In this document: positions 1 to 43,054 of the stretch, piece after piece | Numbering within the stretch: the stretch's first letter is position 1 | Layout of the letters: every line of letters begins with the position of its first letter | DNA from: an uncultured Candidatus Saccharibacteria bacterium | Lineage (GTDB): Bacteria; Patescibacteriota; Minisyncoccia; Phycocordibacterales; UBA9973 | Direction of reading: 5' to 3' | NCBI GenBank assembly: GCA_964500195.1 | Contig: CAZCND010000002.1 | Coordinates: 1 to 43,054, forward strand | DNA: 43,054 nt | Program-made: the position numbers and the translations under genes | Notes under the pieces: model-generated | Told to the model about the DNA's origin: nothing | What the model saw: the letters and a program-made list of their open reading frames with translations, nothing else | Database searches by the model: none

Positions 1-4
1 ACAT

Positions 5-63
5 TGCGGAGGACGACGGTCCGAGCATAGGAATTTCAGAGCACTGAAATATCCGCGTTTTTT
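5..63 (+). terminator. Structured element (GCGGA...TCCGC closing stem, two inner hairpins) ending in a T-run; 3' end of an upstream transcript cut by the window edge
   Basis: GGAC-GACG-GTCC and ATTTCAG-AGCA-CTGAAAT hairpins are enclosed by GCGGA/TCCGC and followed by GTTTTTT. Confidence 0.35.
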
Positions 64-182
64 GGAGCAATAATCTTTGGAGAGAGGCGGTATTGTGTTA
101 GTCACAGGAAGATTTGTTTCCACAAAAAGGGTTTTGCAGTGACACTGGTGAAATACATAATAAAAAAGTGTATAATACAAAT

Positions 183-587
183 ATGCAAGAAGAAAGTCAT
201 CATAAAATTTCAAATAAAAAGAAATTTTCATTATTTGCAAGAATCAGAAGCACCGACAAAGCTTGGCGTGGTTTAGGAATTATTATTCGTTCAACTCATA
301 ATCTGTGGTTTCAGATTTTCTTTTCTGTTTTAGCTATTTATATGGGCTTTGTTTTAAAAATAAGTAATGTAGAGTGGGCTCTAATCGTTTTTTCCATAGG
401 TTTAGTTATAGTTACTGAAATATTAAACTCAGCCATAGAAATAGATGTTGATTTAACGAGTCCAGGATATCACCCATTTGCTAGAGATATTAAAGATATT
501 TCTGCTGGATCAGTTTTGTTCTCTGCTTTTTTGGCTGGTATTATTGCTGTGCTAATATTTTTACCAAAGATAATATCTTTTTTTTAA
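183..587 (+). CDS. dgkA: Diacylglycerol/undecaprenol kinase family membrane protein (ORF opens at a TTG at 114; ATG at 183 preferred)
   Basis: Three hydrophobic segments plus the DgkA-type motif EILNSAIEIDVD and ARDIKDISAGSV. Confidence 0.75.
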   Translation: MQEESHHKISNKKKFSLFARIRSTDKAWRGLGIIIRSTHNLWFQIFFSVLAIYMGFVLKISNVEWALIVFSIGLVIVTEILNSAIEIDVDLTSPGYHPFARDIKDISAGSVLFSAFLAGIIAVLIFLPKIISFF

Positions 588-666
588 TTCCCCCAAAAAT
601 TTGACTTTATTTTTATATCTGATAAGATAAAAACCACGAGCTCTTTTTGAGCTTATATTATTTAAA

Positions 667-1011
667 ATGACAAGATCAATCAAAAAGGGTCCATATGTAG
701 ATGAAAGGCTTTTACAAAAGATAGCCGGAAAGAAACCGTTAGAAACCGGGGTTATTAAAACATGGTCTCGTGCTTGTGTTATATCCCCAGAAATGGTTGG
801 GTTTACATTTGGAGTTCATAATGGTAAAAATCACTTAGAAGTCTTGGTGAGTGAAGATATGGTTGGTCATCGTTTAGGTGAATTTTCTCCTACTCGAAAG
901 TTCATAAGGCACGGAGGAAAGATGCAGAAAGAGATAGAGGCTAAGAAGAAAGAAGCAGAAATCTCAGCCGCAAGAGCAGCCAAGACAGTTACAGATAGCA
1001 AGAAGAAATAA
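667..1011 (+). CDS. rpsS: 30S ribosomal protein S19 with a Lys/Ala-rich C-terminal extension
   Basis: KKGPYVD..., [13 protein letters not shown]; position upstream of L22. Confidence 0.97.
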
Positions 1012-1032
1012 AATTATTAATAATAAAATAAA

Positions 1033-1482
1033 ATGAAAGCGTTTTTAAAAAATTACAGACAGTCCCCCCGCAAGGTTCGCCTTGTAGCGGAACTCATAAA
1101 AGGCAAAAGGGTTGCCGAAGCTCTTTTATTACTTGATACCCTACCAAAGAGAGCATCTTCTCCTCTTAAAAAGCTACTAAATTCAGCTGTTTCTAACGCT
1201 TTAAACAACAATACTTTGATTGACCCGAAAGATCTTTTTGTTTTAAGTGTAAATGTGGATAAGGGAATTGTTTTAAAGAGGATTATGCCAAGAGCCAGAG
1301 GTAGTGCTTCTCGAATAAATAAAAGAACTAGCCACGTGGTTATTACTCTAGTAGAGAAAAAGACTACAGAAAAGAAGGTTGAGAAAGAAGTAAAAAAAGA
1401 AACCAAAAAAGAAGAAGTTAAGAAGATTGAGAAAAAAGAAGTTAAACCAAAAACCAAAAAGTCGACAGGTGAGAAGAAATAG
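1033..1482 (+). CDS. rplV: 50S ribosomal protein L22 with a long Lys/Glu-rich tail
   Basis: YRQSPRKVRLVAELIKG..., MPRARGSASRINKRTSHV. Confidence 0.97.
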   Translation: MKAFLKNYRQSPRKVRLVAELIKGKRVAEALLLLDTLPKRASSPLKKLLNSAVSNALNNNTLIDPKDLFVLSVNVDKGIVLKRIMPRARGSASRINKRTSHVVITLVEKKTTEKKVEKEVKKETKKEEVKKIEKKEVKPKTKKSTGEKK

Positions 1483-1493
1483 AATATTATAAT

Positions 1494-2186
1494 ATGTCAA
1501 AAGTTGTTCACCCATATGCTCATAGATTAGTTACCTTACGTGATTGGAAATCACGCTGGTTTGGAGATGAAGATTATAAAAATCTTTTAAAGAGTGATGT
1601 TGTTATTAGGGAATTTTTAGCAAAGAAACTGAGAGGCTTTTATGTTTCTAGGATAGAAATAGAAAGAAATGCTAAAGCAACAAAAATATTAGTTTACACA
1701 TCTAGACCAGGAATGATTATCGGAAGATCAGGAGAGGGTGTATCAAAAATAAAGAGTGAGATGGTTAAAGCTCTTCATCGCAAAAACGTTGATATCCCTG
1801 GAGATTTTAAATTTGATATTGTAGAGGTTACTAATCCTGATGCTGATGCTTCCATCATTGCTTGTTCTATTGCTGAGGCTTTAGAAAAAAGATTACCATA
1901 CAGAAGAGTAATGAAGCAGACTATTGATAAAATAATGTCAGCAAGAGGGGTAAAAGGAGCACGCATTTACTTAGGAGGAAGATTGTCTGGAGCTGAAATT
2001 GCCAGAAGCGAACAAATCAAAAGAGGTTCTATTCCATTACAAACTTTTAGGGCTGATGTTGATTTTGCTAGAGAGAAAGCTCACATGAGTTATGGTGATA
2101 TTGGTATTAAGGTTTGGATATATCGAGGAGAAGTTTTTTCTGATAATAATGGGTCTAATCCAAACAAGAATCAAAATTTTAAATAA
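1494..2186 (+). CDS. rpsC: 30S ribosomal protein S3
   Basis: KVHPYAHRL..WKSRWF N-terminus, KH-domain GRSGEGVSKIK, operon order. Confidence 0.97.
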   Translation: MSKVVHPYAHRLVTLRDWKSRWFGDEDYKNLLKSDVVIREFLAKKLRGFYVSRIEIERNAKATKILVYTSRPGMIIGRSGEGVSKIKSEMVKALHRKNVDIPGDFKFDIVEVTNPDADASIIACSIAEALEKRLPYRRVMKQTIDKIMSARGVKGARIYLGGRLSGAEIARSEQIKRGSIPLQTFRADVDFAREKAHMSYGDIGIKVWIYRGEVFSDNNGSNPNKNQNFK

Positions 2187-2191
2187 ATATT

Positions 2192-2608
2192 ATGTTAATT
2201 CCGAAGAAAGTAAAATATAGAAAATGGCAAACTGGACGAAGAAATATGTCTAGAGTTTCTTCTGATACTAGGGGAACTACAGTTTCTTTTGGTTCTTATG
2301 CTCTCAAGGCTGTAACTGCAGGAAGAATTAGAACTAACCAGATAGAAGCAGCTCGTAAGGCAGCTTCCAGAGCTCTTGGAAAGGTTGGAAAAATGTGGAT
2401 TAGAATATTTCCAGACAGACCTTTTACAGCTAAAGCTGCTGAAGTTGGTATGGGAAAAGGAAAAGGAGATTTGCAGGGTTACTGTCTTTATATTCGACCA
2501 GGAAGAGTTATATTTGAGGTTGATGGGGTTTCAGATTCTGTGGCTAAAGAAGCCTTGAGAAAGGCCGGAACTAAATTACCAGTTAACACTCGTGTTGTCT
2601 CACGATAA
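2192..2608 (+). CDS. rplP: 50S ribosomal protein L16
   Basis: [16 protein letters not shown]..., [20 protein letters not shown]. Confidence 0.97.
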
Positions 2609-2613
2609 TATTT

Positions 2614-2859
2614 ATGGAAAATCAAGCAAAGAAAACAAATAAAATTTTAAAAGGAGTAGTTACTTCTGATAAGATGGATAAAACTGTAGTAGTTAAAGTT
2701 TCGCGTTTTGTTGAGCATAAAAAATACGGAAAGAGAATAAAAAAAACTAAGAAATACAAAGTTCACGACGAAAACAATACCAAAAAAGTTGGAGATATAG
2801 TAGAAATCGAAGAGACCCGTCCAATCTCTAAGGATAAAAAGTTTAAAGTAATTAGTTAA
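2614..2859 (+). CDS. rpsQ: 30S ribosomal protein S17 (starts 5 nt after the L16 stop, so no L29 gene lies between them)
   Basis: [18 protein letters not shown]...[18 protein letters not shown]. Confidence 0.96.
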
Positions 2860-2869
2860 TTTCAAAAGT

Positions 2870-3241
2870 ATGATTCAAGATGGAACAGTAGTAAATATAA
2901 CAGACAATGCCGGAGGAAAAATCGGTAAGGTTTTCAAGATTCTTGGTTCTTCTAAGCGTCGCTATGCTTCCATTGGAGATCGAGTAATTTTGTCAATTAA
3001 GGTTGCTGAACCAAGAAAGATAATTAAGAAAAAAGATGTTTGCCAGGCTGTAGTTGTTAGGACAGTTAAATCATATAGAAGAAAAGATGGCTCATACATA
3101 CGTTTTGATGATAATGCTGTTGTTATTTTAGAAAAAGATAAAATGGATCCAAAAGCAGGAAGAGTATTCGGACCAATCCCTAGAGAATTAGCAGAACGTG
3201 GTTATCAAAAAATTATTTCATTAGCTCAAGAAGTTATATAG
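2870..3241 (+). CDS. rplN: 50S ribosomal protein L14
   Basis: MIQDGTVVNITDNAGGK...; canonical L14 length. Confidence 0.97.
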   Translation: MIQDGTVVNITDNAGGKIGKVFKILGSSKRRYASIGDRVILSIKVAEPRKIIKKKDVCQAVVVRTVKSYRRKDGSYIRFDDNAVVILEKDKMDPKAGRVFGPIPRELAERGYQKIISLAQEVI

Positions 3242-3245
3242 TAAT

Positions 3246-3470
3246 ATGAAAATAAAAAAAGGAGATAATATAATAGTAATAGCTGGTGCTGACAAGGGTA
3301 AAAAAGGAAAAGTTACAAAAGCTATTCCTTCTTTAAACAAGGTTATTGTTGAAGGAGTTAATATAAGAAAAAAAGCCCATAAATCAAGAAAAAAAGGAGA
3401 TCCTAGTCAAATAATCGATGTAGCTATGCCAATAGATGTTTCTAACGTGGCAAAAAAAGATAATAATTAG
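3246..3470 (+). CDS. rplX: 50S ribosomal protein L24 (short form)
   Basis: KOW motif KKGDNIIVIAGADKGKKGKV. Confidence 0.95.
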   Translation: MKIKKGDNIIVIAGADKGKKGKVTKAIPSLNKVIVEGVNIRKKAHKSRKKGDPSQIIDVAMPIDVSNVAKKDNN

Positions 3471-3488
3471 AATATTAAATTTAAGAAA

Positions 3489-4028
3489 ATGGAAACAATA
3501 AAGCAAAAAGAGAAAAAATCATTTGAAACCTTGAAAGCCAAGTATGGTTACAAGAATGTTTTATCAGCCCCTCGTTTAGTCAAAGTGGTTGTTTCAAGCG
3601 GTACTGGCTCAGGTGTTAAAAAGAATAAGGATTATAATGATTTGGTTAGAGATAGAATATCTAAAATAACAGGGCAGAAACCTTCTTTAAAGAGTGCTAA
3701 AAAATCAATAGCTAGTTTTAAGATTAGAACTGGTGATCCAGTAGGAGTAATGGTGACATTGCGAGGAGCTAGAATGTATGGCTTTTTAGAAAAACTCATT
3801 AATGTAGCTATTCCTAGAACTAAAGATTTTCGAGGAATTGACCGAAAGATTGTTGATAATATAGGGAATCTAACAATGAGTATAAAAGAGCACACTATCT
3901 TTCCAGAAACAGGAGATGAGGAGCTTAGAGATGTATTTGGATTGGCAGTTACGATGGTAACTACCGCTAAAACAAAAGCTGAAGCTTTAGATTTCTTTGA
4001 GACGATAGGGGTTCCGTTTAAGAAATAA
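3489..4028 (+). CDS. rplE: 50S ribosomal protein L5
   Basis: APRLVKVVVSSGTG..., FRGIDRKIVDNIGNLTMSIKEHTIFPE. Confidence 0.97.
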   Translation: METIKQKEKKSFETLKAKYGYKNVLSAPRLVKVVVSSGTGSGVKKNKDYNDLVRDRISKITGQKPSLKSAKKSIASFKIRTGDPVGVMVTLRGARMYGFLEKLINVAIPRTKDFRGIDRKIVDNIGNLTMSIKEHTIFPETGDEELRDVFGLAVTMVTTAKTKAEALDFFETIGVPFKK

Positions 4029-4218
4029 TATTTTTTGTTGGTATTCAAAAATCTAACTTTGTAAGATTTCTTGTTAAACCATGAGTTTTTCCCATTAACT
4101 TGTAAATTTTTTATCTTATTTTTGGGCATTGTTAATTTTCTTAATAAAAGCTCCCATTGTGTAAACTCTTTTTTGGTAGAAAATAAAAAGCAGAGATTTT
4201 TTTGAAAGAAGTAAAATA

Positions 4219-4248
4219 AAAAGCCATCCAACGGAATGGCTTTTTAAA
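4219..4248. terminator. Bidirectional intrinsic terminator between rplE and the reverse ORF
   Basis: AAAAAGCCATCC-AACG-GAATGGCTTTTT, with A and T runs on both sides. Confidence 0.7.
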
Positions 4249-4252
4249 TCTT

Positions 4253-4765
4253 TTAGAAATCAAATTCTCTTTTCATACTTCCCACAGGGAGTATGAATTT
4301 ATACAGGAGAATTTCTTTTCTTGACTCTAATAATAGAAAGCGGGGGATTTTGCCATCTATTTTTAACTCACTCACTACTAGGATCCCCGTGTTTACCAGC
4401 GTGTTGTCCTCATAGATGAGAACATTATTGCCGGCCTTAACTTTTTGTTGCACCAGTGATCCGTCCCCCCTTTTTTCGTTCCAGGTGTAATACTGGGTTG
4501 AACCTATCTGCCCATACCCTAGGATGAAGCCACCTTCAATCTCAGAGTTGCTTTTTAGGTAGATTAATGTTTTTCTTTCGATTTCTTCCCAGTGTTTTGG
4601 TTTAAGATACCAAACTGCACGACTCAATACTATCCAAACAGTGAGCCCCACTAGGAAGCACATTATTATCATTTCCAGTTTTTCTGGAATGGTGGTGTTT
4701 TTAAATTGTCCACTAATAAGTAGGACAATAAAAACAACCGACGAAAAAATCAAAAAATAAATCAT
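4253..4765 (-). CDS. Hypothetical membrane protein (two N-terminal TM segments) inserted antiparallel between rplE and rpsZ
   Basis: 170-aa ORF with hydrophobic N-terminus, flanked by a terminator and an own-promoter region; no family recognised. Confidence 0.6.
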   Translation of the reverse strand: MIYFLIFSSVVFIVLLISGQFKNTTIPEKLEMIIMCFLVGLTVWIVLSRAVWYLKPKHWEEIERKTLIYLKSNSEIEGGFILGYGQIGSTQYYTWNEKRGDGSLVQQKVKAGNNVLIYEDNTLVNTGILVVSELKIDGKIPRFLLLESRKEILLYKFILPVGSMKREFDF

Positions 4766-4994
4766 AATAAATAAATTTAAAATTTCAAATAGTATAGCAC
4801 AATAGAATCACTTTGTCAATATTTTTGGTAATGTATATACCTCTCGACTTGTGCGTGTGTTGACATTTGTAAATCATTTTGATAGTATTTAGTGGTCTCG
4901 TGCAAAGCCGATCTATGTTTCTCCTTAAGACATTTTATAAGGTTTTAAGAAAAAACATAAGATATCGCTTGGCTTGGGACTAAGTATTTTATTT

Positions 4995-5180
4995 ATGGCA
5001 AAAACATCAGTAATAGCAAGACATTTAAAAAAGGCAAAATTTAGCACCAGAAAGACTAATCGTTGTTTTCGTTGCGGACGAGCTCATGGTTACATGAGAG
5101 ATTTTGGACTTTGCCGAATTTGTTTCAGAGAAATGGCTAATGAGGGGACATTACCAGGAGTTAGAAAATCAAGCTGGTAA
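4995..5180 (+). CDS. rpsZ: 30S ribosomal protein S14, zinc-binding type Z (61 aa; ORF track start at 4974 is a TTG)
   Basis: MAKTSVIAR..., CxxC...CxxC ([20 protein letters not shown]). Confidence 0.95.
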
Positions 5181-5211
5181 TTTCCTATTATAATTAATTT
5201 AATTTAGACAA

Positions 5212-5601
5212 ATGGATCAAATAGCAAATATGATAAATATGATTAAGAACGCCAGTGTTAACGGACACGAGTTTGTGGTTGTTTCTTTCTCAAAAATTAA
5301 ACTAGCTATTGCCGAATGTTTAGTTAAAGAAGGATATTTAAAATCAGTTAATAAAAAGAACAGAAAAGGTTTTCCTGTTTTAGAATTAGAACTTTCATAC
5401 CAAGAAGAGGGAACCCCTAGAATTACAGGAGTAGGTAGAATATCAAAATCTTCAAGGAGAGTTTACTACGGAGTTAAAGATATAAAAAAGACAATCAGTA
5501 ATTATGGAATGGTAGTATTGTCGACACCAAAAGGAATATTAACAAACAAACAAGCTTCCAAAGAAATGGTTGGAGGAGAAGCTTTATTTAAGATTTGGTA
5601 A
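5212..5601 (+). CDS. rpsH: 30S ribosomal protein S8
   Basis: DQIANMINMIKNA..., LSTPKGILTNKQA; operon order. Confidence 0.97.
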   Translation: MDQIANMINMIKNASVNGHEFVVVSFSKIKLAIAECLVKEGYLKSVNKKNRKGFPVLELELSYQEEGTPRITGVGRISKSSRRVYYGVKDIKKTISNYGMVVLSTPKGILTNKQASKEMVGGEALFKIW

Positions 5602-5605
5602 TTAT

Positions 5606-6142
5606 ATGAGCAGGATAGGAAAACAAATAATTGAAATACCTACAAATACAGAAATTACCCAAAACGGTATAAGTCTTTCCGTTAGAGGTCCAAAGGGAAC
5701 TTTAAAAAGAGATTTTCCGGGTAAAGTTTCAATAAAGATAGATGGTAAAAATATATCTTTTGTTCCACAAGTAGAAGGAGATAAAGAAGTCAATGCTCTT
5801 TGGGGAACTTATGCTTCACATGTAAAAAATATGATAATTGGTGTTAATGAAGGATATTCTAAGAAATTAATTTTAGAAGGAGTTGGTTTTAAGTCCGATG
5901 TTTCCGGAAAAACTTTAAATTTAGCTCTTGGTTTTTCTCACCCTGTTAAGATTGAAATACCTGAAGGACTAACCGTAACAGCTGAAAAAAATAACATTAC
6001 TATTTTTGGAATAGATAAAGAATTAGTTGGATATTTTTCAGCTTCTGTTAGGGCTCATAAAAAACCTGAGCCTTATAAAGGAAAAGGATTTAGATATTCA
6101 GACGAAGTAATACGCCGAAAGCAGGGTAAAAAAGCAGCTTAA
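5606..6142 (+). CDS. rplF: 50S ribosomal protein L6 (ATG at 5606, after the S8 stop)
   Basis: MSRIGKQIIEIP...VRGPKGTL. Confidence 0.96.
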   Translation: MSRIGKQIIEIPTNTEITQNGISLSVRGPKGTLKRDFPGKVSIKIDGKNISFVPQVEGDKEVNALWGTYASHVKNMIIGVNEGYSKKLILEGVGFKSDVSGKTLNLALGFSHPVKIEIPEGLTVTAEKNNITIFGIDKELVGYFSASVRAHKKPEPYKGKGFRYSDEVIRRKQGKKAA

Positions 6143-6162
6143 TAATAAATAATTAAATTAGA

Positions 6163-6504
6163 ATGAATAAAAAAGTAGAAAAAAGAATAAGGCTTAAAAC
6201 AAAAATTAGAGCAAAAATAAAAGGGACAGATGAACGACCTCGCCTTTCAGTTTTTCGCTCAAATAATTATATTTATGCTCAGATTATAGATGATACAAGA
6301 AAAAAGACCCTAGCCTCTGCTTCTGATGTTAAAATAGATAAAGGTTCAAAAGCAGAAAGAGCTAAAATGGTAGGACAAGAAATAGCAAAGGTGGCTCTTC
6401 TAAAAAAAATAAAGAGATGTGTTTTTGATCGTAATGGATTTAAATATACAGGTCGGATAAAAGCTCTAGCTGATTCAGCCAGAGAGGCAGGTTTAGATTT
6501 TTAA
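6163..6504 (+). CDS. rplR: 50S ribosomal protein L18
   Basis: [20 protein letters not shown]; C-terminal [20 protein letters not shown]. Confidence 0.97.
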
Positions 6505-6508
6505 TATT

Positions 6509-7123
6509 ATGGAAAATACAGATAAGACAAGCCAAGAAGTAAAAAATAAAAACGGTTTTAATCGTCAGCCTTTTAAGGGTAAAAGAGATCAAGGGGGACG
6601 TCTTCCAAGAGCTACTTTTCAAACACCAAAACCAGATTTTGATCAAAAGATAGTTTCTATTCGTCGAGTTACTCGTGTGGTTGCAGGAGGAAGAAGAATG
6701 ACTTTTGCAGTAGCTATGGCGATTGGAGATAAAAAGGGATCTTTAGGACTAGGTACCGGCAAGGGGGGAGATACAGCTATTGCTATAAACAAAGCCCTTC
6801 GTCAGGCTAAGAAAAGTATGTTTAAAATTAAAACAGACAAAAATATGCTTATCCCTCATGAAGTTTCCGCAAAAGATACTAGCTCAGTTGTCATCATCAA
6901 ACCAAACAAAGATAAAGGATTGGTAGCTGGAAGTACAGTCAGAGAGATGTTAATTTTGGCTGGTTTAAAAAATATTACCGCAAAAATAAATTCTCGAAGT
7001 AAAAATAAATTGAACAACGCAAGAGCCACTTACAAAGCATTATTGAAATTGAAAGACAAAAGAGTCAGTCCAAAAACTTTAGAAGTAGAAAATTCTTCAA
7101 AGGCTGAAGATAAAAAAGATTAA
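6509..7123 (+). CDS. rpsE: 30S ribosomal protein S5 with N- and C-terminal extensions
   Basis: VSIRRVTRVVAGGRRMTFAVAMAIGD..GLGTGKG. Confidence 0.96.
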   Translation: MENTDKTSQEVKNKNGFNRQPFKGKRDQGGRLPRATFQTPKPDFDQKIVSIRRVTRVVAGGRRMTFAVAMAIGDKKGSLGLGTGKGGDTAIAINKALRQAKKSMFKIKTDKNMLIPHEVSAKDTSSVVIIKPNKDKGLVAGSTVREMLILAGLKNITAKINSRSKNKLNNARATYKALLKLKDKRVSPKTLEVENSSKAEDKKD

Positions 7124-7125
7124 TT

Positions 7126-7554
7126 ATGCAAATGAATTTAATAAAAAGAGAACATCCAAATAAAAAAGCTAGACAGGTTGGCCGAGGTGGAACTAGGGGT
7201 AAAACTTCTGGTCGCGGAGGTAAAGGTCAGACCGCTAGAGCTGGTAATAAGAGACGTCCTGAAATAAGAGATGTTATCAAAAAATTACCTAAACTAAGAG
7301 GTTACAGATTTAAATCAGTTTCAGCTAAACCTTTTCCTGTTAATCTGGAGGCTTTAAATGTCTTTGAGGATGGAAGTTTGATTGATAAAAAGGTATTATT
7401 AGAAAAGAAGATAATAAAACAAGAAGATGGTAAATTGCCTAGGGTTAAAATTTTAGCTAAAGGTGAGTTAGACAAGAAACTAACTATTACAGACTGCTTG
7501 GTGTCTAAAGAAGCAAAGCTTAAAATAGAGAAAGCAGGAGGTTCCATTAAATAG
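7126..7554 (+). CDS. rplO: 50S ribosomal protein L15 (starts 2 nt after the S5 stop, so no L30 gene)
   Basis: GRGGTRGKTSGRGGKGQTARAG. Confidence 0.96.
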   Translation: MQMNLIKREHPNKKARQVGRGGTRGKTSGRGGKGQTARAGNKRRPEIRDVIKKLPKLRGYRFKSVSAKPFPVNLEALNVFEDGSLIDKKVLLEKKIIKQEDGKLPRVKILAKGELDKKLTITDCLVSKEAKLKIEKAGGSIK

Positions 7555-7569
7555 TTATCTTTAAACAAA

Positions 7570-8841
7570 ATGGAAATAGTTTGGAAAAAAATAAAGATGA
7601 TGTTTAGCGATAAGATCCTAAGATCTAGGATTTTATTTGTTTTGGGAACATTAATAGTTTTTAGATTACTCTCCGCTATTCCTATTCCAGGGGTAGATGT
7701 TTTAAAACTTCAAAATTTTATAAATAATAATCAATTTGTCGGAGTTCTAAATATTTTTTCAGGAGGAGGTTTGTCTACTTTGTCTATTATAATGCTCGGG
7801 GTTGGTCCATATATTACTGGTTCTATTATCATGCAGTTATTGACCATGATGTCTCCACGATTAAAAGCAATGTATCAAGAAGATGGGGAGATAGGACGAA
7901 AAAAATTTAATCAGATAAGCCGTTTAATAACTGTTCCTTTGGCTTTAATTCAAGGAGTAGCTTTGCTTTCTTTCCTAGGCAAACAAGGTGTGCTTGGTGA
8001 TTTGTCTGTCTTTGGAATGATAACAAACATTTCAGTTGTTGTTGCTGGTTCTCTCCTAATAATGTGGATCGGTGAATTGATGTCTGAGTTTGGTATTGGT
8101 AATGGTGTTTCAATAATTATCTTTGCTGGAATTGTGGCAAGTATTCCTTCTGCTTTCTCTCAATTTATTTTTACATTTGATATGGCTAATTTACCAACCT
8201 ATATATTATTTGTTATAGTTGGAATTTTAATTGTTGCAGGAGTTGTAGTTGTCAGCGAGGCAGAAAGACCAGTCGCTGTGACTTACGCAAAGCAAATAAG
8301 AGGTGAGCATGTATCAGGAGGAACTCAGACTTATTTACCTATTAGAATAAATCAAGCTGGAGTTATTCCGATTATATTTGCTTTATCTATTTTGCTTTTC
8401 CCTCAATTAATAGGTAATTTCCTTTCTACCTCTGCTAATGTAACTCTTTTGTCAATTTCAAGAGCTATGATGTGGTTTGTGAATAACACTTGGGTTTATT
8501 CAATTACCTACTTTATATTAGTTTTCTTGTTTACTTATTTTTATACTGCTGTCACCTTTGACCCAGAACAGATATCAACTAATTTACAAAAAAACGGAGC
8601 TTTTATTCCGGGTATTAGACCAGGGCCTTCAACCAAAGAATATCTTTCTAAAATTTTAAATAGGACAACTATGATGGGGGCTGTATTCTTGGGAGTTATT
8701 GCTGTTTTACCTCTAGTTATGAAATCAGCCACTGGTATAACTTCATTTTCAATCGGGGGAACCTCTATTCTCATTGTTGTTTCGGTGGTACTCGATCTGA
8801 TAAAAAAGACAGATGCCCAACTATCAATGAGAGAATATTAA
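7570..8841 (+). CDS. secY: Preprotein translocase subunit SecY
   Basis: 10-TM profile, RILFVLGTLIVFRL, GVGPYITGSIIMQLL; position after rplO. Confidence 0.96.
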   Translation: MEIVWKKIKMMFSDKILRSRILFVLGTLIVFRLLSAIPIPGVDVLKLQNFINNNQFVGVLNIFSGGGLSTLSIIMLGVGPYITGSIIMQLLTMMSPRLKAMYQEDGEIGRKKFNQISRLITVPLALIQGVALLSFLGKQGVLGDLSVFGMITNISVVVAGSLLIMWIGELMSEFGIGNGVSIIIFAGIVASIPSAFSQFIFTFDMANLPTYILFVIVGILIVAGVVVVSEAERPVAVTYAKQIRGEHVSGGTQTYLPIRINQAGVIPIIFALSILLFPQLIGNFLSTSANVTLLSISRAMMWFVNNTWVYSITYFILVFLFTYFYTAVTFDPEQISTNLQKNGAFIPGIRPGPSTKEYLSKILNRTTMMGAVFLGVIAVLPLVMKSATGITSFSIGGTSILIVVSVVLDLIKKTDAQLSMREY

Positions 8842-8889
8842 AAACCCCAAAAAGTTGGGGTTTTTAATATTTTTATATATAATAATAAG

Positions 8890-9489
8890 ATGAATAATAA
8901 ACCAAATACTTTAATTTTTGTTGGGCGTTCTGGATCCGGAAAGGGTACTCAGATAGAAGTTTTAAAAAGATATCTACTTGATAAAAACAAAGATGTAAAA
9001 ATTAGACAAATAGTTATGGGGGAAATTTTTCGCTCTTTCTTTGGTGGAACAGGTTTTATACAGAAGGTGGCAAGAGAAGTTTCTATGGAAAAAGGTAAAT
9101 TTCAGCCAGATTTTCTAACTAACGCTTTGTTTATCAACGAAGCTATTAAACAAGCAGAAGAAGATGCGGTTTTGTTCTTTGATGGTTTTCCTAGAACAAC
9201 AGAACAACTATCAATTATAAAAGAATTTTTAACATATATTAAAAGAGGTGATCCAGTTGTTATTAATATAAATGTATCTAAAGATAGTGTTAAAAAAAGA
9301 ATGCTTTTAAGAGAAAGAGCTGACGATAAGGAGGAAGCTATCAATAGCCGCCTTGATGAATTTGATAGGTTAACAGAACCAATGTTAGAGAAGGTTAGAA
9401 AAGATTCATTCTTTAAATATGTCGAAGTAGATGGTGAGGGTTCTATAGAAGAAATACACCTTAATTTAGTTAAAAAATTAAATATATAA
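8890..9489 (+). CDS. adk: Adenylate kinase
   Basis: P-loop GRSGSGKGTQ; DGFPRTTEQ; position after secY. Confidence 0.9.
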   Translation: MNNKPNTLIFVGRSGSGKGTQIEVLKRYLLDKNKDVKIRQIVMGEIFRSFFGGTGFIQKVAREVSMEKGKFQPDFLTNALFINEAIKQAEEDAVLFFDGFPRTTEQLSIIKEFLTYIKRGDPVVININVSKDSVKKRMLLRERADDKEEAINSRLDEFDRLTEPMLEKVRKDSFFKYVEVDGEGSIEEIHLNLVKKLNI

Positions 9490-9490
9490 T

Positions 9491-10174
9491 ATGGAAAATA
9501 AAAAAATAGTAATGTCTTTAGGTGGATCTCTCATTGTGCCCAATGGGATAGATTCTCCTTTTGTTAAAACTTTTGTTTCTTTAATTAAGGAATATGTTGA
9601 TAGGGGTTATGAATTTGTTTTTATAACAGGTGGAGGTAAGATTTGTCGAGATTACGGAGAAGCCTTAAAAGAAATAACTACTCCCACAAATGAAGAATTA
9701 GACTGGTTAGGAATTTCGATTACACGAGCTAACGCTGAGTTTATGAGAATTGCTTTTGGTAATTTAGCTTTTAATAAAATTATTATTGATCCTGATTTTA
9801 TTCCTGAGACAACAAAACCTGTAATAGTTGGAGGAGGCTGGAAGCCTGGAAATAGTAGTGACTTAGCAGCTGTTCATGTTGCTAAAAGTTTGGGTATTAA
9901 GAAATTAATCAATTTATCAAACATAGATTATGTTTATGATAAAGACCCCAAAAAAGATCCTAACGCTAAACCCATAGAGAAAATAAAATGGATAGATTTT
10001 ATGTTGCTTTTTCCAAACGATTGGATTCCGGGGAGAAATATTCCCTTTGATCCTATCGCTTCTTGCGAAGCCCAGGGTCTAGGTTTAGAGGTTGTTATTT
10101 TAAACGGTAAAGAAATGGATAATCTAAAAAACTATTTAGATAATAAGCCATTTAGGGGAACAGTAATAAATTAA
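9491..10174 (+). CDS. pyrH: UMP kinase, archaeal type (amino-acid-kinase fold)
   Basis: SLGGSLIVP, ITGGGKICRDY, ISITRANAEF, GGGWKPGNSSDLAAVHVA, IDYVYDKDPKKDPNAKPI; these match the archaeal PyrH pattern. Confidence 0.8.
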   Translation: MENKKIVMSLGGSLIVPNGIDSPFVKTFVSLIKEYVDRGYEFVFITGGGKICRDYGEALKEITTPTNEELDWLGISITRANAEFMRIAFGNLAFNKIIIDPDFIPETTKPVIVGGGWKPGNSSDLAAVHVAKSLGIKKLINLSNIDYVYDKDPKKDPNAKPIEKIKWIDFMLLFPNDWIPGRNIPFDPIASCEAQGLGLEVVILNGKEMDNLKNYLDNKPFRGTVIN

Positions 10175-10181
10175 TTTAAAA

Positions 10182-10949
10182 ATGAAGATAATAATAAAGA
10201 CAGAAGAGGAGATAAAAAAAATTAGGGAAGGTGGAAAAATACTCGCTAATGTTTTACAGAAAGTTGCTAGCCATGTTAAACCAGGTATTTCCACTTTCGA
10301 ATTAGATGTGAAAGCTTCTTTGTATATTAAAGAAGCTGGAGGAAAATCTCCGTTTTTAAACTATAAACCAGAAGGGGAACTTCACCCATTTCCTGCTTCA
10401 ATTTGTATTTCTGTAAATGATGAAATAGTTCACGGTATACCTAAAAAAGAAAAAATTCTAAAAGAAGGAGATATTGTTTCCTTGGATTTAGGTCTTGAAT
10501 ACAAAGGTTTGTTTACCGACCACGCTATTACTATACCAGTTGGAAAGATTTCAGATAAAGATAGAAAACTAATTGAAGCCACAAAAGAGGCTCTCCTTGT
10601 GGGAATCTGGGCAGCACGAGGTGGTGCAACGGTTGGTGATATTGGTTACGCCATAGAATCTTTTGTTAATAAAAGGTATGGGATAGTAAGGGAATTAGCT
10701 GGACATGGAGTTGGTAAAAAATTACACGAAGATCCATTTGTGCCTAATTATGGTAAAAAAGGAAGTGGAGTAAAACTAGTTCCAGGTATGATTATAGCCA
10801 TAGAACCAATGCTTAATATGGGTGGAGGCTCTATTAGTTTTTCTCAAGATGGATGGACTATAAAGACATTCGATGGTTCTCGTAGTGCTCATTTTGAGCA
10901 CTCTGTTTTGATTACAGAAAAAGAAGCGGAGATTTTGACGGAGATATAA
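10182..10949 (+). CDS. map: Methionine aminopeptidase type I
   Basis: Metal-ligand pattern VHGIP, DIVSLDLG, GHGVGKKLHEDP, IAIEPML, HFEHS. Confidence 0.95.
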   Translation: MKIIIKTEEEIKKIREGGKILANVLQKVASHVKPGISTFELDVKASLYIKEAGGKSPFLNYKPEGELHPFPASICISVNDEIVHGIPKKEKILKEGDIVSLDLGLEYKGLFTDHAITIPVGKISDKDRKLIEATKEALLVGIWAARGGATVGDIGYAIESFVNKRYGIVRELAGHGVGKKLHEDPFVPNYGKKGSGVKLVPGMIIAIEPMLNMGGGSISFSQDGWTIKTFDGSRSAHFEHSVLITEKEAEILTEI

Positions 10950-10989
10950 AAATACTAAATATGGTATACTGTAATTAGTAATATTTGTT

Positions 10990-13755
10990 ATGGAAGAATT
11001 AAGTTTTAAAGAAATCCCTAAATTTAAAAACCCCGAAGAAGAGTTGTCTTTTTTACGTGAGCGTTTAGCCGAAAAAGAGAAAGAGGTTCTATCTTCTAAC
11101 CAAGAATCATCCAGAGAAGAGTTGGCAAAAGAGGTTATTTCAGCTTATGAAAAACACCCCGCAGAAGAGGTTATGAAAAAAAGTAGCTTGTTGAGAGAAA
11201 AAGACAGAGAAGAGATAGTCTTAAGACTTCATCCAGAAACTCACGACAAAAAGATGGAAGAACTTTTGACTGTTGTTCTAGAAAAAGGTATTTCCAATGC
11301 ATTATCTTTGGTTGAAAAATTAAACAATCCACACATAGATGATGATTTTCATCGTTTTCTTGTCCAATATTTATCCAGCGTTGGAATAATTCCTGGATTA
11401 AAAGAACATAGCCCCCTAGAAAAAACACTAAAAATGAAACTTTTTGAAATAAGTTTACCGGTGGAAAATAATGATGATACTCACAAGAGAAGTTTGAAAG
11501 AACTATTGGGAGCAATGGAGCAGTTTTACTCAGGTATGTCTTCTGTATCAGAAGGGAAAAACAATAGTGAAGATAGTCGTTTTACGTTAGAAATTGCTTT
11601 GTCGGAGGATAGTAATAGTTTTGTTTTTTATACAGCTGTTCCAACAAGCAAGGCTGGTTTATTTGAAAAACTTTTGCTTGGGATTCACATGAATGCAAAG
11701 ATAATTGAAGCCCCAGATGATTATAATATTTTTTCTGAAAACGGATGTTCTGTTGGGTCCTATGCAGAACTAAAAAATAAAGCGGTTTTCCCTATAAAAC
11801 TTTATGATACACTCGATTATGATCCACTAAATATAATTTTAAATATATTTACAAAACTAAAAAAGAAGGGAGAGGGAGCCTCAGTTCAGCTAGTTGTTCA
11901 TCCAAAAGGGGATAGTTTAGTAAAGAAATATCAGAGTGTTTTAGAGCAGGTTAAAAAAGGAGTTTCTTTGAAAGACGCAACTGCTTCTTCTTTTAAACAA
12001 GTAAGTAAAGAAATTGGTTCTTTTTTAAAAGACTTTGTTTCTTCTTCTGAAAAAGATAAATTAAAAGAAGACAAAGATAGAGATAAAAAGGTAGATGAAA
12101 AAGCAGTTGAAAGTCTAAAAGAAAAAATAAGAAGCACTATCATGGAGGCAAATATTAGAATACTTGTCTCGGCCGAGGAAAAAGAAAGAGCAGAAAGTAT
12201 TCTGTCTGAGATAGAAGCTTCTTTTAATCAGTTTACAGAGGCAGATAAAAATGGTTTTAATTTTAAAAGGCCTAAGGGTGGAGATTTAGCTCGTCTTATG
12301 AGGAATTTTTCTTATCGTATTTTTGCTGGAAACGAAGCAGTGGACTTGAATTTAAAAGAATTGAGTACAATATTTCATTTTCCACAAGGTATTGTTTCTC
12401 CTCAACTAAAAGAAGCCCCTGCTGGAATTTCACCTGCTCCTCTTGATATAGAAGATAATGGATTGCTTTTGGGTATAAACAATTATCGGGGACAAGAGAC
12501 AGAAATTAGAATGTCTAAAGAAGATCGCTTGAGGCATCTCTATGTAATAGGGCAGACAGGAACAGGTAAAACGACTATTTTAAAGAATATGATAATTCAG
12601 GATATTAAAAATGGTGAGGGCTGTTGTTTTATAGACCCACACGGAACAGATGTCCAGTATATATTAGGACATATTCCTAAGGAAAGAATTGATGATGTTA
12701 TTTATTTTGATCCAGCATATACACCAAGACCAATGGGTTTGAACTTACTTGAATATGACCCTAAATATCCAGAACAAAAAACTTTTGTGATTAATGAGTT
12801 GTTAAATATCTTCAATAAGCTCTTTGACATGAAGACTGTTGGAGGTCCTATGTTTGAACAGTATTTTAAGAACAGTGCTTTTCTTGCCATGGACGATCCG
12901 AACGAACAGGCCACATTGCTTGATATTACAAGGGTTTTAACCAACGAAGAGTATCGCAATAGTCTTCTAGAAAAATGTCGAAACCCAATAGTTAAAGAAT
13001 TTTGGAAAAGTGCCTTGGCTGTTAAGGGAGAACAGTCTCTAACTGAGTTTGTGCCCTATATCTCTTCTAAATTTGATAACTTTATTTCCAATGATATTAT
13101 GCGACCAGTTGTTTTGCAGAAAGAATCCGTCTTTAATTTTAGAGAGATAATGGATAATAAAAAAATATTACTGGTTAATTTATCAAAAGGGAGATTGGGG
13201 GAAATAAACGCCAATTTAATAGGTCTTTTATTGGTTGGTAAAATTCAGATGGCTGCCATGTCTCGAGCTGATGTGTCTTATGAGCAAAAGATGAATGATT
13301 TTTATTTATACATAGATGAATTTCAAAACGTAACAACTGATTCTATAGCTTCAATTTTGTCTGAAGCTCGCAAATATCACCTATCTTTAACTGTTGCCCA
13401 TCAATATGTCGCACAGCTTGAAGAAGGGATAAAAAATGCAGTTTTTGGAAACGTCGGATCTATGATTGTCTATCGAGTGAGTCCAGAAGATGCTAATGTA
13501 CTTGAACCAAGATTAAAACCTATTTTTTCAGCTTCGGATATTCTGAAGTTGGAAAACTTTAATTCATATGTAAATATGTTAATAAAAGGCATGCCATCAA
13601 AACCATTTAATATGACTTCTCATTATAGTTTAGCCGATAGATTTGGCACAAAAAATAGTCCTGAAATGGCCGAAAAAATAAAGCAGTTGTCATATTTGAA
13701 ATATGGTAGACCACTTGAAGAAGTTGAAGAGGAAATTATGGAAAGATTTCATTAA
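10990..13755 (+). CDS. Large P-loop NTPase. C-terminal half is TraD/VirD4 (type IV coupling protein)/HerA-FtsK-like; the ~480-aa N-terminal region is uncharacterised
   Basis: Walker A GQTGTGKTT; Walker B FYLYIDEFQN; SLTVAHQY and VGSMIVYRV motifs typical of T4CP/TraG-D C-terminal ATPases. Confidence 0.7.
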   Translation: MEELSFKEIPKFKNPEEELSFLRERLAEKEKEVLSSNQESSREELAKEVISAYEKHPAEEVMKKSSLLREKDREEIVLRLHPETHDKKMEELLTVVLEKGISNALSLVEKLNNPHIDDDFHRFLVQYLSSVGIIPGLKEHSPLEKTLKMKLFEISLPVENNDDTHKRSLKELLGAMEQFYSGMSSVSEGKNNSEDSRFTLEIALSEDSNSFVFYTAVPTSKAGLFEKLLLGIHMNAKIIEAPDDYNIFSENGCSVGSYAELKNKAVFPIKLYDTLDYDPLNIILNIFTKLKKKGEGASVQLVVHPKGDSLVKKYQSVLEQVKKGVSLKDATASSFKQVSKEIGSFLKDFVSSSEKDKLKEDKDRDKKVDEKAVESLKEKIRSTIMEANIRILVSAEEKERAESILSEIEASFNQFTEADKNGFNFKRPKGGDLARLMRNFSYRIFAGNEAVDLNLKELSTIFHFPQGIVSPQLKEAPAGISPAPLDIEDNGLLLGINNYRGQETEIRMSKEDRLRHLYVIGQTGTGKTTILKNMIIQDIKNGEGCCFIDPHGTDVQYILGHIPKERIDDVIYFDPAYTPRPMGLNLLEYDPKYPEQKTFVINELLNIFNKLFDMKTVGGPMFEQYFKNSAFLAMDDPNEQATLLDITRVLTNEEYRNSLLEKCRNPIVKEFWKSALAVKGEQSLTEFVPYISSKFDNFISNDIMRPVVLQKESVFNFREIMDNKKILLVNLSKGRLGEINANLIGLLLVGKIQMAAMSRADVSYEQKMNDFYLYIDEFQNVTTDSIASILSEARKYHLSLTVAHQYVAQLEEGIKNAVFGNVGSMIVYRVSPEDANVLEPRLKPIFSASDILKLENFNSYVNMLIKGMPSKPFNMTSHYSLADRFGTKNSPEMAEKIKQLSYLKYGRPLEEVEEEIMERFH

Positions 13756-13819
13756 TCGCTTGCAAGTTATAAGGTGGGTGCTATAATATTCTTAATTTAC
13801 AAGTTAATTTTTAAATAAA

Positions 13820-14335
13820 ATGATAGACATTGAAAGAACACTAATTATTTTCAAACCAGATTCTGTTTCACGAGGAATCGTTGGTGAGATATTGTCTCGT
13901 TTCGAGAAGGCTGGATTAAAAATTGTTGGAGCTAAGATGCTTCAACCTGGCAGAGAGCAGTATTATCATCACTATGAAGATATTAGTAAAATGATTTCTC
14001 GTAGAGGAGAAAAAGCTTTTGAGTTGACTGTCAAGATGATGACCGAAGGTCCAGTTATAGCTTTTGTCCTTGAGGGTATTGAGGCTGTTGATTTAGTTAG
14101 AAAGATGGTTGGATCAACAGAACCTAAGTCTGCTTTACCAGGAACAATTAGAGGAGACTATGCTCACATGAGTTTTGGCTATGCAGATAAGAGTGGAATA
14201 GGTATTTCGAACGTTATTCATGCTTCAGGAAATGAAAAAGAAGCAGAAGAAGAGATTGGTTATTGGTTTTCAGAACCGGAATTGTTCTCTTATGAGTCAG
14301 CTTTAGAAAAATATACTCAAAGAAAAGTAAAATAA
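13820..14335 (+). CDS. ndk: Nucleoside diphosphate kinase (long form)
   Basis: ERTLIIFKPDSVSRGIVGEILSRFE, GTIRGDYA, NVIHASG (catalytic His). Confidence 0.92.
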   Translation: MIDIERTLIIFKPDSVSRGIVGEILSRFEKAGLKIVGAKMLQPGREQYYHHYEDISKMISRRGEKAFELTVKMMTEGPVIAFVLEGIEAVDLVRKMVGSTEPKSALPGTIRGDYAHMSFGYADKSGIGISNVIHASGNEKEAEEEIGYWFSEPELFSYESALEKYTQRKVK

Positions 14336-14343
14336 TTAAATTT

Positions 14344-14367
14344 AAAACTCGCTATCAAGCGAGTTTT
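14344..14367 (+). terminator. ndk intrinsic terminator
   Basis: AAAACTCGCT-ATCA-AGCGAGTTTT. Confidence 0.7.
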
Positions 14368-14429
14368 AAATTGTTTTAATAAATTATATTTGAAATAATG
14401 TCAAAAGCGTGGTTTTTTGAAGAAAAAAC

Positions 14430-14457
14430 TTGATTAGATTTATTTTCTAGGTATAAT
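14430..14457 (+). promoter_or_regulatory. Sigma70-like promoter driving the structured RNA below
   Basis: TTGATT, 16-nt spacer, TATAAT. Confidence 0.55.
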
Positions 14458-14463
14458 CAAGAT

Positions 14464-14651
14464 AGGATTATTTGAAATGTGTTACCTAGAACAATTTTTT
14501 AGGGGATAGCAAGTTTTGTTAGAGTGCTGTGACCAAATAATGTTAACAAATCTCTAATAATCTCATTCCCACTTAGCTTTAGAGCTATGGTAATACATTT
14601 TTCAATAGTCCTAATAAGAAATCCTTCAACAAGAAAGGATTTTTTATTTTT
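14464..14651 (+). ncRNA. Candidate ~190-nt long-hairpin RNA. It could be a 6S-like RNA or a structured leader of the downstream beta-CASP gene
   Basis: The promoter sits just upstream. A 24-nt 5' arm (14463-14486) pairs with a 3' arm (14589-14613), including G-U pairs. Inner arms AGGGGAT.../...ATTCCCAC and GTTAGAG/CTCTAAT also pair. It ends in AATCCTT-loop-AAGGATT plus a T-run. Confidence 0.45.
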
Positions 14652-14685
14652 CAATTATCTCTTTATTGTGTATAATAGAGGGATA

Positions 14686-16053
14686 ATGCTAGAAGATAAA
14701 AAACTAAAAGTTACTTTTTGTTCTGGGGCCGGGACAGTTACAGGGGCTAATTTTTTAATAGAAGGAGGTGGAAAGAAGTTTCTGGTTGATTGTGGTTTAA
14801 TTCAGGGGGGTGATGCAGATGATGAATTAAACTGGGAAGACTTTCCTTATAAACCAGAAGAAATAGACTTTTTGTTTATTACTCATGCCCACATTGATCA
14901 CATAGGAAGAATACCTAAGCTTATCCATGAAGGGTTTCGCGGTAAGATATTTTCAGTTTCTCCTACAAAAGATATTACTTCATATATGTTGGAAGACATG
15001 GCCAATTTAGTTTCTCGCGATACAAAGTTTGATTTATCTAAAATATATACAAGTGAAAATATCAATAAAGCAATGGGTATGTGGCAAGGTTTAGATTATG
15101 GTGAAAAATTAGAATTTGACGATTTTCAATTTTCTTTTAAAGATGCCGGGCATATTTTAGGGTCGGGGATGTTAGAAATTATATATAATGGTAAAAAAAT
15201 TGTTTTTACCGGAGACTTGGGTAATTCACCATCTCCTCTTTTACCTGACACAGAGGTTCTTAAAGATGCAGATTATTTAATTATGGAATCTGTTTATGGT
15301 GACAGAGACCATGAAAATAGAAACGAAAGAAAAAAAAGACTAGAAGAGGTAATTAAAGACAACTACAAAAAGGGAGGAGCTTTAGTTATTCCAACTTTTT
15401 CACTGGAAAGAACCCAAGAGCTTTTGTATGAGATGAATTCTTTAGTGGAGAATAAAATTATACCCGCAGTGCCTGTCTTTTTAGATTCACCTTTATCTAT
15501 TAAACTAACAGAGGTCTACCTAAGATCAGAGAAATACTTTAATCAGACAGCTCAAAATCTTATCAACCAAGGGGATAATTTATTTGATTTTCCAGGGCTC
15601 GTAAAAACTCCAGAAACAGAAGATTCAAAAGATATTTTAAAAGCACCCTCACCCAAAATTATCATTGCTGGAAGTGGAATGTCTAATGGGGGTAGGGTTT
15701 TACATCACGAGAAAAATTATTTACCAGATAAAAAGAATACATTGCTTTTAACTGGTTATCAGACCATGGGAACAATGGGAAGAATTATTCAAGATGGCGC
15801 TAAAAAAGTTAGGATAATGGGAGAAGATGTTTTTGTTCGAGCCAAGGTAGTCTTTATTGATGGATATTCTGGACACAAAGATTCTAGCCATCTAGTTGAG
15901 TTCGTAGAAAAGACAGCCGAGAGGGTTAAAAAAGTTTTTGTGGTTATGGGTGAGCCAAAATCTTCAATGTTTTTAGCTCAGAGATTAAATAATGAACTTG
16001 GTGTAGATGCGACAACTCCCGATTCCGGGGATTCTGTATTCTTAAATGTATAA
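14686..16053 (+). CDS. Metallo-beta-lactamase / beta-CASP family RNA-metabolising hydrolase (RNase J/CPSF-like); ATG at 14686 preferred over the track start 14587
   Basis: HAHIDHIGRIP (HxHxDH), DAGHILGS, ESVYGDRDH, C-terminal GYSGHKD. Confidence 0.85.
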   Translation: MLEDKKLKVTFCSGAGTVTGANFLIEGGGKKFLVDCGLIQGGDADDELNWEDFPYKPEEIDFLFITHAHIDHIGRIPKLIHEGFRGKIFSVSPTKDITSYMLEDMANLVSRDTKFDLSKIYTSENINKAMGMWQGLDYGEKLEFDDFQFSFKDAGHILGSGMLEIIYNGKKIVFTGDLGNSPSPLLPDTEVLKDADYLIMESVYGDRDHENRNERKKRLEEVIKDNYKKGGALVIPTFSLERTQELLYEMNSLVENKIIPAVPVFLDSPLSIKLTEVYLRSEKYFNQTAQNLINQGDNLFDFPGLVKTPETEDSKDILKAPSPKIIIAGSGMSNGGRVLHHEKNYLPDKKNTLLLTGYQTMGTMGRIIQDGAKKVRIMGEDVFVRAKVVFIDGYSGHKDSSHLVEFVEKTAERVKKVFVVMGEPKSSMFLAQRLNNELGVDATTPDSGDSVFLNV

Positions 16054-16056
16054 AAT

Positions 16057-16085
16057 AAAAACCCGATTTTTTAATCGGGTTTTTA
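16057..16085. terminator. Bidirectional terminator between convergent genes
   Basis: AAAAACCCGATT-TTTT-AATCGGGTTTTT. Confidence 0.75.
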
Positions 16086-16090
16086 TTTTA

Positions 16091-16432
16091 CTAAATACTT
16101 TTTACAATTCTTTCAAATGTTTCTGGGTTTTTTCTCGCTAAGTCCGATAGAATCTTTCGGTCTAGACTAATATCTTTCTTTTTTAGCTTATCAATCAATA
16201 CACTGTAAGACATGCCGAATGGACGAATTGCCGCATTTATATTTAATGTCCAATTTTTCCTAGCATCTCCTTTTTTGTTTTTTCTGTGGTCAAAAGAATA
16301 ATTCCCAGCATGTCTTAGGGCGTCTTTTGCTTGTATAACCTTAGTACTACGTCCAAAACGGAAACCTTTTGCTTGTGATAATATATTTTTTCGGCGTTTA
16401 TTTTTTATAACACCATTCTTAACTCTTGTCAT
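16091..16432 (-). CDS. rplT: 50S ribosomal protein L20
   Basis: MTRVKNGVIKNKRRKNIL..AKGFRFGRS. Confidence 0.97.
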   Translation of the reverse strand: MTRVKNGVIKNKRRKNILSQAKGFRFGRSTKVIQAKDALRHAGNYSFDHRKNKKGDARKNWTLNINAAIRPFGMSYSVLIDKLKKKDISLDRKILSDLARKNPETFERIVKSI

Positions 16433-16441
16433 ACTCTATTT

Positions 16442-16633
16442 TTAAATATTAGCTAAATAAGTTCTCTTAATTTTATTTGAGAAATTTTGCTCTTTTAGTT
16501 TGCGACCGTTTAATTGTTTTTTTCTTGTTTGTTTAGCATTAAAATGATTAAAACCGGGAGCCCTAGACAAAATCTTACCGTTTTTGGTAATCTTTAATCT
16601 TTTTGTTAATGATTTATTTGTTTTGATAGCCAT
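16442..16633 (-). CDS. rpmI: 50S ribosomal protein L35
   Basis: KTNKSLTKRLKITKNGKI; between infC and rplT. Confidence 0.95.
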   Translation of the reverse strand: MAIKTNKSLTKRLKITKNGKILSRAPGFNHFNAKQTRKKQLNGRKLKEQNFSNKIKRTYLANI

Positions 16634-16635
16634 AA

Positions 16636-17145
16636 TTATGATTTATCTTTTTCTATGGTAATGGTTGGACCCTTGGGCCCCTTTTTAAAATCTTCAGCGA
16701 TTTTAAAATTTTCGGTAATTAAGTGAAGCACTCGATCTAAACGATCTTTTAAAAAAGAATCCTGCATAAACTTAGAGCGTCCTGAGACAAAAAGTTCTAT
16801 TTTTATACGATGTCCTTCTTTTAACCACTCAGAAGCTTTTTTGGCTTTAAGAGCTAAGTCGTTTTCTCCTGTTCCTATCTTTATTTGGATAGCCTTAGTC
16901 TCTGTTAATTTTGTTCCAGCCTTAGTCTTCTTTTGTTTTTTGTTTTGTTCGTACTTGTACTTACCGTAATCTGCTATTTTAACTATAGGAGGATTGGCAT
17001 TGGGAGATATCTCAATTAAATCAAGGCCCAAACTTTCAGCTTTTTCCAGTGCTTCTTTAACACTCAAAACACCAAGATTATCACCTTCGTTTGAGATTAC
17101 TCTAACCTCGGGCGCTTTTATTTGATTGTTTATTCGTTCTCTCAA
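16636..17145 (-). CDS. infC: Translation initiation factor IF-3 (TTG start as drawn)
   Basis: INNQIKAPEVRVI..., DLIEISPNANPPIVKIADYGKYKYE. Confidence 0.95.
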   Translation of the reverse strand: MRERINNQIKAPEVRVISNEGDNLGVLSVKEALEKAESLGLDLIEISPNANPPIVKIADYGKYKYEQNKKQKKTKAGTKLTETKAIQIKIGTGENDLALKAKKASEWLKEGHRIKIELFVSGRSKFMQDSFLKDRLDRVLHLITENFKIAEDFKKGPKGPTITIEKDKS

Positions 17146-17247
17146 TGTGTATTATCCGATAGAAATAAATAGATTACCTACCAAAGAAATATATCACATC
17201 CTTTCTTTTTTAGCAATAGTCAAAATAACTATATTTTTAAGCTCGAA

Positions 17248-19062
17248 ATGAAGAGTTTTAGTGTATCCACTTATTATATTATTTGTGTTAATATCTCTAA
17301 GGTGAGTAAAATAAAAACGAAATGGAATTTTAAACTTTTATATGGAAGTGATGACAGTACAGAGATAGAGAAAGATTTTAAAAAGGGAGAAAGAGCTGTT
17401 ATTTCTTTTAGAGATAAATATAAAAATAATAAAAAATATTTAAACGACGCAGATGAGCTTTTTTTGGCTTGCAAGGATTATGAGAAATTGATAGAGAGCA
17501 CAGAACTCACGAAGCCGTATTGTTATTTTATTTTAAGAAGGGATGTTAATCAAAATGATAAAAAACTAAATGCCAAAGTAAATGAATATCAAGAAAAATT
17601 AGACAAAACAAGCAATGAATTGTTGTTTTTTACTCTTAATGTTGGAAAAATAGATAAGGAAAAGCAAAAAGAATTCTTAAAAAACAAAAAACTTAGCAAA
17701 TATCATTATTTTCTTAATAAAATATTTGAAAATGCTAAATACTGTCTTACAGAAGAAGAAGAAAAAGTGATAAGTTTATTTAGTACACCTGCGAATGGTA
17801 TGTGGATTGAAGGGGTAAATAAGGTTCTGTCAAAACAGGAAGTTAATTTTCAAAATAGAACAATGCCGATAAGTGAAGCTATGGGGCTCTTGTCAAATTT
17901 AGAAACAAAAAAAAGAAGAAAACTAAATCATTTAATAAATCAAAAATTTATAGAAGTGTCTGATTTTAGTGAAGCTGAAATTAATGCCATATATACTACT
18001 AAAAAGATATCTGACGATTTAAGAGGATTTAAAACGCCGTATCAATCGACGATAAAGAGTTATGAGAACGAAGAAAAGGTTATAGAGAATCTAGTTAAAA
18101 CGGTTACGGATAATTTTAAAGTTGCGCATAGATTTTATAAGATTAAAGCAAAAATTTTAAAAGAGAAAAGATTAGAATATGCTGATCGTTCTGCTTCTGT
18201 TGGTGTTATTCATAAAGACTTTTCTTTTGAAGAAACAATTAAAATCGTTAGAAATGGATATGAAAGATTCGGCAGTGAATATGAAAAAATATTTGAAGAC
18301 TATCTCTTAAACGGGCAAATAGATGTTTATCCTAAAAAAAGTAAAAAAGGAGGGGCGTTTTGTTTTGGTGTTTATGGATTGCCGACGTTCATTCTTTTGA
18401 ACCAAGTTGATAATTATCAATCTGTCCTAACTCTTGGTCATGAAATGGGGCACGCCATTCATACCAAGTTTTCTCACACTCAACCTTCAATTTATTCTGA
18501 CTACACCATGTCTGTTGCAGAAACAGCCAGTACTTTATTTGAAAATTTTGTTTTTGATGAAATATATGAAAGTCTTTCCGAGAAAGAAAAAATTATAGCA
18601 TTGCATAATAATATAAATGATAATATCTCTACAATATTTAGACAGATTGCTTGTTTTAATTTTGAGGAAGAATTGCACGAGACAATTAGAAAAAACGGAT
18701 ATTGTGCCAAAGAAGATATTGCTAAAATAATGAACAAACACATGAAAAGCTATCTTGGTCCAATGTTTGATTTAAAAGAAGAAGACGGATATTTCTTTGT
18801 TGATTGGTTGCATATTAGGAGGTTTTTTTATGTTTATTCTTATGCTTATGGATGTTTGATTAGTAATTTTATGTACCAAGAATATAAGAAGGATAAAAAA
18901 TTCAAAGACAAAATAGAACAATTTTTAAAAGCAGGAGGAAGTAAGAGCCCTGAAGATATTTTTTCTGATATAGGGATAAATATTTGTGATTCAAAATTTT
19001 TTGAAAATGGGCTTAAGGCAATTGAGAATGATATTATAAAATTAGAAAAATTGGTGAAATAA
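17248..19062 (+). CDS. pepF: Oligoendopeptidase F-like M3B metallopeptidase (true start may be the in-frame GTG at 17302)
   Basis: LGHEMGHAIH zinc motif; ~600-aa M3 architecture. Confidence 0.85.
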   Translation: MKSFSVSTYYIICVNISKVSKIKTKWNFKLLYGSDDSTEIEKDFKKGERAVISFRDKYKNNKKYLNDADELFLACKDYEKLIESTELTKPYCYFILRRDVNQNDKKLNAKVNEYQEKLDKTSNELLFFTLNVGKIDKEKQKEFLKNKKLSKYHYFLNKIFENAKYCLTEEEEKVISLFSTPANGMWIEGVNKVLSKQEVNFQNRTMPISEAMGLLSNLETKKRRKLNHLINQKFIEVSDFSEAEINAIYTTKKISDDLRGFKTPYQSTIKSYENEEKVIENLVKTVTDNFKVAHRFYKIKAKILKEKRLEYADRSASVGVIHKDFSFEETIKIVRNGYERFGSEYEKIFEDYLLNGQIDVYPKKSKKGGAFCFGVYGLPTFILLNQVDNYQSVLTLGHEMGHAIHTKFSHTQPSIYSDYTMSVAETASTLFENFVFDEIYESLSEKEKIIALHNNINDNISTIFRQIACFNFEEELHETIRKNGYCAKEDIAKIMNKHMKSYLGPMFDLKEEDGYFFVDWLHIRRFFYVYSYAYGCLISNFMYQEYKKDKKFKDKIEQFLKAGGSKSPEDIFSDIGINICDSKFFENGLKAIENDIIKLEKLVK

Positions 19063-19194
19063 AAAACTATAGTCGTCCTTACACACAAAACCAGTGGATT
19101 AGGTAATAATCATTATTTGATGAGGTCATTTTGGTATTCATAATTGAATAATCGTTTAGGTAGATGGCTCAAAACTATTTTTGTGATTTTACTA

Positions 19195-19375
19195 CAAAAA
19201 AGAGGTAAGACCTTTGTCTTACCCCCTGTTCTTTATGAGCTTCCCCCAGCTCCGCCCGACCATTACGTAATATCCAACGGTCGCAATCTTACCCGATATT
19301 TGTTTTATTTGTGTCCGTCGAGAACTAATTAGTTGTTATGTGTTGTTCATCGCATTCTATATGGGCTTATTGATT
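19195..19375 (-). ncRNA. Candidate ~180-nt small transcript
   Basis: On the minus strand, TTGACA, 17 nt, TGaTAGCAT (plus 19382-19410). Internal hairpins are CGACC...GGTCG and GAGCT-GGGGGA-AGCTC. It ends in GGTAAGAC-AAAG-GTCTTACC plus TCTTTTTT. The longest internal ORF is 14 codons. Confidence 0.45.
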
Positions 19376-19605
19376 TAATATAATGCTATCATATATGGAT
19401 TCATTTGTCAAGTATTCCTAGTAGATATTTTAGGTGTCACCAATGGTTACAAGATAATATCCTTATCTAGTAAGGATATTTATGGTTATTACTAGAAAAT
19501 CCTCATTTTGTTTGCTAACAAAATGAGGCTCCGTTGCTCGATTTCCACACGCGAGCAAAGCCCGTCCGAACGGGTCATCCGGGTGGGCAGTTTGCTTGCT
19601 CATAT

Positions 19606-19790
19606 CCACAATAGAAAAACCCAAACGAGTTGGGTTTTCTATTGTGGACCCATCAGGCGAATCGTTAGATGCTTTAAAATATTATCTTTCTCGCTTTTGG
19701 GTGTATTATCAAAGCAATAAAAACCTTCAAAATATGCTTGAAAATGTTGAATAGATTGATTATTTATATTACACAGATAGAGTATTAGAT
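19606..19790 (-). repeat. R1: copy 1 of the ~150-nt cassette-separating module (core 19644-19790), with an adjacent long hairpin/terminator
   Basis: Shares long identical runs with R2-R4, for example tattatcaaagcaataaaaaccttcaaaatatgcttgaaaatgtt. Minus-strand TTGAAG-16-TGaTAATAC; 16-bp hairpin at 19606-19648. Confidence 0.85.
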
Positions 19791-19825
19791 GAACCTATGT
19801 TAATAATATATTTATTTAATTGACC

Positions 19826-19854
19826 TTGACAGAAGTGTTTCAATATGCTATAAT
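19826..19854 (+). promoter_or_regulatory. Consensus promoter for the 86-aa membrane ORF
   Basis: TTGACA, 17 nt, (TGc)TATAAT. Confidence 0.7.
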
Positions 19855-19982
19855 AGCTAAGTATAGTTCTTTTCATAGTTTTGTATTTATTTGCTTACAT
19901 TTTGTTGAGTTCTCCTAGTTTCTTTAAGGAGATTAAGAGAACTTAATAAAACTTATTGTTAAACAATTTAAATTCAAAACAA

Positions 19983-20216
19983 ATGAGAACAAATTGGTTA
20001 GAAAAATTGGCTCTTGGAGTTGGTATCGGTGTTCTTACAATATTTATTATTGCTGTTGTCAGTATTATCGCAGCTATTCCAACATTCTTTTTGTGGAATT
20101 GGCTGATGCCGACAATTTTTGGCATCGTAAAGATAACATTTTGGCAGGCGTGGGGAGTAAATTTCCTTGCAGGTGTTCTGTTCAAAAGTTCATCAACCAA
20201 ACAAAGCGATAAGTAA
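19983..20216 (+). CDS. Small hypothetical membrane protein (2-3 TM); the ORF opens at a TTG at 19956, ATG at 19983
   Basis: Hydrophobic ORF bracketed by a consensus promoter and a terminator; no family recognised. Confidence 0.55.
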   Translation: MRTNWLEKLALGVGIGVLTIFIIAVVSIIAAIPTFFLWNWLMPTIFGIVKITFWQAWGVNFLAGVLFKSSSTKQSDK

Positions 20217-20231
20217 GATGTATCAAACAAA

Positions 20232-20268
20232 CTCGCAACGAGAAAACTCGCTTGCGGGTTTTCTTTTT
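20232..20268 (+). terminator. Terminator of the 86-aa ORF; an inverted copy of the terminator module used by the other cassettes
   Basis: CGCAACGAG-AAAA-CTCG(C)TTGCG, then GGTTTTCTTTTT; homologous to 21284-21320 in reverse complement. Confidence 0.7.
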
Positions 20269-20295
20269 ATTTATTTAAAATTAAATTAATTATAC

Positions 20296-20500
20296 TGGTT
20301 CAATATCTTCCACATCTATACCAAAAATACCTTTACAAAATAAGGTTTAAAAAGTTGTGGACTTGTCAGGCAATACGTTAAGCGCCTTAAAAGATTACCT
20401 TTCTCACTTTTGGGTTTATTATCAAAGCAATAAAAACCTTCAAAATATGCTTGGGGATGTTAGTTTATAGTGTTTGTAGGTATCACAGTTAGGGTATTGA
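20296..20500 (-). repeat. R2: copy 2 of the module (core 20356-20500; left extension 20296-20355 is shared with R4)
   Basis: Aligned by eye to R1, R3 and R4. Minus-strand TTGAAG-16-TGaTAATAA, then ~85 nt, then AACCTTAT.../...AAGGT hairpin plus T-run. Confidence 0.85.
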
Positions 20501-20501
20501 A

Positions 20502-20546
20502 TAAAGAAAAGGAAATCACCTAAAAGATGATTTCCTTTAGGTGATT
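20502..20546 (-). terminator. Terminator of the 152-aa ORF
   Basis: TCACCTAAA...TTTAGGTGA 9-bp stem with flanking A/T runs. Confidence 0.7.
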
Positions 20547-20552
20547 TTTTGT

Positions 20553-21011
20553 TTAACGTTTTCGTGGACTACTTAGAATGTTAGGAGCACTCGGTCCCGT
20601 GAAAACTTTTGTTTTACTTTTTGGATGTTTATAAAAAAGTTGTAATGTCCAAACAACATGACCACTTCCTCCGACTGTACCTAAAACCCTATAACCAGTC
20701 CATTTAACTGAAGTGTCAGCCTTAAGAATTTCAGTAATGAATTGGATTATCTCACGGTCTGTTGTTTTTTTATTCCCAATCCACCCTCCTAATTGCATCT
20801 GTCCACCTTTTGTGTATTTTTTAATACAATCATTTGCGTGTTCATACCACCATCCCAAACATCTATCACTATCAGCTGTGACAAGCTTATCTTTGTCTGA
20901 ATATGTATTTGGGAATTGAAACTGTCTCAAATACATACCGCTTGCTTTGCCAAAAGTACCAAATTCGCCAAGTTTATACGGCTCAGCGGGATATACAGTA
21001 AATTTTTCCAT
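20553..21011 (-). CDS. Hypothetical protein (152 aa), cassette ORFan
   Basis: Clean ORF with own TTGACA / TGaTAGTAT promoter and terminator; no family recognised. Confidence 0.6.
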   Translation of the reverse strand: MEKFTVYPAEPYKLGEFGTFGKASGMYLRQFQFPNTYSDKDKLVTADSDRCLGWWYEHANDCIKKYTKGGQMQLGGWIGNKKTTDREIIQFITEILKADTSVKWTGYRVLGTVGGSGHVVWTLQLFYKHPKSKTKVFTGPSAPNILSSPRKR

Positions 21012-21096
21012 AGTTAATATGTTTTTTAATTGAACTCAGATTTATTTGTATGTGATACTATCATAATAAAATATATTTGTCAAGTATATAAACATT

Positions 21097-21276
21097 AAAA
21101 ACCCTTATAAAATAAGGTTAAGATTAAAAGTGGACTCGTCAGGCAAATCGTTAAGTGCTTTACAACATTACCCTTCTCGCTTTTGGGTGTATTATCAAAG
21201 CAATAAAAACCTTCAAAATATGCTTGAAAATGTTGGGTAGTTTTATTATTTATACTACACAGATAGAGTATTAGAT
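21097..21276 (-). repeat. R3: copy 3 of the module (core 21130-21276); putative sRNA about 21098-21182
   Basis: Minus-strand TTGAAG-16-TGaTAATAC (plus 21189-21194 is the -10); AACCTTAT-TTTA-TAAGGGTT plus TTTTT at 21098-21120. Confidence 0.85.
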
Positions 21277-21283
21277 GTAGATA

Positions 21284-21320
21284 AAAAGAAAACCCGCAAG
21301 CGAGCTCTCTCGTTGCGGGG
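21284..21320 (-). terminator. Terminator of the 440-aa ORF (shared cassette terminator module)
   Basis: Minus strand CCCGCAACGAG-AGAG-CTCGCTTGCGGG, then TTTTCTTTTT. Confidence 0.75.
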
Positions 21321-21322
21321 AT

Positions 21323-22645
21323 TTAATGTTTTAAAACAGCAATGGGTAAAGAGTCAGCCTTTTGCCCACCTTTATTTCGTGTATGGTTGCAAACAAAAGT
21401 CTCACCACTTTTTAATTCATAGTTCAAAATTTGTTTAGCCAAATCTCTGGCTTTTTGGGATGCTTGATATCCCTCAGGCAATCTTCTTACATGACATATA
21501 ACATCATGCTCCCTCTTTAGGACATGAATCGGATTATCTTTAACAGATGTATCATACTCACTTTCCAATTCTCTTTTTATTTCATTCAGATTATCAAACA
21601 GGACCCTTATCCTTTGGAGATAAAGCTTTGGGTTGAACTTTGAAAATCTTGGGATAATTCCACTCAACCAATTATTTGTCGGAAAGCTTGGGATATTATA
21701 CTTTTTGTGCACTATTGTAGGTACAACCAAATCATATAATCTGAATATTGCATTTGCTCTAATCATCTCATATAATTCAATCCTGTTTAGTCTTTCAAAT
21801 GAACTTCTCAAATTCACAGAAGAAATTCCAGCTAAATTTGATAATTCTCCGTCAACATTAACAGTGAAAGCAGCTTTACAATCAATACCACCCAAAAATG
21901 TTGGTGCTTGATCGTTATCAATCAAATTGTTTGGTATCGGAGAAGTGCTAATAATCCTGGACTTATTTATTACTACCATCGCTACTTTATTCTTGTTGAG
22001 AATTTGAGTTTTTCTTTTCATCTGCCAGTTGAATTCACTACTATATAATTCAGTGTATGAATAATCGGCAGGTAGATAAATCCAGTAATCATTAGGGGCA
22101 GAGATTATCCCATCTTTAAAAGCAGATGATTTTACTCCATACTGACGAAGTTCAAGTAGCTCTGACATTACATCGTTAGTAGATTTTTCTTGAAGATTGA
22201 ATTTTTCATTGAATAATTCAACATTCTTTACTATGGTGTTGTTTTCGTAATAAGATAAAAGTTTGTTGATATTTCTGACATTAGTCAGAAGAACTGTTAA
22301 CTTCATACCAACAAAATTTATATTCGGTCCAAATTTTGCAATCTCAGCCGCAATTCTTTTTTCAGTTCTTTCATTTCCAGACAATAGTGTTGCAACATAT
22401 TCAGCAATAATGCCTACAAATAAATTAGTCCGATGAATTTCTTTATTCCAACCGATGTGTTTATTTCTAATATCATCGATCGCAAGTATAACATTTATAA
22501 AGTTTTTTATGATTAATTCATCGTCACTTTGTCCCAAAAAATAAGTTTTGAAAATTTTTTCAGATAGAATCTCACATTGAGCATTATCCCAACTTTTTGA
22601 TGTTAAAAGTTGTTTTACGAGGTTTAAATAAACAAAATTTTTCAT
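21323..22645 (-). CDS. Hypothetical protein (440 aa), cassette ORFan
   Basis: Long uninterrupted ORF with own consensus promoter and terminator. C-terminal HDVICHVRRLPEGYQASQKA...GETFVCNHTR segment; no family confidently recognised. Confidence 0.7.
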   Translation of the reverse strand: MKNFVYLNLVKQLLTSKSWDNAQCEILSEKIFKTYFLGQSDDELIIKNFINVILAIDDIRNKHIGWNKEIHRTNLFVGIIAEYVATLLSGNERTEKRIAAEIAKFGPNINFVGMKLTVLLTNVRNINKLLSYYENNTIVKNVELFNEKFNLQEKSTNDVMSELLELRQYGVKSSAFKDGIISAPNDYWIYLPADYSYTELYSSEFNWQMKRKTQILNKNKVAMVVINKSRIISTSPIPNNLIDNDQAPTFLGGIDCKAAFTVNVDGELSNLAGISSVNLRSSFERLNRIELYEMIRANAIFRLYDLVVPTIVHKKYNIPSFPTNNWLSGIIPRFSKFNPKLYLQRIRVLFDNLNEIKRELESEYDTSVKDNPIHVLKREHDVICHVRRLPEGYQASQKARDLAKQILNYELKSGETFVCNHTRNKGGQKADSLPIAVLKH

Positions 22646-22767
22646 TTGTATTTGTTTTTAAGTTAATATTTATTGAATTTCCCTCATCCCACTTAGGTAG
22701 GGGAACAAAGAAAATTCAATAAAATACTCTAAAAACCAAAATATCAAAGAACTATACTACTCTATAT

Positions 22768-22796
22768 AGTATAGCATATTTATGATAGATTGTCAA
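22768..22796 (-). promoter_or_regulatory. Consensus promoter for the 440-aa ORF
   Basis: Minus strand TTGACA, 17 nt, (TGc)TATACT. Confidence 0.7.
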
Positions 22797-22807
22797 ACCC
22801 TGCGTAA

Positions 22808-23014
22808 TGGTTCAATATACCCCATATCTATACCAAAAAACCCTTATGGAATAAGGATGTTTGAATTGTGGACTCGTCAGACCAATCGTTAAGCGCCTTA
22901 AAAGACTACCTTTCTCGCTTTTGGGTATATTATCAAAGCAATAAAAACCTTCAAAATATGCTTGAAAATGTTTAATAGATTGATTATTTATACTACACAG
23001 GTAGAGTATTAGAT
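22808..23014 (-). repeat. R4: copy 4 of the module (core 22868-23014; extension 22808-22867 is shared with R2)
   Basis: Minus-strand TTGAAG-16-TGaTAATAT, then ~85 nt, then CCTTAT-TCC-ATAAGG plus TTTTTT. Confidence 0.85.
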
Positions 23015-23026
23015 ATTATATATAAA

Positions 23027-23066
23027 CAAAAAGAAAACCCCGCAAGAGCTTTCTTTTTACGGGGTG
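23027..23066 (-). terminator. Terminator of the 107-aa ORF (diverged copy of the cassette terminator module)
   Basis: ACCCCG...CGGGGT stem with a minus-strand TTTTCTTTTT tail. Confidence 0.5.
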
Positions 23067-23069
23067 GTA

Positions 23070-23393
23070 TTAATCCAACAAAATATACATTTCTTTTAAA
23101 ATGTGAAAAGTAAAATTTAATTGTGTCATGCTCACAACGGAAATTGTATATTCAAATGTTGCTTTACCATTCAAAACACTCAAAGGGCATGGTGATAAAA
23201 TAGCAAACCATTCGTATTCGTCAGCAGGAAGTGGAACAACGAAAATTTCATTGTTACTAGTTTCAGTTCTTATTGTTTCAATTACATCATCTAATGATTT
23301 TGTTTTGATTTCACCATTAAGAATCTGTTCATGGATATCTAAATAATCATAGATGCCAGCTATTTTTTTGTTTGATATTTGTGAAAGTAACAT
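23070..23393 (-). CDS. Hypothetical protein (107 aa), cassette ORFan
   Basis: AAGGAGG 5 nt upstream of the ATG; own promoter region carrying a perfect palindrome. Confidence 0.6.
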   Translation of the reverse strand: MLLSQISNKKIAGIYDYLDIHEQILNGEIKTKSLDDVIETIRTETSNNEIFVVPLPADEYEWFAILSPCPLSVLNGKATFEYTISVVSMTQLNFTFHILKEMYILLD

Positions 23394-23418
23394 AAAAACC
23401 TCCTTTTTATAAGAACAA

Positions 23419-23439
23419 CATTATTCTTAATAAGAATAA
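23419..23439. promoter_or_regulatory. Perfect 10-1-10 palindrome (operator-like) over the -10 region of the 107-aa ORF promoter
   Basis: ATTATTCTTA-A-TAAGAATAAT. Confidence 0.5.
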
Positions 23440-23472
23440 TACAATTATTATTAAAAAAGTCAAGCATAATTA

Positions 23473-23481
23473 TGCTATAAT
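23473..23481 (+). promoter_or_regulatory. Extended -10 promoter (TGcTATAAT) placing a start near 23488, the first G of element A
   Basis: The same TGCTATAAT motif precedes ftsH, ackA, ndk and the 86-aa ORF in this window. Confidence 0.55.
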
Positions 23482-23484
23482 GGA

Positions 23485-23670
23485 TGTGGAGATGGCGGGA
23501 ATCGGTCAGGAATAATTTTCTCGCCGTCGCTCGAAAATTTTCACGACCCTGGCTCGGCTATTTCGCCTGCTAGCGAAATTAAGCCTCCGCCTTTCGATTC
23601 CCGCACGGAAGACAAGCAGTTGTCTTCCTCATCTCCACATTATAAAAACCCCCCAAAAATGGGTTTTTTA
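23485..23670 (+). ncRNA. Element A: ~155-nt structured RNA/palindromic element whose ends copy the tmRNA acceptor and T-arm 3' end, followed by a terminator
   Basis: 5' TGTGGAGATGGCGGGAATCG pairs with CGATTCCCGC (23595-23604) and CATCTCCACA (23630-23639). Internal hairpins are GGTC...GACC, ATTTCGC-CTGCTA-GCGAAAT and GGAAGACA-AGCAGT-TGTCTTCC. AAAAACCC...GGGTTTTT terminator. Confidence 0.5.
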
Positions 23671-23675
23671 TAATG

Positions 23676-24057
23676 TGGAGATGGCGGGAATCGAACCCGC
23701 GTGCGGAGGGAACTCTTGTATAAATCTACATGTTTATTATGTTCATTTGGTTTAGATATTTACCCTAGAGAACATACAAAAAAAGTAAATACCGAGTTCT
23801 TAATTGTTAGAATCAATACCGAACAATTATTGATTCTTAACCCGATAAATTATGCCCATGATCTATATCGGATGTCTAGAAATGGACACTTGTTTGACCT
23901 AAATTTAGGCGAAAGCAAGAGCAAGGTTTCCAAAATAAGGAGACCCTACTTTAGCGACTTTGTTTACACTTAGTCTTTTAGAGGAAGTTTAAAAAGATTC
24001 CTCTACACTTTACATGCATATACAAGATGATTCTCTTCGTCGAAGCCGATCATCCCC
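23676..24057 (-). ncRNA. ssrA: tmRNA (SsrA), one-piece, CCA not encoded. Predicted tag AKVGSPYFGNLALAFA (resume GCT at 23955-23953, stop TAA at 23907-23905)
   Basis: 5' GGGGATGATCGGCTTCGACG; 3' GCGGGTTCGATTCCCGCCATCTCCA; acceptor stem with G3-U70; lies immediately downstream of smpB. Confidence 0.93.
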
Positions 24058-24115
24058 TTTTTATTACGCCGAAGCATGAATGTGCGTAGGCGGATTTTAT
24101 AATTTTTTCAACGAT

Positions 24116-24559
24116 CTATCTTTTATATTCTCTTTCCATTTCTCTGTCCAAATCTCTTTTTTTGATTGTTTCTCTTTTATCAAAAGTCTTTTTCCCTTTG
24201 GCTATAGCGATTGAAACTTTAATATAAGGACCTTTACTATACAACGAAAGTGGCACAAGTGTCAATCCCTTAATGTCGTCTTTGTCTGCTAGTTTTTTAA
24301 TGTCTTTTTTGGATAAAAGTAATCGCCTTGTTCTTTCAGGGTCATGCGCTGGGTCAGTGTTGTTTGGCTGGTAGGGGGGTATGTTTAAGCCTATTATATA
24401 TGCTTCTCCTCCACGGATGACACAAAAAGTAGAGTTCAAGTTTCCTTGTCCTTTTCTAATAGATTTTACTTCATGGCCGAGAAGTTCTATACCCGCTTCA
24501 ACGGTTTCTTCTATCGTATAATTAAAATGGGCTTTTTTGTTTTCTAAATAAGTTACCAT
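24116..24559 (-). CDS. smpB: SsrA-binding protein SmpB
   Basis: NKKAHFNYTIEETVEAGIELLGHEVKSIRKG; basic C-terminal tail. Confidence 0.96.
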   Translation of the reverse strand: MVTYLENKKAHFNYTIEETVEAGIELLGHEVKSIRKGQGNLNSTFCVIRGGEAYIIGLNIPPYQPNNTDPAHDPERTRRLLLSKKDIKKLADKDDIKGLTLVPLSLYSKGPYIKVSIAIAKGKKTFDKRETIKKRDLDREMEREYKR

Positions 24560-24636
24560 ATTATATATGTTAGCAAATAGACAAAATAAACAAAATGCTT
24601 GACTTTATTGTCTTTTTGTTTCAGATTATACACTGA

Positions 24637-24882
24637 ATGAAAATTTTATTTTTAGTAGTCTCCTTATACTTCTCCCAGGGGGGAGTATTTGTGAGCCCTA
24701 TTTTACCGTTGGTAAAAAAGGAAGTACTAATAAATCAGGCGTTTATTGTCCCGGAGAAAAAAGAGAATTTTTTTCGAAATGGGAAAAAAGTCCTTTTCAA
24801 TCAAAAAAATCTCCCTTTTAAAAAGAGAGTAGAAAGATTAAGTGGTATGAAAAGGACTACGAGAAGTTTAAGGGCTAATTAA
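24637..24882 (+). CDS. Small hypothetical protein with a signal-peptide-like N-terminus
   Basis: 81-aa ORF followed by a GGGCTAATTA...TAATTAGGCCC plus TTTTTT terminator; coding status uncertain. Confidence 0.35.
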   Translation: MKILFLVVSLYFSQGGVFVSPILPLVKKEVLINQAFIVPEKKENFFRNGKKVLFNQKNLPFKKRVERLSGMKRTTRSLRAN

Positions 24883-24940
24883 TAATTAGGCCCTTTTTTC
24901 TTTCTTAAAATAAATCAAAATTATGCTATAATGTGCAAAT

Positions 24941-26848
24941 ATGAAAATACAGAATCCAAATTTAAAAGATGGTGCGAAAAAGAAACCAGGTGATCCAAAA
25001 AAAGCTCCAAGATTAATGAACCAAATAACAATCGTTGTTTTTATCTTTATGGGAATAACGCTTATCTATTCTTTTTTAATTAAAGAAGAAAAAGATGTTC
25101 AGAAATTAACTATTTCTGATGTTGCTCAAGCTATTGTTTCAGATACTTTAGAGAAAATAGAAGTTTCTGGGGCTGATATAAATATTACTTTTAGAGATGG
25201 CACAAAAGGTGAGGCAAAGAAAGAAACTGAAAGTTCTTTGTCCGAGACTCTTTCTAACTATGGGCTAACTGGAGAACAAATTACGAAGACCCCCATAGAA
25301 ATAAAAGAGGAGAGGTCTTTTGGATATTGGATTTTAAGTTTATTGCCATTTCTTTTGCCATTACTTGCTATTGGTTTTTTCCTTTGGATTTTATCAAGAC
25401 AGGCTAAGGGCCAAGGAATGCAGGCTTTTACTTTTGGACAATCAAGAGCAAGAATTACAGATCCCAATGACAAAAATAACAAAGTCACATTTAAAGATGT
25501 CGCCGGTGTTAAAGAGGCCAAGGAGGAGTTAAAGGAGATAGTTGATTTTCTTCGCAACCCTAAAAAGTTTTTAGATATAGGTGCAAGAATTCCAAAAGGT
25601 GTTATCTTGACTGGGGCACCAGGAACAGGAAAGACACTGCTCGCAAGGGCTGTGGCCGGAGAAGCTAGTGTTCCATTTTTCCATCTATCTGGTTCTGAAT
25701 TTGTGGAGATGTTTGTTGGGGTTGGAGCTTCTCGAGTTAGGGATTTATTTAAGATGGCTAAAAAATCTGCTCCATCTATTGTTTTTATAGATGAAATAGA
25801 TGCAGTAGGTAGGGTGAGAGGTACTGGAGTAGGTGGAGGAAATGACGAAAGAGAGCAAACTTTAAATCAAATTTTAGTTGAGATGGATGGTTTTGAACCT
25901 AATGAAAAAGTAATTGTTATGGCTGCCACTAACCGTTCGGACGTCCTTGACCCAGCGCTTCTTCGTCCTGGGCGTTTTGACAGAAGAGTTGTTTTAGATT
26001 TACCAGATAGAGAAGATAGAGAGGAAATATTAAAAATACATGCAAGAAAAAAACCATTTGCTGAAGATGTAGATCTTCGAGTTATCGCAGAAAGAACCCC
26101 CGGTTTTTCTGGGGCAGATTTATATTCGATAATGAACGAAGGAGCAATACTTGCAGCCAGAGAAGATCGTAAAAAAGTTTCCCAGTACGATTTAATCCGT
26201 TCAATTGAAAAAGTTATGATGGGACCAGAAAGAAAGAGTCACTTATTAACCAAAAAAGAGAAAGAGATAGTTGCGTATCACGAAGCCGGGCATGCACTAG
26301 TCGCTTCAGTTTTACCATATGCTGATCCTGTTCATAAGGTGTCTATTGTTTCTCGTGGAAGTGCAGGAGGTTACACTTTAAAATTACCTCTTGAAGAAAA
26401 GAAATTACAAAATAAAAGAGAATTTTTAGATGATATCACAATGACTTTAGGTGGTTATGTTACCGAGGAATTAGTTTTTGGAGATGTAACAACTGGACCA
26501 TCACATGATTTACAGGTAGCAACTAATTTAGCCAGAGCTATGGTTACCAGATGGGGGATGAGTGAAGCCTTAGGTCCCATAGCTTACAACAATGATGGGG
26601 GGAGAGATTTATATAGTCAAAGTTTTGGAGAGTCTATTTATTCAGAAAAAATAGGTGATCAAATAGACGCAGAAGTTTCTAAAATAATGAATGATTCTAT
26701 GGAAAAAGCCAAACAAATAGTGACTGATAAAAGGGGTACCTTGAATGCTATAGCTCAAAAACTAATGGAGGTAGAAACGTTGGAACAAAAAGAATTTAAC
26801 GAGCTTTTGTTAGCCAACGGTATAATGCCAAAGAAAAAAGAAGCGTAG
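24941..26848 (+). CDS. ftsH: ATP-dependent zinc metalloprotease FtsH
   Basis: [26 protein letters not shown]; two N-terminal TM segments. Confidence 0.97.
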
Positions 26849-26969
26849 GGTTATTAAAAATGACTCCAGATGTTCACTTGGAGTCATTTTAAAACAACCA
26901 GCTCTTTTTGTATAAACCTAATAAAACGCATTGATTTTTAGTTTTTTTTGGGTTAATATACAGCTATAT

Positions 26970-27043
26970 CCGCTTGTAGCTCAGTTGGTTAGAGCATCGA
27001 GCTTATACCTCGAGGGTCCCACGTTCGAGTCGTGGCAAGCGGA
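26970..27043 (+). tRNA. tRNA-Ile with genomically encoded UAU anticodon; CCA not encoded
   Basis: Hand-folded cloverleaf. Acceptor CCGCTTG/CAAGCGG; D arm GCTC-AGTTGGTTA-GAGC; anticodon arm TCGAG-CTTATAC-CTCGA; T arm CCACG-TTCGAGT-CGTGG; discriminator A. Confidence 0.85.
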
Positions 27044-27052
27044 CACGGTTTT

Positions 27053-29290
27053 CTACTCAAAGTGTAGGTTTAAATTTTTCAATTTAAACATTTTTTTAAG
27101 TAGTGGAAATGATTCGATCTCTCTATCAAGAGAAATAATTTTTATAGCCTCTTCTCTGGCGGCTTCAACCATTTTTATATTTTTTATAGCTTCCATCCCA
27201 AGATCTGTTATACCCCATTGCTTATCACCACTTAAGAGACCTGCTCCTCTTAGATTAAGATCAAGTTCGGCTAATTCAAAACCGTTTTTCGCTGTTTTAA
27301 TTGCTTCTAATCTACCCATTGTTTTTTCTGTTCTTGCGTTTGCAAAAAGATAACAATAGGCTTGGTTCTCTCCACGAATAACTCTTCCTCGAAGTTGGTG
27401 TAATTGGGCTAGTCCAAATCTTTCAGCTCCCTCTATAATAATAACGGTAGCGTTTGGAACGTTTACTCCCACTTCAATAACTGAAGTGGAAACCAAGATG
27501 TCTATTTTTCTATCTTCAAACTTTTTCATAGTTTCCTCTTTTTTCTGTTTAGACATTTTACTATGCATTATGTCAATGTTTTTATTAGGAAAAACTTTTT
27601 CTTTAAGTCTTTTTGCTTCAGATTTAACAGTTTTAAGTTCTGAGTTTGCCTGTTCGGTTTCGAGGTTGTTTTCTATTTTTGGGCAGATAACATAAAGCTG
27701 TCTCCCTTCTTGTAATTCCTTTTCTATTTTTTTGTAAGCATCTTCTCTTTTGTTTTCTGGCACAATTTCGGTTATGACTTTTTTTCTACCTGATGGCATT
27801 TCATCAATAATAGATAAATCTAAATCTCCGTAGATTGTTAAAGCCAGTGTTCTTGGTATTGGGGTAGCGGTCATCGATAAATAGTGTGGGGCCTGTCCTT
27901 CTTTTTTAGCTAATTTCATTCTTTGGTTGGTTCCAAACCTGTGTTGTTCATCTATGATGACTAGTCCCAAGTCTTCAAACTCTACTGTTTTAGAAATTAA
28001 AGAATGAGTCCCTATAACTATTGGTATTTCTCCATTTTTAACCCATTTTAAAAGTTGATTCTTAGAAATAGTTGTCCATGTTTTTATTTGTTTACCGTCT
28101 TTCCACATAGCCGTTTTAGCTGGGTACTTTCTACAACCGCTTGAGGTTATAAGTCCAATAGATATTCCGGTGTGTTCAAAATATTTAATAAAATTTTCAA
28201 AAAGCTGAATAGCTAAGACCTCAGTTGGAGCCATATAGGCAACTTGTAAATTTCCAAAATTTAGACGCTCTCCTCTTTCTATTGGACCATCTTTTTTGCT
28301 TCCCTTATTTGATTTACTTCTAAGTGGTCGGTTTTTAATAACTGCACAAGAGACGGTTGCCGCTATAAATGTTTTACCACTACCAACATCCCCCTCGATT
28401 AATCTAGACATAGGCTTATCTTTTTTAAGATCACCAAGAATTGTTCTGATAGTTTTAGTTTGGGAATTGGTTGGATTAAAAGGGAATCTTGAAACAAAGT
28501 CGTCTATATCGTTTTTATCAATTTCTAATTTATACGAAAATAATTCTCCTGTCTTTTTTCTCTCTTGTTGTCTGGATAGTTGGATGAAAAAAACTTCTTC
28601 AAAAGCAAATCTCTTTCTTGCTATTTCCCAATGCTCCTTTTTTTGTGGATTATGAATCCAGATCAACGCAGTTCTTAAGCTTGGTAATTTATATTTTTCT
28701 AAAATATCTTTTGGTAAATAATCTTCTATTTCTTTAAAACAATTTTGTTTAAAAATTTTATTGATAGCATGATAAATCCACTTAGAAGTAATACCTTTTG
28801 TTTCGTGGTAAATTGGATAACCATATTGTAAATTGTTTTGATCCTTAGAAAAAAGAGAATCATTAATGTCTATTGGTAAAAAACTTTCATTTTTTATTTC
28901 AGGATTAGTTAGAGTTAAACCATAAGTTTTACTTCGAGATACTTTGCCTGTTACTCTAACGGTTCCGCCATTTTTAATCATTTTTGCTAAATATGGCTGA
29001 TGAAACCAAACGATGTTAATAGATCCAGTTAAATCAGAAAGAGTGGCCTTGCTCATTGGTATTTTTGAACGAAATCCTTTTTGGGTTGAAAGCCCAGATA
29101 TTTTTCCTAGGATTGTAACGATCTCTCCTTCTTCTAGGGTAGTAATATTTCTAATCTGGCTTATCTCCGAGTATCTATTAGGAAAATAAAACAATAAATC
29201 TCTTATTGTTTTTAGGTTTAGTTTATTAAGGGCTTTTTCTGTTGCTTCTCCAAGTCTAAAATGTGATTCAATCTTATCTTCTAATTCCAT
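27053..29290 (-). CDS. recG: ATP-dependent DNA helicase RecG
   Basis: GDVGSGKT, DEQHRFG, QLRGRV; N-terminal OB/wedge region; 745 aa. Confidence 0.93.
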   Translation of the reverse strand: MELEDKIESHFRLGEATEKALNKLNLKTIRDLLFYFPNRYSEISQIRNITTLEEGEIVTILGKISGLSTQKGFRSKIPMSKATLSDLTGSINIVWFHQPYLAKMIKNGGTVRVTGKVSRSKTYGLTLTNPEIKNESFLPIDINDSLFSKDQNNLQYGYPIYHETKGITSKWIYHAINKIFKQNCFKEIEDYLPKDILEKYKLPSLRTALIWIHNPQKKEHWEIARKRFAFEEVFFIQLSRQQERKKTGELFSYKLEIDKNDIDDFVSRFPFNPTNSQTKTIRTILGDLKKDKPMSRLIEGDVGSGKTFIAATVSCAVIKNRPLRSKSNKGSKKDGPIERGERLNFGNLQVAYMAPTEVLAIQLFENFIKYFEHTGISIGLITSSGCRKYPAKTAMWKDGKQIKTWTTISKNQLLKWVKNGEIPIVIGTHSLISKTVEFEDLGLVIIDEQHRFGTNQRMKLAKKEGQAPHYLSMTATPIPRTLALTIYGDLDLSIIDEMPSGRKKVITEIVPENKREDAYKKIEKELQEGRQLYVICPKIENNLETEQANSELKTVKSEAKRLKEKVFPNKNIDIMHSKMSKQKKEETMKKFEDRKIDILVSTSVIEVGVNVPNATVIIIEGAERFGLAQLHQLRGRVIRGENQAYCYLFANARTEKTMGRLEAIKTAKNGFELAELDLNLRGAGLLSGDKQWGITDLGMEAIKNIKMVEAAREEAIKIISLDREIESFPLLKKMFKLKNLNLHFE

Positions 29291-29382
29291 TAGAAAATTA
29301 TAGCATAAAATAAGTGGACTTATTTTATGCTGGAGATGAGGATTATGCTATAATAAAACTTTAATTAATTTAATTTTTAAAT

Positions 29383-30564
29383 ATGGACAAAAAATATCTA
29401 ATTGTTAATACTGGTAGTGCCTCCAAAAAATATTCCTTCTATGTTGAAGATAAAAAATTTTATAATGCTCACTTTGAAATAGAAGATGGTTCACCTATAG
29501 TGACTGAAAGTTTTGGGGATAATAAAAACAAGAGAAAAATAACAAAAAAGGAATATGACAATGCTATTAATTTAATAGTTGGATCTTTGATAGAAAATAA
29601 ATTAATAGATGACAAAAAAGAAATTGATAGTGTGGGAATTAGAATAGTTGCCCCGGGTGAATATTTTTTAACCAACAGGTTGATAGATAAAGAATATATG
29701 AAAAGAGCCAAAGAAGCTTTGAAAAAAGTTCCCCTTCATTTGGGCCCTGCCTTAAAAGAAATTGAGACAATAAAAAAATATTTAGGCTCCAAGATTGCTA
29801 TTTATGGGGTTTCCGATAGTGCCTTCCATTCCACAATTCCTGAAGAAACAAAGTATTATGCTATCCCGGTAGAGGATAGCAGGCGATTGGGTTTACAGAT
29901 GTTTGGCTATCATGGAATTTCTGTTCAGTCTGTTGTTTCTAAGGCTGAAAAGCTTTTGGGAGGATTACCCGAAAAAACAGTTGTTTGTCATTTGGGAGGA
30001 GGGGGAAGTGTGACTGCTGTTCTCGGTGGTAGAAGCATAAACACATCAATGGGATTTACTCCTCTTGAGGGACTTGTTATGGCTACTCGGGTTGGCGACA
30101 TAGACGCGGGAGCAGTTTTATATTTATCTGAAAAATTAAAAAAGAGTCCACGAAAGTTAGAAGATTATTTCAATAATAAGTGTGGACTTTTAGGATTGTC
30201 AGGTAAAAGTTCTGATATTAGAGAACTTTTGGTAGAAGAAGAAAAAGGCCACAAGGAATCAGCCTTGGCTTTGAGGCTCTACGCCAATCGGATTAAGGAA
30301 TATATCGGTAAAATGTCTGCTTCTTTAGGTGGAATAGATTTATTAATTTTGGCTGGAACAGTAGGAGAGAGATCTTTTATTATGAGACAAAGGATTTGTC
30401 AGGGCTTGGACTTTTTAGGGATTGATATTGATAGTGATTTAAATAATAAATCAGAAGGAGTAGAAGTGGATATTAGTAAACCAGAATCTCGAGTTAAAGT
30501 TTTAATTGTCAAAACCGACGAAACCGAAGAGATAGCTAAAGAGACATTAAGATTGTCAAAATAA
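29383..30564 (+). CDS. ackA: Acetate kinase
   Basis: LIVNTGSASKKY, SDSAFHSTIP, HLGGGGSVTAV, GFTPLEGLVMATRVGDID. Confidence 0.95.
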   Translation: MDKKYLIVNTGSASKKYSFYVEDKKFYNAHFEIEDGSPIVTESFGDNKNKRKITKKEYDNAINLIVGSLIENKLIDDKKEIDSVGIRIVAPGEYFLTNRLIDKEYMKRAKEALKKVPLHLGPALKEIETIKKYLGSKIAIYGVSDSAFHSTIPEETKYYAIPVEDSRRLGLQMFGYHGISVQSVVSKAEKLLGGLPEKTVVCHLGGGGSVTAVLGGRSINTSMGFTPLEGLVMATRVGDIDAGAVLYLSEKLKKSPRKLEDYFNNKCGLLGLSGKSSDIRELLVEEEKGHKESALALRLYANRIKEYIGKMSASLGGIDLLILAGTVGERSFIMRQRICQGLDFLGIDIDSDLNNKSEGVEVDISKPESRVKVLIVKTDETEEIAKETLRLSK

Positions 30565-30611
30565 AAAACGGGCCAGGATTGCTCCTAGCCCTCTATGCTC
30601 TTTGCTTCTTT

Positions 30612-31103
30612 TTACTTTTTTACCCCAAGAAAATTCAACCCTTGATCGGTTATATACCGACCACTTTTTACCCACTCACCGTAAAGGTTTCTTTCCTTCA
30701 TAGCGTCTAATGCTTTCTTTCCCTCACACGATAAGTCAGAAGGAGCAACTCGTAGTCTTGCCTCCGGAATCTTTTTCCCGGTAACTCGACATCTTCCAGT
30801 AAATCTACCAGATTTTAACATCTGGATAGTTTTTTTACAGGAATAAATAAAATGGTTAAGCTTTTGAATTTGGGCATTATTCGTTGCCATTTCGTTTCTG
30901 TAAGATGCGATATCAGCACTGTCTCCTCTTGGTTCTCCGGGGTTGTTTTTTTCTAAAGAGAAGATGAGTTCTCTAGCCTCTTCAATTTGATCGTCGAGCT
31001 TTTTTAAGAGCTCCCCTTCTAATTTTTTTGGAATAGAAGAGGAATTGGATTCGTTTCTGGGTTCGCCTAGATAGCAACTAGGCAGGGAAAAATTTCCATT
31101 CAT
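30612..31103 (-). CDS. DksA/TraR-family-like protein with a degenerate zinc finger
   Basis: Coiled-coil region followed by GRCRVTGKKIPEARLRVAPSDLSCEGK, which matches the DksA pattern C..CG..I...RL...P....C..C with two Cys lost. Confidence 0.6.
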   Translation of the reverse strand: MNGNFSLPSCYLGEPRNESNSSSIPKKLEGELLKKLDDQIEEARELIFSLEKNNPGEPRGDSADIASYRNEMATNNAQIQKLNHFIYSCKKTIQMLKSGRFTGRCRVTGKKIPEARLRVAPSDLSCEGKKALDAMKERNLYGEWVKSGRYITDQGLNFLGVKK

Positions 31104-31212
31104 TATTATTATTTTTTTAGGTTAAATTAAATATTAGGGAGCTTTTCACTTTGAATTATATGCATTTTTTTATTTTTGTCAAATTTTAGTTTTTGTATTA
31201 AGATAAGTTTAT

Positions 31213-31734
31213 ATGGTAGAAATAATTCAAAAAGAAAGTGAAATCTTAAGGCAAATAGCAAAAGAAGTAAAAATAGGAGAAATAACTAGCCCTAAAATAG
31301 AGCAAATATTAAAAGATATGTCTCTTGCTCTTGATAGTCAAGATGATGGAGTAGCCATAGCTGCTCCACAAATAGGAGTGTCACTTCGGATTTTTTGTGT
31401 TTCAGGAAAAGCGTTCAATACGGAATTTCTGTCAGGTAAAACCAATATCCACGATTCCAAAAAGTATCCAAACCTATTTTTCATTAATCCTAAAATAATT
31501 AAAATTTCAAGAGACAAAAAGGCTATGGATGAAGGTTGTTTGTCGGTTCGTCCATTGTTTGGTAAGGTTCGGCGAGCGTCTCGAGCGACGGTTCGAGCTT
31601 ACAACGAGAAAGGAAAAAAGTTTGAGATGGATGGATCGGGATTACTAGCCCATATTTTTCAACATGAGATTGATCATTTAGAGGGTATTTTGTTTACTGA
31701 TAAAGCCAAGGAAATAAGAGAGGTGTATTATTAA
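31213..31734 (+). CDS. def: Peptide deformylase
   Basis: GVAIAAPQIG, EGCLSV, QHEIDHLEG. Confidence 0.96.
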   Translation: MVEIIQKESEILRQIAKEVKIGEITSPKIEQILKDMSLALDSQDDGVAIAAPQIGVSLRIFCVSGKAFNTEFLSGKTNIHDSKKYPNLFFINPKIIKISRDKKAMDEGCLSVRPLFGKVRRASRATVRAYNEKGKKFEMDGSGLLAHIFQHEIDHLEGILFTDKAKEIREVYY

Positions 31735-31795
31735 TTTTTTAAAATTTTTAATAAGAAAGAACTCAGTTATTACTAATACTGAGTGTTTATTTTGT

Positions 31796-31952
31796 TGCGG
31801 AATACTAGTCGGGATTTGGTCACGAGTTACTAAATTTTTTGCTCCAAGTATTCGCAAAAAACAAAGTACTCGCGACCCCGTCTCGTCAGTCTGAAAAGTT
31901 TTTCAAACTTTTTTCTGGCTACGACCTTCGAATCCCTGCGTCACTCTCCGCA
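31796..31952 (+). repeat. Element C: second member of the A/B/C structured palindromic family. The 3' end reads ...TTCGAATCCCTGCGTCACTCTCCGCA followed by CCA
   Basis: Same architecture as A: terminal stem TGCGGA/TCCGCA plus GGGATT/AATCCC; long GGTCACGAGTTACT...AGTACTCGCGACC hairpin enclosing TTTTTTGC...GCAAAAAA; GAAAAGTTT-TTC-AAACTTTT hairpin. No promoter seen. Confidence 0.5.
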
Positions 31953-32002
31953 CCACAAACAAAAAACAGCAATAATATTGCTATTTTTTGTTTGTGGTGC
32001 GG
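31948..32002. repeat. Near-perfect 27-1-27 palindrome that starts inside the 3' end of element C
   Basis: CCGCACCACAAACAAAAAACAGCAATA-A-TATTGCTATTTTTTGTTTGTGGTGCGG, one mismatch. Confidence 0.9.
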
Positions 32003-32102
32003 TGTATGTGAGTTAAGTACCCCCACGAGTGAGGCACCACAAGGGTATTCTAGCACATTTTGGAAATGAGAAATGAGGCATGAAGGTCGGGGTCTTGGTT
32101 CT

Positions 32103-32242
32103 GCAAATGTTACAAATGAGACACAAAACACGGTGTCTCGAAACTGTGTCTCATTTGCGAGATGTGATGAAAATACCAAGCCCCAAAAAGACAGATTTGG
32201 ATGAGACAAAACAAGACACGGAAAAGTGACTGTAACATTTGC
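32103..32242. repeat. Nested inverted repeats (MITE/IS-end-like remnant)
   Basis: GCAAATGTTACA (32103-32114) pairs with TGTAACATTTGC (32231-32242); CAAATGAGACAC (32113-32124) pairs with GTGTCTCATTTG (32146-32157). Confidence 0.7.
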
Positions 32243-32357
32243 CTTTACTGCACACATATTTTCTAATATGATTCCAAGTATACATGGACGTATCTGGGCT
32301 GAATCTGATGGAGTTTCTAAAGGAACAAAGGTTACTGTGGAGTTGCCGATAAAGTAG
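32205..32357 (+). pseudogene. C-terminal remnant of a sensor histidine kinase (end of the HATPase_c domain only)
   Basis: Translates to ...IFSNMIPSIHGRIWAESDGVSKGTKVTVELPIK*, the typical HK tail hGG.IwveS..G.Gt.f.f.LP. Upstream G1/G2 boxes and the H-box are absent. Confidence 0.65.
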
Positions 32358-32452
32358 AACCATTACGTTTACTTTGACTTATTTCATAAAAAGTTGTAAA
32401 TTAGATTCATATTTTGTGAGTTTATTGAATCATACATTCTATCAAAATAATT

Positions 32453-33463
32453 ATGAATATAAAAAAAATTTTACCTCCCAGGCTTGATAAGAGTAAGCTG
32501 ATAGGGATTATAGCTCCAGCAGACCCTGTTGCCGGTATTTGTCCAGAGGAGACAATTAAGCGTGGGTACGAATATCTAAAAAATAAGGGATTTTCTGTCA
32601 TCGAGGGACGTTCAGTAAAGCTACTTACACAAAAACATACTGCTGGAACAGCACTATCAAGAGTTGAGGATATTCATGATTTTGTAAAAAGAGAAGATGT
32701 TGGATGTATTATGGCCTTTTGGGGAGGTTTTAATACAAATCAATTGCTTGATAAATTGGATTATGACCTGATTAAAGCAAACCCGAAAATATTCATTGGA
32801 TACTCTGATGTTACAGCACTCACTACCGCGATAACCACTAAGACGGGATTAGTGACTTTTTCTGGGCCAGGAGTAATTTCCTTTGCTAAACCAGAACCTT
32901 TTGAATACACATGGAATTATTTTGAAAAAATATGCATTGATCCACAAGAGAATCTTATTATTGAACCATCTCCAAGCTATGCGGATGATTTATACTTTTT
33001 GCGTGAAGATGACAATCATAGAATCAAAAAAAATAATGACGGTTTAAAAGTATTTACATCAGGAAAAGCAACTGGTGAAATCGTTGCAGGTAATCTTCAG
33101 ACCCTACTAATTTTAAATGGTACAGAGTATTTGCCAGATCTTACTGGAAAGATCCTATTTATTGAAGAAGATGAGACAAGTACCCCAGCGCATGTCGACA
33201 GATTTATATATCAATGTAAACAATTAGGTTGGTTTAAAAAAATTGCAGGATTAGTTATTGGAAGATTTACAGAGCAGTCTAGTTTTTCTGAGAAAGATTC
33301 ATTAGAAGATATTTTAAAAGAGCACCTATTCGAAGCGAAATTTCCGATACTTTATAATGTTGATTTTGGGCATTCTGACCCATTAATCACTATTCCAAAC
33401 GGTGGTATTGCAACTATAGACACTGAAAATAAACGGATAATGTTTCAGCAATCGGTGATGTGA
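32453..33463 (+). CDS. S66-family serine peptidase (LD-carboxypeptidase / MccF-like)
   Basis: Ser-Glu-His triad context GYSDVTAL, FIEEDET, DFGHSDP; 336 aa. Confidence 0.85.
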   Translation: MNIKKILPPRLDKSKLIGIIAPADPVAGICPEETIKRGYEYLKNKGFSVIEGRSVKLLTQKHTAGTALSRVEDIHDFVKREDVGCIMAFWGGFNTNQLLDKLDYDLIKANPKIFIGYSDVTALTTAITTKTGLVTFSGPGVISFAKPEPFEYTWNYFEKICIDPQENLIIEPSPSYADDLYFLREDDNHRIKKNNDGLKVFTSGKATGEIVAGNLQTLLILNGTEYLPDLTGKILFIEEDETSTPAHVDRFIYQCKQLGWFKKIAGLVIGRFTEQSSFSEKDSLEDILKEHLFEAKFPILYNVDFGHSDPLITIPNGGIATIDTENKRIMFQQSVM

Positions 33464-33470
33464 TAAAAAT

Positions 33471-34790
33471 ATGTCCAACAATAAAAATCAATCAATAATA
33501 AAAAATATAGAAAAGGTATTGAATGATAAAGTTTCTTATAAAAAAGGAAACTTATTTCACATCGTTAGTCACGTCACAAAGAAAAGTAAGCAAATAAAAA
33601 GTCTTGTAAATAAAAATAAAACTCCTTTTTATGTTTTTGACCAACAAGCACTCGATAATTCCATAGATTTATTTCTGGAAGCATTTAAAAAAGAAATTCC
33701 TTCGTTTAAATCTTACTATGCTCTTAAAATAAACCATCATCCATTTATTATTCAGTGTGCGGTTGATAAAGGAATGGGACTTGATGTTGGAAGTCGTCGG
33801 GAAATCGATATTGCAATAAATGCAGGTTGTAAAGATATTCTTTACTTCAGTCCTGGTAAGACGAAAGATGATTTATTGTATGCAATAAAATATGTAGATG
33901 TTATTACTATTAATATAGATAGTTTTAACGAACTAAAAAAACTAGGTTCCCTAGCAAACAGTAAAAAGAAGCCTATTAAGGCTGGCATACGAATTCATAC
34001 TGACCAATATGGCGATTGGAAAAAATACGGGGTTCATATTAATGAACTAAAAACCTTCTTTAAAGAAGCTGAGAAATACCCCTTTATTGATCTTCAGGGT
34101 ATTCATTTCCACATGTCCAGAAATAAAGATGCTACATTTTATGAAAATACCATAAAAGAGTTGGGGGCTTACCTGAAGAAAAACTTTAATTCAAATGAGT
34201 TGCAAAAAATTAAATACATTGACTTTGGCGGCGGGTTTGAGGTTTATGAATCAGAAGGATACTATCCCTACAAGACACCGCAAGGCGGTATCATACAAAC
34301 AACTAATTCTTACACTGGAACACCGTCCATATTTGATGTTTCATATTACATTCGCGATGCTATTAAAATTGATGAGTATGCCAAAAAAATCGGGCAAGCA
34401 ATAAACGATTATCTCAAACCAATAGTAAGTGCCACGTATTACTCGGAACCTGGACGTATAATATGTAATAGCGCCATGTATATAGTACTGTCTGTTGCTG
34501 ATGCTAAAAACAAAGATAACGTCGTCTTGGACGGTGGAGTAAACATGGTCGGCTGGCAACGTTTCGAACATGAATATTTTCCTTTAGTAAACTTATCTTC
34601 TCCATCAAAAAAAGAAATTAAATGCAACATGTGGGGTAATCTTTGCACCACATGGGATACGTGGGGTTACTATTGCTATGCAAATAGAATACGAGAGGGA
34701 GATATTATTGTTGTCCCCAATCAGGGAGCGCTTACTTACTCACTAGCACAAAATTTTATTCAACCAATTCCGCCAGTTTATAAAATATAA
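33471..34790 (+). CDS. Fold-type III PLP-dependent decarboxylase (Orn/DAP/Arg decarboxylase family)
   Basis: PLP-Lys context YYALKIN, HFHMS, DFGGGF, SEPGRIICNSA, GNLCTTWD, GALTYSLAQNF. Confidence 0.85.
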   Translation: MSNNKNQSIIKNIEKVLNDKVSYKKGNLFHIVSHVTKKSKQIKSLVNKNKTPFYVFDQQALDNSIDLFLEAFKKEIPSFKSYYALKINHHPFIIQCAVDKGMGLDVGSRREIDIAINAGCKDILYFSPGKTKDDLLYAIKYVDVITINIDSFNELKKLGSLANSKKKPIKAGIRIHTDQYGDWKKYGVHINELKTFFKEAEKYPFIDLQGIHFHMSRNKDATFYENTIKELGAYLKKNFNSNELQKIKYIDFGGGFEVYESEGYYPYKTPQGGIIQTTNSYTGTPSIFDVSYYIRDAIKIDEYAKKIGQAINDYLKPIVSATYYSEPGRIICNSAMYIVLSVADAKNKDNVVLDGGVNMVGWQRFEHEYFPLVNLSSPSKKEIKCNMWGNLCTTWDTWGYYCYANRIREGDIIVVPNQGALTYSLAQNFIQPIPPVYKI

Positions 34791-34798
34791 TCAAAAAT

Positions 34799-35620
34799 AT
34801 GAAAAAAGAACTTATTACACCAGAATATATTAAGGGTTTATCTTATACGGATTTCGTGGGACTAATTAATCAGTGGAATGTATTGCCAGGTTCACACGTC
34901 ACATTATCGAAATGGACATGTTTTTCTGGGTTAAATAAAAATTCAAGACTTTTGGAAGTTGCTTGTACTACTGGTTTTTCATCTCGCGAACTCGCACTTC
35001 TCTCAGGCTGTAGCGGTGAAGGATTTGACCTTTCAGAAAAATCTATCAAAATGGCAGACTACAACAAGGAACAATATGCACCCAAAATTGATTTTTCATA
35101 TTCTGTAGCCGATGGATATAAATATAAATCTGATAAACCATTTACTCACATAGCAGTTGGTGCCTCTCTTGGTTTTTTTCCTGATCCAGCAAAAATGCTA
35201 GAAAGGTGCATCAGCATGCTTGAGGATGGTGGACACATTCTCGCTTCTCCGTTTTATGTGACAAAACCATTACCTCAAGCACTAGTTAAAAGAGCACAGA
35301 GAGTGTTCGATATCACTCCAACCGGGATTTCTTACAAAGAAATTATGAAATCGTACAACAAGCTTGAAGTGATTTTTGAAGAGCGGAACAGCTTAGTTCA
35401 AGAGACCAAGGAGGAGCTTGATTACTATTGCAAGTGCACCATAGACCGTGCATGCAAAATGCTTGATATCACGGATAAAAAGGTATACGAGGCTATGTAT
35501 AAAAGGCTTTACGAAGTAAAAAAGATGTCAAACGACCTACGTCCTTACCAGATGTACAGTATACTTGTCTTAAGGTACAGAAAGGCTATATATCCAAATA
35601 GATTTGTTGAGTTGTTTTAA
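34799..35620 (+). CDS. Class I SAM-dependent methyltransferase-fold protein
   Basis: Motif I LLEVACTTGFSS; acidic loop GFDLSEKSI; motif IV-like IAVGASLGFF. Confidence 0.7.
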   Translation: MKKELITPEYIKGLSYTDFVGLINQWNVLPGSHVTLSKWTCFSGLNKNSRLLEVACTTGFSSRELALLSGCSGEGFDLSEKSIKMADYNKEQYAPKIDFSYSVADGYKYKSDKPFTHIAVGASLGFFPDPAKMLERCISMLEDGGHILASPFYVTKPLPQALVKRAQRVFDITPTGISYKEIMKSYNKLEVIFEERNSLVQETKEELDYYCKCTIDRACKMLDITDKKVYEAMYKRLYEVKKMSNDLRPYQMYSILVLRYRKAIYPNRFVELF

Positions 35621-35624
35621 AAAC

Positions 35625-36143
35625 ATGATACTAACTGGAAGCAAAATTAAAGATGAAATAAAATCTGGCGACATCGTCATTGAGCCATTTTGCAATGAAC
35701 AAGTTAATCCAAACAGTTACAATTATCGACTTGGTTCTACTATAAAAGTTTTTAACGGATTCGACGGCGACAAGGCTAATTTTAAAGAGATAAAAATACC
35801 AAAAGACGGTTATGTTTTAGAGCCAAGGAAAATGTATCTTGCGACCACCAAAGAAGTAATTGGCAGTTCAAAGTATGCAATGTCCCTTATCGGCAGAAGC
35901 TCGATGGGTAGGTACGGTCTTTTCTTGCAAGTGTCAGCAAACCTTGGACATACTACTTCAAAACATAAATGGACTTTAGAAATTGTAGCTGCAAGGCCAA
36001 TAAAACTATATCCTGGCATGATAATCGGACAAGTTTCATTTTGGAAAAATTATGGCACAGTTAAAAAATATAATGGCAAATACGGTCATTTAAACCATCC
36101 TCAGGAATCATTTGTTCCCATAACTCAATACCAAAAAATATGA
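35625..36143 (+). CDS. dcd: dCTP deaminase family protein, paralog 1, canonical catalytic residues (ATG at 35625; the track start 35604 overlaps the upstream gene)
   Basis: GRSSMGRYG (Ser/Arg), WTLEI (catalytic Glu), YPGMIIGQVSF. Confidence 0.8.
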   Translation: MILTGSKIKDEIKSGDIVIEPFCNEQVNPNSYNYRLGSTIKVFNGFDGDKANFKEIKIPKDGYVLEPRKMYLATTKEVIGSSKYAMSLIGRSSMGRYGLFLQVSANLGHTTSKHKWTLEIVAARPIKLYPGMIIGQVSFWKNYGTVKKYNGKYGHLNHPQESFVPITQYQKI

Positions 36144-36679
36144 TACTAACAGGTAAAAAAATAATTGAGGAGTTTAAAAAAGGAAAAATTGATATTTCTC
36201 CTTTTGATAAGAAGAGAATAACGACAAACTCTTATGACTTATCCCTAGGACATAATATTGTTCGATACAAAACTGGTGTAATTGACCCAAAATGTAAACC
36301 CCAGCACGAAGAGATAATTATACCTGAAGAAGGTTTGGTGCTTGAGGCTGGAGATTTTGTACTAGGTCATTCAAGCGAGCGTATCGGCAGTGATTTTTAT
36401 GTTCCTATTATACATGGAAAATCTGGTACAGCTAGAATGGGATTGTTCGTACATGTCACTGCTGATTTAATAGATATTGGTTCGCACGGCGTCACAACCT
36501 TTCAACTGTATGCTACTCTTCCAGTTCGATTGTATCCAGGAATGCTTATTGCTCAAGTTAGCTTCTGGCTTCCTTTAGGGGATATCGTTTTATACAAAGG
36601 AAAGTATCAGAATAGCACTGGACCGCTACCATCTTTAACATATAAAGATTTCAAATACGATCTTTTTAAGAAGAAATAA
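36140..36679 (+). CDS. dCTP deaminase family protein, paralog 2, catalytic Glu replaced by Gln; ATGA overlap with paralog 1
   Basis: GKSGTARMG, TTFQL aligned to WTLEI, YPGMLIAQVSF; same MILTG.KI N-terminus as paralog 1. Confidence 0.75.
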   Translation: MILTGKKIIEEFKKGKIDISPFDKKRITTNSYDLSLGHNIVRYKTGVIDPKCKPQHEEIIIPEEGLVLEAGDFVLGHSSERIGSDFYVPIIHGKSGTARMGLFVHVTADLIDIGSHGVTTFQLYATLPVRLYPGMLIAQVSFWLPLGDIVLYKGKYQNSTGPLPSLTYKDFKYDLFKKK

Positions 36680-36772
36680 GATTTTCGATTTCGGGTTGAC
36701 AAAGTAACTATTTTATATTAGTTTGTCGGTAGTACTGTTCGTTAACAATCAACCAAATTAAGGAGGTGTATC

Positions 36773-38221
36773 ATGGCAAGAAAAAGTGAAAAGAAGAGGA
36801 CGAAAGCCCTCGAAATTGATCCACTTGCGTATCGCCGTGAGGCACCAAGAGGATCAGTTGAAGTTTGTGACCTAGACAGAGTACTCCATGGAGAAAAGAT
36901 CACCGTTGTTGGGAGGCTTATGCTTTCTGACAATACAGGTGAAATTTCCAAACTTGGAGTATTTGGCACACTGGATGGAAAGGAAGTTCTTACTCTCGAG
37001 AGAATCGAGGGGAATGGGCTATCAATTCCTGCATTCCTCATGCGTACACCAGAAAACATCGAGATAATGAACTCCGTTATCCACTACGGAGACGTCGTGA
37101 TGTTGGAGGGTGTAAAGCTCTGCATTTCAGGGGAAGATGTAGTTCTTGGAAACGGTATCAAGTTGCTTTCCAAAGCAACGGGTGATGTTTATGACAGCAA
37201 CGTTGATTTTCGTAAGAGATCAAATTTGTATGATCACAGACATCTTCAGTTGATTCAAAACCAAGGAAAGATTCTGCACTTTCGGAGATGCTCGATAGTA
37301 TTCCGCGCAATAAGGCAATTCCTATACAAGGAGGGGTATGATGAACTAAGCATGACTTTGCTTCAGAAAAACTTTGAAGCGGGTCTGGCTGATCCATTCG
37401 TAACACACGTTGCCCAACATGACAGGGATATGTATCTGAGATTGACATCAGAGCTGTTTCTCCGAAAATTGATGGTTGCTGGATTCTCGAAGGTATTTGA
37501 GATCGGTAAATCATTCAGAAATCAAGGGGCCACAGCCGACATGCTTCCTCAGTTTACAATTCTTGAACTGTATCGTGCGTATGCCAGCAGAGAAGAGATA
37601 GAAAACCTAGCAAAGAACATGATCTGCGAAGTTCTTGTTCAATTGTACGGGAGTCCGTCAATTCCCACTGCCAAAGGAGAGATAGATTGCTCGGGAGACT
37701 GGCCATTGTATGATTTTAAGGAAGAAATCGAGAAGTGTACAGGCTTAAGATATGACGAATCACGTCCTGTCGAAGAGTTGGTACACATTTTGGACAAGGC
37801 GGAAATTGCTCATCCTGCAAAGGTGAACAAATATACTGTGGCTACTGCCCTGTACTGCCACGTGATGTCCCACATCACGGGCCCCGCTTTCCTGAGGAAT
37901 CTGCCAGCCGCTCAATCTCCGCTTTTCAAGGTAAACGATGATGGGTCGACCGTTGATGAAACTCTTCTTGTTATTAACGGGATGCTTGTCGCTGACCTTG
38001 TTAATCCAGAGCGTGATCCTCGCCTTATCAGACAGCACATGGAGGAACAATTGACTTACCGCAAGGAAAGTCAAAACGATGGTGTTAACGAAGACATCAT
38101 CAGTGCAATGAAGTTCGGTCTACCTCCATGTAGAGGTATTGGAATGGGATTGGAGCGTCTTCTTATGCTTCTGCTAAACACGGAGGACATAAGAGATGTG
38201 GAACTCTTCCCTGTATTTTGA
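36773..38221 (+). CDS. Divergent class IIb aminoacyl-tRNA synthetase paralog, LysRS-like, with an N-terminal OB-fold region
   Basis: Motif 2 FRNQGATADMLPQFTILELYRAY (LysRS consensus fRNEG...HNPEFT..E.Y.AY); motif 3 GIGMGLERLLMLLL..IRDVELFP; AAGGAGGTG SD. Confidence 0.8.
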   Translation: MARKSEKKRTKALEIDPLAYRREAPRGSVEVCDLDRVLHGEKITVVGRLMLSDNTGEISKLGVFGTLDGKEVLTLERIEGNGLSIPAFLMRTPENIEIMNSVIHYGDVVMLEGVKLCISGEDVVLGNGIKLLSKATGDVYDSNVDFRKRSNLYDHRHLQLIQNQGKILHFRRCSIVFRAIRQFLYKEGYDELSMTLLQKNFEAGLADPFVTHVAQHDRDMYLRLTSELFLRKLMVAGFSKVFEIGKSFRNQGATADMLPQFTILELYRAYASREEIENLAKNMICEVLVQLYGSPSIPTAKGEIDCSGDWPLYDFKEEIEKCTGLRYDESRPVEELVHILDKAEIAHPAKVNKYTVATALYCHVMSHITGPAFLRNLPAAQSPLFKVNDDGSTVDETLLVINGMLVADLVNPERDPRLIRQHMEEQLTYRKESQNDGVNEDIISAMKFGLPPCRGIGMGLERLLMLLLNTEDIRDVELFPVF

Positions 38222-38241
38222 GATGAGGTTTATAACCACGC

Positions 38242-38273
38242 ACCCCGTGTCAGTTTCTGACACGGGGTTTTTG
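38242..38273 (+). terminator. Terminator of the LysRS-like gene
   Basis: ACCCCGTGTCAG-TTT-CTGACACGGGGT plus TTTTT. Confidence 0.8.
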
Positions 38274-38278
38274 TTTAT

Positions 38279-38850
38279 CAGGAAACCCCGCCCGCTTTTC
38301 TGCCTGAGCGTGCGGGGATGAATGGAACCATATACGTATCGCATTCTGATGTGATACGCTTGGTTGCATGAGAATCCGAAGCTTGAATCACTCTGTCTAC
38401 CAAACTCAATATCACCTCGTTTGGGGAACGTTGTATCGTAGAAAATATCTGAAAGAATATGTAAAGAATGAATTTGTCACTCACATCTACACTGTCATCA
38501 AAAAATATCCCACACTCCATATACATAGTATTAATGCAAACGATGACCATGTGCACCTTCAGATTGAAATACCACCAAGCGTCGCTATTGCTGCCGTCGT
38601 GAGGCGTTTGAAAGTGGAGACAAGTATTTACCTTAAGAAACGATTTAAATTTATACGTGAAATGTATATCGACGGCAGCATATGGAGTGTTGGGTATTTT
38701 GTCTCGACAATCGGACTGAATGAGGCGGTAATCGAAAAATATATTGCAAACCAAAATCGAAAAGACAAGGGTGTAACCACTAGCTTCGGGTTCTCATGAG
38801 ATCCAAGGAAACCCCGTCCATCTCTCGTCTGCGAGAGTGTACGGGGAGGA
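38279..38850 (+). mobile_element. IS200/IS605-family insertion sequence (tnpA only) with subterminal hairpins
   Basis: LE hairpin CCCCGCCCGC...GCGTGCGGGG (38286-38317) and RE hairpin CCCCGTCCATCTCTCG-TCTG-CGAGAGTGTACGGGG (38812-38846). Both are preceded by the identical GGAAACCCCG. Confidence 0.8.
38368..38799 (+). CDS. tnpA: IS200/IS605 Y1 (HUH) transposase TnpA
   Basis: YHLVWGTLYRRKYL, HUH motif DDHVHLQI, catalytic Tyr context WSVGYFVSTIG, EKYIANQ. Confidence 0.92.
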   Translation: MRIRSLNHSVYQTQYHLVWGTLYRRKYLKEYVKNEFVTHIYTVIKKYPTLHIHSINANDDHVHLQIEIPPSVAIAAVVRRLKVETSIYLKKRFKFIREMYIDGSIWSVGYFVSTIGLNEAVIEKYIANQNRKDKGVTTSFGFS

Positions 38851-38864
38851 CGTCCATTATATAT

Positions 38865-38900
38865 AAAAAAGGGGCTACAGACAGTGTCCATAGCCCCTTG
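38865..38900 (-). terminator. Terminator of the PheRS-like gene
   Basis: Minus strand AAGGGGCTA...TAGCCCCTT plus TTTTT. Confidence 0.75.
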
Positions 38901-38924
38901 GAACGATTCACCACAGATAGGACA

Positions 38925-40040
38925 TTACATGTACCCTCGATCTCCTTGATTTAGCTTAGGGTAGAGGCGCTGCATCCACCCATTGACCATCGCCTTCGGC
39001 AAAGAACTTTCCAGTGAACGGAATGTCAGTGTTACCACAACATTCTTTTGGTCTGGTCTGATACCGAGGTTTAGTCTCGCCTTTTCTGGAAGTTTATCAT
39101 AGGAAATTTCGGAGTACTCGATCTTCTCTATGAAAACGGCGTCTTGTCCCAGCTCATCGCGAATTTCTTCGCAGATGTCTTCTTCTGTTTTCTCAACAGA
39201 AGTAGAATACGACAGCACCCTTTTCGTTGCAGGCTGATCAGAGACGGTGACGAATTTTTCAAGATTCGCCATCTGACGCTTTATTCGAGGATCATCCGAT
39301 CTCAGAACACGAATGTCATCGATGCCTTTGATGATCATGACGAGTCGATCAAGACCCATACCCAGAGCGAGCCCTGAATACTCTTCAGGATCGAGACCAG
39401 CGTTTTTGAGAACAGTCGGATGGGCTTCGCCACATTCGAGAACTTCGAGCCACGAACCGTTAACAAAAACTTCCACCTCGAGACCCCGCATCGTGTAAGG
39501 ATGTTCAACTTCATTCGCTCGATATTTACATCCTGGAACAACACATTCCAGAATAGTTTCAACCAAGTGAATCAGGTCTGATCGGACGAAACGAGGTGAC
39601 CCCTGTTTTATTCGCCAGACATCCATTTGATGAGGCTCACCGCAATGAGTTTTATCGACAACGTCGCGTCGATAACACATTCCAGGCAAGACAACGACAG
39701 TATCGCCGATACCATTTTGAGAGGCTTTTTTGAGCCAACTCGGAATAGCTGACGAAGTGTGGGTACGCAAGACAGTATCTTCCGTAACATACCTCGTATA
39801 GCGAGAAGACCGCCCTGCATTATCTAACGGGAAGAGAAGGTCGTCGAAGTTTTCTTTTGATGAGACTTCCGGGTTCGAACGAACTTCCTCGACAACTGCT
39901 CCAGCATAGGATTTCTCCAGTGCTCGTCTTACGTTACCAACGACAATGTTGATGGCATGGATCCCATTCTTGGGATCAGTGAGGTCTGGGAGGGCTATAG
40001 AGGCCATCAGACGCTCTGGTGACATAACTTCTTTTTTCAT
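38925..40040 (-). CDS. Divergent class IIc aaRS paralog: PheRS-alpha-like catalytic core fused to a C-terminal FDX-ACB-like domain, with no N-terminal coiled coil
   Basis: NFDDLLFPLDNAGR, VLRTHTSS, motif 2 PGMCYRRDVVDKTHCGEPHQMDVW, motif 3 GLALGMGLDRLVMI. The C-terminal ~95 aa ends VVVTLTFRSLESSLPKAMVNGWMQRLYPKL, which resembles ferredoxin-fold anticodon-binding domains. Confidence 0.75.
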   Translation of the reverse strand: MKKEVMSPERLMASIALPDLTDPKNGIHAINIVVGNVRRALEKSYAGAVVEEVRSNPEVSSKENFDDLLFPLDNAGRSSRYTRYVTEDTVLRTHTSSAIPSWLKKASQNGIGDTVVVLPGMCYRRDVVDKTHCGEPHQMDVWRIKQGSPRFVRSDLIHLVETILECVVPGCKYRANEVEHPYTMRGLEVEVFVNGSWLEVLECGEAHPTVLKNAGLDPEEYSGLALGMGLDRLVMIIKGIDDIRVLRSDDPRIKRQMANLEKFVTVSDQPATKRVLSYSTSVEKTEEDICEEIRDELGQDAVFIEKIEYSEISYDKLPEKARLNLGIRPDQKNVVVTLTFRSLESSLPKAMVNGWMQRLYPKLNQGDRGYM

Positions 40041-40306
40041 GACCGTGTCTCCTTTTCTGTCTGTGCCGTGTCATTACTGACGTGGCTAGGTTTGAGTGAT
40101 ACTAACTTCCGATACTCCTCTAAGTGATCCCTACGCAGGACCGCTAGCCATCGGCCAGCTTTTGACTTATCAGAGTTGTTTGTAACCGCAAAAATCATCT
40201 CAAATGCGGCCGATGGGCTACTACTCTCATCCACTAAAGAGACGATTTTTTCGTCACTTAGTATGGAGGAGCATCGTGCCCTGATTTCTTGAGCTGATCT
40301 GATCAT
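40037..40306 (-). CDS. Hypothetical 89-aa protein, translationally coupled (ATGA overlap) to the PheRS-like gene; ATG at 40306 preferred over the track start 40360
   Basis: AGGAGG 9 nt upstream of the ATG at 40306; its stop overlaps the downstream start; no family recognised. Confidence 0.6.
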   Translation of the reverse strand: MIRSAQEIRARCSSILSDEKIVSLVDESSSPSAAFEMIFAVTNNSDKSKAGRWLAVLRRDHLEEYRKLVSLKPSHVSNDTAQTEKETRS

Positions 40307-40563
40307 AGCTTGATACCTCCTATCTTTAGTATTGTTAAAGAACAACACCCACAGGAACATCCTATAGGTACCCCATCATACATATTATTAATACAAATGT
40401 CAATCTTTTTTGGGGCACATTAGCCAATCAGAGGTTACCAACACCTACCACTAAGGGCGCTCTGGACTCCTGAGAGGTGTTGCGTCATTCCTTGTGTTGT
40501 ATGACAAACGCAACAACACAAGCGCCATTAGGGACTACGGCCAAAGTAGTAGTCCCCGTAAAG

Positions 40564-41829
40564 ATGAAATACTGCCTCTATGCGAGAAAGTCGACAGAGT
40601 CAGAAGAAAGACAAGTCCTTTCAATAGATAGCCAAATCAGCGAGATGCTCCAATTAGCCGATCGTGAGGGGCTTGAGGTGGTCACCATGAAGCGTGAAAG
40701 CCATAGTGCTAAAGAGACTGGTCAGAGACCAGTATTTAACGAAATGGTTGAAGAACTCAAACAAGAGAAGTTCAATGCAATCCTCACTTGGGCACCTGAT
40801 CGTATTTCAAGAAATGCAGGCGACCTTGGAAAAATAGTAGATCTAATGGATTCAGGTAAACTACATATAATAAGAACCTTCGGACAAACTTTTGGAAATA
40901 ATCCAAATGAGAAATTCCTTCTCATGATTCTAGGCTCACAAGCAAAACTAGAAAATGATAATCGAGGTATCAACGTGAAGCGAGGATTACGAACAAGAGT
41001 AGAGATGGGATTATGGCCTGGCATGGCACCACTTGGATATTTAAACCAAAAATTAATGGACAGGAAGTGTCAAATAGTAATTGATCCAGATAGAGCACCA
41101 ATCATTAAGAAAATGTTTGAGAAAGTAGTGTATGAACATTGGAGTGGTAGAAAGGTATATAACTGGTTACGATTTGATTTAAATTTCTATACTCGAGGAA
41201 ATAAACCCCTGACACTCTCAGGGGTTTATCGTATTTTTAATATGCCAATCTATTATGGACCATTTGAATATCCTAGAAATTCTGATAACTGGTATCAAGG
41301 AAGTCATACACCAATAATTACTCAAGAGTTATTTGAAAAAGCTCAAGCACAATTAAAGAGAGATAGGATTGTAAGAGAAAATAGAGAGTTCGCATTCACT
41401 AAACTGTTCACCTGCGGCATGTGCGGGTCAGGCATCACCGCCCAAGAAAAGTACAAAATACTCAAGGACGGTACGAACGCCAAGTACATCTACTATTCAT
41501 GCTCCAAGGCAAAGGACCGTGATTGCAAGAACAAATACATCCGAGAAGAGGAATTGATCGACGAACTCTTCAAGATTATCGACCAGGTGAATATCAACGA
41601 ACTTGGGATGCGCATGAAACTTGAGGAAGAGATTAAACGATTCAACCGACTACAGCGATTGGCAACCAAGGGTACACCAAAATACAATATCAACGAGGAT
41701 GAAATTAATACCCGGGAATACGCCAAGTATGTACTCAAGGAAGGCACTGCGCTCGAAAAACGAGAGCTTCTAGGACATCTAAGATCACGATTACTACTGG
41801 AAGACAAGAAGATTAGCCTGGTTCAGTAA
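40564..41829 (+). CDS. Large serine recombinase (resolvase domain, recombinase domain, zinc ribbon, coiled coil); ATG at 40564 preferred over 40477
   Basis: N-terminus MKYCLYARKSTESEERQ (catalytic Ser context), AILTWAPDRISRN, CGMCGS...YYSCSKAKDRDCKNKY zinc ribbon. Confidence 0.88.
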   Translation: MKYCLYARKSTESEERQVLSIDSQISEMLQLADREGLEVVTMKRESHSAKETGQRPVFNEMVEELKQEKFNAILTWAPDRISRNAGDLGKIVDLMDSGKLHIIRTFGQTFGNNPNEKFLLMILGSQAKLENDNRGINVKRGLRTRVEMGLWPGMAPLGYLNQKLMDRKCQIVIDPDRAPIIKKMFEKVVYEHWSGRKVYNWLRFDLNFYTRGNKPLTLSGVYRIFNMPIYYGPFEYPRNSDNWYQGSHTPIITQELFEKAQAQLKRDRIVRENREFAFTKLFTCGMCGSGITAQEKYKILKDGTNAKYIYYSCSKAKDRDCKNKYIREEELIDELFKIIDQVNINELGMRMKLEEEIKRFNRLQRLATKGTPKYNINEDEINTREYAKYVLKEGTALEKRELLGHLRSRLLLEDKKISLVQ

Positions 41830-41859
41830 ATTGGTGAAAAATGGTAGAATGGGTTTACT

Positions 41860-42429
41860 ATGGAACAAAACTCTACTAAAAAAGTATTCCTTATCCACGG
41901 GTTTCAAGGTACGCCAAATGGTGGATGGCGTTCTTATCTTATGAGCGAACTGGAGAAGCAGGATATCTACGCCTGTTCTCTTTCAATGCCTAAACCAGAC
42001 GAGCCAATTCTTTCTGAATGGTTAGAAGAAAACAAAAGACATATCGACAGAAATCCAAACGATGATATTTATCTAGTTGGTCACAGTCTAGGAGGAACTG
42101 CCATTCTTAGATATCTAGAGCAATTTAATTCTTCAAATCTTAAGGGGGTGGTTATTGCATCTGCTCCATGCCATCAAAATATCAATAGCAAGATTGTTGA
42201 TTTTCTTCGCACAGATTTTAACTGGGAGGTAATGAAGAATAAGGTTGAGCATGTGGTCGTTATTCATGGTGACAATGACCCGAATGTTCCAGTCTCAGAT
42301 GCAGAAGAGACAAGTAATCAATTAAATGGAAAACTTGTCCTTATTCCAGACGGAAAACATTTGAACGGTTCAGCAGGATTTACTGAGTTACCTGAAGCAT
42401 TATCAGCACTAACTGAAATGATGAAATAA
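41860..42429 (+). CDS. Alpha/beta serine hydrolase, YdeN/RBBP9-like
   Basis: VFLIHGFQG, nucleophile elbow GHSLGG, VVVIHGDNDPNVP. Confidence 0.75.
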   Translation: MEQNSTKKVFLIHGFQGTPNGGWRSYLMSELEKQDIYACSLSMPKPDEPILSEWLEENKRHIDRNPNDDIYLVGHSLGGTAILRYLEQFNSSNLKGVVIASAPCHQNINSKIVDFLRTDFNWEVMKNKVEHVVVIHGDNDPNVPVSDAEETSNQLNGKLVLIPDGKHLNGSAGFTELPEALSALTEMMK

Positions 42430-42430
42430 T

Positions 42431-42826
42431 ATGAAAACAATACTTGTAGATGCAGTAAATACAACAATCATCAAAGATGAGTCCGGATCATTCGTGCAAT
42501 TCAAAGAACTTTTTGATTTACTTGAAACCTATTCAAACCCAAAACTTATTGTTACCAATGCTAACGACAATCAACTAATTGAATTTGGACTCAATGATGT
42601 TCCTTATCAAGTATTCACTATGAAGCATAGTCCTGATAAACCAGATCCTGTTTACTTCAAGACACTTCTTGAACAACACAGCTGGCAACCGACTGATGTC
42701 ATTTATTTTGAACACAATCCTGATGCAGTGAAATCAGCTGAGTTAGTTGGCATTACTTCCTATCATTACGATAAGGATAAGAAAGATCTAACAGGATTGA
42801 AACAGTTTCTTGATCAGAATAGTTAA
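42431..42826 (+). CDS. Small HAD-like hydrolase-fold protein with a degenerate motif I
   Basis: N-terminal ILVDAVNT in place of DxDxT; VTNAND; short 131-aa length. Confidence 0.4.
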   Translation: MKTILVDAVNTTIIKDESGSFVQFKELFDLLETYSNPKLIVTNANDNQLIEFGLNDVPYQVFTMKHSPDKPDPVYFKTLLEQHSWQPTDVIYFEHNPDAVKSAELVGITSYHYDKDKKDLTGLKQFLDQNS

Positions 42827-42828
42827 AA

Positions 42829-42868
42829 ACAAAAAGAGCGACATTGTCGCTCTTTTTGTTTTATATCA
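42829..42868 (+). terminator. Intrinsic terminator after the HAD-like gene
   Basis: AAAAAGAGCGAC-ATT-GTCGCTCTTTTT. Confidence 0.8.
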
Positions 42869-42928
42869 ACCTTTGTGGGTCGCACGACATCCATAGGGAT
42901 ATAGGTCGCGAAACTACCAGGTTGTCAA

Positions 42929-43054
42929 TGCGGAGACGCAGGGATTCGGTCACTCTCGTGGATATTTTGCCTTGCTTCGCTTGCAAAATATCTCACTCCC
43001 TCGACCCCCACTCGGGCTGGCCGCTTCGCGGACTTCGTCAGCCCTCGGTTCGAA
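42929..43054 (+). repeat. Element B: third member of the A/B/C family, truncated by the window end at ...GGTTCGAA
   Basis: 5' TGCGGAGACGCAGGGATTCG-GTCAC; GATATTTTGC...GCAAAATATC hairpin; CTCGACCCCC; GGCTG...CAGCC hairpin; then CCTCGGTTCGAA. Collinear with A and C. Confidence 0.5.

Follow-up and report, generated by a model that had tools for sequence, protein, structure and literature searches.

The locus analyzed here raises two questions: what a single-chain protein resembling phenylalanyl-tRNA synthetase (PheRS) does in a bacterium, and whether the small protein encoded immediately upstream is its partner. It belongs to a wastewater Patescibacteria (CPR) bacterium and lies in a 43,054-nucleotide stretch of DNA, hereafter referred to as the window. 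A first-pass annotation had described the 371-aa protein as a self-sufficient synthetase with possibly altered amino-acid specificity, paired with a small carrier, inhibitor, or immunity protein. The underlying observation is confirmed by the present analysis, and the interpretation is partly supported.

Family membership and domain architecture

The gene of the 371-aa protein (38925..40040, minus strand) is matched end to end by the NCBIfam model NF051887, "PheS-related mystery ligase SrmL" (402.1 bits versus a cutoff of 300), with residues 18–366 aligned to profile positions 2–349 of 349. We read the name SrmL as an acronym of pheS-Related Mystery Ligase. This membership rules out the status of a new orphan, and a literature search returned nothing on the family, its biochemistry included. 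As for the models of characterized enzymes, the window SrmL fails both bacterial PheS TIGR00468 and mitochondrial PheRS TIGR00469 (111.7 and 128.8 bits with cutoffs of 237.45 and 258.35, respectively), reaches only 20 bits for SepS (cutoff 381), and has no significant match to the PylS model.

The PheRS-alpha signature motifs noticed earlier are indeed present: Pfam PF01409 covers residues 36–257 (E 3e-38), and the catalytic core (residues ~18–257; 39270..39989, minus strand) is of the PheS-type class II, with motifs 2 and 3. By sequence this core is nearer to bacterial PheS (97 bits, best match with E 1e-26) than to the mitochondrial enzyme (77 bits), sharing with the former motifs 2 and 3, RTHTS, and the pocket-floor Ala. 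In comparison with bacterial PheS, however, SrmL lacks the motif 1 proline (HPAR is replaced by NAGR), the PheT partner, and the N-terminal coiled coil, whose absence had been reported before and is reflected in an alignment that begins only at residue 94 of E. coli PheS. Conversely, it carries FDX-ACB as an additional domain, known in bacteria as the B8 domain of PheT. Neither pheT nor a second PheS-like gene is found anywhere in the 43-kb window, which extends the earlier remark that pheT is not adjacent, and no pheT adjoins SrmL in any of the 79 genome loci considered.

The C-terminal FDX-ACB-like domain (residues ~266–366; 38943..39245, minus strand), previously proposed from its terminal pattern, is assigned from Pfam matches in relatives, profile comparison, and AlphaFold2/Foldseek. 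In the window SrmL itself Pfam FDX-ACB is undetected at E ≤ 1; of 16 close relatives, however, 11 have a PF03147 match (E down to 9e-9), and a profile of the SrmL domain matches both PheT B8, with E 0.0036, and mitochondrial PheRS, with E 0.03. The domain also contains a family-specific insert, Y..LP..A..LG...QKN (residues ~314–333), which is absent from PheT B8, mitochondrial PheRS, and a more PheRS-like monomer of a CPR relative (L003, see below).

The mitochondrial architecture suggested by the first-pass annotation is borne out as well. Mitochondrial PheRS comprises a catalytic core and FDX-ACB in one chain, and the AlphaFold2 model of SrmL (pLDDT 93.6) is aligned by Foldseek with human mitochondrial PheRS 3CMQ over 381 columns (E 6e-29, TMq 0.77). 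Human FARS2 (PDB 3CMQ, 3TUP) likewise has one chain, a PheS-type domain with C-terminal FDX-ACB, and no editing subunit, and superposes over the full length (TM 0.77) in the same closed conformation as the SrmL model. Sequence identity, however, is only ~25%, and SrmL differs by H/Y for the ring-binding F/F, Asp for Glu, PHQ for FHQ, and the extra conserved insert in FDX-ACB. SrmL is thus homologous to class IIc aminoacyl-tRNA synthetases (aaRSs) and unites a PheS-type core and FDX-ACB in a single chain. A separate point concerns the predicted model being closed: folding or autoinhibition, instead of RNA binding, could be the reason why the FDX-ACB domain has been retained.

Active site and amino-acid pocket

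Residue conservation was counted in 101 full-length SrmL sequences, and positions were mapped to PheS using the E. coli alignment together with the family alignment. The residues R77, R83, R124, R125, D126, Q138, D140, W142, H180, Y182, T183, E202, G204, A225, R232, Q331, and N333 are 100% invariant, and so are the ATP and alpha-amino contacts. The signature EPHQxDxW, HPYT, ExGE, SGLAxGxGLxR, and QKN is found completely in the window protein and is (near-)invariant among the 101 sequences.

The altered PheS positions listed in the first-pass annotation are confirmed by the alignment with E. coli PheS (HPAR to NAGR, FHQ.EG to PHQMDV, and GFAFG to GLALG), and the pocket changes prove to be family-wide. 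The Phe-ring wall F..F of PheS is invariantly replaced by H..Y (H180/Y182), Glu220 by Asp, and a new Trp enters the pocket, with the small pocket-floor residues retained (T183 and A225, same as PheS). The two Phe of Phe-ring recognition are alpha258 and alpha260 in the literature numbering of the Thermus enzyme, and the substrate proposed below is derived by homology mapping to Thermus and E. coli PheRS residues described in the literature, not from a docked model. Two of the changed positions are occupied by Asp and Tyr in the more PheRS-like L003 monomer too, so Phe is not excluded by these two changes alone. As for the new wall residues, His and Tyr could still pack against a phenyl ring.

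Distribution and gene neighborhood

At least 475 species, belonging to six or more phyla, have SrmL, its carriers being CPR bacteria, Nostocales, Actinomycetes, Rhizobium, plasmids, and a 634-kb phage. Named species include Micrococcus luteus, Rhizobium tropici, Calothrix, and Scytonema, organisms that we assume to carry canonical pheST. All sampled members pass NF051887, and the signature EPHQ.D.W, HPYT, SGLA.G.GL.R with the FDX-ACB tail is common to the window, actinobacterial, cyanobacterial, and rhizobial proteins. The window SrmL falls in the Patescibacteria clade and is only 38–50% identical to the top-scoring NF051887 members; within the family, the small upstream ORF, the leader module, and the extra SrmL-type paralogs belong to this clade only. 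Plasmid copies lie amid IS elements in Glutamicibacter and Azotobacter. Regarding phages, the 634-kb phage copy is real, but an association with phages was rejected, since IMG/VR has SrmL on only 2 contigs, one of which carries a permuted tmRNA and is probably cellular.

Among CPR relatives, one locus (L014) has a canonical pheS 70 bp from SrmL (TIGR00468 262 bits, cutoff 237), and another (L003) has the 380-aa, more PheRS-like monomer 7 kb away (L003:15955-17094; 236.9 on TIGR00469, cutoff 258.35). Some CPR genomes contain two or three SrmL-type paralogs in addition to canonical pheS or a closer-to-PheRS monomer. Because its occurrence is both patchy and mobile, the SrmL family is an accessory, horizontally mobile paralog and not the canonical PheRS.

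According to all-against-all clustering of the 79 genome loci, SrmL has no family-wide neighbor. Synteny is confined to lineages: CPR loci share LysRS-like, DCD, and MTase genes, and those of Nostocales an unannotated 428-aa gene. A dedicated tRNA beside SrmL was also considered and not found, as 77 of the 79 loci have no tRNA gene within 8 kb.

Promoter, leader, and translational coupling

A sigma-70–type promoter (TTGACA, 17 nt, TATGAT; 11 of 12 consensus matches) is located at 40375..40403 on the minus strand, and related loci have a TTGACA/TAnnnT promoter at the equal relative place before the small ORF. A 13-pair 5' leader hairpin (40344..40372, minus strand), with the core CCUAUAGGA-UGU-UCCUGUGGG including G-U pairs, starts approximately at the expected transcription start. 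Hairpins of 7–13 bp are found at the corresponding place in 48 leaders (38 unique stems), their sequences differing in a compensating manner; no Rfam family matches the leader. The stem is followed by the leader motif GTTCTTTAACAA (40332..40343, minus strand), which lies 10 nt 5' of the Shine-Dalgarno sequence and is kept across loci with the family consensus G-Y-W-C-W-T-T-M-A-C-A-A. This is the sole exact match in the window, and the sole match with 1 mismatch (36737-36748, plus strand) occupies the equivalent position before the neighboring LysRS-like gene, which is thus also preceded by a GYTCTTTAACAA leader.

The small ORF (89 aa; 40037..40306, minus strand) begins with ATG 9 nt behind AGGAGG (40316..40321, minus strand), a Shine-Dalgarno sequence kept in all leaders compared. 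The 89-aa form is preferred to a 107-aa alternative, the ATG of which (40360) falls within the leader hairpin, and orthologs begin at the Met of the shorter form. Just as the first-pass annotation had described, the small ORF with its strong Shine-Dalgarno sequence overlaps the start of srmL by ATGA (40037-40040, stop/start). The Shine-Dalgarno sequence of srmL itself, AAGGAG (40049..40054, minus strand), lies 8 nt 5' of its ATG in the 3' end of the small ORF and coincides with codons of the conserved T-E-K-E tail. Downstream of srmL, an intrinsic terminator with a 14-bp stem (7 GC pairs) and a T run is located at 38869..38899 on the minus strand.

Read from these sequence signals, promoter, 5' hairpin with the GTTCTTTAACAA leader, small ORF, srmL, and terminator form a two-gene transcription unit; the locus was found in none of the RNA-seq runs searched. 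The window copy of the leader hairpin looks terminator-like. A role as an attenuator is nevertheless unlikely, because in most loci the U-rich box follows the stem by 3–12 nt.

The upstream small protein

The small ORF, whose conservation had been proposed as a check, turns out to represent an uncharacterized family of about 119 clusters. According to AlphaFold2 (pLDDT 79), the protein has five helices (residues 5–69) followed by a disordered tail. Conserved motifs are SSSP[ST]AA and KAGRWLAVLRRDY, and the tail ...TAQTEKE is conserved across the family, largely because the Shine-Dalgarno sequence of the downstream gene is embedded there. Two long 'repeat' homologs (P0247 and P0256) were discarded as low-complexity false positives. 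No match was obtained in Pfam, NCBIfam, PHROGs, or PADLOC. Of the Foldseek searches suggested for both proteins, that for SrmL gave the 3CMQ match described above, whereas the small-protein model matched no solved structure at E < 1 and nothing ACP-like. The carrier or immunity role proposed earlier thus receives no support. Ser30-Pro31 is conserved, which alone is not diagnostic of a carrier, and a carrier role based on Ser30 at a helix start was rejected after the fold search gave no match.

A metagenome scan based on an 8-sequence alignment yielded 80 loci, in which the small ORF always follows the conserved promoter, 5' hairpin, and GYTCTTTAACAA leader. The genes 3' of it are SrmL (26), TrpRS (16), AsnRS-like (11), TyrRS (9), and transketolase-like (8), with INO1-like, rSAM, and YcaO genes as further partners; the TrpRS and TyrRS genes pass their equivalog cutoffs. 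Such bona fide partners would fit SrmL as the Phe enzyme of the same set in CPR. Two other candidate roles were dismissed: a type II toxin-antitoxin or defense module, since PADLOC gives no hit and the partner genes encode housekeeping-type enzymes, and a RiPP leader, since rSAM/YcaO partners occur in 4 loci only, a small minority, and the embedded Shine-Dalgarno sequence largely accounts for the conserved tail.

These comparisons support the small protein as the product of a conserved, co-transcribed gene, yet not as a partner reserved for SrmL. Its gene is the first of a portable Patescibacteria module, the second usually being an aaRS gene. Most economically, the protein would act as a regulator or cofactor shared by those operons.

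Function of SrmL and alternative explanations

The explanation that we tentatively prefer as a whole combines the two-gene unit, SrmL as a ligase for a Phe-like aromatic amino acid, and a small protein that is not SrmL-specific. Judging from conserved residues and domains, SrmL is most likely an active synthetase-like ligase whose substrate is an aromatic amino acid resembling Phe and whose acceptor is of the tRNA type. Since the ATP- and alpha-amino/carboxyl-binding residues are invariant, it most likely still forms an aminoacyl-adenylate from an L-alpha-amino acid. The preferred substrate is probably Phe-sized and aromatic, because the wall now has His/Tyr in place of Phe/Phe, Asp replaces Glu, and a Trp has been added with the floor kept; it need not be Phe and could be, for example, a hydroxylated or polar Phe analogue. 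The acceptor would be tRNA or a tRNA-like RNA, because the FDX-ACB domain is retained and strongly conserved. In this sense we infer both the self-sufficiency and the altered specificity of SrmL.

A genuine monomeric, mitochondrial-style PheRS charging Phe onto tRNAPhe is possible, although on balance unlikely. Such an enzyme would serve CPR bacteria as the Phe-specific component of a set of aromatic aaRSs under common regulation; in other lineages, plasmids would have spread it as a second PheRS that acts as a back-up or resists inhibitors. The full-length fold match to mitochondrial PheRS, the intact adenylation and alpha-amino contacts, and the PheS-like floor (T183, A225) agree with this, as does the fact that the small-protein/leader module also drives equivalog-passing TrpRS and TyrRS genes. 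The stand-alone plasmid gene, once adjoining a chloramphenicol exporter, resembles the travel of resistant aaRS copies, and SrmL identity of ~80% across actinomycete orders points in the same direction. However, both equivalog models are failed widely (112 versus 237 and 129 versus 258 bits), and both ring-stacking Phe are replaced invariantly in six phyla. Moreover, the presence of multiple SrmL-type paralogs together with pheS or the monomer in some CPR genomes speaks for diversification and not for one housekeeping job, and NCBI curators left the function open.

It is improbable that SrmL acts outside translation, passing its activated amino acid to a protein, carrier, or metabolite. EpmA/PoxA, amino acid:carrier-protein ligases, PylRS, and SepRS are accessory, patchy class II homologs with remodeled pockets, and by analogy SrmL may be regarded as a similar case. 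Its patchy, mobile, stand-alone distribution and the precedents of EpmA/PoxA, the carrier-protein ligases, and AsnA are consistent with a non-tRNA ligase, and the same may be said of the invariant Arg/Tyr cluster R77, Y81, R83, and Y84 in place of PheS HPAR...TFW and of a radical SAM/SPASM enzyme, sometimes with GNAT and amidohydrolase, that adjoins SrmL in five CPR loci. In contrast to PylRS, SepRS, and the carrier-protein ligases, however, SrmL is accompanied by no dedicated tRNA, carrier, or target gene, and no acceptor gene is conserved beside it across lineages. Retention and strong conservation of FDX-ACB, its family-specific insert included, also speak against this reading. As for the small protein, most SrmL loci lack it, and its predicted fold is not that of a carrier protein, it being neither an ACP-like four-helix partner nor in constant company with the enzyme, as is typical of amino acid:carrier-protein ligase pairs.

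A role of the 89-aa protein as a partner devoted to SrmL, be it a carrier, inhibitor, or immunity protein, is very improbable. The two genes overlap by ATGA and are co-transcribed, the pair recurs in 5 genome and 26 metagenome loci, and the small-protein phylogeny partly follows the downstream gene. In the co-occurrence survey, however, 74 of the 79 genome loci with SrmL have no small gene, and outside CPR it is missing throughout, whether the SrmL copy is cyanobacterial, actinobacterial, or proteobacterial or lies on a plasmid or in a phage. A different gene lies downstream of the small gene in 52 of 78 informative loci, and Foldseek, PADLOC, and Pfam are all without a match. Finally, it is hardly credible that SrmL has lost catalysis and serves as a regulatory or structural pseudo-synthetase: nothing specific suggests it apart from the departure from the PheS consensus, and the motif 2/3 arginines, the RTHTS His/Ser, Gln138, and 12 other pocket residues are invariant in 101 sequences.

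Implications for aminoacyl-tRNA synthetases in Patescibacteria

Returning to the preferred reading of SrmL as a Phe-like aromatic ligase, the leader and the small protein suggest a broader proposal, which we consider rather unlikely as a whole: Patescibacteria would possess a control or cofactor module for aaRS genes, not described before, and SrmL would be either a PheRS or a synthetase for a fourth aromatic amino acid. The proposed module would consist of a strong promoter, a covarying 5' hairpin, the GYTCTTTAACAA box, and, in most cases, the translationally coupled five-helix protein of ~89 aa. It would drive TrpRS, TyrRS, and SrmL, as well as a LysRS-like gene that lacks the small ORF. By this shared pattern, SrmL would be grouped functionally with the aromatic aaRSs. 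To our knowledge, no regulation of aaRSs has been described in CPR bacteria, so the module may be a new form of aaRS gene control.

If the proposal is true, SrmL would be the working PheRS of reduced genomes or the synthetase for a fourth, Phe-like aromatic amino acid, and together with the L003-type monomer it would constitute a free-living bacterial lineage of PheRS with 'mitochondrial architecture'. SrmL is a widespread protein with a strictly conserved active site, named as a mystery by its curators. CPR bacteria offer two handles on it, namely, the graded paralog series from canonical PheS through the L003 monomer and the L004 type to SrmL, and the shared leader/small-protein module that ties SrmL to TrpRS, TyrRS, and LysRS-like genes. 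Its substrate and acceptor would yield either a new natural aaRS specificity or a mitochondrial-style monomeric PheRS in free-living bacteria. The latter would bear on the origin of the organellar enzyme as a fusion of the PheS core with PheT B8.

Operon structure and genomic setting

The window is a piece of a Patescibacteria (CPR) chromosome whose closest relatives are also CPR. It carries genes for SecY, NDK, FtsH, RecG, acetate kinase, tmRNA, and tRNA-Ile(UAU), and it stems from bioreactor and wastewater metagenomes. According to the ORF reading, srmL encodes a 371-aa PheS-like protein (38925..40040, minus strand). Immediately upstream lies an ORF of 89 aa (40037..40306, minus), read from the ATG at 40306 behind AGGAGG and overlapping the srmL start (ATGA), as the first-pass annotation had described. 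A longer reading of 107 aa was rejected: its start falls inside the leader hairpin and is not the one used by the orthologs. A consensus scan reports a near-perfect sigma-70 promoter, TTGACA-17-TATGAT (11/12 matches; 40403..40375, minus), followed on the same strand by a leader hairpin of 13 pairs (40372..40344), srmL's own Shine-Dalgarno sequence AAGGAG within the small-ORF tail (40054..40049), and a strong intrinsic terminator directly past the srmL stop (38899..38869). One promoter, the hairpin, the ATGA overlap, and the terminator after srmL thus define a single transcription unit. The earlier remark that no pheT gene is adjacent holds for the whole window, where neither pheT nor a second PheS-like gene was found.

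As for the surroundings, an IS200/IS605 tnpA gene (38368-38799, plus) lies between the convergent terminators of a LysRS-like gene and srmL; its closest relatives (L001-L003) have a gap of only about 110-130 bp there, which makes this a window-specific insertion. A large serine recombinase gene with a GTG start (40477-41829, plus; resolvase, recombinase, and Zn-ribbon domains) diverges from the operon promoter, at which synteny with the relatives stops. It is present in 0 of 79 SrmL genome loci and 2 of 80 metagenome small-gene loci. Two tandem, overlapping dCTP-deaminase-like genes (35604-36143 and 36140-36679, plus; mutual identity about 40%) are kept as a pair in six CPR loci; the second alone scores above the dCTP_deam cutoff. 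The window also contains a tRNA-Ile with the anticodon UAU (26970-27044, plus), which is unusual because most bacteria decode AUA with a lysidine-modified CAU tRNA, and a tmRNA (23675-24057, minus; 131 bits) with the tag peptide VNKVAKVGSPYFGNLALAFA. Just past a SecY/Adk/Map-type block, a 921-aa protein (10990-13755, plus) has a single, weak Pfam match, to the type IV secretion coupling protein (TrwB) domain.

Family and fold of SrmL

Residues 36-257 of SrmL form a PheS-type class II core (Pfam PF01409, E 3e-38). By sequence, the solved structures closest to SrmL are those of bacterial PheS alpha subunits (E 1e-26), with human mitochondrial PheRS next (E 1e-20). The match begins at residue 94 of E. 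coli PheS, and SrmL thus lacks the coiled-coil arm, in agreement with the first-pass annotation. The protein does not fall with ordinary PheS: it matches the NCBIfam model NF051887, 'PheS-related mystery ligase SrmL', end to end (402 bits vs a cutoff of 300), and stays below the pheS (112 vs 237), pheS_mito (129 vs 258), and sepS (20 vs 381) models. The name is in use for actinobacterial members in RefSeq and UniRef, and a literature search on the family found no paper. The window protein is therefore a new CPR member of an already named, functionally unsolved family.

Regarding the C-terminal domain, Pfam reports no FDX-ACB match in the window protein even at E<=1. Of 16 close relatives, 11 have a match to the domain (PF03147; best E 9e-9), as do many actinobacterial members. 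In the PDB, a profile of the region matches domain B8 of PheT (E 0.0036) and the mitochondrial PheRS C-terminal domain (E 0.03). In an AlphaFold2 model built from 34 sequences (pLDDT 93.6, pTM 0.89), residues 272-363 fold as a beta-alpha-beta-(insert helix)-beta-alpha domain. The best Foldseek matches are all human mitochondrial PheRS in the closed state (381 columns, E 6e-29, TM 0.77), while bacterial PheS chains align over the core alone (about 255 columns). The domain profile and these structural matches confirm the proposed architecture, a PheS-like core joined to an FDX-ACB domain as in mitochondrial PheRS. In contrast to PheT B8, mitochondrial PheRS, and the monomeric PheRS-like protein of CPR locus L003, the SrmL domain has a conserved insert, Y..LP..A..LG...QKN.

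Active site

Active-site positions were mapped through the E. coli PheS alignment and a nine-sequence alignment, with Thermus PheRS residue numbers from the literature. Retained are His178/Ser180 of RTHTS (SrmL H94/S96), motif 2 Arg204 (R124), Gln218 (Q138), the pocket-floor positions Val261/Ala314 (T183/A225), and motif 3 Arg321 (R232). Changed are Phe258/Phe260 (H180/Y182), Glu220 (D140), Gly221 and the next residue (V/W142), FHQ (PHQ), HPAR...TFW (NAGR...TRY), and GxGM (ExGE). Across 101 full-length sequences that span all lineages, R77, R83, R124, R125, D126, Q138, D140, W142, H180, Y182, T183, E202, G204, A225, R232, Q331, and N333 are 100% invariant. The divergence from PheS noticed at first reading thus includes pocket positions that are fixed across the family. 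Such a pattern fits a functional enzyme that has a specificity of its own and does not fit a copy in decay.

The changes form a graded series from canonical PheS (FHQxEG/FxFT) through the L003 monomer (FHQxDG/FPYT) and the paralog type of CPR locus L004 (FHQxDVW/HPYT) to SrmL (PHQxDVW/HPYT). Since Asp and Tyr are already present in the L003 type, these two changes alone leave Phe possible as a substrate; the changes to His, Pro, and Trp are particular to SrmL. The enzyme would form an adenylate from an L-alpha-amino acid, presumably a Phe-like aromatic and probably not Phe itself, and its acceptor would be of the tRNA type, held via the FDX-ACB domain.

Distribution and paralogs

A scan of one genome per species places SrmL relatives in at least 475 species. 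These include Patescibacteria (57-93% identity to the window protein), heterocystous cyanobacteria (Calothrix, Scytonema, Fischerella, and Chlorogloeopsis; about 47%), many Actinomycetes (Micrococcus luteus, Kocuria, Brevibacterium, Nocardia, and Kitasatospora; about 41%), Rhizobium tropici, Gemmatimonadota, and Polyangiaceae, and every sampled member passes the SrmL cutoff. Actinobacterial copies share about 80% identity across orders. Plasmid copies occur in Glutamicibacter and, amid IS630, IS3, HNH, and TA genes, in Azotobacter. A 634-kb uncultured phage (LR745206.1) carries a full-length SrmL-type gene (L165:8007-9086; GEPHQMDIW, HYYT) amid hypothetical genes. Hosts such as Micrococcus luteus, Rhizobium tropici, Calothrix, and Scytonema generally carry canonical pheST, which together with the plasmid copies marks SrmL as an accessory, horizontally moving paralog. 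Better PheRS candidates accompany it in CPR as well: in locus L014 a canonical pheS (262 bits vs a cutoff of 237) lies 70 bp from SrmL.

Locus L003 (CPR) encodes, 7 kb from SrmL, a 380-aa single-chain PheRS-like protein (L003:15955-17094, minus; upstream region beyond the locus end). It narrowly misses the pheS_mito cutoff (237 vs 258), matches the pheT C-terminus with its own (83 bits), and carries FHQIDG and FPYT. These features make it a candidate for a monomeric PheRS with mitochondrial architecture in free-living bacteria, intermediate between PheS and SrmL. Some CPR genomes have two or three SrmL-type paralogs (L004:14441-15700, L006:6778-7998 (minus), and L012:9252-10379), which are either N-terminally extended forms of 406-419 aa with FHQIDVW or a tandem, more degenerate 375-aa copy.

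Among the 79 genome loci no neighbour is conserved across lineages, and 77 have no tRNA gene within 8 kb. SrmL has a radical SAM/SPASM protein as its neighbour at five CPR loci (L005, L006, L007, L017, and L018), some of which also contain a GNAT and a possible amidohydrolase, both judged from sequence. This neighbour was not seen in the window or outside CPR, and could therefore reflect local synteny.

The small gene as a modular first gene

Searches of Pfam, NCBIfam, PHROGs, and PADLOC returned nothing for the small protein. It nevertheless represents a genuine family: an exhaustive HMMER search returned 33 representatives, about 25 of them genuine (77-125 aa), and a word-indexed search returned 119 clusters, all 'hypothetical'. 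Long matches were discarded as low-complexity artefacts. Conserved motifs are SSSP[ST]AA and KAGRWLAVLRRDY. The AlphaFold2 model (pLDDT 79) consists of five helices spanning residues 5-69 plus a disordered tail. A PDB structure search with this model gave nothing at E<1, leaving an ACP-like carrier fold unsupported.

The first-pass annotation had also proposed that the small protein is a dedicated partner of the PheRS-like enzyme, which the surveys do not bear out. Only 5 of 79 SrmL genome loci, all close CPR relatives, have the small gene. In the reverse survey, a metagenome scan for the small gene gave 80 loci, in which the next gene downstream usually overlaps the small gene or lies no more than about 20 nt away. 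This next gene encodes SrmL in 26 loci, TrpRS in 16 (passing TIGR00233), an AsnRS-like protein in 11, TyrRS in 9 (passing TIGR00234), a transketolase-like protein in 8, an inositol-3-phosphate-synthase-like (INO1-like) protein in 3, a SagB/YcaO fusion in 2, and a radical SAM protein in 2. Single loci have a possible carbamoyltransferase (judged from sequence, without a family match), an unknown gene, and an uninformative contig end. Among the 78 informative loci, the second gene thus codes for an aaRS or an aaRS-like protein in 62. In one annotated example the small gene and transketolase form an isolated two-gene unit, and a neighbour-joining tree of the small protein follows partner type in part, with exceptions. 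According to this survey, the small gene heads a modular unit of two genes. Of the original interpretation, the architecture and the pocket divergence stand, the dedicated partner does not, and the enzyme belongs to a family that already had a name.

The survey also bears on the main rival explanation, in which SrmL would be a true PheRS in monomeric form and act as a back-up, a resistance copy, or a CPR housekeeping enzyme. This rival retains substantial weight, since genuine TrpRS and TyrRS are also partners of the module.

Shared leader and LysRS-like neighbour

Nearly all small-gene units have a promoter (TTGACA-17-TAnnnT), a 7-13-bp hairpin located roughly at the transcription start, a 12-nt box with the consensus G-Y-W-C-W-T-T-M-A-C-A-A, and AGGAGG. 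The hairpin sequence varies by locus with pairing kept (38 unique stems, G-U pairs present, and several Watson-Crick pair types at each position), and Rfam has no family matching the leader. Because the stem varies while the conserved helix of the small protein is constant, the stem probably acts through its RNA structure and not as an operator recognized by its sequence.

In the window, the sole exact box lies in the small-ORF leader, and the sole one-mismatch copy (36737-36748) occupies the corresponding position, between a TTGACA promoter and AGGAGG, in front of the LysRS-like gene. This leader and gene (36686-36775 and 36773-38221, respectively, plus) are convergent with the srmL operon; the leader has the GTTCGTTAACAA box but no small ORF. 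The encoded protein is a divergent class II enzyme (254 and 217 bits vs LysRS cutoffs of 468 and 428) with Geobacillus LysRS as its top PDB match (173 bits); synteny between its gene and SrmL is seen in 7 CPR genome loci. When promoter, box, SD, and start were required together in a strict search of about 120 CPR loci and the window, the matches were 42 small-ORF starts, 10 LysRS-like starts, and no others. CPR SrmL genes without the small ORF often have the same features directly upstream, as judged by eye. The leader appears to be a cis-element common to the aaRS-type operons of this lineage. The module of small protein and leader, which has no database family, appears to be undescribed, and its two-gene units (L082-L161 and L162) are candidates for an aaRS-centred regulon or cofactor system in Patescibacteria.
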